DNA of 64,000 bases, taken from the NCBI GenBank assembly GCA_947624245.1, contig CANQJL010000004.1, positions 10,272-74,271 of the forward strand, given 5' to 3'. Shown here piece by piece: positions 1 through 64,000 of this stretch. Source of the stretch: an uncultured Acetatifactor sp. (GTDB lineage: Bacteria; Bacillota; Clostridia; Lachnospirales; Lachnospiraceae). How positions within the stretch are numbered: the stretch's first letter is position 1; every line of letters starts with the position of its first letter. The notes under the pieces were generated by a model. The model made no database searches. It saw nothing but the letters and a program-made list of their open reading frames with translations, and was not told the DNA's origin. Position numbers and translations under genes: made by a program.

Positions 1-417
1 GTTCACTCTCTGGCCATTAAGCGGGCCTCCAGACTCAATCAGTGGATACAGGAGAACGGCATCTCCATGCTGCGCAATACCGATGAGACCATGGAAATCG
101 CGGCCCAGGGCGCAAGAAAACTGGGACTGGTGCCCTACTACCTCTATCGGCAGAAGAATATGTCCGGAAATTTTGAGAATGTGGGCTACGCGCGGGAAGG
201 AAAGCTGGGAATCTATAACATTCTCATTAACGAGGAAGTGCAGACCATAGTGGCATTAGGTGCAGGCAGTATCTCCAAGAAAGTCAGTTACAGGGCGGCG
301 CAGGACGGCGGGGAAAGCGTCTTGATCGAGCGGTGCGAGAACGTGAAGGAAGTCGCCCAATATATCGAAAGAATCGGGGAAATGATCGAGAGAAAGCGTG
401 TATTATTTTGTGAGTGA
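1..417 (+). CDS. hemZ: Coproporphyrinogen dehydrogenase HemZ-like radical SAM protein, 3' part (begins before the window)
   Basis: Frame is open from base 1 (VHSLAIKRAS...), with PYYLYRQKNM-GNFENVGY and EEVQTIVALGAG motifs typical of the HemZ C-terminus. Confidence 0.85.
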   Translation, partial: VHSLAIKRASRLNQWIQENGISMLRNTDETMEIAAQGARKLGLVPYYLYRQKNMSGNFENVGYAREGKLGIYNILINEEVQTIVALGAGSISKKVSYRAAQDGGESVLIERCENVKEVAQYIERIGEMIERKRVLFCE

Positions 418-450
418 TGACTCGAAATATATGTAAAATGGTTGAGTAGG

Positions 451-492
451 AAATGAACACCCCAACAGAGCCGGTTGTTGGGGTGTTCATTT
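451..492 (+). terminator. Hairpin after hemZ
   Basis: 17-bp perfect stem AAATGAACACCCCAACA / TGTTGGGGTGTTCATTT with an 8-nt loop. Confidence 0.7.
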
Positions 493-540
493 TGGTTTGG
501 AAGGGGGCATTTGAATCTTCATAATATGTACAACAACGCA

Positions 541-569
541 TTGATATTTTATTTTGTGTTGTGTATAAT
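541..569 (+). promoter_or_regulatory. Sigma70-type promoter for the DUF3990/DUF3791 module
   Basis: TTGATA-17 bp-TATAAT. Confidence 0.7.
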
Positions 570-591
570 ATTAAGCGAAGAGGTGATGGCG

Positions 592-894
592 TTGAACTTG
601 ATTCTGCATACTGTCAAACAGGAAAAGCAAAGAATTGAATATATGCTTGGAAAGTATCAAGCGGAACTTTCCGTTTTACCGCGAGGTACAATATCGACAA
701 AGACGGTTGGCGAGAAAACATATTATTATTTGAAATACAGAGACGGTAAAAAGGTGATATCTAAATATGTCGGAAAAAAGGAAATTGAAAATATTCAATC
801 TCTTGTTGAAAAGCGGCGGCACATTGAGGCAATGGTGAAATCTTTACAAGAGGAAAAGGCGATTGCAGATAAAGTATTGGAGGGTGCGGTATGA
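592..894 (+). CDS. Small basic hypothetical protein
   Basis: GAGGTG RBS before TTG 592 (ATG 586 is an alternative start); RGTISTKTVGEKTYYYLKYRDGKKVISKYVG; ATGA overlap with the next gene. Confidence 0.65.
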   Translation: MNLILHTVKQEKQRIEYMLGKYQAELSVLPRGTISTKTVGEKTYYYLKYRDGKKVISKYVGKKEIENIQSLVEKRRHIEAMVKSLQEEKAIADKVLEGAV

Positions 895-1046
895 TTCTAT
901 ATCATTATTCTGCCGGTGTACTTACAAAGGAGCAAGCTTTGGAAGCATTGAAAATCAAAAAACTATACAATCAGTTAGTGCTGTCATCTGAAAAAGCACT
1001 TTCGTATCTGAAATTTATAGGGACAGTCCCGCAGGAGGAATTGTAA
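891..1046 (+). pseudogene. Internally deleted DUF3990-family gene (51 codons)
   Basis: Translates MILYH-YSAGVLTKEQALEALKIKKLYNQLVLSSEKALSYLKFIG, i.e. the family N-terminus joined directly to its C-terminus; coupled to both neighbours (ATGA, TAATG). Confidence 0.7.
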
Positions 1047-1285
1047 TGGAAGCAGAAAAGTTTGGCGCTGTTATGGGCGTGCTTGTAGAGCAGATTGTTC
1101 ACCTGATTACTGAAAACTGTGCATATGACGAAATGACCGCTGCGAATGAGTTTTATAACTCAAAGGTCTACGCTCTTTTAGAGCAGGAAGAGACAAAGCT
1201 ATGGCATTTCAGCCCCCTTACCCTATTTAATCTATTTGATGAAGAAATGAAAACGGGCAGCTTTGAACTGCCGGAGGAGGCTTGA
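1046..1285 (+). CDS. Hypothetical protein typical of DUF3990/DUF3791 operons
   Basis: FYNSKVYALLEQEETKLWHFSPLTLFNLF; RBS and overlap with neighbours. Confidence 0.7.
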   Translation: MEAEKFGAVMGVLVEQIVHLITENCAYDEMTAANEFYNSKVYALLEQEETKLWHFSPLTLFNLFDEEMKTGSFELPEEA

Positions 1286-1287
1286 TT

Positions 1288-1500
1288 ATGAGCGCTCAGG
1301 GTAAATTTATGATTTACTGTGCCGAGCAATACAAGCTGGCAAAGCATCTGACAGGCAAGCAGCTTGCAGAACTGTTCAGTCGTTACTGGGTCTGGGAATA
1401 TGTTTACTCCTGCTATGAGGCCCTGCATACGACAGGTACGAACTATATTATTGAGGATATTGACCTATACATTGAAGCCCGCAAGTCGGCATTGTCTTGA
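1288..1500 (+). CDS. DUF3791-family protein
   Basis: FMIYCAEQYK...TGKQLAELFSRY...YEALHTTGTNYIIEDID pattern; GGAGG RBS. Confidence 0.75.
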   Translation: MSAQGKFMIYCAEQYKLAKHLTGKQLAELFSRYWVWEYVYSCYEALHTTGTNYIIEDIDLYIEARKSALS

Positions 1501-1793
1501 AGAAACGATATGAAAAGATCGTGCTTATGTACAGATGATTGAATTGTTCAATTAATATGTATGTTGGGATTATTGGATATTGATGACATTATATGGAACA
1601 GCATAGGAGCTGATGACGGATAAGTTATTTATAGGGCGATTCTAAAAATATGGAGACATAGAAAACAACGGACATATATTTTGGACGTTGTTTTTTTCTG
1701 CTTTTTTGCAATTCAGACGGTAGTTATCGGGCAGATTTCTAAGAACGGAATCCCTGTTCTGCAATCCAATATGCAGCCCAGAAAAAATCTATG

Positions 1794-1824
1794 GTCATTC
1801 GGTGCCGAAAATAGTCATTTGATG
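1794..1824 (+). promoter_or_regulatory. Direct-repeat box, candidate LytTR binding site 1
   Basis: GTCATTCGGTG-9 nt-GTCATTTGATG; first half-site identical to the one at 3953. Confidence 0.6.
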
Positions 1825-1947
1825 CGGCGGACATGGTGCGAAAAGCGAAAAACAGCCGATAATACTATTGAGTATTTATGCAAACAGGATAACACGGCGG
1901 TACAAGCTTTGAATGAATGTACGCTGAAGCGCGCAAGGAGTGTAAAT

Positions 1948-2655
1948 ATGACGATCATTGTATGTGACGACAGCAGGACGGACAGGGAAAATCTGATCCG
2001 GCTGCTTCGGGATTATGAAAAGAAGAAGGGCCTGGCCTTTGACATTACAGAATATGACAGCGGAGAAGCGCTGCTGCAAAATATAGATCAATTACAGGAC
2101 AGCAGCATTTTATTCTTGGACATCAACATGGCAGGCACAGACGGACTGGACGCGGCGGCACAGATTAAGAGCCTGTACCCCAAAATCAGTATCGTGCTTG
2201 TGACGGCCTATATAGGCTATGCGCTGGAGGGGTACAAGGTGGAGGCGAGCCGTTTTCTGGTAAAGGACGATCTGGAGGTCTCCCTTACCGAGTGCATGGA
2301 CATGCTGGTCAGAAAGCTGGAACAGGACACACAGGTGAGGGAGTTCTCTTTTGTGGAGGGAAATATCCGGCTGAAGCTCAGTGATATTCTCTACATTGAG
2401 ACGGCAAGGCACAAGAACATATTTTATACCAAAAACGGAAGCTTCCAGATCTACAAAAAGCTGGACGAGATAGAAAATGAGCTGCGGGGATACGGTTTTG
2501 TGAGGATTCATATGAGCTTTCTGGTCAACATGCGCTATATCAGGAAAATCAGCAGCTATGTGATGACATTGACCACCGGGAAGGAAATATCGGTTCCGAA
2601 GACCAGATATGCGGAAGTAAAAAAGCAGTACATGCTGTTCAAGGGGGTGGAGTGA
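1948..2655 (+). CDS. LytTR-family response regulator (AgrA-like)
   Basis: REC domain (IIVCDD, LFLDINM, GRFLVK-like region) plus LytTR domain (ILYIET, GFVRIHMSFLVNM); AAGGAG RBS. Confidence 0.92.
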   Translation: MTIIVCDDSRTDRENLIRLLRDYEKKKGLAFDITEYDSGEALLQNIDQLQDSSILFLDINMAGTDGLDAAAQIKSLYPKISIVLVTAYIGYALEGYKVEASRFLVKDDLEVSLTECMDMLVRKLEQDTQVREFSFVEGNIRLKLSDILYIETARHKNIFYTKNGSFQIYKKLDEIENELRGYGFVRIHMSFLVNMRYIRKISSYVMTLTTGKEISVPKTRYAEVKKQYMLFKGVE

Positions 2656-2656
2656 G

Positions 2657-3946
2657 ATGTCCGCCGAGACTCTGGTGTCATTTCTTTTGCTGACGATAGA
2701 AACCTATGGAAGCATTTATTTTTTTAATACTTTTTTACAGCAGAAAAACAGCAGGCTTCAAAAGTACCGATTTCCTTTTCTGATTGTCTGTATAGCGATA
2801 GGGGCGTTTTCCAGTGATTGGATCGGAGGATGGAAAGTGCTGCTTATCATGATGGCGTGTGTGCTGCTGTGCCTGATTTTTTATAAGGCTACATTTGTAC
2901 AAAGCGTTTTCTTCTCTGTGCTGAACTATGGTATGCTGATCGGGATCGAATACCTGAGCATTTCCGTAATGGACTGGCGCCTGTTTTTGACGCAGTCGTG
3001 GGGAGAAAACCAGGCGGGGGCGTATTTGGTGATTCTATTGTCGAGAGTGTTATGGATCATAGCGCTTCTGGTGGTACGAAGGTTCAGGAGGCAGCGGGAA
3101 GAAGATTATCCGCTGACCAATAAAGAATGGGCTACGCTCAGCGTGATTCCGATGATTACAGTATGCGCTATCCTTGCCATGATATATTGTTATACGGTAA
3201 ATGAACAGATACAGTCTTTTTACCTGTTTTTGTCAATGGGATTAGCGGTCATCGATTTAGTTGTCCTGCAATTGATGCAGAATCTTCTGGAAAAAGAAAA
3301 AGCGCTCCGGATCAGTGCTCTTGTCAATCAGAATCAGAGGAACCAGCTCTCGGTCTATGAGGACGGGAAGAAATTGCAGGAACAGCAGCAGAGGAAAATG
3401 CACGATTATAAAAACCAGTTGTCAACTATACAAACGCTGCTAAAAAGCGGGGATCATCAGACGGCGCTCCTGTTTACGGAAAAGCTGACAGAGAGTATTT
3501 CCGAGAATCTGTCTGCAATTAATACAGGCCATGCGGTCGTCAATGCAGTAGTAAACCAGAAATACAGAAGGGCAAAAGAGAAAAATATCTCTATGAGCCT
3601 GAAGGTGGGCAATCTGCAGGAACTGAAGATGCGGGAGGAGGATATTGTGATTGTGCTGGGCAACCTGCTGGACAATGCCATAGCGGAGTGCGAGAGAGTG
3701 CTTGCGGGCGGAGCTAAGGGAGCCGTTATCTTTTTGAAGATGGCGCTGGAAGACGGAAATCTGATTCTGTCCGTCAAAAATCCCGTTCTGGAAAAGGTAA
3801 GGATTGAGGATAGTACCGTTCAAAAGAAATATACGGACGGTCACGGAATCGGGCTGTTGAATGTGAAAGCTGTGGTGGACAAGTATCAGGGCGATATGGC
3901 GCTTGACTGTGACGATAAGGAGTTTCGGGTGGCAATTATGTTGTGA
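2657..3946 (+). CDS. Membrane sensor histidine kinase, GHKL (AgrC-like)
   Basis: Multiple TM helices, H-box RKMHDYKNQL, N-box GNLLDNAI, GHGIGLLNV. Confidence 0.92.
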   Translation: MSAETLVSFLLLTIETYGSIYFFNTFLQQKNSRLQKYRFPFLIVCIAIGAFSSDWIGGWKVLLIMMACVLLCLIFYKATFVQSVFFSVLNYGMLIGIEYLSISVMDWRLFLTQSWGENQAGAYLVILLSRVLWIIALLVVRRFRRQREEDYPLTNKEWATLSVIPMITVCAILAMIYCYTVNEQIQSFYLFLSMGLAVIDLVVLQLMQNLLEKEKALRISALVNQNQRNQLSVYEDGKKLQEQQQRKMHDYKNQLSTIQTLLKSGDHQTALLFTEKLTESISENLSAINTGHAVVNAVVNQKYRRAKEKNISMSLKVGNLQELKMREEDIVIVLGNLLDNAIAECERVLAGGAKGAVIFLKMALEDGNLILSVKNPVLEKVRIEDSTVQKKYTDGHGIGLLNVKAVVDKYQGDMALDCDDKEFRVAIML

Positions 3947-3952
3947 GTCATA

Positions 3953-3998
3953 GTCATTCGGTGTCAAAAATGGGACTCCGGTGCAAGGGGGATATGAT
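3953..3998 (+). promoter_or_regulatory. Direct-repeat box, candidate LytTR binding site 2, followed by a -10 element
   Basis: GTCATTCGGTG-9 nt-GGACTCCGGTG, then TATGAT at 3993-3998. Confidence 0.6.
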
Positions 3999-4059
3999 TT
4001 TTAGGAAGGGCAGACGATGAATTTATAAATAAAAAATCGATATTTTGGAGGTTCATGTG

Positions 4060-4602
4060 ATGGCTATGGAAATTCATGAAATTCGACCTGATTCTATCAG
4101 ACAGTATCCGGAAATAAATAAAACACATAAGAGTGAAAATGACATGTCGCCAAATAAAATTTTGCAGGATGAGTATATAAGCAGTGAAAAGGCAGAAAGA
4201 AGAGTAAGCGGCTTATATAGAGTGGCACAGGATGAAAATGGTGATCGTAAAATTGTTTATGATGATCCTCATAAAAAGGACCGTGCCGCTTTTGACAGGG
4301 CAGTACCTGCAGCAAGAGAGGATCAGCCGGAAAAATGTACCACAAACACAGATGCTGTTGACAAAGAGATCGAGAAGTTGAAAGAGGAAAAAAGGCAACT
4401 ACAGCAGCAGATTTGCAGTGCCAATGGAGATGAAGAAAAGAAAAAAGAACTGGAGCGTAAGCTGGCGCAAATTGAAAATGAATTATCTCAAAAGGACAGA
4501 ATGAAATCAGAGCTTGGACAGAGCCGGAAGACACAAGCTTTTGTGGCGTATGAATCAAGCATTATGACAGTGCCGACAGCAGGCGGAAGTATTGAATCAT
4601 AA
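4060..4602 (+). CDS. FlxA-like coiled-coil hypothetical protein
   Basis: GGAGG RBS; DEYISSE, SGLYRVAQDENG, CTTNTDAVDKEIEKLKEEKRQLQQQI pattern. Confidence 0.6.
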   Translation: MAMEIHEIRPDSIRQYPEINKTHKSENDMSPNKILQDEYISSEKAERRVSGLYRVAQDENGDRKIVYDDPHKKDRAAFDRAVPAAREDQPEKCTTNTDAVDKEIEKLKEEKRQLQQQICSANGDEEKKKELERKLAQIENELSQKDRMKSELGQSRKTQAFVAYESSIMTVPTAGGSIES

Positions 4603-4868
4603 TGTGATGAAGCGGCAAAAATTGAACATTAAAAATTAAATTCTTTATGCAAGAGCCGCTGAAGGCGGCAGAATGAGAGGAAAGATGAGAGTATCAGGCA
4701 ACACAGTTAATCCTTACTCGGCGTATGCAACAGATAAGTCATATGCGGATAGAATTATTACTGAATGAGCGAACACAAAACAAAAGCATTCTGTCAGGAA
4801 TTGCAGCCAAATTCAGGATCCAAAATGGCAGCATGAGGATAGAAGAAAGCGGGCCAGAATCTCACTAT

Positions 4869-5714
4869 TTACTCCGTGATATTGTCCATGATGTGCTGAA
4901 CAGTATCACAGGTATCGTCGAAGGAGATTTCTTTTGCATAGTCAAAATCTTGCTGATACTTTTTCCAGAAGCTCCGGAGCTGTTCGCTTGCACGGATTTC
5001 TGCGATAATGTCAGGGTAGAGTTCCAGCACTTTGCGGCTGCCGCGCTTGTCCGTCGTCCGTTCCAGAGCTTGCAGCAGCGTCTTTGTATTGCACTCCGCG
5101 CCGCGCAGGGCGTACAGAATATGTATGTCATAAAAATCTCTCGGACGGGTATTGGCAATGCTGCGGGATAGTATTGTTTCAATCTTTTCCGCCAACACCG
5201 TTTCAAGGTTATAGGCAAGGATGCTGATAGTGCGGTCATCGAACAGGAGAGAAAAGGTATATTCAATTTCCCTCGGTGTGATAACATCTCCGGTAGTCAC
5301 ATCCACGGTCAAGGGTACGCTGATCGGCTGGTAGTTCGCTTTTAGCGCAACACGGATGCCGGGATAATCGTCCCCCGCGCGAATGTCTGAAATGTCCGCC
5401 AGCTCAAACTGCACATCGTCGGCAATTTCTACGGTGCAGATTTCTCCGAAGATTTCACGGATAGATTCATGAGTCAGCGTAAAACCCTTGATGGTGGTAT
5501 CTAAATCCATTGTAGACCTTGTGTCCAGACCGACGATTGCGGAGATAAGGAAACCGCCTTTGAGAATGAAATTGTGTTTGTACCTTGACAGTGAAATTCG
5601 TTCCAGCAGCCTTTCCAGCATATAGTTCTGCATAACGAGCTGGGCAGAGATATTTTTTTCCGCAGCTTTCTTTTTGATAAAGGCTTTAAGCTACATTGGA
5701 TTCTTTGTAATCAT
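4869..5714 (-). pseudogene. abiEii: AbiEii nucleotidyltransferase toxin (type IV TA) with a premature stop at codon 8
   Basis: From ATG 5714 (overlaps abiEi stop): MITKNPM*LKAFIKKKAAEKNISAQLVMQNYMLERLLER...LKGG...RSTMDLD...AEKIE...RPRDFYD; TAG at 5693-5691. Confidence 0.85.
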
Positions 5715-6313
5715 AACAGCACCTCCATATAACGCAGCACTTTAGGCTTCACACGAAGCTGATCCGCGTACTGCATCAGTTTGTGTATGTCCTTTTCTTT
5801 GGAAGTCGCGTATTTCTTCATTGCCGTGCCCACAATCTGAATGTCGCTGCCGCTGCCGCGCAGGATGTCACACAGCGTTCTTTCAAGGTCATAGACATGG
5901 ATGGGGTTGCCACAGGGGGATTGCAGTTCAATCACGCCCAAAGAATAGTTCTCCGGTACAACTCGCTTGATGTTGATGCTTTCCTGTTTCAGCGATGGCG
6001 AGTTGTAACCTTTGGGGAATGTCATGGTGTACTGTGCCGGGGCGCGGTCAGAATAACCCAGCAGATACAACGCGGTATCGTGCGAGTATATTCCGCGTCC
6101 ATATTTGCGCTGCAACAGGTAGAAATCATCTTCCCATGTGTTGCTGTGCACATACAGGCCGCGCCCGAAACGGTAAAGTTCCCCATTCTCTATAAGCTTC
6201 TGTAAAATGCTGCGGTGCAGCCCTGCTGCTGTAACCTGTTCTGTGGTAATTATTCCGTCCGATGACGATTCTAACAGTTCTTTAATTTTTTCTTTGTTAG
6301 TCATAGCTGTCAC
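5711..6313 (-). CDS. abiEi: AbiEi antitoxin (type IV TA)
   Basis: N-terminal wHTH-like segment, GRGLY, IYSHDTALYLLG, YDLERTLCDI; coupled to abiEii. Confidence 0.9.
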   Translation of the reverse strand: MTAMTNKEKIKELLESSSDGIITTEQVTAAGLHRSILQKLIENGELYRFGRGLYVHSNTWEDDFYLLQRKYGRGIYSHDTALYLLGYSDRAPAQYTMTFPKGYNSPSLKQESINIKRVVPENYSLGVIELQSPCGNPIHVYDLERTLCDILRGSGSDIQIVGTAMKKYATSKEKDIHKLMQYADQLRVKPKVLRYMEVLL

Positions 6314-6320
6314 CTCGCTT

Positions 6321-6367
6321 TCGACAACGACACATCATATTGTACAAAAATAATGTGTGCCTGTCGA
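6321..6367. promoter_or_regulatory. Imperfect inverted repeat upstream of abiEi (candidate operator)
   Basis: TCGACAACGACACAT...ATGTGTGCCTGTCGA, 12 of 15 bases paired. Confidence 0.5.
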
Positions 6368-6629
6368 GACAAAAACGACAGTCTTGAGTTTGCAATACTC
6401 GGTATATAGCGTGTCCTTTCCTGCTCGGCAAGTTGACATGCGATAAGGTCAGAAGTACAATAGGGAGAAACGTTATTTCTAAAGTTTGACAGGAGGGGTC
6501 CTATGATGGATAAAGCCGGAAAACGACAGTTGAATGAAGAGCAGGCAGATGTCAACCAGATGACGCCGCCTGCCGTTTTTATTTGGTAGAACCTATTATG
6601 TGCCCGCCAATATAACATGTGTAGGTAAA

Positions 6630-7343
6630 TCAGGATTGAAAGGAATCAAGTTTTTTCCCGAATATCCTGCTGTAGCCGTAGTGCAAAGGAATATCGGTCA
6701 TATGGAAAAAGGGCTGTCTGATCTGTGAGTCCGTTTCCGTTCGGTTGGGGCAGGTCATCCGCGCGCAACCGGCGCAGACACCCTGACAGAGTACGGACTT
6801 GTCCCGGGTCAGTTCCGCCACAAAGGCAACGCTCTTTTTCGGGATCATACACAATGCCTCATTGCACCGCACGGGCATTTCAGACCTTGCCAATATCTCG
6901 GGGAGGCGTTCCAGCGGAAAATTTTCCTCGCTTCCCGGGAAGTGATATCTTGCCACACGGAACTCCGTGTGGGCAGCTATATATTGATTGTAGGCCGCAT
7001 AGCCCTCAAGCAGCAGCTCGGCGGTCAAGCACTCCGCCATATAACATTCGGAAAGGAGGTTCTGCGCCAGATATTCTTCCTGAAGCAGATCCGGTCCCTC
7101 TCCCAGAGTCATCAGCACCTCGCTGTAAGCGGGAGCCTGATCTTTCGCAGTATCCTGCGCAGACGGTTCCCTAAAAATTCTGTGTTCCCATCTGGCATCC
7201 CGCCGTATGGAAGGCAGCAGCTTCGACGCCACTTCGGACAGCTCCGCCAGATGCTCTTCCCGATAGTGATATTTTCTCCTTACGTTCTCCAGAAAAGACG
7301 GGGAGGTGAACCCGTCTGTCAGTTCCTCAAAAAAAATGTCCAT
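6630..7343 (-). CDS. Stand-alone B12-dependent methionine synthase activation-domain-like protein
   Basis: MTLGEGPDLLQEEY, YMAECL, HFPGSEENFPLE, CMIPKKSVAF, C-terminal CAGC...CPNR. Confidence 0.65.
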   Translation of the reverse strand: MDIFFEELTDGFTSPSFLENVRRKYHYREEHLAELSEVASKLLPSIRRDARWEHRIFREPSAQDTAKDQAPAYSEVLMTLGEGPDLLQEEYLAQNLLSECYMAECLTAELLLEGYAAYNQYIAAHTEFRVARYHFPGSEENFPLERLPEILARSEMPVRCNEALCMIPKKSVAFVAELTRDKSVLCQGVCAGCARMTCPNRTETDSQIRQPFFHMTDIPLHYGYSRIFGKKLDSFQS

Positions 7344-7372
7344 GGAATTCTTTTCCCTCTGCATAATAAGGT

Positions 7373-7647
7373 CATTATACCACAAGCGCAGAAAAGGAAG
7401 CACCGCGTAAGCGGTATTTACTTTTCAAGCGGTGGCTTGCCGATAGAATAGGCCGTGTAAACGGCTGCTGCCGATGCAATCGGCAGAAGTTCTGCGTCAG
7501 CAGAACCATTATACCACAAGCGCAGAAAAGGAAGCACCGCGTAAGCGGTATTTACTTTTCAAGCGGTGGCTTGGCGATAGAATAAGCCGTGAAAACGGCT
7601 GCTGCCGATGCAATCGGCAGAAGTTCTGCGTTAGCAGAACCATTATA
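7373..7647. repeat. Tandem duplication of a 134-bp hairpin-rich unit
   Basis: Copies at 7373-7506 and 7507-7640 plus a third CATTATA at 7641; four substitutions between copies. Confidence 0.95.
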
Positions 7648-7734
7648 TCATGGAAAACGCGCTTGTGCCAGCGCTAAAACACTGCAAAAACATAAACCCC
7701 AAGACACAAAAACACATGTAATGCAAAAAAGGTA

Positions 7735-7790
7735 TTGACAAGGCATAAAAGATAGTGTATTCTAAACATAGTTGCATAAGGCGAACCAAA
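7735..7790 (+). promoter_or_regulatory. feoA promoter with candidate DtxR box
   Basis: TTGACA-17 bp-TATTCT; TTGCATAAGGCGAACCAAA (7772-7790) matches 12 of 19 to the DtxR consensus TTAGGTTAGCCTAACCTAA. Confidence 0.6.
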
Positions 7791-7838
7791 GTTAATATAA
7801 TATAATAAAAGTGCGGCAAGACGAACGGAGATGAATAT

Positions 7839-8051
7839 ATGAAATTGGCAGATGCTGTGGAAGGAACGGAATACATTATCAACAAAGTCGAAACGAATGA
7901 TGAGGAATTGGACTCTTTTCTGTTTTCGCTGGGCTGTTACAGCGGAGAGCCGATCACTGTGGTATCCAAGAAGAAGGGCGGTCTTGTGGTGTCCATCAAG
8001 GACGGAAGGTATAATATAGACCGCTTTTTGTCGGACGCGATAGAAGTGTAG
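7839..8051 (+). CDS. feoA: Ferrous iron transport protein A
   Basis: FLFSLGCYSGEPITVVSK...VSIKDGRY SH3-like FeoA pattern; upstream of feoB. Confidence 0.9.
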   Translation: MKLADAVEGTEYIINKVETNDEELDSFLFSLGCYSGEPITVVSKKKGGLVVSIKDGRYNIDRFLSDAIEV

Positions 8052-8055
8052 AATC

Positions 8056-8088
8056 AAAAAAATAAGTGACAGGGTCACTTTATTTTTT
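8056..8088 (+). terminator. Intrinsic terminator-like hairpin between feoA and feoB
   Basis: AAAAAAATAAGTGAC-AGG-GTCACTTTATTTTTT. Confidence 0.55.
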
Positions 8089-8092
8089 AAAT

Positions 8093-8111
8093 GCGAGTTA
8101 GTCTAAGCTAA
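8093..8111 (+). promoter_or_regulatory. Candidate DtxR/MntR box upstream of feoB
   Basis: GCGAGTTAGTCTAAGCTAA matches 13 of 19 to the DtxR consensus. Confidence 0.6.
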
Positions 8112-8187
8112 TAAAAATAAGCAAAGAGTAACCAAAAGGAAAGAAAGGAGAGAAAATGTGCGCTGAAGCGCACAGGGAGGTATCAAA

Positions 8188-10185
8188 ATGAGAATTGCAA
8201 TGACAGGAAATCCCAATTCAGGCAAGACGACCATGTACAACGCCCTGACAGGACGAAGTGAAAAGGTCGGAAACTGGGCGGGAGTGACGGTTGACAGAAA
8301 GGAACATGCAGTAAAAAAGAATTTTTACGACGGGGACAGCGAGGTGATCGCTGTGGATCTGCCCGGCGCCTATTCCATGTCGCCGTTCACATCGGAGGAA
8401 AGCATCACCAGTTCCTATGTAAAGAACGAGCACCCCGATGTGATCATCAACATCGTAGATGCCACGAACCTAAGCAGGAGCCTGTTCTTCACGACACAGC
8501 TTCTGGAGCTGGGCATTCCCGTGGTAGTGGCGCTGAACAAAAACGACATCAATGAGAAAAAGGATACGAAGATCGATGAGAAGGCGTTGTCGGAGAAGCT
8601 GGGCTGTCCGGTGATCAAGACCACGGCCACCGCGTCTGACGGGCTGAAGGATGTGGTGAATGCAGCAGTTTCTCTCTTTGGGCAGAGCCAGAAGGCGCCC
8701 TACTCTCAGGGCGATATTGACCTGACGAGCAAGCAGGCAGTGGAGGCCGCCGACAGAAAACGGTTTGCATTTGTAAATGAGATCGTGTCGAAGGTGGAAG
8801 TGAGAAAGACACTGACGAAAGAGAAGTCAAAGGACGATGCCATCGATAAGATCATCACTCACCCTGTTCTGGGTATCCTTGTCTTTGCGGCGGTCATGTG
8901 GCTGGTATTCTTCATCTCTCAGTCCACACTGGGAACGTGGCTCTCCGACCTGCTGGCAGGCTGGATCGAGACCTTTCAGGAATGGGTGGCCGGCCGGGTG
9001 GAAAATGCCTCGCCAATCTTGCAGGCGATCCTGGTTGATGGTATCATAGGTGGTGTGGGAGCTGTGGTGGGCTTCCTGCCTCTTGTCATGGTGATGTATT
9101 TCCTGATTGCCCTTTTGGAGGATTGCGGCTATATGGCCAGAGCCACGGTCGTGCTGGATCCGATCTTTAAGAGAGTGGGCCTTTCGGGAAAATCTGTGAT
9201 CCCTATGGTCATCGGGACCGGCTGCGGCGTGCCCGCGATCATGGCGTGCCGTACCATCAAGAACGAAAGAGAGCGCAGGTCAACGGCAATGCTCTGCACG
9301 TTTATGCCCTGTGGCGCAAAGCTTCCTGTGATCGGCCTTTTTGCGGGCGCATTTTTTCCGGATTCCAAATGGGTGGGACCTGTCATGTATTTTGTGGGAA
9401 TCGGTCTGATCCTTCTGGGCGCGCTTCTGATTAAGCAGATCACAGGCATGAAGTACAGAAAGAGCTTTTTCATCATGGAGCTGCCGGAGTACAAGGTGCC
9501 TTCCCTCTGGGCCGCCGTGAAGTCCATGCTGGAGCGTGGAAAAGCGTACATCATCAAGGCGGGAACCATCATTCTCGTCTGCAACACGGTAGTTCAGATC
9601 ATGGCCACCTTTACGCCGCATTTTGCCGTGGCTGCGGAGGACGGTTCGGATTCCATTCTGGCGATGATCGCTTCGCCCTTCGCGGTATTGCTCGTGCCGG
9701 TGGTGGGGTATGTAAGCTGGCAGCTGGCGGCAGCGGCGATCACGGGATTTATCGCAAAGGAGAATGTGGTGGGTACTCTTGCCACGGTATTCTGCCTCAC
9801 GAGCTTTATCGATACGGAGGAGCTTGCGTTGGTGTCCGGCGGAAGCGAGGTGGCTGCCGTTATCGGGCTTACGAAGGTCGCGGCGCTTGCCTATCTGATG
9901 TTCAATCTGTTTACGCCGCCCTGCTTTGCGGCCCTTGGCGCCATGAATTCGGAAATGAGATCTGGAAAATGGCTTGCGGGCGCTATCTGCTTCCAGCTTG
10001 CAACAGGCTATGTGATCGGATTTACGGTATATCAGGTGGGAACGCTGATTACCACAGGGACTTTGGGAGCGGGATTTGCAGGCGGTCTTACGGCAGTCGT
10101 TGTCATAGCGGCAGTGATCGCTTACCTGTGCGCCCGTGCCGGAAGAAATGTGAAGGCAGAGTATGCGCTTGGAGCGAAGGCGTAA
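8188..10185 (+). CDS. feoB: Ferrous iron transporter B
   Basis: GNPNSGKT, NWAGVTV, DLPGAYS, NKND GTPase motifs; CGAKLPV and FIAKENVV membrane motifs. Confidence 0.97.
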   Translation: MRIAMTGNPNSGKTTMYNALTGRSEKVGNWAGVTVDRKEHAVKKNFYDGDSEVIAVDLPGAYSMSPFTSEESITSSYVKNEHPDVIINIVDATNLSRSLFFTTQLLELGIPVVVALNKNDINEKKDTKIDEKALSEKLGCPVIKTTATASDGLKDVVNAAVSLFGQSQKAPYSQGDIDLTSKQAVEAADRKRFAFVNEIVSKVEVRKTLTKEKSKDDAIDKIITHPVLGILVFAAVMWLVFFISQSTLGTWLSDLLAGWIETFQEWVAGRVENASPILQAILVDGIIGGVGAVVGFLPLVMVMYFLIALLEDCGYMARATVVLDPIFKRVGLSGKSVIPMVIGTGCGVPAIMACRTIKNERERRSTAMLCTFMPCGAKLPVIGLFAGAFFPDSKWVGPVMYFVGIGLILLGALLIKQITGMKYRKSFFIMELPEYKVPSLWAAVKSMLERGKAYIIKAGTIILVCNTVVQIMATFTPHFAVAAEDGSDSILAMIASPFAVLLVPVVGYVSWQLAAAAITGFIAKENVVGTLATVFCLTSFIDTEELALVSGGSEVAAVIGLTKVAALAYLMFNLFTPPCFAALGAMNSEMRSGKWLAGAICFQLATGYVIGFTVYQVGTLITTGTLGAGFAGGLTAVVVIAAVIAYLCARAGRNVKAEYALGAKA

Positions 10186-10210
10186 ACGCAGCGATATAGG
10201 ATATGAAATG

Positions 10211-10302
10211 TAAAGACATAAGACATTAAGATATAAGACATTAAGATATAAGACATAGAACGTAAAGATATAAAGCATAAAGACATAAAACATAAAGATA
10301 TA
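10211..10302 (+). repeat. Degenerate 7-8-nt tandem repeat tract
   Basis: About 12 units of (A)AAGACAT / AAGATAT. Confidence 0.85.
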
Positions 10303-10324
10303 GTTCGGAAAAGGAGGCATTTGC

Positions 10325-10474
10325 ATGGCAGATATCATTGTGGCGGCGATCCTGCTGGTCGTCGTATCGGCGGCGGTGTGCTATATCGTGCGAGCCAAGA
10401 AAAAGGGCCGCGGCTGCATCGGCTGTCCCGCTGCCTCGAAAGGCGGCTGCGATTGCTGCAGTCATAAAAAATAA
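10325..10474 (+). CDS. FeoB-associated Cys-rich membrane protein (49 aa, not in the ORF track)
   Basis: AGGAGG RBS; MADIIVAAILLVVVSAAVCYIVRAKKKGRGCIGCPAASKGGCDCCSHKK. Confidence 0.85.
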   Translation: MADIIVAAILLVVVSAAVCYIVRAKKKGRGCIGCPAASKGGCDCCSHKK

Positions 10475-10533
10475 TTCTTCGGTCCAAAGCCTTCGCTGCC
10501 GTCCGTCGCAATCCTCAAAACGGCAGCGGGGGC

Positions 10534-10893
10534 TTATTTTATAAATTTCTTGATCGCCTCGAAGCTTTCCTTGCTGATGACATGTTCGATCCGGCAGGCG
10601 TCTTCCGTGGCGACGGTCTTGTCTACGCCGAGCCTGATGAGCCAGCTGCTCAGGAGCTCGTGGCGTTCATAGATCATCTCGGCGATTTCCCGGCCGCTAT
10701 CGGTCAGATAGATAAATCCCTCTTTGGTCACGGTGATATGGTTCTTTTCGCGCAGATTCTTCATTGCAACGCTGACGCTGGACTTTTTATACCCCAGCTC
10801 CTCGGCAATGTCCACGGAGCGGACTACGGGTTTATGCTTGCTCAAGATCAAGATTGTTTCCAGATAATTTTCCGCCGATTCGTTCACTGTCAT
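10534..10893 (-). CDS. DtxR/MntR-family metal-dependent repressor
   Basis: ESAENYLETI, VRSVDIAEELG, ERHELL, EDACRIEHVIS. Confidence 0.93.
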   Translation of the reverse strand: MTVNESAENYLETILILSKHKPVVRSVDIAEELGYKKSSVSVAMKNLREKNHITVTKEGFIYLTDSGREIAEMIYERHELLSSWLIRLGVDKTVATEDACRIEHVISKESFEAIKKFIK

Positions 10894-11110
10894 GATTGCT
10901 GTCTCCTTCTATTGCAGATTTAATAAAAGTATACCATACCGCGGCAAAAAGGGCAAAAGAAAATCGACCGCCGCAGTTCTAAATTATCATAGCATCTGCG
11001 GAAAAGGTGTGCTACAATAGGTAAAATGAAAAAAGGATAAAATGAGAAAAAGCTAAAATGGGAAAAAAATAAAACAGCGGAAAATTTGCAAAAAAGAGAG
11101 GAAATGCGGT

Positions 11111-13594
11111 ATGAGGACGGTTACATTACAGGAGAATTGGACGCTGCGGCAGGCTGGAACAGAGGAGCGGATACCCGCGAAGGTTCCCGGTTCCGTCTAC
11201 GGCGACCTGCTGGCGGCGGGCAAAATGGAGGATCCCTTTTGGAAGGACAACGAGGATGCGGCCCTTGCGCTGATGGATCATTGCTATGAGTACAGCACGG
11301 TCTTTGACTGTGAGGAGGATATGCTTTCCTCCGATCGGGTCATTCTCCGTTTTGAGGGTCTGGACACCGTGGCAGATGTCTTTTTGAACGACAGGCTGTT
11401 AGGACATGCGGAGAACATGCACCGCACCTGGGAGTACTCCGTAAAGGAACTTCTGAAAAAAGAGGGAAATGAGCTGCGCGTATACTTTTATTCTCCCACC
11501 GCGTACATAGCGGAGGCCTTTCAGAAGGCGCCCACTCTGGGGACGGAGGACGCCATGAACGGCTTCGTGCATCTGCGCAAGGCGCATTACATGTTCGGCT
11601 GGGACTGGGGCGCACATCTGCCGGATGCGGGCATCTGGCGGCCGGTGCTGCTGCTCGGCATTGACACCGCAAGGATCGACAGCGTGGAGGTGCTGCAGTT
11701 CCACGAGGATGGACAGGTACGTCTGAAAATCACGCCGGAGATCGAAACGGCTGCGGAGGGCTCTGAAGCAGGAAAACTGCTGCCGCCGGGAAAGCTTCCG
11801 GAGGGCCTGCAGACCAAAGTGAAAATTACGTCACCCGACGGGGAAGAGAGCATCTATGACTCCTGCGGGGAGGAAATCGTAATTCAGACGCCCAAGCTTT
11901 GGTGGCCCAACGGCTACGGCCAGCAGAATCTGTATACCGTCACTGTGACGCTGGAGCGGGCGGACGGAAAAACGCTGGATATTTGGAGCCGACGGATCGG
12001 CCTGCGCACCGTCACCATGGACCGCACACCCGATCAGTGGGGCGAGCGGTTCGCCGCCTGCGTCAACGGTGTGGACATCTTTTCCATGGGCGCCGACTAT
12101 ATACCGGAGGATCATCTGCTGGGTCGGGTGAACCGTGAGACCACCAGGACCCTTCTGGAGAAGGCCGTTTTTGCCAATTTTAATTCCATTCGTGTCTGGG
12201 GCGGCGGGTACTACCCCGACGACTGGTTCTACGACCTGTGCGATGAGATGGGACTTTTGGTCTGGCAGGACTTTATGTTCGCCTGCGCGGTGTACGATCT
12301 GACGCCCGAGTTCGAGGAAAACATCAAGGCGGAATTTGTCGATAATCTGAAGCGCATCAGGCACCATGCGTCGCTGGGCCTCATGTGCGGCAACAACGAG
12401 ATGGAGCAGTTCGTGAACCAGCGCAACTGGGTCAGCAAGGACAGCGAGGTGCGGGACTACATCATCATGTACGAGTACATTCTGCCCCGCATCATGAAGC
12501 AGTATGCGCCTCAGGTGTTCTATTGGCCGTCCAGCCCCTCTTCGGGGGGATCCTTCGACATGCCGGGGGACGAGAACAGGGGCGATGTGCATTACTGGGA
12601 GGTATGGCACGGAAACAAGCCCTTCTCGGAGTATCGCAAATTCCATTTCCGGTATCTGTCCGAGTTCGGATTTCAGTCCTTCCCGTCCCGTAAGACGGTG
12701 GAGACCTTCACGGACGATGAGCGGGACATGAACATCTTCTCGTACATTATGGAGAAGCATCAGCGGAACGGCTCGGCCAACGGTAAGATCATGAATTATA
12801 TGCAGCAGACCTACAAATATCCGTCCTCCTTTGAGACGGTGGTCTATGCTTCCCAGCTTCTGCAGGCCGATGCCATTCGGTACGGGGTGGAGCATTTCAG
12901 GCGCAATCGCAGCGAATGCCGCTGCATGGGAGCCGTGTACTGGCAGTTCAACGACTGCTGGCCGGTGGCTTCCTGGGCCAGCGTGGATTACTGCCAGAGG
13001 CTGAAGGCGCTGCATTACTACGCAAGGCGTTTCTTTGCGCCGATCATGATCTCCTGCGAGGAGGAGGGCATGATGGGCAGCGGACAGGAGCTGGTGCGCC
13101 TTCCCTTTGCGTTCCCGAAGTCCATTCGCCTGAATGTGGCCAACGAGACCATGCAGGAGGAAAAGCTCACGGTAAAATGGCAGATCAGGGACGCATCGGC
13201 GAAGGTGCTGCGCGCCGAGGAGATACCTGTCACCGTGCCGGCCCTGAGCAGTCTGTGGCTGGAAAAGGTGGAGCTTCCCGACATCGGCATCTACGATCAG
13301 TATGTGAGCTATCAGGCATGTAAAGGGGAGACGGTGGTATCGGAGGGAACGGTGATCTTCTCCTACCCGAAATATTTCCGTTATGAGGATCCCAAGCTCA
13401 GCGCTTCCGTGGAGGGGAACCGCATCACTGTCACTGCTCAAAAGTACGCAAAAAGCGTGGAGATTCTGAACGACAATGAGGACCTGATCCTTTCCGACAA
13501 CTATTTTGACCTAAACGGCGACAGCAAGACCGTGGAAATCCTAAGCGGCAAGGCGGATCATCTGAGACTCCGCAGCGTGTACGATATCCGGTGA
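11111..13594 (+). CDS. Beta-mannosidase, GH2
   Basis: HYMFGWDWG, NSIRVWGGG, VWQDFMFAC, CGNNE (acid/base), SEFGFQS (nucleophile), YWQFNDCWP. Confidence 0.9.
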   Translation: MRTVTLQENWTLRQAGTEERIPAKVPGSVYGDLLAAGKMEDPFWKDNEDAALALMDHCYEYSTVFDCEEDMLSSDRVILRFEGLDTVADVFLNDRLLGHAENMHRTWEYSVKELLKKEGNELRVYFYSPTAYIAEAFQKAPTLGTEDAMNGFVHLRKAHYMFGWDWGAHLPDAGIWRPVLLLGIDTARIDSVEVLQFHEDGQVRLKITPEIETAAEGSEAGKLLPPGKLPEGLQTKVKITSPDGEESIYDSCGEEIVIQTPKLWWPNGYGQQNLYTVTVTLERADGKTLDIWSRRIGLRTVTMDRTPDQWGERFAACVNGVDIFSMGADYIPEDHLLGRVNRETTRTLLEKAVFANFNSIRVWGGGYYPDDWFYDLCDEMGLLVWQDFMFACAVYDLTPEFEENIKAEFVDNLKRIRHHASLGLMCGNNEMEQFVNQRNWVSKDSEVRDYIIMYEYILPRIMKQYAPQVFYWPSSPSSGGSFDMPGDENRGDVHYWEVWHGNKPFSEYRKFHFRYLSEFGFQSFPSRKTVETFTDDERDMNIFSYIMEKHQRNGSANGKIMNYMQQTYKYPSSFETVVYASQLLQADAIRYGVEHFRRNRSECRCMGAVYWQFNDCWPVASWASVDYCQRLKALHYYARRFFAPIMISCEEEGMMGSGQELVRLPFAFPKSIRLNVANETMQEEKLTVKWQIRDASAKVLRAEEIPVTVPALSSLWLEKVELPDIGIYDQYVSYQACKGETVVSEGTVIFSYPKYFRYEDPKLSASVEGNRITVTAQKYAKSVEILNDNEDLILSDNYFDLNGDSKTVEILSGKADHLRLRSVYDIR

Positions 13595-13649
13595 CGGCGT
13601 GCTCCCTAAAAGGAGATTTTGTGAAAGAGCAGTAAGGAGGCCGAGTGGC

Positions 13650-14882
13650 ATGAAGGAGAAATATCAGATCGATACCGGTGAAAATAAGGCGTTCCTGGAA
13701 GAAATCAGAAACGACCTGTTAAGGTTTGGCCGCAAGTTTCCGTCCGATGCGGGTTCCTCTTACTATCTGGGCGACGACGGTACGCCGTGGACGGACAGAC
13801 CCCGCGAGACCTGGATCACCTGCAGAATGGCGCATGTGTACAGCATCGGCAAATTGCTAGGACAGGAGGGCAGCGGCGATCTGGCAGGCGCGGCGCTGAA
13901 GGGTCTTCTGGGAGAACTTTGGGACAGGGAGAACGGAGGCTGGTATTCGGGCATTACGGCGGACGGTCAGATTCTTTCCGGAAAGCAGTGTTATGCTCAT
14001 GCGTTTGTGATTTTGGCGGCCTGCTCCGCTTCCCTTGCGGAGATACCCGAAGCCCCAAAGCTATTAAAAGAAGCCCTCGCAGTGTATGACAGACGGTTCT
14101 GGCAGGAGGAGGAAGGGCTTGCCTGCGATACTTGGAACACGGAGTTTACCGTGCTGGACGATTATCGGGGACTGAACGCCAACATGCATACGGTGGAGGC
14201 TTTTCTTGCGGCCGCAGATGTGACAAAAGAGGAGAAGTACCGGAAAAGAGCGGGCAGGATCATCGACCGGGTCATCGGCTGGGCCTCGGAGAATGCGTGG
14301 AGGATACCGGAGCATTTCACGAAAGACTGGGCGGCGGATCTGGAGTGCAACAGGCTCAGACCGGCGGACCCCTTTAAGCCCTACGGCGCGACTCCGGGAC
14401 ACGGAATCGAATGGGCCCGGCTCATCACACAGTGGGCGCTCTCTGCATATCCCAATGACAGGGAGAAGGTAAAGCCCTATCTCGATGCCGCCGAAAAGCT
14501 GTACTGTCGTGCGGTGGATGACGCCTGGAATGCGGACGGCGCGCCGGGGATCGTCTACACTACGGACTGGCAGGGAAAGCCGGTGGTCCACGACAGAATG
14601 CACTGGACGCTGGCGGAGGCCATCAACACTTCCGCGGTACTGTACAGAACTACGGGAAAAGACAGATATGCTCAGGATTACGCCGCATTTATGGAGTATC
14701 TTGACGGGAAGGTGCTGGACCACGAAAAAGGCTCCTGGTTCCACCAGTTGGACGGTGAGAATCATCTGATCGGCACGGTATGGCCGGGAAAATCGGATCT
14801 CTACCACGCCTTTCAGTCCACGCTCATTCCCTATCACAGGACGGATCTGTCCATTGCCGTGGCGGTGGCGCAGGACAAATAG
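13650..14882 (+). CDS. AGE-family aldose epimerase/isomerase (YihS / mannose-isomerase-like)
   Basis: TCRMAHVY, NANMHTVEAF, PGHGIEW, HWTLAE, DLYHA. Confidence 0.85.
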   Translation: MKEKYQIDTGENKAFLEEIRNDLLRFGRKFPSDAGSSYYLGDDGTPWTDRPRETWITCRMAHVYSIGKLLGQEGSGDLAGAALKGLLGELWDRENGGWYSGITADGQILSGKQCYAHAFVILAACSASLAEIPEAPKLLKEALAVYDRRFWQEEEGLACDTWNTEFTVLDDYRGLNANMHTVEAFLAAADVTKEEKYRKRAGRIIDRVIGWASENAWRIPEHFTKDWAADLECNRLRPADPFKPYGATPGHGIEWARLITQWALSAYPNDREKVKPYLDAAEKLYCRAVDDAWNADGAPGIVYTTDWQGKPVVHDRMHWTLAEAINTSAVLYRTTGKDRYAQDYAAFMEYLDGKVLDHEKGSWFHQLDGENHLIGTVWPGKSDLYHAFQSTLIPYHRTDLSIAVAVAQDK

Positions 14883-14953
14883 GTGGAGCGAAAATGTAAG
14901 AACCGCCGGAAATGTGAAAACGCAGAGAAGCAATGGCCGCAGGAGGGCATGAG

Positions 14954-15919
14954 ATGAAAAAATATGATGTGACGGCAATGGGAGAATTGCTGATTGATTT
15001 TACCCTGAACGGGACTAGCGGTCAGGGCAATCCGCTCTTTGAGGCAAATCCGGGCGGCGCGCCCTGCAACGTGCTTGCCATGCTGCAGAAGCTGGGGAAG
15101 AAGACGGCGTTCATCGGGAAAGTGGGCTCCGACAGGTTCGGCGCACAGCTTAGAAGCACCATCGAGGAGGCCGGAATCGACAGCCGATATCTGTTGAATG
15201 ATCCCGAGATACCGACCACGCTTGCCTTTGTGCACACTCTGCCGGACGGCGACAGAGAATTCTCCTTTTACCGAAAGCCCGGCGCAGACATGATGCTGAC
15301 GGCGGAGGAGATTGCGGAGGAGATGGTGAGCGACACTCGGATCTTTCATTTCGGAACGCTTTCCATGACTCATGAGGGAATCCGGAGTGCCACGCTGAAA
15401 GCGCTGGAATACGCAAAGAAAGCAGGCGCGTTGATCTCCCTGGACCCTAATTTAAGGGAGCCTCTTTGGGATTCGCTTTCGTCTGCGAAAGAGCAGATGC
15501 TGACGGCGCTCTCTTACTGTGACATTCTGAAGATTTCCGACAACGAGATACAGTTTTTGAGCGGCGAGGAAGACTATGACGCAGGAATCGCATGGCTTCG
15601 CGGGAGGTTTGACATTCCCTTGATCTGTCTGACCATGGGAAAGGACGGAAGCAGGGCGTATTACAGAGATCTTCGGGTGGAGGCAAAGGGCTTTGCCCAA
15701 AAGGAGGTGGTGGACACCACCGGCGCGGGAGATACCTTCTGCGGCTGCGTCCTGAATTATGTCTGCGACAACAGTTTGGAGGATCTGACGGAAGAAAAGC
15801 TTCGTAAGATGCTGACGTTCGCCAATGCCGCCGCGTCGCTGGTGACGACGAAGAAAGGCGCGATCCGTTCCATGCCGGACAGGCAGGCGATAGAGGCGCT
15901 GGCGGCGAGGGGCGTGTAG
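14954..15919 (+). CDS. PfkB-family carbohydrate kinase (probable fructokinase)
   Basis: GELLID, PGGAPCNV, DPNLRE, DTTGAGDTF. Confidence 0.9.
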   Translation: MKKYDVTAMGELLIDFTLNGTSGQGNPLFEANPGGAPCNVLAMLQKLGKKTAFIGKVGSDRFGAQLRSTIEEAGIDSRYLLNDPEIPTTLAFVHTLPDGDREFSFYRKPGADMMLTAEEIAEEMVSDTRIFHFGTLSMTHEGIRSATLKALEYAKKAGALISLDPNLREPLWDSLSSAKEQMLTALSYCDILKISDNEIQFLSGEEDYDAGIAWLRGRFDIPLICLTMGKDGSRAYYRDLRVEAKGFAQKEVVDTTGAGDTFCGCVLNYVCDNSLEDLTEEKLRKMLTFANAAASLVTTKKGAIRSMPDRQAIEALAARGV

Positions 15920-16029
15920 AGCGTATGCCCATATAGAATATTTTCAGACAGATATAAGCAAAAAAAGTGCAGTTTGGTCGTATGCGGACGCATGTGACGG
16001 GCTGCGCTTTTTGTTTTGCAAAATATTTC

Positions 16030-16057
16030 TTGACGGGCGTCTGCGGGGGGGTATAAT
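16030..16057 (+). promoter_or_regulatory. Promoter with a G7 tract in the spacer
   Basis: TTGACG-16 bp-TATAAT; G run at 16045-16051. Confidence 0.65.
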
Positions 16058-16105
16058 CAGTGTGTTCTTTTAACTTAAATCACAAAATTTCAGGAGGGGC
16101 AGAAG

Positions 16106-17329
16106 ATGAAAAACAAGGCAATGATTCGGCTTGTCACATTGTTGATGATGGTGATCTTCGGGAGCGTGTTGTCCGGTTGCGGTCAGAAGACCGTGAATCT
16201 GAACAAATACGTAGAGATTGAGATAAGCGGTTATGACACTGTGGGGACCGCGAAGATCAGCTATGACATGGAAGCCTTGCGGAAGGATCTGAAGGACAGG
16301 ATCAAGGTCAATACCAAAGAAATGAATGAATTGACCGCCGGGCTGTATGGGGAGATGAGTTCGGATGACCTGGTAGAAATGCTGCTGATGACCTGCGTGG
16401 ACGGTTCCTTTGACAAGGATTCGGGACTGAAGAACGGGGATAAGGTAGTCTGGACATGGGAGTGTGACGACGAGGCGGCGAAGAAATACTTTAACTGCAA
16501 GCTCAAGTGTTCCGATATCAAAGAGACGGTGGAGGGCTTGAAGGAGGCGACGGTGTTCGACCCGTTTGAGCATGTCACAGTGTCCTATTCGGGAATGGAC
16601 GGCAGCGGGACAATATCCTTGGAGAAGGACAATATGCCGGAAGTAATGTCCTGGATCAGCTTTAGACCATCTGTGGCCGACAGCCTGAAAAACGGTGACA
16701 GCGTCACATTGACGGTGAATGCGGGGACAGATGTGGATGCCCTTGTGGAGCAATTCGGTATGCTGCCCTCTCCAATGGAGAAGACTTATACGGTAGAAGG
16801 ACTGCCGTCTTATCTCTCCTCTTCCGAGCAGATCACGGAGGACGTGCTGGAGAAAATGAAAAAGCAGGCGGAGGATTCCCTGATAGGAAGTACATCGAGA
16901 TCGAGCTGGAATAAGGCAACGGTAATAGATTCCTATGATTATATTGGATATTATCTGATTACTGCCAAGGACAGCTCCACTTACGACATGAAGAATGAAG
17001 TCTATGTGGTATATAAGGTGAATGTCAGTTCCACATTGACGAATTATGACACCGAGACGGATGAAGACTGGTCTGCTTCCTACTATTATTATCTGGGCTT
17101 CAGAGACCTGATGCTTTTGCCGGACGGGACGCTGGCGGTGGATATCAGTGACTATGACAGGCCGGGCACTTTCCGGAAAGATACCGGCATACCCGACCAC
17201 TGGTATGCCGCGTTTGACACCCAAATGCTGAAGTTCGAGGGCTGCGCGGTCTTGGATGACGTGCATAAAGAGGCAATCGTCAGCCACATTGAGTATTACA
17301 ATTATGAGATTAAGATAACAGAGGAATAA
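16106..17329 (+). CDS. Hypothetical lipoprotein
   Basis: Basic N-terminus, hydrophobic core, lipobox LSGC; two internally similar beta-rich segments (GLKNGDKV / SLKNGDSV). Confidence 0.8.
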   Translation: MKNKAMIRLVTLLMMVIFGSVLSGCGQKTVNLNKYVEIEISGYDTVGTAKISYDMEALRKDLKDRIKVNTKEMNELTAGLYGEMSSDDLVEMLLMTCVDGSFDKDSGLKNGDKVVWTWECDDEAAKKYFNCKLKCSDIKETVEGLKEATVFDPFEHVTVSYSGMDGSGTISLEKDNMPEVMSWISFRPSVADSLKNGDSVTLTVNAGTDVDALVEQFGMLPSPMEKTYTVEGLPSYLSSSEQITEDVLEKMKKQAEDSLIGSTSRSSWNKATVIDSYDYIGYYLITAKDSSTYDMKNEVYVVYKVNVSSTLTNYDTETDEDWSASYYYYLGFRDLMLLPDGTLAVDISDYDRPGTFRKDTGIPDHWYAAFDTQMLKFEGCAVLDDVHKEAIVSHIEYYNYEIKITEE

Positions 17330-17336
17330 AGAGGAT

Positions 17337-17384
17337 TCGGGGCAGGAAACCTATTTGTCGTTCAGGGCTTCCTGCCCCGATTTT
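17337..17384 (+). terminator. Terminator after the lipoprotein gene
   Basis: TCGGGGCAGGAA ... TTCCTGCCCCGA followed by TTTT. Confidence 0.6.
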
Positions 17385-17512
17385 AATGTGTTATAATTGC
17401 TGACAGAGAATGTAAGGCTTCCGCCGCGCTTTTTTATTGAAAAAAATTTCCGCATATGTTATTTTATATGTTGTGTTCCGATTTATTTCAGGAAAAAGAA
17501 TGTGAGGGTAAT

Positions 17513-18775
17513 ATGGCGCTGAGCAAAAAGCCCGTGACGGGCATGAAGGATATCCTTCCGGAGGAGATGCAGATCAGGGACTACTGTATCCGGATCATCA
17601 AGGAGACATACGGCAGATTCGGTTTTACGTCCATTGAGACGCCCTGCGTGGAGAACATTGCGAATCTCACCAACAAGCAGGGAGGAGACAACGAAAAGCT
17701 GATCTTTAAGATATTGAAGCGGGGCGAGAAGCTGAACGTGGCGGACGCCGTTTCGGAGGAGGAAGTGGTGGACGGCGGTCTGCGCTACGATCTGACCGTG
17801 CCGCTGGTGCGCTACTATTCTAACAATGCGGCGAATCTGCCGTCCCCCTTCAAGGCGCTGCAGATGGGAAATGTCTGGCGGGCGGACAGGCCCCAGCGGG
17901 GAAGATACCGCCAGTTCATGCAGTGCGATATTGATATTCTCGGGGAGCCTTCCAATCTGGCGGAGATCGAGCTGATCCTGGCTACCACCACCACCCTTGG
18001 GCGGCTGGGCTTTCAGGGCTTTGAAATCCGCATCAATGACCGGCAGATCTTAAAGGCCATGGCGGCGTACAGCGGTTTTCCGGAGGAAGCCTACGACAGC
18101 GTGTTCATCTCTCTGGACAAGATGGACAAGATCGGTCTGGAGGGCGTGGAGGCCGAGCTTTTGGAAAACGGATTTGAGAAAGCGGCCGTGGACAGATATC
18201 TGGAGCTGTACAGAGGTCTGGAGCAGGAGGAGAACGGCGTGGCTTACCTTGCAGAGAAGCTGCAGGGCGTGCTGGACGCTTCCGTGACGGAGGGGCTTAA
18301 GGAGATCATCGACAGCGTGCAGGCCACTAAGGCGGCGGATTTTAAGATGGTATTCGATGCCACACTGGTGCGGGGCATGTCCTATTACACCGGCACGATC
18401 TTCGAGATAGCGATTCCCGAATTCGGGGGAAGCTGCGGAGGCGGCGGAAGGTATGACAAGATGGTGGGAAAGTTCACCGGAAACGATGTACCCGCCTGCG
18501 GTTTCTCCATCGGCTTCGAGAGGATCGTCATGTTGCTTGTGGAGAGCGGCTTCAAGATTCCCGACAGGCCGAAGAAGGTGGCGTATCTCATTGAGAAGGG
18601 CGTAGGCGGAGAAAAGCTCTGTCAGGTGATCGCAAAGGCCCAGAAGGAGCGCGAAAACGGCAGCCAGGTGCTTGTGGCCAGAATGAATAAGAACAAGAAA
18701 TTCCAGAAGGAACAGTTGACGGCGGAGGGCTATCAGGAGTTCGAGGAATTTTACAGGGAGGCGCTGAAGAACTGA
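17513..18775 (+). CDS. hisS: Histidine--tRNA ligase
   Basis: LRYDLTVP, WRADRPQRGRYRQFMQCD, LVRGMSYYTG, GGGRYD, GFSIGFERI. Confidence 0.97.
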   Translation: MALSKKPVTGMKDILPEEMQIRDYCIRIIKETYGRFGFTSIETPCVENIANLTNKQGGDNEKLIFKILKRGEKLNVADAVSEEEVVDGGLRYDLTVPLVRYYSNNAANLPSPFKALQMGNVWRADRPQRGRYRQFMQCDIDILGEPSNLAEIELILATTTTLGRLGFQGFEIRINDRQILKAMAAYSGFPEEAYDSVFISLDKMDKIGLEGVEAELLENGFEKAAVDRYLELYRGLEQEENGVAYLAEKLQGVLDASVTEGLKEIIDSVQATKAADFKMVFDATLVRGMSYYTGTIFEIAIPEFGGSCGGGGRYDKMVGKFTGNDVPACGFSIGFERIVMLLVESGFKIPDRPKKVAYLIEKGVGGEKLCQVIAKAQKERENGSQVLVARMNKNKKFQKEQLTAEGYQEFEEFYREALKN

Positions 18776-18848
18776 TCTTCGGCGCAGGCGGGCAGCAGTC
18801 CTGCAGAAGAAAGGAGCCGTGTCACATGAGCGGCAGAAAGAGGCGGTT

Positions 18849-20639
18849 ATGGCAGAGTCAATGAAGGGATTAAAGAGGACACACAGGTGCGGAGAGCTTT
18901 CCGCGGCGAACGCAGGCGAGACAGTCACCGTCATGGGCTGGGTACAGAAGCAGCGAAACAAGGGCGGCATCATCTTTGTGGATTTGAGAGATCGTGCGGG
19001 CATTCTGCAGGTAATCTTTGAGGAGAGCGACTGCGGTGCGGACAATTTTGCCAAGGCGGAGAAACTGCGCAGCGAATTCGTAGTGGCTGTGGTCGGAAAG
19101 GTGGAAAAGCGGGCAGGCGCGGTAAACGAGAGTCTTGCCACCGGCGAGATCGAGGTTCGGGCAAAGGAGCTGCGAATTCTGTCTGAGGCGGAGACGCCGC
19201 CCTTTCCCATTGAGGAGAATTCCAAGACGAAGGAGGAGCTGCGCTTAAAGTACCGTTACTTGGATCTGCGCAGACCCGATCTGCAGAAAAATCTGATTCT
19301 GCGCAGCAAGATTGCCACCACCATACGCAATTTCCTGAGCAGGGAGGGTTTTTTAGAAATCGAAACTCCTATTTTGAATAAATCCACGCCGGAGGGCGCC
19401 AGAGATTATCTGGTTCCCAGCCGTGTGCATCCGGGCTGCTTCTATGCGCTGCCCCAGTCGCCGCAGATTTTCAAGCAGCTTTTGATGTGTTCCGGCTATG
19501 ACCGGTATTTCCAGATCGCAAAATGCTTCCGGGACGAGGATCTGCGCGCGGACAGACAGCCGGAATTCACGCAGGTGGATCTGGAGATGTCCTTTGTGGA
19601 CGTGGACGATGTCATTGACGCTACCGAGAGAATGGTGGCGGAGGTGTGCAGGGAGGCCATCGGTCTTGAGGTGGCGCTTCCCATGAAGCGCATGACCTGG
19701 GAGGAGGCCATGAACCGTTTCGGCTCCGACAAGCCGGACACGAGATTCGGCATGGAGCTCAAGGATGTGTCGGAGGCGGTGAAGGGCTGCGGCTTCGGCG
19801 TGTTTACCGGCGCCCTTGATGCAGGCGGAAGCGTGCGGGGCATTAACGTGAAGGGTCAGGCGGAGATGCCCAGAAAGAAGATAGACGCCCTTGTGGAGTT
19901 CGCAAAGGGCTATGGGGCGAAGGGGCTGGCTTATCTGTCCGTGATGCCTGACGGCAGCTACAAGTCGTCTTTCGCAAAGTTCATGACCGAGGAAGAGCTG
20001 AAAAATCTCGTCGCGGCCATGGAGGGGGAAGCGGGCGACCTGCTTCTCTTTGCGGCAGACAGGCAGAAGATCGTCTGGTCCGTGCTGGGCGCTCTTAGAG
20101 TGGAGCTTGCCAGACAGCTTGATATGATAGACAATAACAGGTTCGATTTCCTCTGGATAACGCATTTTCCTCAGTTCGAGTGGAGCGACGAGGAGGAGAG
20201 ATATGTGGCAATGCATCACCCTTTCACCATGCCTATGGACGAGGATCTTGAGATGCTGGAGACGGATCCCGGAAAAGTGCGGGCAAAGGCTTACGATATC
20301 GTACTGAACGGCGTAGAGCTGGGCGGCGGAAGCGTGAGAATCTTCCAGAGCGACGTGCAGGAGCGCATGTTCGAGGCGCTTGGATTTACAAAGGAAAAGG
20401 CCTATGCGCAGTTCGGATTTCTGCTGGACGCCTTCAAATACGGCGTGCCGCCTCATGCAGGACTTGCTATTGGACTGGATCGTTTCGTGATGCTTCTGGT
20501 AAAGGCGGAGAGTATCCGCGAGGTGATCGCATTCCCCAAGGTGAAGGACGCTTCCTGTCTGATGTCGGAAGCTCCGGGACCGGTGGATCCGGCGCAGCTT
20601 GAGGAATTGTGTTTGAGCCTCGCAGAGGAAGAAGAGTAA
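18849..20639 (+). CDS. aspS: Aspartate--tRNA ligase
   Basis: [46 protein letters not shown]...GLDR. Confidence 0.98.
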
Positions 20640-20729
20640 AGAGTTGACGGGAGGCCGCCACGACGTATTTCGGATCGGAGAATGCGGTGTGGCGGCTGTT
20701 CATTTTGTCAGAGGAATACGGGGTATGTG

Positions 20730-21422
20730 ATGAACGATCGGTATTATTTGCTTGCGCTGGAGGAGTTTTGGAGTGACGTCCGCGGAGAGCGGCTGCTTGC
20801 GGAAGCATTGCGCAAGATAGATTCCTCTCGGCAGAAAAAGGCGGAGCGCATCAGACAGCCAAAGGCCAGAGCTGCCAGCGTGGGAGGGGGACTTTTGCTG
20901 CAGCTTGCCCTGCGGGAGGCGGCCGGTACTGCCGAGAAAAAGGAAAGGGACGCGGATTTTAGTGTGTACACCGTCTCGCAGGCGCTTTCCCTGATCGACC
21001 GGCCCCGTGAAACGGTTATGGAATATGGGAAAAACGGAAAACCTTATCTGAGGGACCGTTCTTTCTTTTTTAATTTGTCTCATTCCGGCGGGTATGTATT
21101 CTGCGCCCTGTCCGACAGAGAGGTGGGAGCGGATATCCAGATATGCCAGCCTGCGCAATACAGCCGCCTGGCGGGGCGCTTCTTTTCGGAGGAAGAGCAC
21201 CTTGCACTGGAGGAATGCGCCGATGAGAGGGAACGCAGCCTGCTGTTCTATCGGTTGTGGACCAGAAAGGAAGCCTACGGAAAGCTGACGGGAGCGGGGC
21301 TGGCCGAAGGGCTGGGGAGGAATTTGCTGCCGGAGGCCGGCGCACAGGACGGATCGGATATACGCTGGTCGGAATGGAGCGTGCCGGAGGGCTACAGGAT
21401 CGCCGTATGCCGATATGCGTGA
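20730..21422 (+). CDS. 4'-phosphopantetheinyl transferase (Sfp type)
   Basis: NGKPY, FNLSHSG, VGADIQ, WTRKEAYGK. Confidence 0.9.
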   Translation: MNDRYYLLALEEFWSDVRGERLLAEALRKIDSSRQKKAERIRQPKARAASVGGGLLLQLALREAAGTAEKKERDADFSVYTVSQALSLIDRPRETVMEYGKNGKPYLRDRSFFFNLSHSGGYVFCALSDREVGADIQICQPAQYSRLAGRFFSEEEHLALEECADERERSLLFYRLWTRKEAYGKLTGAGLAEGLGRNLLPEAGAQDGSDIRWSEWSVPEGYRIAVCRYA

Positions 21423-21459
21423 AGGGAATACGGAAATATTTGAAAGGTATGGAGCGTAA

Positions 21460-23292
21460 ATGAAGCGACTGTTAAAATATTTGTCCGCCTATAAAAAGGA
21501 GACGGTGCTTGCGCCGCTGTTCAAACTGCTGGAGGCGTTCTTTGAGCTTCTGGTGCCGCTTGTGATGGCGGACATCATCGACAGGGGCATTGCAGATTCG
21601 GATATGGGGCGTATCGGGAAGATGGGCCTTTGCCTTGTGATATTGGCTGCCGTGGGACTGACCGCGTCCATCACGGCACAGTTCTTTGCGGCAAAGGCGG
21701 CGGTGGGATTTTCCGCCAAGCTGCGGCAGGCGCTGTTCGACCATATTCAGAGCCTAAATTTCACCAATATCGACAAGGCGGGGACCTCCACGATGATCAC
21801 CCGCATGACCAGCGATATCAATCAGGTGCAGTCCGGCGTGAACATGGTGCTGCGGCTGTTCTTGCGGTCGCCTGTGATCGTGTTCGGCGCCATGATTATG
21901 GCTTTTACCATCGACGTAAAGAGTGCTTTGATCTTTGTAGTGGCGATTCCGCTGCTGGCAGTTGTTGTCTTCGGCATTATGGTGTGGACCATGCCGCTGT
22001 ACAAAAAGGTGCAGGCGGGTCTGGACAGGGTGACGGGCATCACCAGAGAGAACCTCACTGGCGTCCGCGTCATCAGGGCTTTTCACAGGGAGAGCGAGGA
22101 GGAAGCCTCCTTCCGCGAGCACAACAGGGCCCTGGCTGACAGTCAGATCTTCGTGGGAAAGATCAGCGCCATGATGAATCCCGTCACTTATGTGATCGTG
22201 AACGGCGCCGTGATCGCATTGATCTATACGGGAGCCGTTCAGGTCAATATCGGCAATCTGACACAGGGCGAGGTAGTGGCGATCCTGAATTATATGTCGC
22301 AGATTCTGATCGAGCTGGTAAAGCTGGCAAATCTGATTATTACCATCACCAAGGCGCTGGCCTGCGCGGACAGGGTGGCAAACGTCTTTGAGATCACGAA
22401 CAAAGAGACCGTCATATCGGATATGTCGGATTTGTCTAAACAGGCGGCGGACGCGCCGTTTCTGGAATTCGACAAGGTCGGCCTGACCTATGAGGGCGCG
22501 GGGGCGGAGACGCTGCGGGATATCAGCTTCACGGTAAAGCGCGGGGAGACCGTGGGCATTATCGGCGGCACCGGTTCCGGCAAGACCTCTCTGGTGAATC
22601 TGATTCCCGGATTTTACCCGGCCACGGAGGGCGCGGTGCGTCTGGAGGGACAGGATATCCGCCGGATACCGGAGGAGAAGCTGAGAGGCAGGATAGGCGT
22701 GGTGCCCCAGAAAGCCGTGCTGTTCAAGGGTACGATACGCAGCAATCTTCTGTGGGGCAATCCGGCGGCCACGGACGAGGAGATGTGGCAGGCCATAGAT
22801 ATGGCGCAGGCGGGAGAGATCGTGGAAGGAAAGGGCGGCCTGGATGCAGAGATAGCCCAGAGCGGAAAAAATCTGTCGGGCGGTCAGAGACAGAGAATGA
22901 CGATTGCAAGAGCGCTGGTCCGTCATCCCGAGATATTGATCTTAGACGACAGCGCCTCGGCGCTTGACTACGCCACGGACGCAAAGCTGCGCGCAGCTTT
23001 AAGCAGGCTTCAAGGGGAGACGACTACCTTCATCGTGTCCCAGCGGGCATCTTCCATTCGCCACGCGGACAAAATACTGGTGCTGGACGACGGGGAGCTT
23101 GTGGGAATCGGCACTCACGACGAGCTTCTGGCAGCCTGCGAGGTGTACAGGGAGATCTATTATTCCCAATATCCCGACGAGCGGCAGGCGGACGGCACAC
23201 AGACACCTCAAAAAGCAGCGCCTGCGGCAGACCGGTCCGAAGCGTCGGAGGAAAAGGTGCGGGAAGGAGGCGGACAGAATGGCGGAAGATAG
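21460..23292 (+). CDS. ABC exporter, permease/ATPase subunit 1
   Basis: TM domain, GGTGSGKT, LSGGQRQR, ILDDSASALD (degenerate Walker B). Confidence 0.93.
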   Translation: MKRLLKYLSAYKKETVLAPLFKLLEAFFELLVPLVMADIIDRGIADSDMGRIGKMGLCLVILAAVGLTASITAQFFAAKAAVGFSAKLRQALFDHIQSLNFTNIDKAGTSTMITRMTSDINQVQSGVNMVLRLFLRSPVIVFGAMIMAFTIDVKSALIFVVAIPLLAVVVFGIMVWTMPLYKKVQAGLDRVTGITRENLTGVRVIRAFHRESEEEASFREHNRALADSQIFVGKISAMMNPVTYVIVNGAVIALIYTGAVQVNIGNLTQGEVVAILNYMSQILIELVKLANLIITITKALACADRVANVFEITNKETVISDMSDLSKQAADAPFLEFDKVGLTYEGAGAETLRDISFTVKRGETVGIIGGTGSGKTSLVNLIPGFYPATEGAVRLEGQDIRRIPEEKLRGRIGVVPQKAVLFKGTIRSNLLWGNPAATDEEMWQAIDMAQAGEIVEGKGGLDAEIAQSGKNLSGGQRQRMTIARALVRHPEILILDDSASALDYATDAKLRAALSRLQGETTTFIVSQRASSIRHADKILVLDDGELVGIGTHDELLAACEVYREIYYSQYPDERQADGTQTPQKAAPAADRSEASEEKVREGGGQNGGR

Positions 23293-25054
23293 GAAGCAAG
23301 AGAGTAATAACAAGAGAAAAGGGCAGGCGGCCGCGCTGCGGCAGGTGCTTTCCTATATCAAAAAATATCGGCTGATGGTCGGAGTCTCTCTGCTGTTGGC
23401 TGCAGTCACCGTGGTGCTTACGCTCTATGTACCGATCCTTACGGGGGACGCCGTGGATCTGCTGCTGGGTAAGGGGCAGGTGGACTTCGGCGCCGTGTTT
23501 GCCATCATGCGGAAAATAGGCATTGCCGTTCTGGCCACGGCAGCCGCGCAGTGGGTGATGAATATCTGTAATAACCACATTACCTATCACGTGGTCAGAG
23601 ATATCCGCGAGGCCGCCTTTCACAGACTGGAGGAGCTTCCGTTAAAGTATCTGGACGCGCATGCTTACGGTGACATTGTCAGCCGCGTCATCGCAGATGT
23701 GGATACTTTTGCGGACGGACTGCTCATGGGCTTCACCCAGCTTTTCACGGGAGTGCTGACGATTGGCGGCACGCTTGTCTTCATGCTGGCGACCAATGTA
23801 CCCATTGCGCTGGTGGTAGTGTGCATTACGCCGGTCTCGTTTCTCGTGGCGCGGTTCATTGCCACCAGAACGTATTCCATGTTTAAATTACAGTCGGAGA
23901 CCAGAGGGGAACAGACATCTCTGATAGAGGAGATGATCGACAATCAGAAGGTAGTGAAGACTTTCTCACGGGAGGCGGCGGTCAAGAGTCAGTTCGCGGA
24001 GATCAACGACAGGCTGGAGAAATGCTCTCTGAAGGCCATTTTCTTTTCTTCCATCACCAACCCCTCCACTCGGTTCGTCAACAGCCTTGTGTATGCGGGC
24101 GTGGGTATTTTCGGCGCACTTTTGGCTATACGGGGCGGTATCAGCGTAGGCAGGCTGTCCTGCTTTTTGAGCTACGCCAACCAGTATACCAAACCCTTTA
24201 ACGAGATCTCGGGCGTGGTGACGGAGCTGCAGAACGCGCTTGCCTGTGCGGCGCGAATCTTCGAGCTGATCGACGAGACGCCGCAGGTTCCCGACAGCGC
24301 AGACGCAAGGGTCCTGACGGATGCCGAGGGCAATGTCAGTCTGGAAAACGTATATTTCAGCTATGTGCCCGAGAAAAAGCTCATTCAGGACTTTCATCTG
24401 GAGGTGAAGCCGGGCCGGAGAGTGGCGATCGTGGGACCGACCGGCTGCGGAAAGACAACAGTAATCAATCTGCTGATGCGTTTTTATGATGTGGACAGCG
24501 GACAGATTAGAGTGGACGGCACGGATATCCGAAATATCACAAGAGGAAGTCTGCGGACGAGTTACGGCATGGTGCTGCAGGAGACGTGGCTCAGGACAGG
24601 TACGATCCGCGACAATATCCGTATGGGAAAGCCGGACGCCACCCCCCAGGAGGTGGAGCAGGCGGCCAGAGCCGCCCATGCGCACAGCTTTATCCAGCGT
24701 CTCCCCCAGGGGTACGACACGGTGATTGCCGAGGACGGGGGAAATCTCTCCCAAGGGCAGAAGCAGCTTCTGTGTATCGCCAGAGTGATGCTCTGTCTTC
24801 CGCCTATGCTGATCCTTGACGAGGCGACCTCCTCCATCGATACCAGAACGGAGCTCAAGATCCAGAACGCCTTTGCCCGAATGATGGAGGGCAGGACCAG
24901 CTTTATCGTGGCACACAGACTGTCCACCATTCGGGAGGCGGATATCATTCTTGTCATGAAGGACGGCAATATCATTGAGCAGGGAGATCATGAAACGCTG
25001 CTGGCGGCAGGCGGCTTCTACGCGACGCTGTATCGCAGTCAGTTCGCGGGGTGA
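23279..25054 (+). CDS. ABC exporter, permease/ATPase subunit 2
   Basis: GPTGCGKT, LSQGQKQ, ILDEATS, AHRLST; GGAGG RBS. Confidence 0.93.
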   Translation: MAEDRKQESNNKRKGQAAALRQVLSYIKKYRLMVGVSLLLAAVTVVLTLYVPILTGDAVDLLLGKGQVDFGAVFAIMRKIGIAVLATAAAQWVMNICNNHITYHVVRDIREAAFHRLEELPLKYLDAHAYGDIVSRVIADVDTFADGLLMGFTQLFTGVLTIGGTLVFMLATNVPIALVVVCITPVSFLVARFIATRTYSMFKLQSETRGEQTSLIEEMIDNQKVVKTFSREAAVKSQFAEINDRLEKCSLKAIFFSSITNPSTRFVNSLVYAGVGIFGALLAIRGGISVGRLSCFLSYANQYTKPFNEISGVVTELQNALACAARIFELIDETPQVPDSADARVLTDAEGNVSLENVYFSYVPEKKLIQDFHLEVKPGRRVAIVGPTGCGKTTVINLLMRFYDVDSGQIRVDGTDIRNITRGSLRTSYGMVLQETWLRTGTIRDNIRMGKPDATPQEVEQAARAAHAHSFIQRLPQGYDTVIAEDGGNLSQGQKQLLCIARVMLCLPPMLILDEATSSIDTRTELKIQNAFARMMEGRTSFIVAHRLSTIREADIILVMKDGNIIEQGDHETLLAAGGFYATLYRSQFAG

Positions 25055-25181
25055 AGAAACTTTTTCCTCACTTTGCATGCAAAATTGTAGCCGAAAATTT
25101 CCATTTGAGTATATCACATGTTTCTATTGTTTCTGACACATAATTATGCTATAATTGTGTCAAAGAAAGGAGCGAAGCATT

Positions 25182-25445
25182 ATGCCTATTATTATGCCGA
25201 TTAAGGATTTACGTAATACAACCGAAATTTCCAATATTGCACATAAAGAGCAGGAGCCTATTTTTATTACCAAAAACGGATATAGCGACTTGGTTGTAAT
25301 GAGTAGTGAATTGTATGATAAATTCGCAAGGATTAACCGCATTGACCAGGCTATCTACGAATCCGAACAGGAAATTGCAAACGGAGCAGAGGCAGTCGAT
25401 GCAGAGATAGTTTTTGCGGAATTGGAGAAAAAGCATTTTGGATAA
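25182..25445 (+). CDS. Phd/YefM-family antitoxin
   Basis: PIKDLRNTTEIS...EPIFITKNGYSDLVVMS; promoter TTGTTT-17-TATAAT and AAGGAG RBS. Confidence 0.88.
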   Translation: MPIIMPIKDLRNTTEISNIAHKEQEPIFITKNGYSDLVVMSSELYDKFARINRIDQAIYESEQEIANGAEAVDAEIVFAELEKKHFG

Positions 25446-25485
25446 ATACAAGGTAACGATACAGTATCAGGGAAGAAATCTATAA
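25438..25485 (+). pseudogene. Remnant of a RelE/ParE-family toxin (15 codons)
   Basis: TTG start overlapping the antitoxin end; (M)DKYKV-TIQYQGRNL* resembles the fused N- and C-termini of this toxin family. Confidence 0.7.
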
Positions 25486-25541
25486 AATAAGCGCCAGATG
25501 AGTTAAAAGTGTAACCGATTTTGCTATGGTAAAACAAAACG

Positions 25542-25673
25542 AAAAGATATGAGTTGTTTACCAGTACAAAAAGTATTAGCAATATAAGGTTATATGAAAA
25601 ATTAGGATATAAGATATTTAAACAAGAAGCAGCATCTCGGGAATTACAGTTTGTATATTTGCAAAAACGCTAA
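25542..25673 (+). pseudogene. C-terminal fragment of a GNAT acetyltransferase
   Basis: KRYELFTSTKSISNIRLYEKLGYKIFKQ...FVYLQKR*; no start or N-terminal part upstream. Confidence 0.65.
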
Positions 25674-25706
25674 GAGAAAAGTCGGTGTTTAGAGGTGATA
25701 TGCTCT

Positions 25707-26105
25707 ATGGAAGCAAGACTTGAATACTGCGGTAATTATATAGAGATCATGAATTTCCGCCACTCTGTTGATGACGAAAGAAATGGGAATCCGTATAATT
25801 GTTCATTTGATATTAAAGTGAAATCAGGCGTGTTCTCCGGCATTGCAGATGGCTGTGAATATGATTATAAGGAGTTACAGAAATTTATCAAAGCTCTTGA
25901 AGATATGATTTTGTTCAAGAGAAAAGAAATAACATTTGTTGAAATAGGATATGGTAATAAGATTGAGTTCGATTGCGGCAGATCAGGACATATAAAAGTA
26001 TCCGGTGATATACAGGGTGATGCAGGAAGCCATATTCTCAAATTTGAATTTATGGCCGATCAGACAGTTTTTCCTGAATTCATAAAAGAGTTGAAAAATC
26101 TATAA
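25707..26105 (+). CDS. Hypothetical protein
   Basis: GAGGTG RBS, AT-rich ORF, no recognised motif. Confidence 0.65.
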   Translation: MEARLEYCGNYIEIMNFRHSVDDERNGNPYNCSFDIKVKSGVFSGIADGCEYDYKELQKFIKALEDMILFKRKEITFVEIGYGNKIEFDCGRSGHIKVSGDIQGDAGSHILKFEFMADQTVFPEFIKELKNL

Positions 26106-26130
26106 ATTACTATTTGTGGAGGTGAAGGAT

Positions 26131-26619
26131 ATGACTATTTCGCAGATTATAAACAAAATGATCGTCTTCTCAGAAGGCAATATTCACGATATAGACCACT
26201 TCATTCGCGTTTGGACTTACGCCAAAACGATTGCAGAATTGGAGCAGTTGGACGGTGAAACGCAGTATATCCTTGAGGTCGCTGCAATTACCCATGATAT
26301 AGCCTGCCCTCTTTGTCGTGAAAAGTACGGCAACACCAATGGAAAGTATCAGGAAGAGGAAGGCATGCCGATGGTAGAAGCGTTCTTAAGCGATGCTGGT
26401 ATGAGCGCATATCAGATGGAGCGGATAAAGCATCTCGTAGGCCATCATCACACATTATCGGGCATTGACGGAATAGATTATCAAATTCTTATAGAAGCAG
26501 ATTATATCGCCAATGCTTCCGAAAATGGATATGATAGGAAGAACATAGACAGTTTTCTGAATCAAATCGTCAAAACAAGCACAGGAAAGCAGCTGATCAA
26601 AAGTATGTTTCGCCTGTGA
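26131..26619 (+). CDS. HD-domain protein
   Basis: DIDHFIRV, AAITHDIAC, VGHHH, LIEADY. Confidence 0.85.
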   Translation: MTISQIINKMIVFSEGNIHDIDHFIRVWTYAKTIAELEQLDGETQYILEVAAITHDIACPLCREKYGNTNGKYQEEEGMPMVEAFLSDAGMSAYQMERIKHLVGHHHTLSGIDGIDYQILIEADYIANASENGYDRKNIDSFLNQIVKTSTGKQLIKSMFRL

Positions 26620-26642
26620 CAATTCCGGTTTGCTGCTGAGAC
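26618..26642 (+). repeat. Direct repeat copy 1
   Basis: GACAATTCCGGTTTGCTGCTGAGAC; near-identical to 27435-27460. Confidence 0.8.
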
Positions 26643-26921
26643 AGCTCCGCCTTACAAGGGGTATGCATTTCGGGATTTTTTCAAAAATTTTGAGCCGCCT
26701 CGTGAGGCAGCCTATTACATCCACAAAGCAGACGGTTTTCGGCGCGCAAGCATGGTGGACGGAATCCTTCAGTTGAAATTGACACGCGAGGAATATTTAG
26801 GCGGCTCTGTTTGATTTGAAGGATGAAGGACTCATAGACAGATAACTTTCCGCTTGTCGAGATGTTGCAAAACTCTTTAGGAACGAAAGGGAGCCCTTCT
26901 ATAATTGAGGGAATACAGGTG

Positions 26922-27419
26922 ATGACTAAAGCTATTATAACAATCCTATTTCTTATCGTCAGCTGTCTATTGCAGCACATTTCACATGAATTACTTCATG
27001 TTTTTGTTGGCAAAAGGATGGGGTTGACACTAAATAAAATCCAGTGGTTTACGTTTCATGGCGGCACAAAAGTATTTTTTGACGGCGAAGAACAGATATT
27101 GGAATTGGACAAAGATATTCCAAAAGAATGGATATATACGAATCTTGCAGGTGTTATAGGAACAACGATCTTGGCATACCTGTTTTGCGCGGTTTATTTT
27201 TTGCTGGACATTGGATACTTAAAACTTTTTATGTGGGAACTGGGTATGGTCTTTCTGCTGACAGATAGTTCGTATGCTTTGGTATGTTCGTTTGGCAATT
27301 GCGGGGATTTGTTTTCAGTCAACAAAAATCTAAAAAGTAAAAGTACGCTTCGGTGCCTATCAGTATTGCTTTTTGTTTTGAATTGCTTTGTGGCATATAT
27401 TCTATGGACTCATTATTAA
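26922..27419 (+). CDS. Membrane protein with HExxH motif (M50 peptidase-like)
   Basis: HISHELLHVFVG inside a hydrophobic helix, FHGG, several TM segments, GDL near the C-terminus. Confidence 0.55.
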   Translation: MTKAIITILFLIVSCLLQHISHELLHVFVGKRMGLTLNKIQWFTFHGGTKVFFDGEEQILELDKDIPKEWIYTNLAGVIGTTILAYLFCAVYFLLDIGYLKLFMWELGMVFLLTDSSYALVCSFGNCGDLFSVNKNLKSKSTLRCLSVLLFVLNCFVAYILWTHY

Positions 27420-27434
27420 ATTATTTGTTGGTGC

Positions 27435-27460
27435 GACAACTTCCGGTTCGCTGCTGAGAC
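27435..27460 (+). repeat. Direct repeat copy 2
   Basis: GACAACTTCCGGTTCGCTGCTGAGAC. Confidence 0.8.
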
Positions 27461-27758
27461 AAAAAAATCCCAAATGCACACCCGAAATGCATGTTCAAAG
27501 AAGAAGCTTTCTGTTAAGTTAAGCGGTATGAATTATAACATAGAAAACTAAACTTTTAACTAAGGATTTTAATAGCTTGTACAATCGCTTGCTGATATGG
27601 TATTATAATCAGTAAAGCAATTAGGTTTAATTTGAAAATTGTTAGCTTTATGTGATAGATATTTTTATGTAAATTTTTGAAATGATATTCTTGTTGGGAA
27701 GAATAGGTGTGTATGATAATATTATTTTGAATACTATATTTAGAAAAAGGTGATTATT

Positions 27759-28658
27759 ATGGAAACACATTATTTGATAGATTATGAAAATGCCGGAAAA
27801 AACGGTCTAAAGGGATGTGAAAATCTCTCAAGTACGGATCATATTCATATGTTTTACACGGATAATTCAAAAAATACAACATTTGATTTTATTATAAATC
27901 ATGGAAAAGCGATGTTGGATATAAGAAAAGTTCCTGCGGGAGACCAGTCCTTAGATAAACATCTAATTGCATATTTGGGGTATTTGGTAGGGATAAATGT
28001 TAATAAGAAAGTCAAGTATGTGATTGTATCATCGGATAAAGGTTATGATAAAATTGGTGAGTTTCTACGAGAAGAATATGAAAAAGAGTGTGAAAATAGT
28101 ATATCTGTTTCAAGAAGAAATACTATCGAGGTAAAAAAAGTCACACAGGAAAAAGATGTGAAACAGAATACAGAAAAGAAAGCACCTACAGTTAAGGTAG
28201 ACAAAGCGAAAAAAACAGAGTTAAATAAACAGATACAACAGGCGTTAAGTAGATCAGAAATAGAGTATAAACCTGAAGTAATGAATGAAGTTGCCAAAGC
28301 TGTAACCTCGCTATACGGAAATGAAAAGTTTATGAATGATGTACATAATACTTTACGTGATATGTATCCAGATGACTACCTTGATGTATATGGAGATATT
28401 AAACCTGTTATTAGCAAATACATAACAGTACAGGATAAAAACGCAGATGGCAATAATAAAAAAGTGCTTCATAATGAAATACATCAGATTTTGAGCAAAG
28501 CCAATGCGGGTAAAGAGGTTATCGCATATGTGCCGGGGTTAGTAATAAGGCATTGTGATGAAAAGAATGCTTTACAGACTATATACAGAACAATCATACA
28601 AAAGTTTGGGCAGAAGAAAGGGTTGGATATATACAATAGAATAAAAAAGCATATTTAG
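27759..28658 (+). CDS. PIN/NYN-like domain protein with a helical C-terminal region
   Basis: YLIDYEN, QSLDKHL, IVSSDKGYD acidic motifs; very AT-rich. Confidence 0.7.
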   Translation: METHYLIDYENAGKNGLKGCENLSSTDHIHMFYTDNSKNTTFDFIINHGKAMLDIRKVPAGDQSLDKHLIAYLGYLVGINVNKKVKYVIVSSDKGYDKIGEFLREEYEKECENSISVSRRNTIEVKKVTQEKDVKQNTEKKAPTVKVDKAKKTELNKQIQQALSRSEIEYKPEVMNEVAKAVTSLYGNEKFMNDVHNTLRDMYPDDYLDVYGDIKPVISKYITVQDKNADGNNKKVLHNEIHQILSKANAGKEVIAYVPGLVIRHCDEKNALQTIYRTIIQKFGQKKGLDIYNRIKKHI

Positions 28659-28676
28659 CGAGGAATGATTCTTCGC

Positions 28677-28736
28677 TTTACAAGGGTGTGCATTCCCGAA
28701 TCTTTTCTCAAAAAATCCAAAATGCACACCCGAAAT
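28677..28736. repeat. Palindromic element
   Basis: GGGTGTGCATT...AATGCACACCC; left-half homolog at 26651-26686, right-half homolog at 27459-27488. Confidence 0.75.
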
Positions 28737-28739
28737 ATG

Positions 28740-30251
28740 TCAGCACAAGGGAACGATGATTCGTAATATTCCGTCAATAAACCATTTCAGGAAACTGTTC
28801 TTGATCGAATCGGGCGTGCGCTCCGTACATTTCTCCTGTGTGGCAATAAAGTCCGCCCTCAGATCGTCCAACAGCGACGCGCGGTAGAACAGCGAGTTGT
28901 TCTCAAAATGCAGGAACAGGCTGCGATAATCCAGATTTACCGTTCCCACCGTTCCGACGATGCCGTCGATGAGGCAGGCCTTGGCGTGCACGAAGCCCGG
29001 CGTATATTCGTAAATTTTCACTCCCGCCTGCAAAAGCACGGGATAGAAGCTGCGGGACATGCGGTATACCAGCTTTTTGTCCGGAATGCCGGGCATGATG
29101 ATCCGCACGTCGACCCCTCTGCGCGCGGCGCGGATAAAGGCGTCCAGCAGCGCATTTCCCGGCATTAGGTAGGGCGTATAGAACCATGCCGTTTTCCGCG
29201 CCTGTGACAGCAGGTCGATATACAGCTCGTTGGAGACGGCGTCGTCGCGAAGCGGCGAATCGTAGTAGCTGAGGACCAGACCGTCCGCAGCGTCCGTATC
29301 TGCATAGGTATCCGCCGTCAGGTATTCGTCCGGAATGCGTTCTCCCGCAAAGGCGTCCCAGAACTGCGCGAACATTCGCGTGTAATTCTCCACCGCATCC
29401 CCTGCCATTCGAAAACCGATATCCTTCCAATGACCGTATTTTTCAATATGATTGATATATTCGTCGGCCAGATTGACGCCGCCGCTGAAGGCGACCTTTC
29501 CGTCGATGATCAGCATTTTGCGGTGGTCGCGGTAATTCAGCGTTCCCTTGATGAGCACCAGAGGATTGAATGCCGCGCAATGTATTCCTTTCTTTTTCAG
29601 CTTTTCCGCATCGGCCTTCGCATAGGTGGAGATACTGCCGAGGTCGTCGTACATGACGCGCACGTCCACGCCCTGTGCGGATTTTTCCGCAAGGATCTCC
29701 GTGATCGAATCCCACATCAGGCCGTTTTCGATGATGAAATATTCCACAAAAATGAACCGTTCTGCTTTTTTCAGCTCGGCAAGGATATCCGGAAACATCT
29801 GATCGCCGAGGGAATAGTACTCGGCGGTGCGATTTGCGTGGAGCGCAAAGCCTGTCTTTTCTTCCAGCCAGCGAAAGGTCTGGGCGAGCCGCTCGTTTTC
29901 GGCGGACAGCGCCTCATGAAGCGGTGCGGCATCGGATCTGTCTGTCAAAAGCGGCGGAGCGTGGTTCAGCTTCTTCTGAAGCGGTCTGGTAGTGCGCTTG
30001 TTTCCGAAGAGCAGGTACAATAATGCGCCGGGCAGAGGAAACGTAAGGATCACCAGCAGCCAGAGGATCTTATAGGTGCTTTCGTCTTGCTTTGTGATGA
30101 TGTACAGGACGAACAGCAGAGCCAGGACCGACAGGACGGCATGGATCAATCCCGCCCATGGCGCCAGCCAGTGAAAGAGGACAAGCAGCCACAGGACCTG
30201 CACAAGCACAGCGGGCAATATGGCAAAGACGCGTCGTATGATTCTGTTCAT
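28740..30251 (-). CDS. cls: Cardiolipin synthase
   Basis: Two HKD motifs (DHRKMLIIDG, HAKACLIDG) and N-terminal TM helices. Confidence 0.95.
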   Translation of the reverse strand: MNRIIRRVFAILPAVLVQVLWLLVLFHWLAPWAGLIHAVLSVLALLFVLYIITKQDESTYKILWLLVILTFPLPGALLYLLFGNKRTTRPLQKKLNHAPPLLTDRSDAAPLHEALSAENERLAQTFRWLEEKTGFALHANRTAEYYSLGDQMFPDILAELKKAERFIFVEYFIIENGLMWDSITEILAEKSAQGVDVRVMYDDLGSISTYAKADAEKLKKKGIHCAAFNPLVLIKGTLNYRDHRKMLIIDGKVAFSGGVNLADEYINHIEKYGHWKDIGFRMAGDAVENYTRMFAQFWDAFAGERIPDEYLTADTYADTDAADGLVLSYYDSPLRDDAVSNELYIDLLSQARKTAWFYTPYLMPGNALLDAFIRAARRGVDVRIIMPGIPDKKLVYRMSRSFYPVLLQAGVKIYEYTPGFVHAKACLIDGIVGTVGTVNLDYRSLFLHFENNSLFYRASLLDDLRADFIATQEKCTERTPDSIKNSFLKWFIDGILRIIVPLC

Positions 30252-30565
30252 AGAAATTCTCCTTTCGTATGCCAAGCTAATAGTATTATATCTTTTTTGG
30301 GCGCATTTTTCAATGAAAGAATATCCAATCGATGTTTGTGATGTCCAGTATATACCAAATTTTCTGTTGAAAACACCTGCTATTTTAACATATAGCGTAT
30401 ATCAGTACTGCACGCGACTGTACTTTGCCGCATGATTTTTATAACGGATAGAGCCCTCTTTTAAAATTTATCTCCCAAAACCAAGTCCAACACATTGGCC
30501 GGAATTTATATTATTATTAGAATTTGAACACAATTTGGACACATTTTGCTCTTAAACTAAAAGTC

Positions 30566-30642
30566 AGATAGTTGATGAACTCACTATCTCCCCCCTCATA
30601 AGTAACAGGAGCCTCCGGTGTAAATCGGAGGCTTCTGTTTTT
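30566..30642 (+). ncRNA. Candidate small RNA or attenuator
   Basis: Hairpin 30566-30589, C-rich single-stranded tract, strong intrinsic terminator 30606-30642, no ORF. Confidence 0.4.
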
Positions 30643-30736
30643 CGTATGACCAGGGTTTCTATTTTGGGGTGGTAGAAAAGGAAAAAATAGAGTAAAATAA
30701 TAGTGATCATGTTCTGAATTTTAGGACGGTAGAAAT

Positions 30737-32209
30737 ATGAAATTAGCGGATTTACTGGCGCGGCTGGAATACACCTGTCTGCAGGGGACCTTAGACAGGG
30801 AAGTTACGCAAGTGATCTACGATTCCGAAAAGGCCGTAACGGGCTGCCTCTTTATCTGTATCCAAGGCGCCGATCATGACGGTCATGACTTTGCCAAAGA
30901 TGCGGTGGAAAGAGGCGCGGAGGTACTGATCGTCTCCAGAGAAGTGCCGGATGTGACAGGCGGCGTGACGGTCATCAGGGTGGCGGATACCCGCTATGCC
31001 ATGGCGTTCATCTCGGCGGCATGGTTCGAATATCCGGCCGAAAAGCTGAAGGCCATCGGCATCACGGGGACCAAGGGAAAGACCACCACGGCCTATCTGG
31101 TGCGCTCCATTTTGGAGCGCGGCGGGTATCACGTGGGGCTAATCGGTACAGTTGAGGTCATCATCGGAATGACCCATATCAAAGCCGGAAATACCACACC
31201 GGAGTCCTGGCTTTTGCAGGAATATCTTCATCGAATGGTGCAGGAGGGGCTGGACGCCGTCGTGATGGAGGTGTCCTCTCAGGCGCTGATGCTTCATAGG
31301 ACACAGGGGTTCGTGTTTGATTACGGCGTTTTTACAAATTTGGAGCCGGACCATATCGGCCCGAAGGAACACGCCTGCTTTGAGGAGTATCTCGCCTGTA
31401 AGGCGCTTTTGTTCAGGCAGTGCCGCACGGGCATCGTAAACGGCGACGACAGCCACTGGCGCAGGGTGACGGAGGGGCACACCTGTCGGCTTGAGACATT
31501 CGGGTTCGGCGAGGACTGCATGATACGCGCGCAGGATCCGAAGCTGGTGCGCAGGTCCGGCAATCTCGGCGTGACGTTTCGCGTGAGCGGGCCCACGCAG
31601 ATGGAGGCAGAGGTGGGGACGCCCGGAAAATTCAGCGTCTACAATGCGCTGGCCGCCATTGCGGTCTGCAGGCATTTTGACGTCGGGGAGAGCGAGATGA
31701 AGGAGGCCCTGCTTACCGCCAGGGTAAAAGGGCGCATAGAGCCCGTAAAGATCTCCGACAAATTTACGCTGTTGATCGATTACGCCCACAACGCCATGGC
31801 GCTGAGCAATTTGCTGACCACCCTGCGCGCATATGAACCCCACAGGCTGATCTGCGTCTTTGGATGCGGGGGCAACCGTTCCGTGCAGAGACGGTTCGAG
31901 ATGGGAGAGGTCAGCGGCAGGCTTGCGGATCTGACGGTCATTACCTCGGACAATCCGCGCTTTGAGGAGCCTATGGCGATCATAGAGGACATCAAGTCCG
32001 GCATGAAGAAGACCGAGGGCAGATACCTTGCAATCTGCGACCGCAAGGAAGCCATCGGCTACGCCATCTCCCACGCAGAGGAGGGAGACATCATTGTGCT
32101 TGCCGGAAAGGGACATGAGGATTATCAGGAGATCAGGGGAGTAAAGTACCCCATGGACGAGCGGGTGCTGATCCGAGAGCTTCTGGAGGAGGGAACACAA
32201 CACATATGA
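30737..32209 (+). CDS. murE: UDP-MurNAc-tripeptide synthetase
   Basis: GITGTKGKTT, MEVSSQ, DYAHN, FGCGGNR, DNPR, AGKGHE. Confidence 0.96.
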   Translation: MKLADLLARLEYTCLQGTLDREVTQVIYDSEKAVTGCLFICIQGADHDGHDFAKDAVERGAEVLIVSREVPDVTGGVTVIRVADTRYAMAFISAAWFEYPAEKLKAIGITGTKGKTTTAYLVRSILERGGYHVGLIGTVEVIIGMTHIKAGNTTPESWLLQEYLHRMVQEGLDAVVMEVSSQALMLHRTQGFVFDYGVFTNLEPDHIGPKEHACFEEYLACKALLFRQCRTGIVNGDDSHWRRVTEGHTCRLETFGFGEDCMIRAQDPKLVRRSGNLGVTFRVSGPTQMEAEVGTPGKFSVYNALAAIAVCRHFDVGESEMKEALLTARVKGRIEPVKISDKFTLLIDYAHNAMALSNLLTTLRAYEPHRLICVFGCGGNRSVQRRFEMGEVSGRLADLTVITSDNPRFEEPMAIIEDIKSGMKKTEGRYLAICDRKEAIGYAISHAEEGDIIVLAGKGHEDYQEIRGVKYPMDERVLIRELLEEGTQHI

Positions 32210-34461
32210 GGGAGCTGTACGCGGACGTTATCGTGGATATTTCCCATGAAAAACTGGATAAGGCTTTTCAGTACAGGGTGCCGGAGTCTCTGCGCGGGGC
32301 GCTGGAGACGGGCATGTGCGTCACGGTCCCTTTCGGCGGAGGCAACAAGCCGGTCAAGGGCTATGTGGTAGATCTCGGCGAAGTGTGCAAGTTCGATCCG
32401 GACAGGACGAAGGACATTTTGGATATTGCGGCCAACGGCGTCGGCGTGGAGGATAAGATGATCGCGCTGGCGGCGTGGATCAGAAAAAATTACGGTTCCA
32501 CCATGATACAGGCGCTGAAGACGGTGCTGCCCGCGAAGCAGTCCGTGAAGCGGCTGGAGCACCGCACTCTGCAGCGCATCATGAGCAGGGAGGAGATTCT
32601 CTCTCTACTGGGGGAGAGCAGGCGAAAGAAGCAGGTGGCAAAGGAACGTCTCCTGCAGGAGCTTGCGGATCAGGAGGCCATTCCCTATGAATGGGTCACG
32701 GCAAAGCTCGGCGTCTCCGCGCAGACCGTAAGGAGTCTGGAGCGGGCGGGGGCTGTCAGGGTCGTGACCCGAGAGAGCTTCCGAAATCCCGTGAAGCTGG
32801 AGTACGGGGAAGAACGGGAAAAAAGCCTGAGCGAAGCGCAGAGCAGAATCGTGGAGAGCATACTGTCCGACATGGGAAATGACAGGCCCGGTGTCTATCT
32901 GCTCCACGGGATCACAGGAAGCGGCAAGACCCGAATCTATCTGGAGCTGATCGAGGAGGTGGTTCGGCAGGGAAGGCAGGCCATTGTACTGATACCGGAG
33001 ATCGCGCTGACCTACCAGACGCTGCTGCGCTTTTACCGGCGCTTCGGCGACAGGGTAAGCGTCATGAATTCGACGCTCTCCCCGGGGGAAAAATACGACC
33101 AGTGCGAGAGGGCGAAACGCGGGGAGATCGATGTGATCATAGGGCCCAGATCGGCGCTGTTCACCCCTTTTCCCAACATCGGCATCATCGTCATAGACGA
33201 GGAGCATGAGGGAAGCTATAAAAGCGAAGCCTCCCCCAAATATCACGCGAGAGAGACGGCGCTGGAGGTGGCAAAGCTGCATGGAGCCGGCGTGGTGCTC
33301 GGTTCGGCCACGCCGTCCCTGGAGGCATATTATCGGGCACAGCGCGGGGAATACCGCCTTTTTCGGCTGACGCAGCGCCTTTCCGGAGGCTGTCTTCCGA
33401 CGGTCTACACGGTGGATCTGAGGAAGGAGTTAAAGGAGGGGAACCGCTCTATTTTCAGCAGGAAGCTTCAGGAGCTGTTGGCGGATCGGCTGAATAAGGG
33501 CGAGCAGAGTATCCTTTTTTTGAACAGAAGGGGGTATGCGGGATTCATTTCCTGCCGGGCGTGCGGCCATGTGATGAAATGTCCCCACTGCGACGTGTCG
33601 CTCTCGGAGCACAGAAACGGTATGCTCCTGTGCCATTATTGCGGCTACGGGGAACCGAAGCCCGCGGTCTGTCCGGAATGCGGCTCAAAGTACATCAGCG
33701 GTTTTCGGGCGGGAACGCAGCAGATCGAGGAAAAGCTTCATGAAATGTTCCCCGGGGTGCGGACCCTGCGCATGGACGGGGACACCACAAAGACAAAGGA
33801 CAGCTATCAGCAGATACTGTCTGCTTTCGCCAATGAGGAGGCGGACGTGCTCATCGGCACACAGATGATCGTCAAGGGACACGATTTCCCAAAGGTGACG
33901 CTGGTGGGCGTGCTGGCCGCAGATCTGTCCCTGAGCGCGGGGGATTACCGGGCAGGAGAGCGGACGTTTCAGCTGCTGACTCAGGCGGTGGGGCGTGCCG
34001 GACGGGGAGAACTGCCGGGCGAGGCCGTGATCCAGACCTACCGGCCGGATCACTATGCGGTGGTCCACGCGGCCGCGCAGGACTACGAGGGCTTTTACGA
34101 GGAAGAGATACTGTACCGCGAGATGATGGAATATCCGCCCGTTTCCCATATGCTTGCAGTGCAGATATTTGCACGGGACGAGACGCGGGGCATACAGCTT
34201 GCCGACCGGCTTGCCGAGACCGTAAGAAACGTCTCTTTTGCGGAAGAGGCCGGGGCGGAGCAGGAAAAGGCGCTGCGGGTGATCGGGCCGGCGCCCGCCT
34301 CCATCGGAAAAATTAATGATATTTTCAGATTTGTATTCTATGTAAAATGCGCAGAATATGATAAACTGATACAGGTAAAGGACAGGGCGGAAGAGATGCT
34401 TCGACAGTGGAAGCCGCAGGAGACGGTACAGTTCGACTTTGATCCGGTGAACACCGTGTGA
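32206..34461 (+). CDS. priA: Primosomal protein N'
   Basis: GITGSGKT, IDEEH, NRRGY, two CxxC pairs, GTQMIVKGHDF, GRAGR. Confidence 0.97.
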   Translation: MRELYADVIVDISHEKLDKAFQYRVPESLRGALETGMCVTVPFGGGNKPVKGYVVDLGEVCKFDPDRTKDILDIAANGVGVEDKMIALAAWIRKNYGSTMIQALKTVLPAKQSVKRLEHRTLQRIMSREEILSLLGESRRKKQVAKERLLQELADQEAIPYEWVTAKLGVSAQTVRSLERAGAVRVVTRESFRNPVKLEYGEEREKSLSEAQSRIVESILSDMGNDRPGVYLLHGITGSGKTRIYLELIEEVVRQGRQAIVLIPEIALTYQTLLRFYRRFGDRVSVMNSTLSPGEKYDQCERAKRGEIDVIIGPRSALFTPFPNIGIIVIDEEHEGSYKSEASPKYHARETALEVAKLHGAGVVLGSATPSLEAYYRAQRGEYRLFRLTQRLSGGCLPTVYTVDLRKELKEGNRSIFSRKLQELLADRLNKGEQSILFLNRRGYAGFISCRACGHVMKCPHCDVSLSEHRNGMLLCHYCGYGEPKPAVCPECGSKYISGFRAGTQQIEEKLHEMFPGVRTLRMDGDTTKTKDSYQQILSAFANEEADVLIGTQMIVKGHDFPKVTLVGVLAADLSLSAGDYRAGERTFQLLTQAVGRAGRGELPGEAVIQTYRPDHYAVVHAAAQDYEGFYEEEILYREMMEYPPVSHMLAVQIFARDETRGIQLADRLAETVRNVSFAEEAGAEQEKALRVIGPAPASIGKINDIFRFVFYVKCAEYDKLIQVKDRAEEMLRQWKPQETVQFDFDPVNTV

Positions 34462-34520
34462 CAGCATCTTTGCCCGATGACAATTGAAAAAGCTGCAGGA
34501 CGCAGCGGGAGAGAGGAAAA

Positions 34521-35000
34521 ATGGCTATCAGGAACATACGCGAGATCGGCGAGGAAGTGCTTACGAAAAAGAGCAGGGAAGTGACGGAGATGACGCCCAG
34601 GATCAAGGAATTGATCGGGGATATGCTGGAGACAATGTATGAGGCGAACGGCGTGGGTCTGGCGGCTCCGCAGGTAGGCGTGTTGAAGCGCATCGTGGTG
34701 ATCGACACGACAGGGGAGGATCCCCACATTCTCATCAACCCCAGGATTGTTGAGACAAGCGGCGAGCAGACGGGCTCCGAGGGCTGCCTGAGCGTTCCCG
34801 GAAAAAAGGGACAGGTGACCCGCCCCGAATATGTCAAGGCAGTGGCGCTGGACGCGGATATGAAGCCCTATGAGCTGGAGGGGACCGAGCTGCTTGCCAG
34901 AGCGATCTGCCATGAACTGGATCATCTGGACGGAGTACTCTACGTGGAGAAGGTAGAGGGACCTCTGCTGGATGCGGGGAGCGAGGAAGGCGAGGAATAG
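34521..35000 (+). CDS. def: Peptide deformylase
   Basis: GVGLAAPQ, EGCLS, HELDH. Confidence 0.98.
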   Translation: MAIRNIREIGEEVLTKKSREVTEMTPRIKELIGDMLETMYEANGVGLAAPQVGVLKRIVVIDTTGEDPHILINPRIVETSGEQTGSEGCLSVPGKKGQVTRPEYVKAVALDADMKPYELEGTELLARAICHELDHLDGVLYVEKVEGPLLDAGSEEGEE

Positions 35001-35001
35001 C

Positions 35002-36003
35002 ATGAAGATTGTATTTATGGGTACTCCGGACTTTGCGGCGGGAGCTTTGGAGGCTCTGATCGGCGCAGGGCATGACATCATACTGGCAGTGACACAGCCC
35101 GACAGACCCAAGGGCAGAAGCGGGGAACCGGTACCGCCGGCCGTAAAGGTCTGCGCTCTGAAACACGGGATTCCTGTTTTTCAGCCTTTGAAGATCAAGA
35201 CTCCTGAGGCTGTGGCGGAGCTGAGAAGGTATGAGGCGGATCTCTTTGTGGTGGCGGCTTTCGGGCAGATCCTGTCGCGGGAGATTTTGGATATGCCGCG
35301 GTACGGCAGCCTGAATATTCACGCTTCGCTTCTGCCGAAATACAGGGGAGCGTCCCCTATCCAGCACGTGATCTTAGACGGCGAGGAATACACGGGCGTG
35401 ACCATCATGCAGATGGACGAGGGAATCGACACAGGGGATATTTTGTACCAAAAAGAAATTCCCATAGAGAAGAAGGACAACTATGAGACGCTGCACGACA
35501 AGCTGAAGGTCCTGGGAGGCGAGGCCATTGTGGAAGCGCTGCCCTTGCTGGAACAGGGAAGGCTGACTCCCGTAAAGCAGCAGGAGGACCTAAGCTGCCA
35601 CGCTCCGCTCATTCAAAAGAGCATGGGGCGGATAGATTTCACAAAAGATGCGCAGACCATCGACAGACAGATCCGCGGCATGACGCCGTGGCCCGGTGCG
35701 TACACCTCCTATCGGGGCAGACAGCTGAAGATATGGCTGGCGGAGGCGGCAGAGGAAGGGAGCGCCGGACCCGAAGAGAATTCCGGGGGAAAGGATTCCG
35801 CGGGCAGAAGCAAAGCTGTGGGGAATGCTGCCGAGAGAAGGCCGGGAGAGATTCTGGAGATCGGCAGGGATCATGTGACGGTGGCCGCCGGAAAGGGCGC
35901 GCTGCGCATTCTGGAGCTGCAGCTTGAAGGGAAAAAGAGAATGACGGCCCGTGATTTTCTGCCGGGGGTCAGAATGGAGCGGGGAGAGATCCTGGGACAG
36001 TAA
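35002..36003 (+). CDS. fmt: Methionyl-tRNA formyltransferase
   Basis: FMGTPDF, TQPDRP, NIHASLLPKYRGASP, DTGDI. Confidence 0.97.
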   Translation: MKIVFMGTPDFAAGALEALIGAGHDIILAVTQPDRPKGRSGEPVPPAVKVCALKHGIPVFQPLKIKTPEAVAELRRYEADLFVVAAFGQILSREILDMPRYGSLNIHASLLPKYRGASPIQHVILDGEEYTGVTIMQMDEGIDTGDILYQKEIPIEKKDNYETLHDKLKVLGGEAIVEALPLLEQGRLTPVKQQEDLSCHAPLIQKSMGRIDFTKDAQTIDRQIRGMTPWPGAYTSYRGRQLKIWLAEAAEEGSAGPEENSGGKDSAGRSKAVGNAAERRPGEILEIGRDHVTVAAGKGALRILELQLEGKKRMTARDFLPGVRMERGEILGQ

Positions 36004-36022
36004 GAGGAAGGAGCGATGATTT

Positions 36023-36721
36023 ATGCCTTACTATTATTATGATGCCACATATCTGTTGGTACTGATCGGAATGGTGCTGTGCCTTGCCGCCAGCGCCTTG
36101 GTGAACAGCACCATGAAGAAATACAGCAAGGTCAGGAATTATGCGGGGCTGACCGGCGGTGAGGCGGCTCGCAGGATACTGAACAACGAGGGGCTCTACG
36201 ATGTACAGGTGGAGTGCTTGAGAGACGAGCGGGGCGATCACTACGATCCCAGAAGCAGGACGGTCCGTCTCTCCTACAGCAATTACACAGGAGCTTCCGT
36301 GACGGCGGTCAGCGTGGCGGCGCATGAGTGCGGTCACGCCATACAGCATCAAAAGGAGTATGCGCCCTTGAGTCTTCGGACGGCGCTGGTGCCCGTGGTG
36401 AATATCGGCAGCAGGCTGGGAATGCCTATGATCATTCTCGGCGTGCTGTTGGGCTGGAATCAGGTACTGATCCAGATCGGCATCTGGGCCTTTGTGGCGG
36501 CGCTCTTGTTTCAGCTTGTGACGCTGCCCGTGGAATTTAACGCTTCCGGCAGGGCTGTGGAAAAGGTGGACCAGTACGGTCTCTTGACGGCACAGGAGCG
36601 CGGGGGCTGTAAGAAGGTCCTGACGGCGGCGGCCCTGACCTATGTGGCGGCAGCGGCGTCCTCGGCGCTTCAGCTGCTGCGTCTGGTGCTTTTGTTCGGA
36701 GGCAACAGAAGGAGAGATTAG
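36023..36721 (+). CDS. YugP-like membrane zinc metallopeptidase
   Basis: DHYDP, AAHECGHAIQH, TLPVEFNAS, AAALTYVA. Confidence 0.9.
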   Translation: MPYYYYDATYLLVLIGMVLCLAASALVNSTMKKYSKVRNYAGLTGGEAARRILNNEGLYDVQVECLRDERGDHYDPRSRTVRLSYSNYTGASVTAVSVAAHECGHAIQHQKEYAPLSLRTALVPVVNIGSRLGMPMIILGVLLGWNQVLIQIGIWAFVAALLFQLVTLPVEFNASGRAVEKVDQYGLLTAQERGGCKKVLTAAALTYVAAAASSALQLLRLVLLFGGNRRRD

Positions 36722-36724
36722 GGC

Positions 36725-38134
36725 ATGGCGGAGAATGTCAGAGAGATCGCGCTGGACACACTGCTTGCGCTGGAGCGGGGACAGGAGTACTCCGACCGCC
36801 TGATCGGAGCGGTGCTGGGCAAATACGATTATCTTCCGGCCAGGGACAAGGCCTTTCTGAAGCGTGTGACGGAGGGGACTCTGGAGCGACAGACGGAGCT
36901 GGATTATTATCTGAACCGCTTTTCTTCCGTGCCTGTCCGCAAGATGAAACCGCTTATCAGATGTCTGCTGCGCATGAGCCTGTACCAGCTTCTGTATATG
37001 GATTCGATACCGGACAGAGCCGTCCTGAGCGAGGCCGTCAAGCTGGCGGAGAAGCGGGGCTTCGGCAGCCTGAAGGGCTTTGTGAACGGCGTGCTGCGTA
37101 AGCTGGCCGCAGAGAAGGGGGCGCTTCCCCTGCCGGACAGAGAAAAGAACACGGGAGAATATTTTTCCGTGAAGTATTCCATGCCGCGGTGGATCGTAGA
37201 TCTGTGGTCGGAGGAATACGGCGAAGAGATTACGGAGACTATATTGGAGGAACTGCTGCGGATTCATTCCGTCTCCCTGCGCCTGCGGACGGATCTGTCC
37301 CGAGACGGGCAGGAGACTGTCTGCAGAAGACTGCAGGAGGCCGGCGCTTCCCCGAAGCAGAGCAGGTACCTGCCGTATATCTATACCGTGAAGGCCGGTG
37401 AGACGCCGGCGGCGCTGCCGGGGTTTTCGGAAGGGCAGTTCAGCGTTCAGGACGTAAGCTCCGCGCTGGCGGTGGAGGCGGCCGGTATCCGGCCGGGAGA
37501 TTTTGTGATAGACGTCTGCGCGGCGCCCGGCGGGAAGAGCCTGCTGGCAGCCGAAAAGGCGGGAAGGGTGCTGGCGCGGGATATTTCTTTGGAGAGAACG
37601 GAGCGCATTCGGGAGGCCGTAGCGCGAATGGGCGCAAAGAACCTGCAGATACAGGTGTATGATGCCACGGCGTTCGACAATACTCTGAAGGAAAGCGCAG
37701 ATGTGGTGCTGGTGGACGCGCCCTGTTCCGGACTGGGCGTCATAGGCAAGAAGCGGGATATCAAATACCGGGTCACTCCCGAGGGAACGGAAAGCCTTGC
37801 CTCGCTGCAGCGTAAGATCCTCAGAGTCTGCAGCCGGTATGTGAAGCACGGTGGGATTCTGCTGTACAGTACCTGTACCATAAATATTCACGAGAACGAG
37901 GAAATGGTCCGTTTTATCACAGAGGAACTGCCCTTTGAGCCGCAGCCTCTTTCTCAGGTGCTGCCCGAGGCCGTGATGCGTGACAGAGAGCGGGTCGAGA
38001 GACTGCGCAGGGAGCGGGGAAAAGAGTGCTTTCTTGCAACGGACGAGGGCTCCCGACAGGCATGTATCCAGATGCTGCCGGGATATATGGAGGGGGACGG
38101 CTTTTTCATCGCCAGATTCCGCCGCAAGCCCTGA
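36725..38134 (+). CDS. rsmB: 16S rRNA m5C967 methyltransferase
   Basis: NusB-like N-terminus, DVCAAPGGKS, DAPCSGLG, YSTCT. Confidence 0.95.
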   Translation: MAENVREIALDTLLALERGQEYSDRLIGAVLGKYDYLPARDKAFLKRVTEGTLERQTELDYYLNRFSSVPVRKMKPLIRCLLRMSLYQLLYMDSIPDRAVLSEAVKLAEKRGFGSLKGFVNGVLRKLAAEKGALPLPDREKNTGEYFSVKYSMPRWIVDLWSEEYGEEITETILEELLRIHSVSLRLRTDLSRDGQETVCRRLQEAGASPKQSRYLPYIYTVKAGETPAALPGFSEGQFSVQDVSSALAVEAAGIRPGDFVIDVCAAPGGKSLLAAEKAGRVLARDISLERTERIREAVARMGAKNLQIQVYDATAFDNTLKESADVVLVDAPCSGLGVIGKKRDIKYRVTPEGTESLASLQRKILRVCSRYVKHGGILLYSTCTINIHENEEMVRFITEELPFEPQPLSQVLPEAVMRDRERVERLRRERGKECFLATDEGSRQACIQMLPGYMEGDGFFIARFRRKP

Positions 38135-38166
38135 CAGGTCCTTAGATTTCCGAAGGAGTAAGACAG

Positions 38167-39258
38167 ATGCGGGACGCACAGAAGACGGATATCAAATCTC
38201 TGTCGCTTGAACAGCTTCAGAAAGAGATGACAGACATGGGGGAAAAGCCCTTTCGGGCAAAGCAGATCTATCGGTGGATGCATGTGCGGCTTGCCCGGAG
38301 CTTCGATGAGATGACCGATCTCTCCAGAGAGCTTCGGGAGAAATGCAAGGCGGCTTACTCCTACACCTGCCTAGAGCAGATCAGAATGCAGGAGTCTAAG
38401 CTGGACGGCACGAGAAAGTATCTTTTCCGGCTGTGTGACGGCAATCTGGTGGAGAGCGTGTGGATGAAGTACCGCCACGGCAACAGCGTCTGCATTTCCT
38501 CGCAGGTGGGGTGCCGTATGGGCTGCCGCTTCTGCGCCTCCACGCTGGACGGTCTGGAGCGCAATCTTACGCCCTCGGAGATGCTGGATCAGGTCTATGC
38601 CATACAACTGTCCACGGGCGAGCGGGTGTCCAACGTGGTCGTCATGGGGACAGGGGAACCGCTGGATAATTATGATAATCTGTTGATCTTTCTTAGAATG
38701 CTCACAGACGGAAACGGTCTCAACATCAGTCAGCGGAACGTGACCGTGTCCACCTGCGGTCTGGTGCCGAAGATGAGGGAGCTGGCGGAGCAACATCTGC
38801 AGATTACGCTGGCGCTGTCGCTCCACGCCACAACGGACGAAAAGCGCAGGGAGCTGATGCCCATCGCAAAGCAATACTCCATTCGGGAGCTGATGGAGGC
38901 GTGCAGATATTATTTTGAGCAGACCGGCAGGCGGATCACTTTTGAGTACAGTCTCGTGGGAGGCGTCAACGACACGAACCGCGACGCGGAGGAATTGTCC
39001 GCTCTGGCAGGCCCGCTGGGCTGTCACGTCAACCTTATCCCCGTGAATCCCATCAAAGAGCGGGATTACGTGCAGTCGGAAGGCGCCAGAATACGGGCTT
39101 TTCAAAATAAACTTGAAAAAAATAAAATAAATGGTACTATTAGAAGAGAAATGGGCAGGGACATTGACGGCGCCTGCGGACAACTCAGACGAAGGATCCT
39201 GGAGTCGTCCAAGGCCCCTGACGCCCTGCAGGACATTGGAGGAAGCAGCGCGTGGTAA
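38167..39258 (+). CDS. rlmN: Dual-specificity RNA methyltransferase
   Basis: SSQVGCRMGCRFC, MGTGEP, SLH, DIDGACGQL. Confidence 0.96.
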   Translation: MRDAQKTDIKSLSLEQLQKEMTDMGEKPFRAKQIYRWMHVRLARSFDEMTDLSRELREKCKAAYSYTCLEQIRMQESKLDGTRKYLFRLCDGNLVESVWMKYRHGNSVCISSQVGCRMGCRFCASTLDGLERNLTPSEMLDQVYAIQLSTGERVSNVVVMGTGEPLDNYDNLLIFLRMLTDGNGLNISQRNVTVSTCGLVPKMRELAEQHLQITLALSLHATTDEKRRELMPIAKQYSIRELMEACRYYFEQTGRRITFEYSLVGGVNDTNRDAEELSALAGPLGCHVNLIPVNPIKERDYVQSEGARIRAFQNKLEKNKINGTIRREMGRDIDGACGQLRRRILESSKAPDALQDIGGSSAW

Positions 39259-39983
39259 AGACGTTTTCCATTACCAATATCGGTATCAGGCGAAAACTGA
39301 ATCAGGATTTTGTGTATACCTCGGAACAGCCGGTGGGAAATCTGCCGAACCTCTTTATTGTGGCGGACGGCATGGGAGGCCACAATGCGGGGGATTATGC
39401 CTCAAAGGTCACGGTGGAGACCATGGTGGAAAAGATCGGTGCGTCCTCTGAGACGGAGAGTACCCGTATTCTGGAGGAGGCCATTCGGACGGCAAATGAG
39501 CTGATCAGGCGCCGGGCGAGCGAATCGGCGGATCTGGAGGGCATGGGTACCACGGTGGTGGCGGCCACCTTAGACGGCGACCGGCTTTGCGTGGCGAACG
39601 TGGGCGACAGCAGACTGTATGTGGCGAATCATAAGGAGATACGCCAGATCACCAAGGATCATTCCTGGGTGGAGGAGATGGTGCGCCGGGGCGGTCTGGG
39701 CAGAGAGGAAGCCAGAAATCACCCTGACAAGAACATTATCACCCGGGCGGTGGGCGCAGATGACGAGATTAAGGTGGATTTCTTCTCGGTACAGCTTAAG
39801 GAGGGCGATCTGATCCTCATGTGTACGGACGGCCTTACCAATATGCTGGAGGACGAGGAGATCCGAATGGTACTTGACGGGGCCAGAGATATGGTGGAAA
39901 AGGCCGAGGAGCTGGTGGCGGCCGCAAATGAGCGCGGCGGTCGGGACAATATCAGCGTGATATTGATCGATCCCTTATCCTAG
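39252..39983 (+). CDS. stp1: PP2C-type Ser/Thr phosphatase (Stp1)
   Basis: NQD, VADGMGGH, NVGDSR, CTDGL, GGRDN. Confidence 0.94.
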   Translation: MVKTFSITNIGIRRKLNQDFVYTSEQPVGNLPNLFIVADGMGGHNAGDYASKVTVETMVEKIGASSETESTRILEEAIRTANELIRRRASESADLEGMGTTVVAATLDGDRLCVANVGDSRLYVANHKEIRQITKDHSWVEEMVRRGGLGREEARNHPDKNIITRAVGADDEIKVDFFSVQLKEGDLILMCTDGLTNMLEDEEIRMVLDGARDMVEKAEELVAAANERGGRDNISVILIDPLS

Positions 39984-40003
39984 ATTCAGATTGGAGAATA
40001 TGT

Positions 40004-42121
40004 ATGATTAAGATTGGAATGATGATAAGCGATCGGTACGAGATATTGGAGAAGATCGGCACCGGCGGCATGTCAGATGTATATAAGGCAAAGGATCACA
40101 AGCTGAACCGCTTTGTGGCTGTGAAGGTTCTGAAGCAGGAATTCGGAGAGAACGCCAATTTTGTATCCAAATTCCGCATCGAGGCCCAGGCGGCGGCAGG
40201 TCTGATGCACCCCAATATCGTCAATGTGTACGATGTGGGCGAGGAGAATGACGTTCACTATATTGTCATGGAGCTGGTGGAAGGCATTACCCTCAAGAAA
40301 TACATCGAAAAGAAAGCGAGACTGTCCTATAAGGAGGCAGTCAGCATTGCCATACAGGTGAGCATGGGAATTGAGGCCGCTCACAACAATCATATCATTC
40401 ACAGAGATATCAAACCCCAGAATATCATTATTTCCAAGGACGGAAAGGTCAAGGTGACGGACTTCGGCATTGCCAAGGCTGCCACCAGCAATACTATTAC
40501 CTCCAACGTGATGGGATCCGTCCACTATACTTCACCGGAGCAGGCAAGGGGAGGCTACAGCGATGAAAAGAGCGACATCTATTCGCTGGGTATCACCATG
40601 TTTGAGATGCTCACGGGCCGTGTCCCCTTCAACGGAGAGACGACGGTAGCCATTGCCATCAAGCACATTCAGGAGGAGATGCCCTCCCCCGCGGAGTTCG
40701 TGCCGGAGATACCGAGCAGTGTGGAGAGCATCGTGTTAAAGTGCTGTCAGAAATCTCCCGACCGCAGATATCAGAATATACAGGAGCTGATCGCCGACCT
40801 GAAGCAGTCGCTGATCAATCCCGACGAAGATTTCGTGGTACAGAACGGGCCCGACGTGGACGGCGGCACGAGACTGATCTCCGACAGCGATATGGAACAG
40901 ATCAAGTGCAGGTCGGTATATCCGGAGTATGAGGAGCCGGAGCCCATGCGGCTGCTCTCCGACACGGAGGCAATGTACGAGGACGATCAGGGCTATTCCG
41001 ACGAGGAAGAGGATTACGATTACAACCCCAAGATGGAGCGTGTGACTACGCTGTTAGCGGTGGCGGGAGGTATTGTGATCTGTGTGATCGTGATTATCCT
41101 GGCGGTGACAGTATTCGGGAGAGGGGGAACGGACGGAGATCCTTCCGGTCCTATTGTGCCGGAGGACACTGCGGCTCCCGAGTATGTAGCGATGCCGAGC
41201 GTCATCGGCAAGACCATGGAGGACGCCAGAAATGCGTTGGCGGCTGTGGGCCTGAAATCGGAGCCCCGATATGAGGAGTCCGACGACACGGAAGTGGGAA
41301 TTGTCATGCGCGCCGACTATGAGACGGGAGAGGACGTAGAGGTAGGCACGACTGTGGTGCTGGTTGCCAGCGCGGGCGCTCACGGGGTGGAGGTTCCCCA
41401 GGTGACGGATCGTACCTACGAGGAGGCGGAGCGGATTCTGAAGGATCTCGGTTTTGCGGTGACAAAGATGGAGGGGTATTCTGACACGGTGGAGGCCGGG
41501 TATGTGGTATCCCAGACGCCCGCGGCTTCCAGCAAGGTGCCCAGCGGCACAAATATCACCCTTACCGTCAGCCTGGGCAAACAGGAGACCAAGGTTCCTG
41601 TTCCGAATCTGATCAATAAGACGGAGGAGGACGGCACCATAGAGCTCATAGAGCTGGGACTGCAGGTGCAGGTGACGGCAAGAGAATACAATTCCGAATA
41701 TGCGGAAGGGACCATCTTTTACCAGAGCTATTCCTTCGGCTCCTACGTGGATCCCGGCACCGTTGTGGAGATCAAGGTGAGTCAGGGACCGAATCCCGCG
41801 GCGGCCGTCGTTACGTACCGTTACTCCGGCAGCATTGCGGCTCCTTCTGCAGAGGAGGCTCCCGACTACAAGGCGGGCACCGATGTGACCATTAAGATCG
41901 TGACGGATGACGGTCAGCAGCTGCGGGAGTGGACGACGAATGTATTTCCTTCCTCGGTGAACTTCAGCGGGATCAAATCCGCCGGCGGAACGCTCACCAT
42001 GACTTATACGGTGACAAAGCCGGGAGAGACGACTGAAGTGTCGGGCGGAAGCACTGTGACGGGCGCGCCCACCACGGAGACGAAATCTTTCACCAGAAGA
42101 ATCGAATTTGAAAAGGAATAG
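40004..42121 (+). CDS. pknB: PASTA-domain Ser/Thr kinase (PknB/Stk1)
   Basis: GTGGMS, VAVK, HRDIKPQN, DFG, TM helix, three PASTA repeats. Confidence 0.96.
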   Translation: MIKIGMMISDRYEILEKIGTGGMSDVYKAKDHKLNRFVAVKVLKQEFGENANFVSKFRIEAQAAAGLMHPNIVNVYDVGEENDVHYIVMELVEGITLKKYIEKKARLSYKEAVSIAIQVSMGIEAAHNNHIIHRDIKPQNIIISKDGKVKVTDFGIAKAATSNTITSNVMGSVHYTSPEQARGGYSDEKSDIYSLGITMFEMLTGRVPFNGETTVAIAIKHIQEEMPSPAEFVPEIPSSVESIVLKCCQKSPDRRYQNIQELIADLKQSLINPDEDFVVQNGPDVDGGTRLISDSDMEQIKCRSVYPEYEEPEPMRLLSDTEAMYEDDQGYSDEEEDYDYNPKMERVTTLLAVAGGIVICVIVIILAVTVFGRGGTDGDPSGPIVPEDTAAPEYVAMPSVIGKTMEDARNALAAVGLKSEPRYEESDDTEVGIVMRADYETGEDVEVGTTVVLVASAGAHGVEVPQVTDRTYEEAERILKDLGFAVTKMEGYSDTVEAGYVVSQTPAASSKVPSGTNITLTVSLGKQETKVPVPNLINKTEEDGTIELIELGLQVQVTAREYNSEYAEGTIFYQSYSFGSYVDPGTVVEIKVSQGPNPAAAVVTYRYSGSIAAPSAEEAPDYKAGTDVTIKIVTDDGQQLREWTTNVFPSSVNFSGIKSAGGTLTMTYTVTKPGETTEVSGGSTVTGAPTTETKSFTRRIEFEKE

Positions 42122-42139
42122 TGCCGGCGAGTAGAGAAC

Positions 42140-43066
42140 ATGCGTGGAAAGATAATCAAAGGAATAGCGGGATTCTATTATGTCCATTCCGCCGGAAACG
42201 GACAGGGATCCGGAGGGGCTTTCGCCCGTATATACGAATGCAAGGCAAAGGGCATTTTCCGCAGGGACAACAGAAAGCCTCTTGTGGGAGACGATGTCGA
42301 GATGGATGTGCTGGACGAGGAGCAGGGTCTGGGAAATATCACTAAGCTTCTGCCGAGGCGCAGCGAGCTGATCCGTCCCGCCGTGGCAAATGTGGATCAG
42401 GCGCTGGTGATCTTTTCCATCGTAAGCCCGAAGCCGAACTTTAATCTGTTGGACCGCTTTCTGATCATGATGCAGCGCCGGAGCATACCCTGTATCATCT
42501 GTTTCAACAAGCAGGATATCGATGCGGCGGGAGAGGGCGCATGTTTCAGGGAAATCTACGAGAACTGCGGCTATAAAACGCTGACTGTCAGCGCCGGAAG
42601 GCGGCAGGGCATCGACGAGCTGAAAGATCTGCTGGCGGGCAGGACCACCACGGTGGCGGGCCCCAGCGGCGTGGGAAAATCCACGATCGTCAACTGTCTG
42701 CAGTCAGGCACGCACATGGCGACGGGGGCGATCAGCGAGAAGATACAGCGGGGAAGGCATACCACCCGACATACGGAGCTGATTGCAGTAGGCGAGGATA
42801 CGTATATTCTGGATACGCCGGGGTTCAGTTCCCTGGGGCTGTTCGACTTGGAGAAGGAGCAGCTTTCGCAGTGCTATCCGGAATTTGCACCGTATGAAAA
42901 ATACTGTAAATTCGCCGGCTGCGCCCATATCGCAGAGCCGGTCTGCGGCGTGAGGGACGCTGTGGAGGGCGGCATCATCAGCAGACTTCGGTATGACAAT
43001 TATTGTCAGATATACGGGGAGTTAAAGGAAGCGAGAAAAAAGGGCGGAAGAACGGGCGCTTTGTAA
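42140..43066 (+). CDS. rsgA: Ribosome small subunit-dependent GTPase A
   Basis: NKQD, GPSGVGKST, GRHTT, DTPG, CKFAGCAH..EPVC. Confidence 0.96.
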   Translation: MRGKIIKGIAGFYYVHSAGNGQGSGGAFARIYECKAKGIFRRDNRKPLVGDDVEMDVLDEEQGLGNITKLLPRRSELIRPAVANVDQALVIFSIVSPKPNFNLLDRFLIMMQRRSIPCIICFNKQDIDAAGEGACFREIYENCGYKTLTVSAGRRQGIDELKDLLAGRTTTVAGPSGVGKSTIVNCLQSGTHMATGAISEKIQRGRHTTRHTELIAVGEDTYILDTPGFSSLGLFDLEKEQLSQCYPEFAPYEKYCKFAGCAHIAEPVCGVRDAVEGGIISRLRYDNYCQIYGELKEARKKGGRTGAL

Positions 43067-43096
43067 GGCGCAAATGCGGCACATGGAGGTACAGGT

Positions 43097-44413
43097 TTGA
43101 ACATTATTTTACTGTCGGGCGGGTCCGGCAAGCGTCTTTGGCCTTTGTCCAATGATATCCGCTCCAAGCAGTTCATTAAGATCTTTAAACGGGAAGACGG
43201 CAGCTATGAATCCATGCTGCAGCGTGTCTACCGGCAGATAAAGAAGGCGGATCCGGACGCGACCGTGACGATCGCTACCGGCAAGACGCAGGTTTCCGCC
43301 ATTCACAATCAGTTGGGCGACGAGGTCGGCATATCGGTGGAGCCCTGCCGCAGGGATACCTTTCCGGCCATCGCCCTTGCGACGGCGTATCTTGCAGACG
43401 TGCAGCACATTGCTCCCGATGAGACGGTAGTGGTCTGTCCTGTGGACCCGTATGTGGAGGACGACTATTTTGAGGCGCTGAAGGGATTGGCCATGCAGGC
43501 AAAGAAGGGGGAGGCCAATCTTGTCCTGATGGGAATCGAGCCCACTTATCCCAGTGAAAAATACGGTTACATTATCCCCGAAAATGCAGAGCATACCACG
43601 TTCGTCAGGACGTTTCGGGAGAAGCCTTCCGCAGAAACGGCCGGGCAGTACATCGCACAGGGGGCTCTGTGGAACGGCGGGGTGTTCGCCTATAAGCTGA
43701 AATATGTGCTGGAGGCCGCACATCGGCTCATTGACTTTACCGATTACTACGACCTTTTTTCCAAGTATGCTTCTCTGACGAAGATATCCTTCGATTATGC
43801 CGTAGTCGAGAAAGAGGACAAGATTCAGGTGCAGCGGTTCGCGGGACAGTGGAAGGACCTCGGCACCTGGAATACCCTGACCGAAGCGATGGAAGAGGCG
43901 GTCGTGGGAAAGGGGACGCTGAATGATACCTGCACCGGCGTCCATGTGATCAATGAAATGGACGTCCCCATTCTGGCAATGGGGCTGCATGACGTCGTGA
44001 TTTCGGCGTCGCCGGAGGGAATCCTGGTATCTGATAAGGAGCAGAGCAGCTATATCAAGCCCTTTGTGGACAGGTTCGAGCAGCAGGTCATGTTTGCCGA
44101 GAAGAGCTGGGGCAGCTTTAAGGTCATTGATGTGGAAAAGGAATCCATGACGATCAAGGTGACGTTGAACGCCGGTCACAGCATGAATTACCACAGCCAC
44201 CGGAACAGGGACGAGGTCTGGGTAGTGATCTCCGGCGAAGGCAGGACTGTGGTGGACGGTATGGTACAAAAGGTCAGTGCAGGCGACGTGATCACGATGT
44301 CTGCAGGCTGCCGCCATACGATCATGGCGGAGAAGGAACTGAAGCTCGTGGAGGTCCAGCTCGGAAAGGACATTGACGTTCAGGATAAACAGAAGTATGA
44401 ATTGGAGTATTAG
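43097..44413 (+). CDS. manC: Mannose-1-phosphate guanylyltransferase with C-terminal cupin
   Basis: LLSGGSGKRLWPLS, SFDYAVVEK, WKDLGTW, HSHRNRDEVW; TTG start after GGAGG. Confidence 0.88.
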   Translation: MNIILLSGGSGKRLWPLSNDIRSKQFIKIFKREDGSYESMLQRVYRQIKKADPDATVTIATGKTQVSAIHNQLGDEVGISVEPCRRDTFPAIALATAYLADVQHIAPDETVVVCPVDPYVEDDYFEALKGLAMQAKKGEANLVLMGIEPTYPSEKYGYIIPENAEHTTFVRTFREKPSAETAGQYIAQGALWNGGVFAYKLKYVLEAAHRLIDFTDYYDLFSKYASLTKISFDYAVVEKEDKIQVQRFAGQWKDLGTWNTLTEAMEEAVVGKGTLNDTCTGVHVINEMDVPILAMGLHDVVISASPEGILVSDKEQSSYIKPFVDRFEQQVMFAEKSWGSFKVIDVEKESMTIKVTLNAGHSMNYHSHRNRDEVWVVISGEGRTVVDGMVQKVSAGDVITMSAGCRHTIMAEKELKLVEVQLGKDIDVQDKQKYELEY

Positions 44414-44415
44414 AA

Positions 44416-45411
44416 ATGCTTGCATCTGACAGGCCGAACAGACCGCTTCTGCTCAGACCCAGCGGGAAAGACTACCTTTGGGGCGGCAGAAGGCTCAACG
44501 ACGAATTTGACAAAAAGATCGACATGGTCCCGCTGGCGGAGACATGGGAGTGCAGCACCCATTCCGACGGGCCCAGTTATGTTGTCGGAGGAGAGTTTGA
44601 CGGCGAGGAGCTGGCACAGGTCATCAGGCAATATCCGGAATATCTGGGTGAGCGGCACGCAGGTGAGGATACGCTCCCCATTCTGATCAAATTCATTGAC
44701 GCAAAAAGCGATCTGTCGATACAGGTGCATCCCACAGATGAGTATGCAAAAGAACATGAGAACGGACAGCTTGGCAAGAGCGAGATGTGGTATGTTCTGG
44801 ACGCGGCAAAAGACGCGAGCCTGATCTACGGCCTGAATCAAAGCTGTACAGGGGAAGAGCTGCGCCGGGCGATCGAGGAGGGCACGGTGGAGAGAATGCT
44901 TCGGAGGATTCCTGTTCACAAGGACGATCTGTTTTATGTCAGGGCGGGGACGATCCATGCCATCGGTGCGGGAGTCCTGGTTGCTGAGATTCAGGAAAGC
45001 TCCAATCTGACCTACCGTCTGTATGATTATGACCGTGTGGGAAAGGACGGGGCAAAGCGGCCGCTGCATATCGAAAAGGCGCTGGAAGCTGCCGACCTAA
45101 GCGGCAGCCAGGAGCCCAGACAGCCCTTGCGGGTGCTGAAATATCGACAGGGCGCTGCCTCCGAACTGTTATCCCGCTGTAAGTACTTTGAAGTCTATCG
45201 AATGCTGGTCAACACGGAGCGGCGTCAGCAGGTCCGCTATCGGGCCGACAAGGTGTCGTTCAGAGTGCTGCTGTGCGTGAACGGCTGCGGAACGATTACT
45301 TATGACGGCGGAATGATTCCGTTCTGCAAAGGGGACTGTATCTTTGTCCCTGCGGATTCCGTCGAGCTGACGATCCATGCACAGGCGCAGTTTTTAGACA
45401 TCAGAGGATAG
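44416..45411 (+). CDS. manA: Mannose-6-phosphate isomerase, class I
   Basis: YLWGG, LIKFIDA..DLSIQVHP, GKSEMWY, GTIHA, EIQESSNLTYRLYDY. Confidence 0.9.
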   Translation: MLASDRPNRPLLLRPSGKDYLWGGRRLNDEFDKKIDMVPLAETWECSTHSDGPSYVVGGEFDGEELAQVIRQYPEYLGERHAGEDTLPILIKFIDAKSDLSIQVHPTDEYAKEHENGQLGKSEMWYVLDAAKDASLIYGLNQSCTGEELRRAIEEGTVERMLRRIPVHKDDLFYVRAGTIHAIGAGVLVAEIQESSNLTYRLYDYDRVGKDGAKRPLHIEKALEAADLSGSQEPRQPLRVLKYRQGAASELLSRCKYFEVYRMLVNTERRQQVRYRADKVSFRVLLCVNGCGTITYDGGMIPFCKGDCIFVPADSVELTIHAQAQFLDIRG

Positions 45412-45415
45412 GACG

Positions 45416-48400
45416 TCAGGAATTTTCCTGAAACAGCTCCTGCAGAAGCGCCATCATCTTATCCAGCTCGATGGGCTTCGCCAGATGCCCGTTCATACCC
45501 GCGGCCAGAGCATGTTCCCGATCCTCCTCAAAGGCGTTGGCGGTCATGGCGATAATGGGTATGTCTGCCAGAGCGGGATCCTTTATTCCGCGAATCAGGC
45601 GGGTGGCCTCATAGCCGTCCATAATGGGCATCTGAATGTCCATCAGGATCAGATCGTAGTACCCCGGCATAGACCCGCTGAGCATGTCGAAGGTCTGCTG
45701 ACCGTTCTCGGCACATTCTACCAGAAAACCGGCTTCTTTCAGAATTTCGGCGGCAATTTCCCGATTGAGTTCATTGTCCTCGGCCAGAAGAATACGCTTG
45801 CCCGTAAAATTATTTTTATGGGGAATCGTGTTCTTTTTGATTTCCTCCGTCTCGTCGGCGCGTCCCAGACTGTGCTCCAGAGTATGATGAAGGTCGGAGG
45901 CGAAGAGAGGCTTGCTGATGAAACCGGTGACGCCTGCCTTGCGCGCTTCCGGTTCGATATCCGACCAATCGTAGGCGGACATAAGGATAATGGGGGAGTC
46001 GTCTCCCACGATCTTGCGGATCTCCCGAACGGTCTCTATCCCGCTCAGTTCGGGCATGGACCAGTCTACGATGTAGACCTCGAAGGGGTCGGTAAGGTCC
46101 ACCGCTTCCGTGGCGCGCGCGATAGCTTCTCTGCCGGACAGGGCCCACTCCGCCCGCATTCCGATCTGACGGAGCATTTTGGATACGCTCTGACAGCAGA
46201 TGATGTCATCGTCTACCACAAGTCCCCGGAATCCCGACAGTTCTGCTATGGGATTCATCTCCTGATGTGCGGCGGAAAAGCGCAGTTCAAGATCCACGGT
46301 AAAGGTAGTGCCGCTGCCCTGTTCGCTTTCCACGCTGATGGTGCCGCCCATCATGTCCACAATGTTCTTCGTAATCGCCATACCGAGACCGGTTCCCTGA
46401 ATCCCGCTGACAGTGGAGGTCTGTTCCCTCGTGAAGGGGTCGAAGACCGTCTTGGCAAATTCGGGGCTCATGCCGATTCCGTTATCGCTGACCCGAAATT
46501 CATAGAGACCGCGGTTCTTGGACGGGGAGGATTTCTGTGTCACGCGAATGGCTATGGTGCCGCCGGCATGGGTAAATTTAATGGCATTGGAGGTCAGGTT
46601 CAGCAGGACCTGATTCAGCCGCAGCTTGTCGCAATAGATATTCTCGTCCGTCACATCTACGGTATCGATGTACAGCTCCTGGTTCTTGGCGTGGATATCC
46701 GATTGTATGATGTTCCGCAGATTCTGCAGGATATCCGCAAGATTTTCCGGCCGTTCGTTGATGGTGATCTTGCCGGATTCGATGCGGCTCATGTCCAGCA
46801 CATCGTTGATGAGGGAAAGCAGGTGATCCGATGCCTGCGCTATCTTGGACAGATAGTCCTGCGCCCGCTCCCTGTTGTCCAGATGGGCGGCGGTCAGGGC
46901 GGTGTAACCGATGATGGCGTTCATGGGCGTGCGGATATCGTGCGACATATTGTTCAGGAAGGTAGTCTTCGCCCGGTTGGCAGAATCCGCAGCCTCGAGG
47001 GCATGGGTCAGCTCCTGCGTCTTTTTCTCCAATTCGCCGGTGGCCAGAGCCACCTTCTCCGTCAACCGCCGCTGGTTGCGCGTCCGGACTGCCAGCATGG
47101 CCATGGTAAAGAGGAACAGGAGGAAAAAGAAGACTATGAGTACACTGTAGATCGGATTCTTGTATAGAAAAGCCATCAGACTGACGTTCTGCTGTCCTCC
47201 GGCATCTACTTCCCGGGAAATGACGGCGTCCAGCTCCGCGTCGGTAAAGCTGTCGGCTCCCTTGTCCAGAATAGAGAGCAGAAAACGGCCGCCCGGAACG
47301 TTTTTGCCGACTGCGTAGGACAGAGAGGTCTCTCCGAAGACAACGGCCGACAGCCGGTTACGGACGTCTTGCCGGACATAGCTTTCAGCAGTGTAGGAGT
47401 AGAGAATGGAGGCATCGGCCTCGCCGTCGAGCACCGCCTGGACGCAGTCCGGCGTGGAGGGGTACAGGATTATGGCATCTTCCGGGTAACGTTTGTCGAT
47501 CAGACTGTGAATACCGTCCGCGCGCTCCATTTCGGCCAGCCGTGTCGGCGTTCCGGTAAAGCCGTCCAGGGTCAGACGGGCAAAATTTGTCTGAAAATAG
47601 GGAACGGTGATCTTATAGCCCTCCTCCTCTGCCAGATAGTAGTCTCCGGCGAAATCCAACACGACATCTGCCGCACCCTCCGCTCGGAGGGCGTAGTATT
47701 CATTCCTGTCCTTCACGGGAACATATTCATAGTTCAGTCCCAGACGCTTTGCCAGAATGTCAAAGAGCGAGGGAAGGATTCCCTGAGCCTGACCGTCTCG
47801 AAAATAGCAGTAGGGAATCCGGTCGGGATTGATCAGGAGCCGCAGGGGGACGCCCGATTCGCGGCGCTCCTCCAGAAAGGCGCGCTCGTCGGCGTTCAGA
47901 ATAATGGAGCCGCTCTGATCTGTGGAATAATATGTCTCATGGAGGGAATTTCTCCAGTTGGGGTCGTGCAGATCCATTTCATTGATGGCGGCGTTGATCC
48001 GATCCATCAGTGCTGTATCGTCCTTTCGGGTACAGATGTAGAAAGGGCTGGTATCGAAGGATTCCAACAGCCACTCGTTCTCCAGAAGACGCAGGCTTCC
48101 GGTGACGGCGGCATCTATCCGGCCCTCCTGCAGAGCTGTGGTAAGCTCGTCCTGATCGGCAAAATATACCGGTTGAAAGGTGAAGGAGTGTTCCTGCGCA
48201 AAACGCTCGAAATTGGCATTTTTCGAGTTGTCCTTCAGCATACCCACGGTAATGCCGTCATAGGTGGCGTAATCTCCCTCCACGATAGCCTGGTTCCCGG
48301 CTTTTACGGTAAATATCGTGGAGTTGACGCCGATGTCCTGGTCGGAGAAAAGAAATTCCGCCTCCCGCTCGGGAGTCTTGGAGACGGAGGTGACAATGTC

Positions 48401-48685
48401 CACTTCGCCGTTGCGGAGCATATCAAGCGCCTCGGCATAGGAAGCCTCGTAGCCCACATACTCGTAAGACCAGCCGGCGTGAATGGCCAGACGCTGCAGA
48501 AATTCGTAGCCGTAGCCGCCTCGGCGGCCGTCTTCATCTACTGTGTGATAGCCGGAAAAAGCAAAGAATCCGACCCGAACAGTCTCCGAAGGCTCCTTCG
48601 CCAAGTCCGCCGCATACGAGGTGAAGCACGACGACACGGACAGCAGCACGGCAAGCGCAAAGCATAGCGGGCGTATCTTTTTCAT
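45416..48685 (-). CDS. Hybrid sensor histidine kinase with two substrate-binding (PBP) domains and two REC domains
   Basis: Signal peptide, two PBP-like domains, TM helix, [15 protein letters not shown], two receiver domains. Confidence 0.92.
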
Positions 48686-48893
48686 GGAATGATTCCTCCC
48701 CTGTATTTATCAACGAGGCATCGAGACATGCTCGTTCTTACACGCAATTTGTAAACCATAGTTCATTATACCCAGAAAGCTGCCCGAATTCAAGATGCAT
48801 ATGGCAGGCCGTCAAAATCTGTTGAAAAAAGAGGGCTGACAACATATAATATTTTATTATTGCTGAAAAATTTGAGGAGGGAACAAACGCAGG

Positions 48894-50132
48894 ATGAGAC
48901 ACTATCGATATTACATAGGAATTGCGATGCTCATGCTGGTGATGGCCGGCATGGCCGGCTGCGGAACGGAACGCGCCGGCGACGTGGAGGTATCCGCGGA
49001 AAAAGACGTATCTAAGGAGCGGGAACAGGAGCCCGCCGGGGAATCTGTGGGAACGTCCGCAGAGGAAGTATCTGCGGGGAATGAGACGGAAGAAGTCGTC
49101 AAATATCAGATAGACCGGTCCGATATTCCCGACGAGGCCAATGTACAGACCTTGAATCTTAAGACCAATGCGGAGGTGACATACGGGGAGGTCTTGGATC
49201 ATGTAGAGCAGCAGGGCGGTACGGGGCTGGCTGATGTGAGGGAGTATCGGCTGAACCTGCCTCAGATAAAGGATCTGACAGAGCGTTATCGGGACGGGAA
49301 GCTAGTGTGGGAGCTGGATGTGGATGGCGTCAGGGTTACGTCGGATATCTGTGAACTGGATTTTTCCGGCCATGATCTTGCTGCCCTGGACCTGGATCTG
49401 TATATGCTTTTTGGGCTGCTTCGGAATCTGGAGAAGGTAGATATGTGTCAGTGCGGATTTTCCAATGATGAGATGGCCGCGCTGCAGGATGCGTTTCCCG
49501 AGATCAAGATAGTGTGGGAGATTCAGATGTCCCACTGGACGGTCCGCACGGATGCGGTGGCTTTTTCCACCATGAAAACCTGTTCCCAGACCTTTTTCTT
49601 AAATGACGATGAGGCCAAATACCTGAAATACTGCACGGATCTCGTGGCGCTGGATCTGGGGCACAATTATGTGACAGATTTGTCATTTTTGAAATATATG
49701 CCGGAGCTGAAAATACTGATTCTGGTGGACAATGTCAAGAGCTGGGAGGGCGGAAAGATTCACAGGATCGACGACCTGTCCATGCTGCAATATGTGCCCA
49801 AACTGGAATATCTGGAGTTCTTCTGCGACGGTGTGGAAGATATCAGTTTTTTGCAGTACACGCCCAATCTGGTGGACCTGAACATCAGTTATAATCCGGT
49901 AAGCGACGCCTCCTATTTATTTGAGCTTCCAAAGCTGGAAAGGCTCTTTCTGGAGCATACGAAGATTCCCTACAGTGAGTTTGAACGGCTGCAGGAGACC
50001 TATCCGGACGCTCAGATCGAGTATTACGGGGAGGGCTCCATTGACCATGGCTGGAGAGAGCATGAAAGATATTATGCCATGCGGGATATGTTCAAGAATA
50101 ATTATGTGCATTCTTTATTTGCAGAGGAATAG
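48894..50132 (+). CDS. Leucine-rich repeat lipoprotein
   Basis: Lipobox-like MAGC; LxxLxLxxN repeats (LVALDLGHN, LVDLNISYN). Confidence 0.8.
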   Translation: MRHYRYYIGIAMLMLVMAGMAGCGTERAGDVEVSAEKDVSKEREQEPAGESVGTSAEEVSAGNETEEVVKYQIDRSDIPDEANVQTLNLKTNAEVTYGEVLDHVEQQGGTGLADVREYRLNLPQIKDLTERYRDGKLVWELDVDGVRVTSDICELDFSGHDLAALDLDLYMLFGLLRNLEKVDMCQCGFSNDEMAALQDAFPEIKIVWEIQMSHWTVRTDAVAFSTMKTCSQTFFLNDDEAKYLKYCTDLVALDLGHNYVTDLSFLKYMPELKILILVDNVKSWEGGKIHRIDDLSMLQYVPKLEYLEFFCDGVEDISFLQYTPNLVDLNISYNPVSDASYLFELPKLERLFLEHTKIPYSEFERLQETYPDAQIEYYGEGSIDHGWREHERYYAMRDMFKNNYVHSLFAEE

Positions 50133-50210
50133 TTCCGAGCGTATCGCCGCGGCACCGATTTTCGGAGCAGGAAGACGTAGAGGAATAAAATCCGGAAAGG
50201 AGGCTGTTAA

Positions 50211-50654
50211 ATGAAGAAAACAGTAAAGAAAATATGTATTGCCGCGGTTCTTCTGTGCGGTGTCCTTTTCGCCGGGGTTGTGTTGATATATGTGATATGT
50301 CCGATTTTAGATAATATTGCACTTTCCCGCTATAAAGAGGAGGTCATATCAGGCTTAGAACTTCCGGACAGCACGGAGATAGCGGAGGTCATAAGCGGCT
50401 GCGGCAATTCCAGTGGAACGGGAAATCATACCGATATGTATGTGGGAATACTTGTAAGGACCGACTTGACGGAGGAGGAATTTTTCAGTCAATATTCTGG
50501 CGAGGCGTATTCCGCACAGGAAAATGAAATGGAAACCTGGGCGATGGGGTGCATCGGTGTATCCTTTGACATGAAGGAAGCAGAGGAAGGTTACTATATT
50601 TTGGAATTTACCGCCGCGGCACCTTATTCGGAATTTGATCTGAGGGGGCATTAG
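50211..50654 (+). CDS. Hypothetical membrane-anchored protein
   Basis: N-terminal TM helix; GNSSGTGNHTD motif; AGGAGG RBS. Confidence 0.7.
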   Translation: MKKTVKKICIAAVLLCGVLFAGVVLIYVICPILDNIALSRYKEEVISGLELPDSTEIAEVISGCGNSSGTGNHTDMYVGILVRTDLTEEEFFSQYSGEAYSAQENEMETWAMGCIGVSFDMKEAEEGYYILEFTAAAPYSEFDLRGH

Positions 50655-51017
50655 GGCTGGGAGCGTTATATCTTTACAAAGGGGTATGAAAATAAACAAA
50701 CAAATAAAGTATATTTTAAGGGCGTAAAAAGTAATGATATGATTTCCAGGCTGGATATTGATAAAATAGTATATTCTGTAAGTGACCAGTTAAAGCCATT
50801 ATATGATTTATTAGGCGTAAAGATAGTAAAATAAAATATCTTTAATATGCAAAAATCATACATTGCAAAACATACTTAATTATGCAGCTTCAATATGAAA
50901 TAGGCGATATTTTGCACCTTTTGCACATTGAGTCCGCTATATTGTACTCAATATGTGCTATTTCTATATGTGCAATGATGCACTTGAATTTTTGACTTGA
51001 ATTTTATTAATAAAGAA

Positions 51018-51046
51018 TTGACAGTAAAATAATCGTGTGATACAAT
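51018..51046 (+). promoter_or_regulatory. cas operon promoter
   Basis: TTGACA-17 bp-TACAAT with an extended -10 TG. Confidence 0.85.
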
Positions 51047-51066
51047 TAACCCAGTTGATACAATCA

Positions 51067-51083
51067 AAGTATAAAATGTCTAG
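51067..51083 (+). promoter_or_regulatory. PAM plus self-target site of the mini-array spacer
   Basis: AAG followed by TATAAAATGTCTAG. Confidence 0.8.
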
Positions 51084-51137
51084 ACAAAAAACTAAAAATG
51101 GAGGGGTTAGTGAAAAATAAATAAACAGTGGTATGAA

Positions 51138-51227
51138 AAGCAGAAAACTACAGGGGGGATGAACCATATAACATGTCTAGCAATACCTTGGTTGTGTCAA
51201 CTCCCCCACATTTGTGGGGACGATTGG
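51138..51227 (+). ncRNA. CRISPR-like mini-array (degenerate repeat - 32-nt spacer - degenerate repeat), candidate cas-regulating RNA
   Basis: First repeat ends GGGGATGAACCA; second has the stem CCCCAC-ATTT-GTGGGG; spacer matches 51070-51083. Confidence 0.85.
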
Positions 51228-51243
51228 GAGGAGAAAACAGAGC

Positions 51244-53874
51244 GTGCAAAATACAAATATAAACATCCTTAAAAAAATATGGGCAAAAACCACACCGTTC
51301 CAATCGATCGTGGCGCATTCGCTAAATACATCAGCGATTGCACATGCTCTGTTGACAAAAGGAACGCTACATCCCGTTTTGCTGGACATAACTCTGTGGG
51401 TATACGGAGACCGCTCTGCCGAACATGCGGACAGGACATGTGCCTTGGTCGAATATTTGGCTTCGCTCCATGATATGGGGAAAAATTCCCCCTATTTTCA
51501 GGTAAAACATGACGAAAAAGGGGTCTGTAAACTGCTTGGGAGCCAACAGCTGGTGGAGGATTACTGCGATGAAATCAAAAAGTTCCGGCATGAGAAATAT
51601 TCTGAAGTGGTTTTGAAACGAATATGGAACGATAAAGAAAGATTTGAGTCGGCGGACACAAGTGACTGTACCGTTCGCTATTTTTCCGGTATTGCTGCCC
51701 TTCATCATCAGGGGAAGAGCGGACATGGGCATGAGATTCAGGACGACGAAATAAAAATAATCTGGCAGCAGCAACAGGATATATTGGAAGAAATGATGTT
51801 TGAACTTTTTCGACCGCCAAGTGTTGTCGTGAATAGCAAGACAATGGAACATGTTTCGGCAGTGTGCATGCAAATTCTCGGTACAATTATCTTGTCGGAC
51901 TGGTTGGCATCAAGTGGGGCGTTTTCAGAAGACGAACTTGAAACACAGGATATCACAGGTAAAGAATATTATGCAAAGGCTGCAAAAAAGGCAGATGATC
52001 TGGTAAGGGAGTCGAGGCTGTCTTTGACGGTGCTTCCGGAGGAAACGTGTTTTTCAGGTATTTGGAAAAATATTCCGAAGGAGAAAATGCGCCCGCTCCA
52101 GATTGTTACTGAAAAACTTATGTCGGATGACAAGAAACCGCTTCTTTTTCTCGTAGAGGCACCAATGGGTGAAGGAAAAACAGAGGCAGGAGCCTATGCG
52201 GCTTTTCAAATGGGCAGATATTACGGGAAAGAGGGCTTTTATGTTGCATTGCCGACATCAGCTACCGCAAATCAAATGTACGATAGAATACGTTGTCTTA
52301 TGAAGAGTTTGTTCCCAGAAAAGGAGGTAAGATTGCTTCACTCGTTGGCGTGGTTGATGGACGAGAGTACAAGGGAAGAAAAAGAATTTGCACTGGAAGA
52401 TAGGGAATATGCGATGAAATGGACGCAGCCTCTTCGCAGAGGCCTGTTGGAGGGATATTCCGTGGGGACGATTGATCAGGTCCTGATGGCGGCATTATAC
52501 GTGAAATATGGTGCGGTTCGTCTTTTGGGAATAGGGAGTAAGGTGCTGGTTTTAGATGAAGTACACGCTTATGATGCGTATATGCAGGATATTCTTATTA
52601 AGCTGTTGTCGTGGTGCAGGGAATTGAGAGTGCCGGTGGTGATGCTTTCCGCCACGCTTCCCAGTGTAACAAAACAATCCATATTAAAGGTTTACGGTAT
52701 CATGGACAGAGTGGAACAGGATTATCCGGCAATTACTTCTGTGTTCGAAGATGAAACATATTCGGTGGCTCCGATTCCTGATGTATCGTGCAAAAAAGAA
52801 GTGAAGATCAGCATCATACGAGAATTGAATCAGTGGGAAGCAATCAGCAGGCGTGCTATTCATATGGTGAGGGAAGGAGGCTGCATTTGTATTCTCGTCA
52901 ATACGGTGGGAAATGCGCAGCAATTATATGAGACAATAAAAAAGGACAAGCCCGAAGAGATTGAGATTTTTCTGTTTCATGCTGCTTTTTCTGTGAGAAG
53001 AAGGCAGCAAATTGAAAAAGAAGTAGTGAATTGTTTTGGAAAGGATAAGACAAGACGGCCTCAGAAGGCAATCTTGATTGCCACACAGGTTGTAGAACAG
53101 TCGGCAGATGTGGATTTTGACAGCATGATAACGGAAATTGCCCCGATAGACTTATTGCTGCAACGTATGGGGCGTGTGTTCCGGCATGAAAATACCCCAA
53201 GATCCCGCGTGTGGAAGGTCCCGGAATTGACCATTCTTGTACCGGAAAATGGGAATGGCTACGGGGTGAGTGAAATTATTTATCCGAAAATATTACTGGA
53301 AATGACACAGCAGTATCTGGCAAATCATTCGTGTATTCGCTGTCCGGAATCAATACGGGAGGCGGTGGAGAGCGTATATAGTGAAGACTCGGGTTTTCAG
53401 GCGGATTTAGAGCACTGGATGGAATATCAGATGGAACAGGGGCTGAAGCATTCTCAGGCAAAAGTCCAAGAATTAATCTTTCCGGACAATAAGTTTAAAG
53501 TTTACAAAACAGGAAGCCGAGTAGAAGAATTGTTTGACGATACAGAGACAGATTCTTTTCTTTCCGCCAAAACAAGACTGGCGGAACCTACTGTGCAAAT
53601 GGCGATTCTCTCTCCGGAACTGTACCGTCAGGTATTGGACACACAGTGCGTATCCAAAGAGCTTGCCAAAGAGGTCTATTTAAATTCTGTTTCCGTTGCG
53701 GAACGCAAAATAAAAAAATATTTTCCAGACTTTCAGCGGACAATGTTGTCGGGAAACGGTCCATTGAAACATATTTTGATTCTTTCGGAAGAAAATGGAC
53801 GTGCGGAAATTCGGGACGGCGTGTTTTGCGAGTTGGGAGATGAAGTAGGCTTTCGAATATGGGAGGTGAATTAG
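51244..53874 (+). CDS. cas3: Cas3 HD nuclease-helicase
   Basis: HDMGK, HHQG, SDWLAS, APMGEGKT, DEVH, SAT, QRMGR; GTG start after GGGAGGAG. Confidence 0.97.
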   Translation: MQNTNINILKKIWAKTTPFQSIVAHSLNTSAIAHALLTKGTLHPVLLDITLWVYGDRSAEHADRTCALVEYLASLHDMGKNSPYFQVKHDEKGVCKLLGSQQLVEDYCDEIKKFRHEKYSEVVLKRIWNDKERFESADTSDCTVRYFSGIAALHHQGKSGHGHEIQDDEIKIIWQQQQDILEEMMFELFRPPSVVVNSKTMEHVSAVCMQILGTIILSDWLASSGAFSEDELETQDITGKEYYAKAAKKADDLVRESRLSLTVLPEETCFSGIWKNIPKEKMRPLQIVTEKLMSDDKKPLLFLVEAPMGEGKTEAGAYAAFQMGRYYGKEGFYVALPTSATANQMYDRIRCLMKSLFPEKEVRLLHSLAWLMDESTREEKEFALEDREYAMKWTQPLRRGLLEGYSVGTIDQVLMAALYVKYGAVRLLGIGSKVLVLDEVHAYDAYMQDILIKLLSWCRELRVPVVMLSATLPSVTKQSILKVYGIMDRVEQDYPAITSVFEDETYSVAPIPDVSCKKEVKISIIRELNQWEAISRRAIHMVREGGCICILVNTVGNAQQLYETIKKDKPEEIEIFLFHAAFSVRRRQQIEKEVVNCFGKDKTRRPQKAILIATQVVEQSADVDFDSMITEIAPIDLLLQRMGRVFRHENTPRSRVWKVPELTILVPENGNGYGVSEIIYPKILLEMTQQYLANHSCIRCPESIREAVESVYSEDSGFQADLEHWMEYQMEQGLKHSQAKVQELIFPDNKFKVYKTGSRVEELFDDTETDSFLSAKTRLAEPTVQMAILSPELYRQVLDTQCVSKELAKEVYLNSVSVAERKIKKYFPDFQRTMLSGNGPLKHILILSEENGRAEIRDGVFCELGDEVGFRIWEVN

Positions 53875-55335
53875 TTGATTCATTTTGACGTACTGACAGA
53901 ACCGTGGATTCCGGTCATTGATCTGCAGGGCAACAGGCGGGAACTTGGAATTCTGGACGTGTTGGAACAGGCAGATCGGCTCAGGGAGATAGCCGACTCG
54001 GCAGTTACATATGAATATGGGGTCTTTCGGTTGTTGTGTACTTTTTTGATGGATGCATATCGACCGGAAGAATGGAGTGATTTGCAAAGAATTTATCAAA
54101 CAGGAAAGTTCGATATGCAAATCATTCAAAAATATGTGGAAACGTGCAGACAGGAAGGGGTTTCCTTTGATCTGTTTGATACAGAGACGCCTTTTCTGCA
54201 GGCAAAATTCAATGACATGTATGACAAAAAATTAATTTCTGTTGCTTCACTAAATATTGCACTGCCCAGCGGGAATAATCATGTTCATTTTGAGCATTGT
54301 CTGGAAGATGATCAGGTGATGACTTGTGCAGAGGCTGCCCGTGGCTTATGTGCAATTAATTTGTTCTGCACTGCAGGAGTCCAGGAGTATCCTTCTACGG
54401 TCAATGGCATGCCGCCGATTTATTTTGTATTAGAGGATAAAAATCTTTTTGGCAGCTTGGTTTATTCCATGATATCGAGGGATGAAGCGGGCAATATGTC
54501 GTACAGCGATCCTCCGCCGGTCTGGCGATGCAGGTCAGAAATAATACCAAAGAAAAAGGAGACGGAAATTTCCGTGTTGTATGGAATGATGTATCCTTGC
54601 AGAAGGGTTCTTCTGCAGCCGGACGATGACGGGAATATTCATTGCATGTATCTGTGTCAGGGGAAAAATTATATCGGGTATGATGCCTGGAGAGATCCTC
54701 ATGTCTCTTATCTTTTTCAAGACAAAGGAAGAGTCTCTTTAAAGCCTAACATGGAGAAAGAACCGTGGAGAAATATTACGTCAATTATTGCCGGAAAAGA
54801 TACTGCATTGACTTTTGTTAGAAGAATTGTGGAGGAAAATCTGCTGGAAGATATTGTATTAAAGGTATATAGTGTCGCGACGAATCAGGCAAGCTACCTT
54901 GATATGCAGAAGAGCAGGCTTCGGATGCCATGCAGCATTGCGCAAAGCAGAATTAAGAGTGACCGGATTCTGGAGTTGATTCAGGAAATAGAAAAAATGA
55001 ACAAAGACATTGGGAGATGTCTGAACGAATGTTATGCGGGCACAAGAGGAAATGTTAAAACAAGAAATGCGGTTCGCTCCATACAGACGGGTTTCCTAAA
55101 TTCGTGCAGAGATTATCTGTTGCAGGATATATTTGATGAAATGTCAAGCATTCCGGAAAAAGAGGCTTCGCAGTGCAAGGAAAAACATGTCAGTGTGCTT
55201 AGAAAAAATTGTTTGGGCACATTTGAATATGCTGTTAGGGCGTTTATGTCTACCGGGGCAGAAATAATAAGAGTTCAAAAAGTGCGCAGAGCGCTGATTG
55301 CAACATTATACAAAGAGAAAGGAGCGAAAGACTAG
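53875..55335 (+). CDS. cas8e: Cas8e (Cse1/CasA)
   Basis: FDVLTEPWIPV, FDLFD...PFLQ, PSGNN, LCAINLF; operon position. Confidence 0.9.
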   Translation: MIHFDVLTEPWIPVIDLQGNRRELGILDVLEQADRLREIADSAVTYEYGVFRLLCTFLMDAYRPEEWSDLQRIYQTGKFDMQIIQKYVETCRQEGVSFDLFDTETPFLQAKFNDMYDKKLISVASLNIALPSGNNHVHFEHCLEDDQVMTCAEAARGLCAINLFCTAGVQEYPSTVNGMPPIYFVLEDKNLFGSLVYSMISRDEAGNMSYSDPPPVWRCRSEIIPKKKETEISVLYGMMYPCRRVLLQPDDDGNIHCMYLCQGKNYIGYDAWRDPHVSYLFQDKGRVSLKPNMEKEPWRNITSIIAGKDTALTFVRRIVEENLLEDIVLKVYSVATNQASYLDMQKSRLRMPCSIAQSRIKSDRILELIQEIEKMNKDIGRCLNECYAGTRGNVKTRNAVRSIQTGFLNSCRDYLLQDIFDEMSSIPEKEASQCKEKHVSVLRKNCLGTFEYAVRAFMSTGAEIIRVQKVRRALIATLYKEKGAKD

Positions 55336-55913
55336 TGACTCAAAGTGAAAAAAAAAGAAGAGAAAGCATCGCGGCTTTTATCAAAAGGGTCGATGGGCTC
55401 TCGGATTCAGAAAGATCCATTCTCAAAAAGAATGGCGGAAGGCTTTTGAAAGATGCAGATGCGGCAGCGCTGATGGCATTTTATAAAGCGTTGGGCGACA
55501 TCGACAAATCTATCCCAAAGGATAGAATGTTTCCGATTGCCTGTATGCGCTGTATGTGGGACAGAGAAATTGAACAGGAAAACGCAATTCCGTTTGCCGT
55601 CGCGATGGGGCAGTATTTTCCATCTAAAAGACGAGAAAAATTTTCAACAGAGGGTGGTGAGGAAAACGAAGAGAACAGCAGTATGGAAAGAAGGATGATA
55701 AAGCTGTTGGATCTGAGATGGGACGCAGATGGAATATTATGCCTGAATGTATGGCGAATTGCAAAAATGTTAAAAAATGAAGGAAAAGTAATCAATATGG
55801 TGATTCTTGGAGATGACTTCTGGATATGGAATGCAGAAAGTAAAAAGGTGCAATGCCGCTGGGCGGAAGAATATTATAGAGCAAACAAGGAGGAAGAAAA
55901 AAATGCTGATTGA
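55335..55913 (+). CDS. cas11: Cas11 (Cse2/CasB)
   Basis: Helical 192-aa protein, ERRMIKLLD, ends RWAEEYY; operon position. Confidence 0.85.
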   Translation: MTQSEKKRRESIAAFIKRVDGLSDSERSILKKNGGRLLKDADAAALMAFYKALGDIDKSIPKDRMFPIACMRCMWDREIEQENAIPFAVAMGQYFPSKRREKFSTEGGEENEENSSMERRMIKLLDLRWDADGILCLNVWRIAKMLKNEGKVINMVILGDDFWIWNAESKKVQCRWAEEYYRANKEEEKNAD

Positions 55914-57039
55914 AATTCATATGTTAAAAAATTATCCCCCCACTAATCTGAATAGAGATGATCTGGGGACGCCTAAAACATGTTACTTTGGAGGGACGAA
56001 CAGAGGCCGGATATCCAGTCAGTGTCTGAAACGAAGCTGGCGAAGGAGCACGGCCTTTGAGGAAGCTGTGGGAAAGGAAAATCTTGGAATAAGGACGAGG
56101 AAGATGCCGCTGCTTGTAAAAGAGAAACTTTTGGAAATGGGGGTATCGGAGGAGGTTGCGCAAAAAATTCTCCCGCAGTTGTCCGCCATTGGAAATAACT
56201 CTGCAAAGCCTTATAAGGACCCGACAAAGACGGCTCAGATCGCTATGTATTCGAATCAGGATATTGAGGAAATTGCCAAGGTGGTAAAGAACGAAATAGA
56301 CATGTGCGAAACTGAAAAAAAGATTGAGAATATTAAGTCCAAGACGATTCAGGAAAAGATCACAAATGCAGGAATTCGGCCTGTTTCATTGGATATTGCT
56401 CTGTTTGGAAGAATGGTTACCACAGATGCATTCCGTGATGTAGAGGGTGCCGTGCAGGTGGCACATGCAATATCAACAAATCGGGTAATAATGGAGTCTG
56501 ATTATTTTACAGCGATGGATGATCTTGTTTCCGGTAAAAGTCAGGATGATGCCGGAGCTGCGATGATTGACAATACGGAGTATAATTCTTCCTGTTATTA
56601 TATTTATGCATCCATTGATACGGACATTTTGGAAGAAAATTTAAAAGGTCTGGAAAATGTGCAGGAGTTAAAATCCAAAGCGGTTGCAGGAATGATTGTG
56701 GCGATGGCATTTTCAGATCCAAGTGGTAAACAACATGCATTTGCCGGACATATTCTTCCTTCTGCAGTACTTGTTGAATGCAAGGACAAAAAAATACCTG
56801 TCAGCTATACCAATGCTTTTGCCAAGGCGATCTATCCCGACGAAAAAGGTGATCTTATATATAAAAGTATTTTAGCGCTTTTGGGTGAACAGGGGATAAT
56901 GAAAAAAGATTTTGCGCTTCCGTCAAAAGCTTCCTATTTCTTTTGTTCATCCAGATATAAGGATATTCCTGTGCCAGATGAGATGCAGGTGTGTCATAAC
57001 TATGATGAGGTGGTAAAGAACGTGATTGAATTATTATAG
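55903..57039 (+). CDS. cas7: Cas7 (Cse4/CasC)
   Basis: IEIHML..YPPTNLNRDDLGTPK, RISSQCLKR, DIALFGRM, QVAHAIST, DYFTAMDD. Confidence 0.96.
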   Translation: MLIEIHMLKNYPPTNLNRDDLGTPKTCYFGGTNRGRISSQCLKRSWRRSTAFEEAVGKENLGIRTRKMPLLVKEKLLEMGVSEEVAQKILPQLSAIGNNSAKPYKDPTKTAQIAMYSNQDIEEIAKVVKNEIDMCETEKKIENIKSKTIQEKITNAGIRPVSLDIALFGRMVTTDAFRDVEGAVQVAHAISTNRVIMESDYFTAMDDLVSGKSQDDAGAAMIDNTEYNSSCYYIYASIDTDILEENLKGLENVQELKSKAVAGMIVAMAFSDPSGKQHAFAGHILPSAVLVECKDKKIPVSYTNAFAKAIYPDEKGDLIYKSILALLGEQGIMKKDFALPSKASYFFCSSRYKDIPVPDEMQVCHNYDEVVKNVIELL

Positions 57040-57050
57040 GGGGTAGACCC

Positions 57051-57731
57051 ATGACGGATACGTGTATTATCCTTTTACAGTTAGAAGGTGTGCTGCAGAG
57101 TTGGGGGGAACACTCGCGGTTTGACTATCGGGACAGTGCGAATTTCCCTACAAAATCAGCGCTTGTAGGTATGATAGGATGTGTAATGGGCATACAACGG
57201 GGAGAAAAACGCTTAGAAGAAATATCCAAGCATATTCGGATGGCGGTGCGCTGCGACAGACCGGGAAAGATGTATGTTGATTATCATACGGTCACCGCGG
57301 AGAACAAGATATTAAATGCAGCAGGAAAACCCAGATGTGATACCATCGTGACACATAGAACATATTTGCAGGACGCTTCCTTTTTAGTTGCTATTCAAAC
57401 AGGGACGGAATTGGCACAAGAAATAGTATGTTCCTTTCAAAATCCCTGTTGGCCGGTATATTTAGGGAGAAGATGCTGTATTCCAAGCGTACCGGTATTT
57501 CGGCGGTTGGCAGAAGAATATCATTCATTAGAAGAAGCGATGACGTCAGAACCTTTATCAAAATCTAGTCAAGATCGCGGAGAAATTCCTGAAATGCTTT
57601 TTTATGAGGCAGAAAGTACGGATGGAAGTGGATATGACAGGACTGATGAGATTATAAGCGCAAAAGGGCGATGCTTTACATCCAGGAGAGTGAAGCCTGT
57701 ACGCAAGGAGGGGAAATATGTATCTGAGTAA
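57051..57731 (+). CDS. cas5: Cas5e
   Basis: LEGVLQSWG, PTKSALVG, VDYHTV, YLQDASF, YLGRRCCIPS. Confidence 0.95.
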   Translation: MTDTCIILLQLEGVLQSWGEHSRFDYRDSANFPTKSALVGMIGCVMGIQRGEKRLEEISKHIRMAVRCDRPGKMYVDYHTVTAENKILNAAGKPRCDTIVTHRTYLQDASFLVAIQTGTELAQEIVCSFQNPCWPVYLGRRCCIPSVPVFRRLAEEYHSLEEAMTSEPLSKSSQDRGEIPEMLFYEAESTDGSGYDRTDEIISAKGRCFTSRRVKPVRKEGKYVSE

Positions 57732-58317
57732 GTTTGAAATTAATAGAGATCACCCTTCTGCAAGGCAGGCATTGTGCAATGTTCAGGATTTTCATCGAAA
57801 TCTTATGGCAAGATTTGATACCACGCGCCAGCAGTCCGGTGTTCTGTATCGAATGGATTTATCAAAAAAATGTCCGGTCGTATATGTCTTGTCGAAAGTT
57901 CCTCCTAAGGACATGGCACGCAAAGATATGAAATTGGTGGGCGTCCAGCAGATTGATTCCATGCTGCAAAATATTACAAAAAATCAGCGGTTCAGTTTTG
58001 ATGTTTGTGCGATACCATCAAAAAAAGTCCAGCGAGAAGGGAAAAAGAACAGCAGGCGCATTACTCTTCATTCAGAGAATGAGAGATTGGAATGGATGCA
58101 GAAGAAGGCAAGGCAAGGGGGCTTTCAAATTACAACGATACAGGAAATAAATGCAGTAAATAGCTTTGGAAGCCACGGAAACAGCAGTATGCAACTATGC
58201 GGATACCATTACCAGGGACAGCTTATTGTAGAAGAGCCAGAGAAATTTCGGCAAACATATTGTGAAGGAATCGGTCCGGATAAGGCATATGGTTTTGGAA
58301 TGCTTTTGCTCTTATAA
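57718..58317 (+). CDS. cas6e: Cas6e (Cse3/CasE)
   Basis: MYLSK, HRNLM, GIGPDKAYGFGML. Confidence 0.95.
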   Translation: MYLSKFEINRDHPSARQALCNVQDFHRNLMARFDTTRQQSGVLYRMDLSKKCPVVYVLSKVPPKDMARKDMKLVGVQQIDSMLQNITKNQRFSFDVCAIPSKKVQREGKKNSRRITLHSENERLEWMQKKARQGGFQITTIQEINAVNSFGSHGNSSMQLCGYHYQGQLIVEEPEKFRQTYCEGIGPDKAYGFGMLLLL

Positions 58318-58333
58318 CAGGAGTGGTCATGAT

Positions 58334-59248
58334 TTGAAAAAGGATTTGCGGGAACTCCCTAAATTGCGGGATAGCATCAGTTATGTGTACATGGAACATG
58401 CAAGAATTGAACAGGAAGCCGCTGCAGTCATCTTTGAGGTTGAAGATGGGAAAATACCTGTTCCGGTAGCTTCTCTGACTTGTCTTATGTTAGGCCCCGG
58501 AACAACGATTACTCATGCAGCGGTAAAAACAATAACGGAAAATGGTTGCCTGATCATATGGTGCGGTGAAAATGCAACACGATTCTATGCGAGCGGTATG
58601 GGCGAAACCAGAAGTGCTCGAAATGTTCTGCTGCAGGCGCAACTGTGCATGGATCCGGAAAAACACATCAAAGTTGTCAGAAAAATGTATGAAATAAGGT
58701 TCCCTAATATGCCGACTCAAGGACTGACATTGGAGCAGATTCGGGGAATGGAAGGAATTCGTGTGCGTCAGACATATCAGGTGGCTTCTAAGCAATATGG
58801 AGTAAAATGGCACGCTCGAGACTATAAACAAGACGATTGGGATCGAGCAGATCCGATCAATCGCGCTTTATCGGAAGCGAATGCTATTTTGTACAGTCTA
58901 TGTCAAGCTGCAATTATTTCATTGGGGTATTCTACGGCAATGGGGTTTATTCATACTGGAAAAATGTTATCATTCGTGTATGATATTGCAGATTTGTATA
59001 AGACGGAGACAACAATTCCTGCGGCATTTGAGGCTGCGCGTGGAAATGAGAATGAATTGTCTAGGAATGTACGGATTTATTGTCGTAAATACTTTTCTTC
59101 CGCCGGTATTTTAAAAAGAATTGCAAAGGATATCGAGCAAATATTTTCTATACAGGAGTCGGAAAGCGATTTTTCGAACTCTGTTGGTGAAATTTGGACA
59201 GAGACGGGAAATTCCATAAAGGGTGGGGTGAATTATGGAAAGGAGTGA
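58334..59248 (+). CDS. cas1: Cas1, type I-E
   Basis: RDSISYVYMEH, LMLGPGTTITH, RGMEG..VR, GFIHTG..LSFVYDIADLYK; in-frame TTG start after AGGAG. Confidence 0.95.
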   Translation: MKKDLRELPKLRDSISYVYMEHARIEQEAAAVIFEVEDGKIPVPVASLTCLMLGPGTTITHAAVKTITENGCLIIWCGENATRFYASGMGETRSARNVLLQAQLCMDPEKHIKVVRKMYEIRFPNMPTQGLTLEQIRGMEGIRVRQTYQVASKQYGVKWHARDYKQDDWDRADPINRALSEANAILYSLCQAAIISLGYSTAMGFIHTGKMLSFVYDIADLYKTETTIPAAFEAARGNENELSRNVRIYCRKYFSSAGILKRIAKDIEQIFSIQESESDFSNSVGEIWTETGNSIKGGVNYGKE

Positions 59249-59526
59249 TGAATATCGTAGCATTTATTATTGAATCGGCACCGGACAGCTTGTGTGGAGA
59301 ATTGACACGGTGGATGATTGAACCAAAACATGGAGTCTTTGTAGGCAATGTTAATGCTTTGATACGGGATAAATTATGGGATAAAATCCAAAATGCAGGT
59401 AGGGAAACTAATGCCATCATGATATTCAGCACCGATTCGGAGCAAGGATACTCACTGGAAATGTTTGGTAGTCCCAAAAGGAGAGTTGTAGACATAGATG
59501 GTATTGAACTCATAAAAATCCTGTAA
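59248..59526 (+). CDS. cas2: Cas2, type I-E (no DnaQ fusion)
   Basis: GELTRWMIEPKHGVFVGNV...RDKLW, VDIDGIEL; 92 aa. Confidence 0.95.
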   Translation: MNIVAFIIESAPDSLCGELTRWMIEPKHGVFVGNVNALIRDKLWDKIQNAGRETNAIMIFSTDSEQGYSLEMFGSPKRRVVDIDGIELIKIL

Positions 59527-59545
59527 AATAAGCAATTTTTTTAGT

Positions 59546-61010
59546 GTATACCCCACGCGAGTGGGGATGAACCGATGATGTAGAGTACACCGATGAGGAG
59601 TGGACAAAGTATACCCCACGCGAGTGGGGATGAACCGCAAGCGCGGCAGAGATTGACCATGCCTTCCAACGTATACCCCACGCGAGTGGGGATGAACCGT
59701 CTGCTCTGTCGTCCGCACACCAAAATTATCTGGTATACCCCACGCGAGTGGGGATGAACCGTGAGTAGTGGTATTGGACTTGTGGAAAGAAGCCGTATAC
59801 CCCACGCGAGTGGGGATGAACCGTATTATATCAGATATAGCACATGACATTAAAACGTATACCCCACGCGAGTGGGGATGAACCGCTAATGGGAAATCTT
59901 GATTATACTATACTCCGTAGTATACCCCACGCGAGTGGGGATGAACCGTAAGACTGGCACAATTAGAGGTATGCGACAGATGTATACCCCACGCGAGTGG
60001 GGATGAACCGGAGAGAGACGGGAAGCCCATAGGACACATATTGTATACCCCACGCGAGTGGGGATGAACCGTCCAAAACCTGCAAGGTTGATTATGTTGA
60101 TTAGTATACCCCACGCGAGTGGGGATGAACCGACAAAACCCACCCCATTGAGCATTACAATTTCTTCGTATACCCCACGCGAGTGGGGATGAACCGATGT
60201 TGTAGTACTTAAAAACACGGCTACTATGGCGTATACCCCACGCGAGTGGGGATGAACCTTCGTCTTGTACTTGTCAATCTTGTTTCTTACAAGTATACCC
60301 CACGCGAGTGGGGATGAACCGGACATAGCGATCTACGGATTTGTCAGCGCGGAAGGTATACCCCACGCGAGTGGGGATGAACCGGAGAAATAGGAGTCTC
60401 TAGTGTCTACCTCGGAACGTATACCCCACGCGAGTGGGGATGAACCGAAGAACGCGAGCGTAGGAAAGAACTGGAAAGCGTATACCCCACGCGAGTGGGG
60501 ATGAACCGCGGAAGAGGGTGCAGACCAAAGCCCTGCCGTATGTATACCCCACGCGAGTGGGGATGAACCGGACTACACCGGGAAGAAGGTGACGGTCGAG
60601 CGGAGTATACCCCACGCGAGTGGGGATGAACCGCTGTCCACAATCATAAACATTTGCGAAAACTCTGTATACCCCACGCGAGTGGGGATGAACCGTGTCG
60701 AATTTATTCTTGCATTTCAGCCCCGTTGGTATACCCCACGCGAGTGGGGCTGAACCGGACAATCAGTCGTTCCTGCGCTTGGACATCTCTGTATACCCCA
60801 CGTGAGTGGGGTTGAACCGCAAGTCGGCTATTATGTCACATTGAAGCAGGACGTATACCCCACATGAGTGGGGATGAACCGACCTTTGCCACGATGCTGT
60901 ATTTTGCTGGAACACGTATACCCCACATAAGTGGGGCTGAACCGACGGCAGAGCTGTTAGTCATCACTTTGGACGTGGTCAGTATACCCCGCCCAAATGA
61001 AAATGTTTTT
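59546..61010 (+). CRISPR. Type I-E CRISPR array: 23 near-complete repeats plus 1 degenerate terminal repeat, 23 spacers
   Basis: 29-nt repeat GTATACCCCACGCGAGTGGGGATGAACCG; degeneration at the right end places the leader next to cas2. Confidence 0.99.
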
Positions 61011-61123
61011 CGGCGTTCCCGCAGCTGCTTGCGCAACCTGAAAGAATCTGCTATATTTTTTGTTGAGATAGCGATTATAACTAAATTTCAGCAACTTTAA
61101 CATGCCCTAGGCAAAGGAGCCGT

Positions 61124-61612
61124 ATGAGCAAATTCAATCTGTTTGATATTTCAAAGGCAGAGACAATCAGATATTCCAAAATACAAAGGATGCTGTCTAT
61201 TCTTAACGGCGACACAAATGGAGCGGCCGCAGATATCACAGATAACTTGATCGCATCTATGGATATCTGTCCTTTTCGCGTGGGGAAAAGGATATCGATT
61301 GACGGTCAAACAATCAAGATCGGCAAAAAATGCTGGCAATCCTATGAAATCCAAAAGGTCACCGCAAATACGGAGGGTTCCATGGCAATCTACGACCGTT
61401 CCGGTAAAAAGATATGCGGCTGTCTGAGCCTGAATGTGTCTTTGCAAAATATTGAGCTGTTCTGTATCTGGGTGCGAAAATATAATATCGCGGCAGAAAT
61501 CAGATCCGGAAAAATGGAACGGTTTTTTCAATATGCACTGCTGGTGATCACGATCCTGATGGTCCTGCTATATAAAATGCGGCGTATCATAATAAGACAT
61601 ATTATTCTGTAG
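61124..61612 (+). CDS. Hypothetical protein with a C-terminal TM helix
   Basis: AAGGAG RBS; no recognised motif. Confidence 0.6.
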   Translation: MSKFNLFDISKAETIRYSKIQRMLSILNGDTNGAAADITDNLIASMDICPFRVGKRISIDGQTIKIGKKCWQSYEIQKVTANTEGSMAIYDRSGKKICGCLSLNVSLQNIELFCIWVRKYNIAAEIRSGKMERFFQYALLVITILMVLLYKMRRIIIRHIIL

Positions 61613-61811
61613 AACGGCGCCTGCGGGCCGCTGCAAAGCGTTCCTACTGAAGATTGGCTTGAATGGCAGGAGACAATCCCCCAATTTACTTTTGAATTTT
61701 GATATGTTATACTGACCTTGTTCGTGCCGGGAAACGGCCGGGCATTTGGCATTGCGGCTCCTTGGCAAAAGGAGCTTTCGCATAGGAAGATCACGGAGGA
61801 AGAGACAGAAA

Positions 61812-62909
61812 ATGAAACTAGGCATAATCGGCCTGCCCAATGTGGGCAAGAGCACATTATTTAATTCCCTGACCAAGGCGGGGGCGGAGTCCGCCAATTA
61901 CCCGTTCTGTACCATAGACCCCAACATCGGCGTGGTAGCCGTGCCGGATGAGAGACTGAAGCTTTTGGGAGATATGTATCACTCCAAAAAGGTGACGCCC
62001 GCGGTAATCGAGTTCGTGGACATCGCGGGACTGGTGAAGGGCGCCTCCAAGGGGGAAGGTCTGGGCAACCAGTTTCTGAGCAATATCCGCGAGGTGGATG
62101 CCATTGTGCATGTGGTGCGCTGTTTTGAAGACACGAATGTGGTCCATGTGGACGGAAGCGTCAATCCCCTTAGAGATATCGAGACCATCAACCTTGAGCT
62201 GATCTTTGCGGATCTGGAGGTTTTGGAGAGAAGGATCGCCAAGGTGGCGAAGACGGCCAGAATGGACAAGACCGCCGCGAAGGAACTGGCGCTCTTGGAG
62301 CGGGTGAAAGCGCATCTGGAGAGCGGCAAGCCGGCCAAGACGGTGGAGACGGAGGACGAGGACGAGCTGGCGATCTTAAAGGAATGTAATCTGCTGACAT
62401 ATAAGCCGGTGATCTATGCTGCCAATGTGGGGGAGGACGATCTGGCGGACGACGGCGCCTCCAACGCCATGGTGGCGGAGGTGAAAAAGCTTGCCGCAAG
62501 CGAACACAGCGAGGCGTTCGTGATCTGCGCCCAGATCGAGCAGGAGATCTCCGAGCTGGAGGACGACGAGAAGGCCATGTTCCTTGAGGATATGGGGCTT
62601 GCCGAGTCGGGCCTCGAGAAGCTGGTCAGGGCCAGCTATAAGCTTCTGGGGCTGATGAGCTTTCTGACCGCCGGTGAAGATGAGACCAGAGCCTGGACCA
62701 TCAAGATCGGCACCAAAGCGCCTCAGGCGGCGGGCAAGATACACTCTGACTTTGAGAGGGGCTTTATCAAAGCCGAGGTGGTCAACTATAAGGATCTGCT
62801 GGAGCAGGGCTCACTGGCGGCGGCCCGCGAGAAGGGCCTTGTGGGCATGGAAGGCAAGGACTATGTGGTAAAGGACGGGGACGTGATCCTGTTTCGGTTC
62901 AACGTCTAG
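61812..62909 (+). CDS. ychF: Redox-regulated ATPase YchF
   Basis: GLPNVGKST, NYPFCTI, DIAGLVKGAS.GEGLGNQFL, IHSDFERGFIKAE, FRFNV. Confidence 0.98.
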   Translation: MKLGIIGLPNVGKSTLFNSLTKAGAESANYPFCTIDPNIGVVAVPDERLKLLGDMYHSKKVTPAVIEFVDIAGLVKGASKGEGLGNQFLSNIREVDAIVHVVRCFEDTNVVHVDGSVNPLRDIETINLELIFADLEVLERRIAKVAKTARMDKTAAKELALLERVKAHLESGKPAKTVETEDEDELAILKECNLLTYKPVIYAANVGEDDLADDGASNAMVAEVKKLAASEHSEAFVICAQIEQEISELEDDEKAMFLEDMGLAESGLEKLVRASYKLLGLMSFLTAGEDETRAWTIKIGTKAPQAAGKIHSDFERGFIKAEVVNYKDLLEQGSLAAAREKGLVGMEGKDYVVKDGDVILFRFNV

Positions 62910-62950
62910 CGAGGTGAAAAAGTCCTGTGTGACGGAAAGGTAAGAAGGAA

Positions 62951-63817
62951 ATGAATCCAGGAGACATTGCATTCCCGAATCTGGGAATCTATCTGCGGAA
63001 CGTACCGAAATCGTTCAGCATTTTCGGGTTCGAGATCCGCCTGTACGGAGTGATCATCGCCATCGGTATCATTGCGGGATTTCTGATGGCGCTGCACATT
63101 GCAAAGAAGACGGCTCAGGATCCGGATTTGTATTGGGATTTCGTTCTCTATGTGGTGCCGATATCCGTTATCTGTGCCAGAATCTATTATGTGATCTTTG
63201 CGTGGGATTATTACAGGGACAATCTGCTCGGAATCTTCAACATAAGGAACGGCGGTCTGGCTATCTACGGCGGCGTCATCGGGGCGTTTGCCACGTTGTT
63301 CGTCTATTGCAGGATCAAGAAGCAGAACCCGCTGCTTCTGGGGGATACCGCGATGGCGGGACTGATTCTGGGGCAGGCCATCGGGCGATGGGGCAATTTT
63401 ACGAACCGCGAGGTGTTCGGCGAATATTATAACGGCCTGTTTTCCATGCAGCTTCCCGTGGAAGCCGTGCGGGCGCAGGATATCTCGTTGAATATCATGG
63501 AACACATTCCGGAAGGCGCAAATTACATCAACGTTCACCCCACCTTCCTGTATGAGAGCGTGTGGAATCTGCTCGTCATGGCGCTGATCCTGTTCTGGCG
63601 CAGGCACAAGAAGTTTGACGGCGAGCTGTGTCTTTTGTATTTTGCCGGCTACGGTCTGGGTAGATTCGTCATTGAGGGCATAAGGACGGACACGCTCTTT
63701 GTGCCGGGAACGGCGATCAAGGTCTCGCAGCTCTTGTCCGCGCTGATGGTCCTGTTCGCCGTGGCGACGGATATCATCGTGCGGGTGAGACAAAAAGAAC
63801 ACCCCGCCGAGGCGTAG
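62951..63817 (+). CDS. lgt: Prolipoprotein diacylglyceryl transferase
   Basis: ARIYYV, GGLAIYGG, GQAIGRWGNF.N.E, HPTFLYES. Confidence 0.97.
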   Translation: MNPGDIAFPNLGIYLRNVPKSFSIFGFEIRLYGVIIAIGIIAGFLMALHIAKKTAQDPDLYWDFVLYVVPISVICARIYYVIFAWDYYRDNLLGIFNIRNGGLAIYGGVIGAFATLFVYCRIKKQNPLLLGDTAMAGLILGQAIGRWGNFTNREVFGEYYNGLFSMQLPVEAVRAQDISLNIMEHIPEGANYINVHPTFLYESVWNLLVMALILFWRRHKKFDGELCLLYFAGYGLGRFVIEGIRTDTLFVPGTAIKVSQLLSALMVLFAVATDIIVRVRQKEHPAEA

Positions 63818-63918
63818 AAGACGGCGGAAATCGCAAAAAAATTTAATTTTATGAAAAAAATTTAAAAAAGGGCAGTTTTTTAGCAGACCATAGATGTGCC
63901 GTGCCGAAAACTGCCCTT

Positions 63919-63934
63919 ATACTATATCTAGTGG
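63919..63934. promoter_or_regulatory. Candidate NrdR box
   Basis: ATACTATATCTAGTGG matches 13 of 16 to ACACTATATATAGTGT. Confidence 0.5.
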
Positions 63935-63944
63935 TCACAGACTT

Positions 63945-63980
63945 AAAAGGCGCTCCAAATGCCCGTGTGGAGCGCCTTTT
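63945..63980. terminator. Bidirectional terminator-like hairpin
   Basis: AAAAGGCGCTCCA...TGGAGCGCCTTTT. Confidence 0.55.
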
Positions 63981-64000
63981 GGCGTCTTCGAGGTAAAAAA

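Follow-up and report, generated by a model that had tools for sequence, protein, structure and literature searches.

A candidate CreR-type, Cascade-guided autorepressor mini-CRISPR in the 5′ leader of a Lachnospiraceae type I-E cas operon

The window analyzed here, a 64,000-nucleotide stretch of DNA from an uncultured Acetatifactor sp., carries a complete type I-E CRISPR operon of a gut bacterium, running from cas3 to cas2 and accompanied by a 23-repeat array. The first gene of the operon is cas3 (HD nuclease plus helicase; 51244–53874, + strand), which opens with an in-frame GTG start codon at 51244. It is followed on the same strand by the adjoining or overlapping genes cse1, cse2, cas7, cas5, cas6e, cas1, and cas2 (53875–59526), and this contiguity makes their co-transcription with cas3 most likely. 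The CRISPR array (59546–60944, + strand) comprises 23 copies of the repeat GTATACCCCACGCGAGTGGGGATGAACCG, those at the far end being degenerate, and 22 spacers of 32–35 nt. A further repeat-like unit lies immediately upstream of cas3, which raises the question of whether it is the debris of an old array or a device that controls the operon. A sequence-only reading had proposed the latter, namely a CRISPR-like RNA that directs Cascade to the cas promoter region. We consider, with a probability of about 0.78 and on the basis of the sequence of the locus and of its relatives, that the element is a CreR-type Cascade-guided autorepressor mini-CRISPR within the 5′ leader of the I-E operon.

Promoter, target, and mini-array in the cas3 leader

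The operon promoter P1 (51018–51046, + strand) consists of a −35 box TTGACA (51018–51023), a 17-nt spacer, and a −10 box TACAAT (51041–51046). P1 matches the sigma-70 consensus at 11 of 12 positions, its −10 box is preceded by TG (extended), and transcription is predicted to start at approximately 51053. On the + strand between P1 and cas3, no promoter-like site was found besides an overlapping second −10-like box. This box (51056–51064, + strand) is a second, extended −10-like copy of TGATACAAT, directly repeats 51038–51046, and ends 2 nt before the PAM; if it were used as a promoter, the start would fall within the target. The PAM, AAG (51067–51069, + strand), is located on the coding (non-target) strand and begins 21 nt after the P1 −10 box. 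The target TATAAAATGTCTAG (51070–51083, + strand) follows and equals bases 1–14 of the spacer, which starts with TATAACATGTCTAG, at 13 of 14 positions, base 6 being the lone mismatch. Bases 15 and 16 are mismatched, and the identities beyond them are scattered. From this arrangement, the predicted pairing partner of the guide would be the template strand, and the PAM and target would occupy about +15 to +31 of the P1 transcript, with the target alone at about +18 to +31.

The target is separated from the mini-array by a lineage-specific filler of approximately 54 nt (51084–51137, + strand), which contains a Shine-Dalgarno-like GGAGGGG and mini-ORFs. Two of these are nested (51098–51124, MEGLVKNK-stop; 51110–51124, VKNK-stop), and the third (51133–51162, MKSRKLQGG-stop) extends into the first pseudo-repeat. 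The gap between the target and the handle is 75 nt in the window versus 25 nt in the closest relative, L015, and the mini-ORFs at 51098–51162 are no conserved part of the element because L015 is without a counterpart of this segment.

The mini-array itself comprises psiR1, psiS, and psiR2. In psiR1 (51138–51166, + strand), 16 of 29 positions match the array repeat, all in the 3′ half; the repeat-like part is restricted to the 3′ side, AGGGGGGATGAACCA, in which 51155–51166 reads GGGGATGAACCA. The 5′ handle ATGAACCA (51159–51166) agrees with the ATGAACCG of the repeat at seven of eight positions, the last base being A, not G. The left arm of the psiR1 hairpin is gone and no C-run is present to pair with GGGGGG; thus, Cas6e cannot make the 5′ end of the guide in the usual way. 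Neither a promoter scan nor inspection by eye revealed a convincing promoter of the guide's own, with a start exactly at 51159. The spacer-like guide psiS, TATAACATGTCTAGCAATACCTTGGTTGTGTC (51167–51198, + strand), is 32 nt long and is followed by psiR2, AACTCCCCCACATTTGTGGGGACGATTGG (51199–51227, + strand), which matches the repeat at 17 of 29 positions and ends 16 nt before the cas3 start codon. The hairpin of psiR2, CCCCAC-ATTT-GTGGGG (51204–51219), has the loop ATTT versus GCGA in the repeat. Judging from E. coli Cas6e, cleavage is expected between 51219 and 51220, and the A that follows this position in the repeat is retained. The cas3 Shine-Dalgarno sequence GGGAGGAG (51226–51233, + strand) lies 10 nt upstream of the in-frame GTG. 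A search of 50600–51400 against Rfam returned nothing relevant.

The landmarks on which the sequence-only reading had been built are borne out in both coordinates and letters: the near-consensus promoter, the repeat end with all of its handle except the last base, the stem and altered loop 32 nt further on, the AAG-preceded match that stops after base 14, the ribosome-binding site, and the first repeat without a hairpin. The features of mini-arrays and of the CreR class are present, i.e., two degenerate repeat-like sequences around one spacer-like sequence beside an I-E operon, a handle kept in psiR1 and a 3′ hairpin kept in psiR2, and a spacer of which only the seed-proximal part matches a PAM-bearing site beside the cas promoter. 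An ordinary secondary or decaying array was rejected, as each pseudo-repeat keeps only the half relevant to a crRNA and the seed matches the operon's own promoter region with a PAM.

Guide–target pairing in the genome and among relatives

The match between guide and target is not due to chance. Among 20,000 first-order Markov simulations of a 500-nt leader, none yielded an AAG-flanked seed match of at least 14, and one did so with any PAM. Furthermore, over both strands of the 2.53-Mb host genome, the target is the single best non-self match of the guide, the runners-up reaching 12 and being without AAG. AAG is independently supported as the real PAM of the window I-E system by one prophage protospacer that does not depend on the guide: in a BLAST search of 103 spacers against the genome of the window, the array spacer at 60322–60355 matched a prophage tail gene on contig C34 at 30 of 34 positions, flanked by AAG. 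No protospacer match was obtained for the arrays of the window, L015, and L018 in a phage collection or for three spacer prefixes in IMG/VR, and three handle-plus-seed patterns for phage-borne guide mimics (Cracr-like) found no match in IMG/VR. The lone metagenome match to the guide family of the window and L015 (L031) proved to be an ordinary spacer of an unrelated I-E array and was set aside as a chance match.

A DNA search with the leader over 60 related genomes returned no homologue; the leader evolves too fast, and relatives therefore had to be found through Cas3. The layout of promoter, AAG, target, psiR1–spacer–psiR2, and cas3 was found in ten lineages, namely the window and nine others with 40–67% identical Cas3 (L015, L018, L020/L001/L021, L026, L024, L002, L023, L030, and L008). 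A TTGACA box lies 35–49 nt upstream of the AAG PAM in all ten lineages, and AAG adjoins all 12 guide-matching sites found across them. The psiR2 stem and the following A are identical in nine lineages, with a 5-bp CCCAC/GTGGG variant in L008, and the loop and 3′ tail vary freely. In psiR1, conservation across the lineages concerns the 5′ handle. The layout was not seen in L032 (Cas3 37% identical), no mini-array was recognized by eye in L035, L025 is without the element, and L003 has a psiR1-like remnant with a 7-nt match only. L009–L014, covered by a CCCC...GGGG hairpin pattern only, gave no match to it, and L033 and L034 lie outside the comparison. I-E systems were rare among approximately 800 further genomes sampled by family and order.

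Spacer and target sequences vary among the lineages, yet they co-vary. A comparison of the window with L015 (Cas3 67% identical) shows a change in both guide and target at base 9 (G to A) and at base 11 (C to T), and bases 6 and 12 are free to differ. Two-sided changes occur in 17 of 20 paired guide/target alignment columns, and the covariation score is 0.659 versus 0.254 ± 0.044 in shuffles, none of 500 being as high; the signal collapses when the partner is slid by 1–3 columns. Within bases 1–13, mismatches occupy 7 of 20 sites at positions 6 and 12 versus 1 of 110 at the remaining positions (Fisher p = 5e-6; 3e-5 if restricted to independent lineages). Positions 6 and 12 are the flipped-out positions of the every-sixth-base signature of type I. 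Pairing stops after 13–16 bases in nine of the ten lineages. Conservation of spacer–target pairing in relatives had been set beforehand as the observation on which the sequence-only reading could fail, and the two-sided changes speak strongly in its favor; together with the ten-lineage layout, the 6/12 mismatches, and AAG, they support a putative CreR-like autorepressor of the cas promoter. Matching changes in guide and target may also arise through gene conversion, since the two are direct repeats on one DNA, or through repeated self-acquisition; either process would leave unexplained the PAM, the clustering of mismatches at 6 and 12, and the fact that pairing usually stops after 13–16 bases.

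These comparisons bear on the question of whether the unit is merely a local duplication or what is left of an old array, devoid of function and with a 13/14 match that arose by coincidence. Degenerate terminal repeats and shrunken secondary arrays are commonplace near cas operons, which gives such an origin some initial appeal; nevertheless, it is extremely improbable in view of the genome-wide uniqueness of the target, the outcome of the 20,000 simulations, AAG at every site, and the mismatch pattern of the ten lineages with their co-varying pairs, and the comparative data effectively refute it.

A proposed autoregulatory circuit and its integrity in the window

In the proposed circuit, a single RNA started at P1 would carry the target region, the mini-array with its 32-nt guide, and all genes from cas3 to cas2. 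Cas6e would bind the psiR2 hairpin and cut after G51219, separating the guide precursor from the cas mRNA, on which the ribosome-binding site would stay. As psiR1 offers no hairpin, the 5′ end of the guide would have to form in another way, for example through trimming by host RNases, and Cas5, Cas7, Cse1, and Cse2 would assemble on the handle and guide. Guide-loaded Cascade would then recognize AAG at 51067–51069, and guide bases 1–5 and 7–14 would pair with the template strand at 51070–51083, a site predicted to fall inside the footprint of the initiating RNA polymerase. The 14-bp partial R-loop may permit binding and not the full R-loop required for Cas3 recruitment, so that transcription would be blocked without self-cleavage. 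The outcome would be negative feedback on cas3, Cascade, cas1–cas2, and the guide itself; the guide and the array crRNAs would be rivals for the same Cas proteins, and repression would relax when these crRNAs, or Cascade inhibitors, draw those proteins off the guide. We infer that the guide RNA is processed, that Cascade binds, and that it represses the promoter until crRNAs or anti-CRISPRs bring relief, the repression being put forward by analogy with the Salmonella I-E system discussed below.

The leader contains an additional predicted structure. A 5′ arm (51053–51072, + strand), running from the leader start through the second −10-like box and the PAM into the first three target bases, and a 3′ arm (51183–51202, + strand), spanning spacer bases 17–32 and the first 4 nt of psiR2, are predicted to form a 20-bp duplex with 17 Watson–Crick pairs, two G-U pairs, and one mismatch. 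Its energy is −23.1 kcal/mol versus −5.2 ± 2.0 in 1000 shuffles, none of which was as good. The duplex could mask the guide. Since Cas7 holds the guide in a stretched form, the geometry speaks against pairing of its 3′ half with the displaced strand of the DNA on the upstream side of the PAM; that possibility was rejected, and a duplex at the RNA level is the sole reading kept.

Such a duplex also bears on the condition of the window copy. The element may be real in the lineage and the copy in the window impaired or decaying, in which case it would yield hardly any active guide, or none, and leave the operon unrepressed. Consistent with this, approximately 50 nt appear to have been inserted between the target and psiR1, removing the psiR1 hairpin arm (the gap is 22–46 nt in seven other lineages, all the closest ones included); most other lineages retain the psiR1 hairpin, with compensatory stem changes, whereas the window is without a C-run for its GGGGGG; the handle bears a G-to-A change; and a strong leader/guide duplex would trap the guide. 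However, L015 has both the psiR1 hairpin and a leader/guide duplex, of different sequence and conserved by compensation, so the duplex is no sign of decay. L024 is likewise without a tight psiR1 stem, and L002 carries the same handle as the window. The seed, the PAM, the psiR2 hairpin, and seven of the eight handle bases are intact, and two further metagenome samples contain an identical leader. Guide and target have changed jointly at bases 9 and 11 after the lineage separated from L015, which indicates that pairing stayed under selection. Decay of the window copy is therefore quite unlikely, and we retain a functional autorepressor as the preferred reading.

A more far-reaching version of the autorepressor is that the leader forms a cis-coupled circuit of one transcript and two products, in which the guide matures by a route that has not been described for type I-E; we regard this extension as tentative and rather doubtful. 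Cleavage of psiR2 would yield one guide precursor and one cas3-to-cas2 mRNA per primary transcript, and the duplex could serve as a site for a double-strand RNase, as a protector of the 5′ end, or as a mask until Cascade assembles. The clade would, moreover, reuse the promoter/target cassette as a socket for cargo, which would be a holin-like peptide, an anti-Shine-Dalgarno-like small RNA, or a YhcG nuclease.

Relation to known self-regulating guides and to cargo at the same site

Partially complementary natural guides that turn an effector into a repressor of its own promoter include tracr-L of Streptococcus pyogenes (II-A) and CreR of Moraxella bovoculi (V-A). Both involve single-protein class 2 effectors and other RNA architectures, unlike the window element. 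The closest counterpart is CreR of Salmonella enterica type I-E, in which 15 consecutive bases next to AAG confer approximately 8.6-fold Cascade-dependent repression, which both abundant crRNAs and AcrIE8 relieve (Liu et al., bioRxiv 10.1101/2023.03.10.532045). As in the window, a degenerate psiR1–psiS–psiR2 lies in the I-E cas locus, with the 5′ handle kept in psiR1 and the 3′ handle and hairpin kept in psiR2, and the match to a site next to AAG at a cas promoter covers approximately 15 seed-proximal bases. Drift of loops and tails around a retained handle and stem, as in the ten lineages, has been reported for both CreA and CreR (bioRxiv 10.1101/2023.03.10.532045). The two elements differ in that Salmonella CreR acts on the casA (cse1) promoter, whereas the window operon begins with cas3 and the nuclease gene would come under the same control; in addition, psiR1 of the window is without a hairpin. 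Moreover, since the window target lies between promoter and guide, the guide appears to be part of the same transcript that it would repress, unlike in Salmonella. With both cas3 and the guide under the control of the guide, the feedback is predicted to be self-limiting and tighter than that of E. coli or Salmonella.

The window element is most likely a further case of the known CreR class and no new mechanism; the sequence-only reading was correct that the class is already known, the Salmonella I-E instance having been tested experimentally (bioRxiv 10.1101/2023.03.10.532045). Mini-arrays have been predicted in approximately 19% of bacterial I-E loci (Shmakov et al., bioRxiv 10.1101/2023.03.03.530964 / PMC10120712), repeat-like sequences occur in 25–29% of cas3-flanking untranslated regions, and partial matches of at least 10 nt adjoin a canonical PAM, AAG in I-E, with position-6 mismatches noted; cargo and toxin genes under mini-array control have also been described (Shmakov et al., PMC10120712). 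In the I-E examples of that survey, the mini-array lies between cas3 and cas8e with its target downstream at the cas8e promoter, whereas in the window both are upstream of cas3, and the hairpin-bearing copy is the downstream one. The present clade probably extends CreR-type self-regulation from tested enterobacterial I-E loci to gut Lachnospiraceae, and its ten co-varying guide/target pairs, a natural data set of unusual clarity, provide an evolutionary read-out of the pairing that Cascade needs to bind without cutting. In annotation, such leaders should not be read as junk or stray repeats, and they represent compact natural parts for Cascade-based repression.

CreA of Haloarcula hispanica type I-B guards the RNA toxin CreT and also represses the cas8 promoter (Li et al., 2021, as summarized in bioRxiv 10.1101/2023.03.10.532045). 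In terms of that summary, the window element resembles CreA in having a degenerate crRNA-like guide of limited complementarity through which Cascade would, judging from the sequence, repress a promoter without cleavage, and differs from CreA/CreT in being without a credible toxin, whereas L023, L020/L026, and L008 carry cargo at the equivalent place. The element might nonetheless be a CreA-type guard of a CreTA addiction module, in which the first product of the targeted promoter is toxic upon loss or inhibition of Cascade; in the window, this product would be the mini-ORFs behind GGAGGGG or the leader RNA itself. The mini-ORFs are unconserved, with no such segment in L015, and encode no hydrophobic peptide or obvious rare-codon trap; furthermore, as the operon has no other promoter, regulation of the cas genes follows directly from the geometry. 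An addiction module is, on these grounds, very unlikely, and autorepression of the cas operon is preferred, although the window does present a strong Shine-Dalgarno sequence followed by a 4-codon ORF, and the cargo of relatives is in line with such a module. Between target and mini-array, L023 encodes a hydrophobic peptide of 33 aa that matches Hol_Tox weakly (E = 0.035) and L008 carries a YhcG/PDDEXK nuclease gene, and in L020, L021, and L026 a second AAG-flanked target precedes a small RNA-like unit.

Organization of the cas3 leader

A complete type I-E locus (cas3, cse1, cse2, cas7, cas5, cas6e, cas1, and cas2) lies within the window and ends at 59526, and a CRISPR array of 23 repeats (GTATACCCCACGCGAGTGGGGATGAACCG) and 22 spacers of 32-35 nt follows 3′ of cas2 at 59546-60944. 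The spacers of this array (59575-60915; mostly 33-34 nt) vary in length, whereas typical spacers of E. coli I-E arrays are fixed at 32 nt; a similar spread, with a repeat spacing of 60-63 nt, is found in the related loci L015 and L018.

The cas3 gene (51244-53874; GTG start codon at 51244) has a leader of 590 nt, and on re-reading, all the leader letters quoted in the sequence-only reading were found at their coordinates. The promoters described here are consensus predictions; that of the leader, TTGACA-17-TACAAT (51018-51046), matches at 11 of 12 positions, with a TG preceding the -10 box. It is followed by a protospacer-adjacent motif (PAM), AAG (51067-51069), and the target TATAAAATGTCTAG (51070-51083). 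Downstream, two degenerate repeat-like sequences, psiR1 and psiR2, flank one 32-nt spacer (the guide; 51167-51198), which begins with TATAACATGTCTAG. psiR1 is repeat-like in its 3′ half only, where it retains the handle ATGAACCA (51159-51166), and psiR2 (51199-51227) comprises the hairpin CCCCAC-ATTT-GTGGGG. The cas3 ribosome-binding site (RBS) is at 51226-51233. As initially proposed, the guide matches its target at 13/14 positions, with base 6 as the sole mismatch; bases 15 and 16 are mismatched. psiR1 lacks a hairpin, unlike in most lineages examined.

The match is not due to chance. Among 20,000 Markov simulations of a 500-nt leader, in which each sixth base was left out of scoring, an AAG-flanked seed match of at least 14 never occurred, and one with any PAM occurred once. 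On either strand of the full 2.53-Mb genome, the 51070 site is the single best non-self match of the guide, and the next-best matches have a length of 12 and no AAG.

No protospacers of the array spacers were found in the phage collections searched; within the window's own genome, the spacer at 60322-60355 matches contig C34 (20686-20719, minus strand) at 30 of 34 bases, in a phage tail-protein gene (phrog_6616) of a resident prophage. AAG lies directly 5′ of this protospacer, a single but independent observation in favor of AAG as the PAM of this I-E system. The spacer is self-targeting, and the mismatches (bases 2, 4, 6, and 10) include seed changes in its target, which would account for its tolerance. 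The neighboring spacer at 60385-60418 resembles it in sequence, as though variant phages had twice supplied a spacer from one gene.

Co-varying guide and target pairs in related loci

The leader is unchanged in two more metagenome samples. Because no homologue of the leader DNA was detectable in 60 related genomes, relatives were sought through Cas3, for which the closest named records are from uncultured Lachnospiraceae. The expectation that spacer-target pairing would be conserved in relatives was borne out, as ten lineages, including the window, carry differing pairs that match and co-vary. In the closest relative, L015 (Cas3, 67% identity), guide TATAATATATTCAGAA and target TATAACATATTAAGAA mismatch only at bases 6 and 12. 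Guide and target are identical in L018/L019 (54%; ATATAAGCGATTGAT, 15/15), L020/L021/L001 (53%; ATATATATGTTTG, 13/13, two targets), L026 (58%, partial gene; likewise ATATATATGTTTG, 13/13, with a second target mismatched only at base 6), L024 (53%; AGATATGCCTGTA, 13/13), and L002/L022/L027 (53%; AGATGTATGCCTGT, 14/14, 25/32 overall), the last of which share the handle of the window. Mismatches are found at base 12 in L023 (53%; guide ATGTATGCATTCGAT, target ATGTATGCATTGGAT), at bases 6, 9, and 12 in L030 (51%; ATATATGTATCCAATT, ATATAAGTTTCTAATT), and at bases 6 and 12 in L008 (40%; TTTTTTAATTGGAT, TTTTTAAATTGTAT). In all ten lineages the target lies on the coding strand with a 5′ AAG, and a TTGACA box lies 35-49 nt 5′ of the PAM. 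A working element is absent from two related lineages, L025, which has none, and L003, which has a psiR1-like remnant and a match of just 7 nt.

In the flanking pseudo-repeats, the handle is conserved as ATGAACCG, ATGAACCA, GTGAACCG, or ATGGCTCG, and the psiR2 stem CCCCAC/GTGGGG with the A following the cut site is identical in 9/10 lineages, L008 having the 5-bp variant CCCAC/GTGGG, while the 3′ tails of psiR2 drift, as do its loops (ATTT, AGTT, TTAA, ATAT, ACTA, and others). The psiR1 hairpin is kept in most lineages with compensatory stems (CCGCCA/TGGTGG, CCCCTA/TAGGGG, CCCTC/GAGGG, and CCCAC/GTGGG).

Between the window and L015, guide and target share a G-to-A change at base 9 and a C-to-T change at base 11, and bases 6 and 12 vary freely. 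In an alignment whose rows join each guide to the reverse complement of its own target, two-sided changes occur in 17 of 20 pairs; the covariation score is 0.659 versus 0.254 ± 0.044 in shuffles (0/500 as high) and collapses upon shifting the partner by 1-3 columns. Since type I Cascade flips out each sixth guide base, mismatches at bases 6 and 12 are what selection for Cascade binding is expected to leave; within bases 1-13, mismatches occupy 7/20 cells at these positions versus 1/110 elsewhere (Fisher p = 5e-6; 3e-5 with independent lineages only). Pairing stops after 13-16 bases in 9/10 lineages, as fits selection to avoid a full R-loop and cleavage by Cas3. Matching changes could also arise from gene conversion between guide and target, but this leaves the invariant PAM, the mismatch pattern at bases 6 and 12, and the usual end of pairing unexplained. 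The match in L002 (2094-2260) extends to 25/32 (bases 1-14, 16-18, 20-25, 28, and 30), far longer than in the remaining lineages, and this guide could be a younger self-derived spacer, still short of decay to the 13-16-base state.

Proposed autoregulation and comparison with known systems

A single promoter would give rise to a single RNA bearing the guide and the cas genes, from which Cas6e would release the guide by cleavage after 51219. Guide-loaded Cascade would then bind AAG and the 14 bases (approximately positions +15 to +31 relative to the transcript start) and block RNA polymerase, and the short R-loop would fail to license Cas3. Since no other promoter-like site was found between target and cas3, and only 16 nt separate the end of psiR2 from the start codon of cas3, this feedback would act on the entire operon, including cas3 and the guide. 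By analogy with experiments in Salmonella and Moraxella (Liu et al., bioRxiv 10.1101/2023.03.10.532045), relief may come from abundant crRNAs or anti-CRISPRs.

The element belongs to an already known class, since the Salmonella I-E Cas-regulating guide CreR (15 matching bases, AAG) represses approximately 8.6-fold and is relieved by crRNAs and AcrIE8 (Liu et al., bioRxiv 10.1101/2023.03.10.532045), and mini-arrays have been predicted in approximately 19% of bacterial I-E loci, for which the every-sixth-base flip was also invoked (Shmakov et al., bioRxiv 10.1101/2023.03.03.530964 / PMC10120712). Repeat-like sequences in 25-29% of cas3-flanking untranslated regions and position-6 mismatches in mini-arrays have also been reported (Shmakov et al., PMC10120712), and phage mimics of CreR-type guides are already described. 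Compared with the described I-E cases, the window differs in its order (promoter, target, guide, cas3), by which the guide would lie within the RNA that it represses, in a predicted regulated unit that takes in cas3, in the hairpin-less psiR1, and in a predicted long-range duplex between leader and guide.

In this duplex, 51053-51072, which spans the start of the leader, the second copy of the TGATACAAT box, the PAM, and target bases 1-3, is predicted to pair with 51183-51202 (guide bases 17-32 and 4 nt of psiR2) through 17 Watson-Crick and 2 G-U pairs with 1 mismatch, at -23.1 kcal/mol versus -5.2 ± 2.0 for shuffled sequences (0/1000 as good). L015 has a duplex at equivalent places with a different sequence pair, GGCAGCGCG with CGCGC..TGCC (about 7332-7340 with about 7414-7427; -16.8 versus -8.3 ± 2.6 kcal/mol in shuffles, p = 0.005), and the duplex is absent from the remaining, more distant lineages of the ten. 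The predicted G-U pairs point to a structure formed by RNA.

Candidate cargo between target and guide

In L023, the promoter (768-796) and the AAG-flanked target (813-830) are followed by an ORF for a 33-aa hydrophobic peptide (926-1027; weak Hol_Tox match below the cut-off, E = 0.035), a hairpin resembling a terminator, and, at about 1190-1270, the mini-array; cas3 has a separate 12/12 promoter (1371-1399) without a target. The unit at 768-1275 looks like a candidate guard in the style of CreTA, in which the CreA guide is coupled to a toxin, here with a small protein toxin. In L008 (180-1486), the gene of a 346-aa YhcG/DUF1016 PDDEXK nuclease (350-1390) separates the promoter/AAG/target cassette (180-231) from the mini-array (about 1400-1470), which adjoins the cas3 RBS, and thus constitutes a cargo gene inside the guide-controlled unit.

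Three loci carry a second AAG-flanked guide target 5′ of the promoter of the cas3 leader: L020 (within 6843-6975), L021 (likewise), and L026 (within about 300-405). In L020 and L021, the two of these loci read far enough upstream, it is preceded by its own TTGACA-17-TACAAT promoter. The unit of approximately 70 nt 3′ of this target comprises a strong hairpin (GTGTCAGCATATA...TATATGCTGACAC) and a sequence resembling the 16S anti-Shine-Dalgarno tail (CACCUCC or CCUCC), and is a candidate guide-controlled small RNA.

The window has approximately 50 additional nt with unconserved mini-ORFs between target and psiR1. The target-to-handle segment (51098-51162) contains a Shine-Dalgarno-like GGAGGGG and three mini-ORFs (MEGLVKNK*, VKNK*, and MKSRKLQGG*), without counterpart in L015. 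A loose resemblance of its GGAGG region to the RBS of the peptide gene in L023 suggests that cargo once present here may have been lost.
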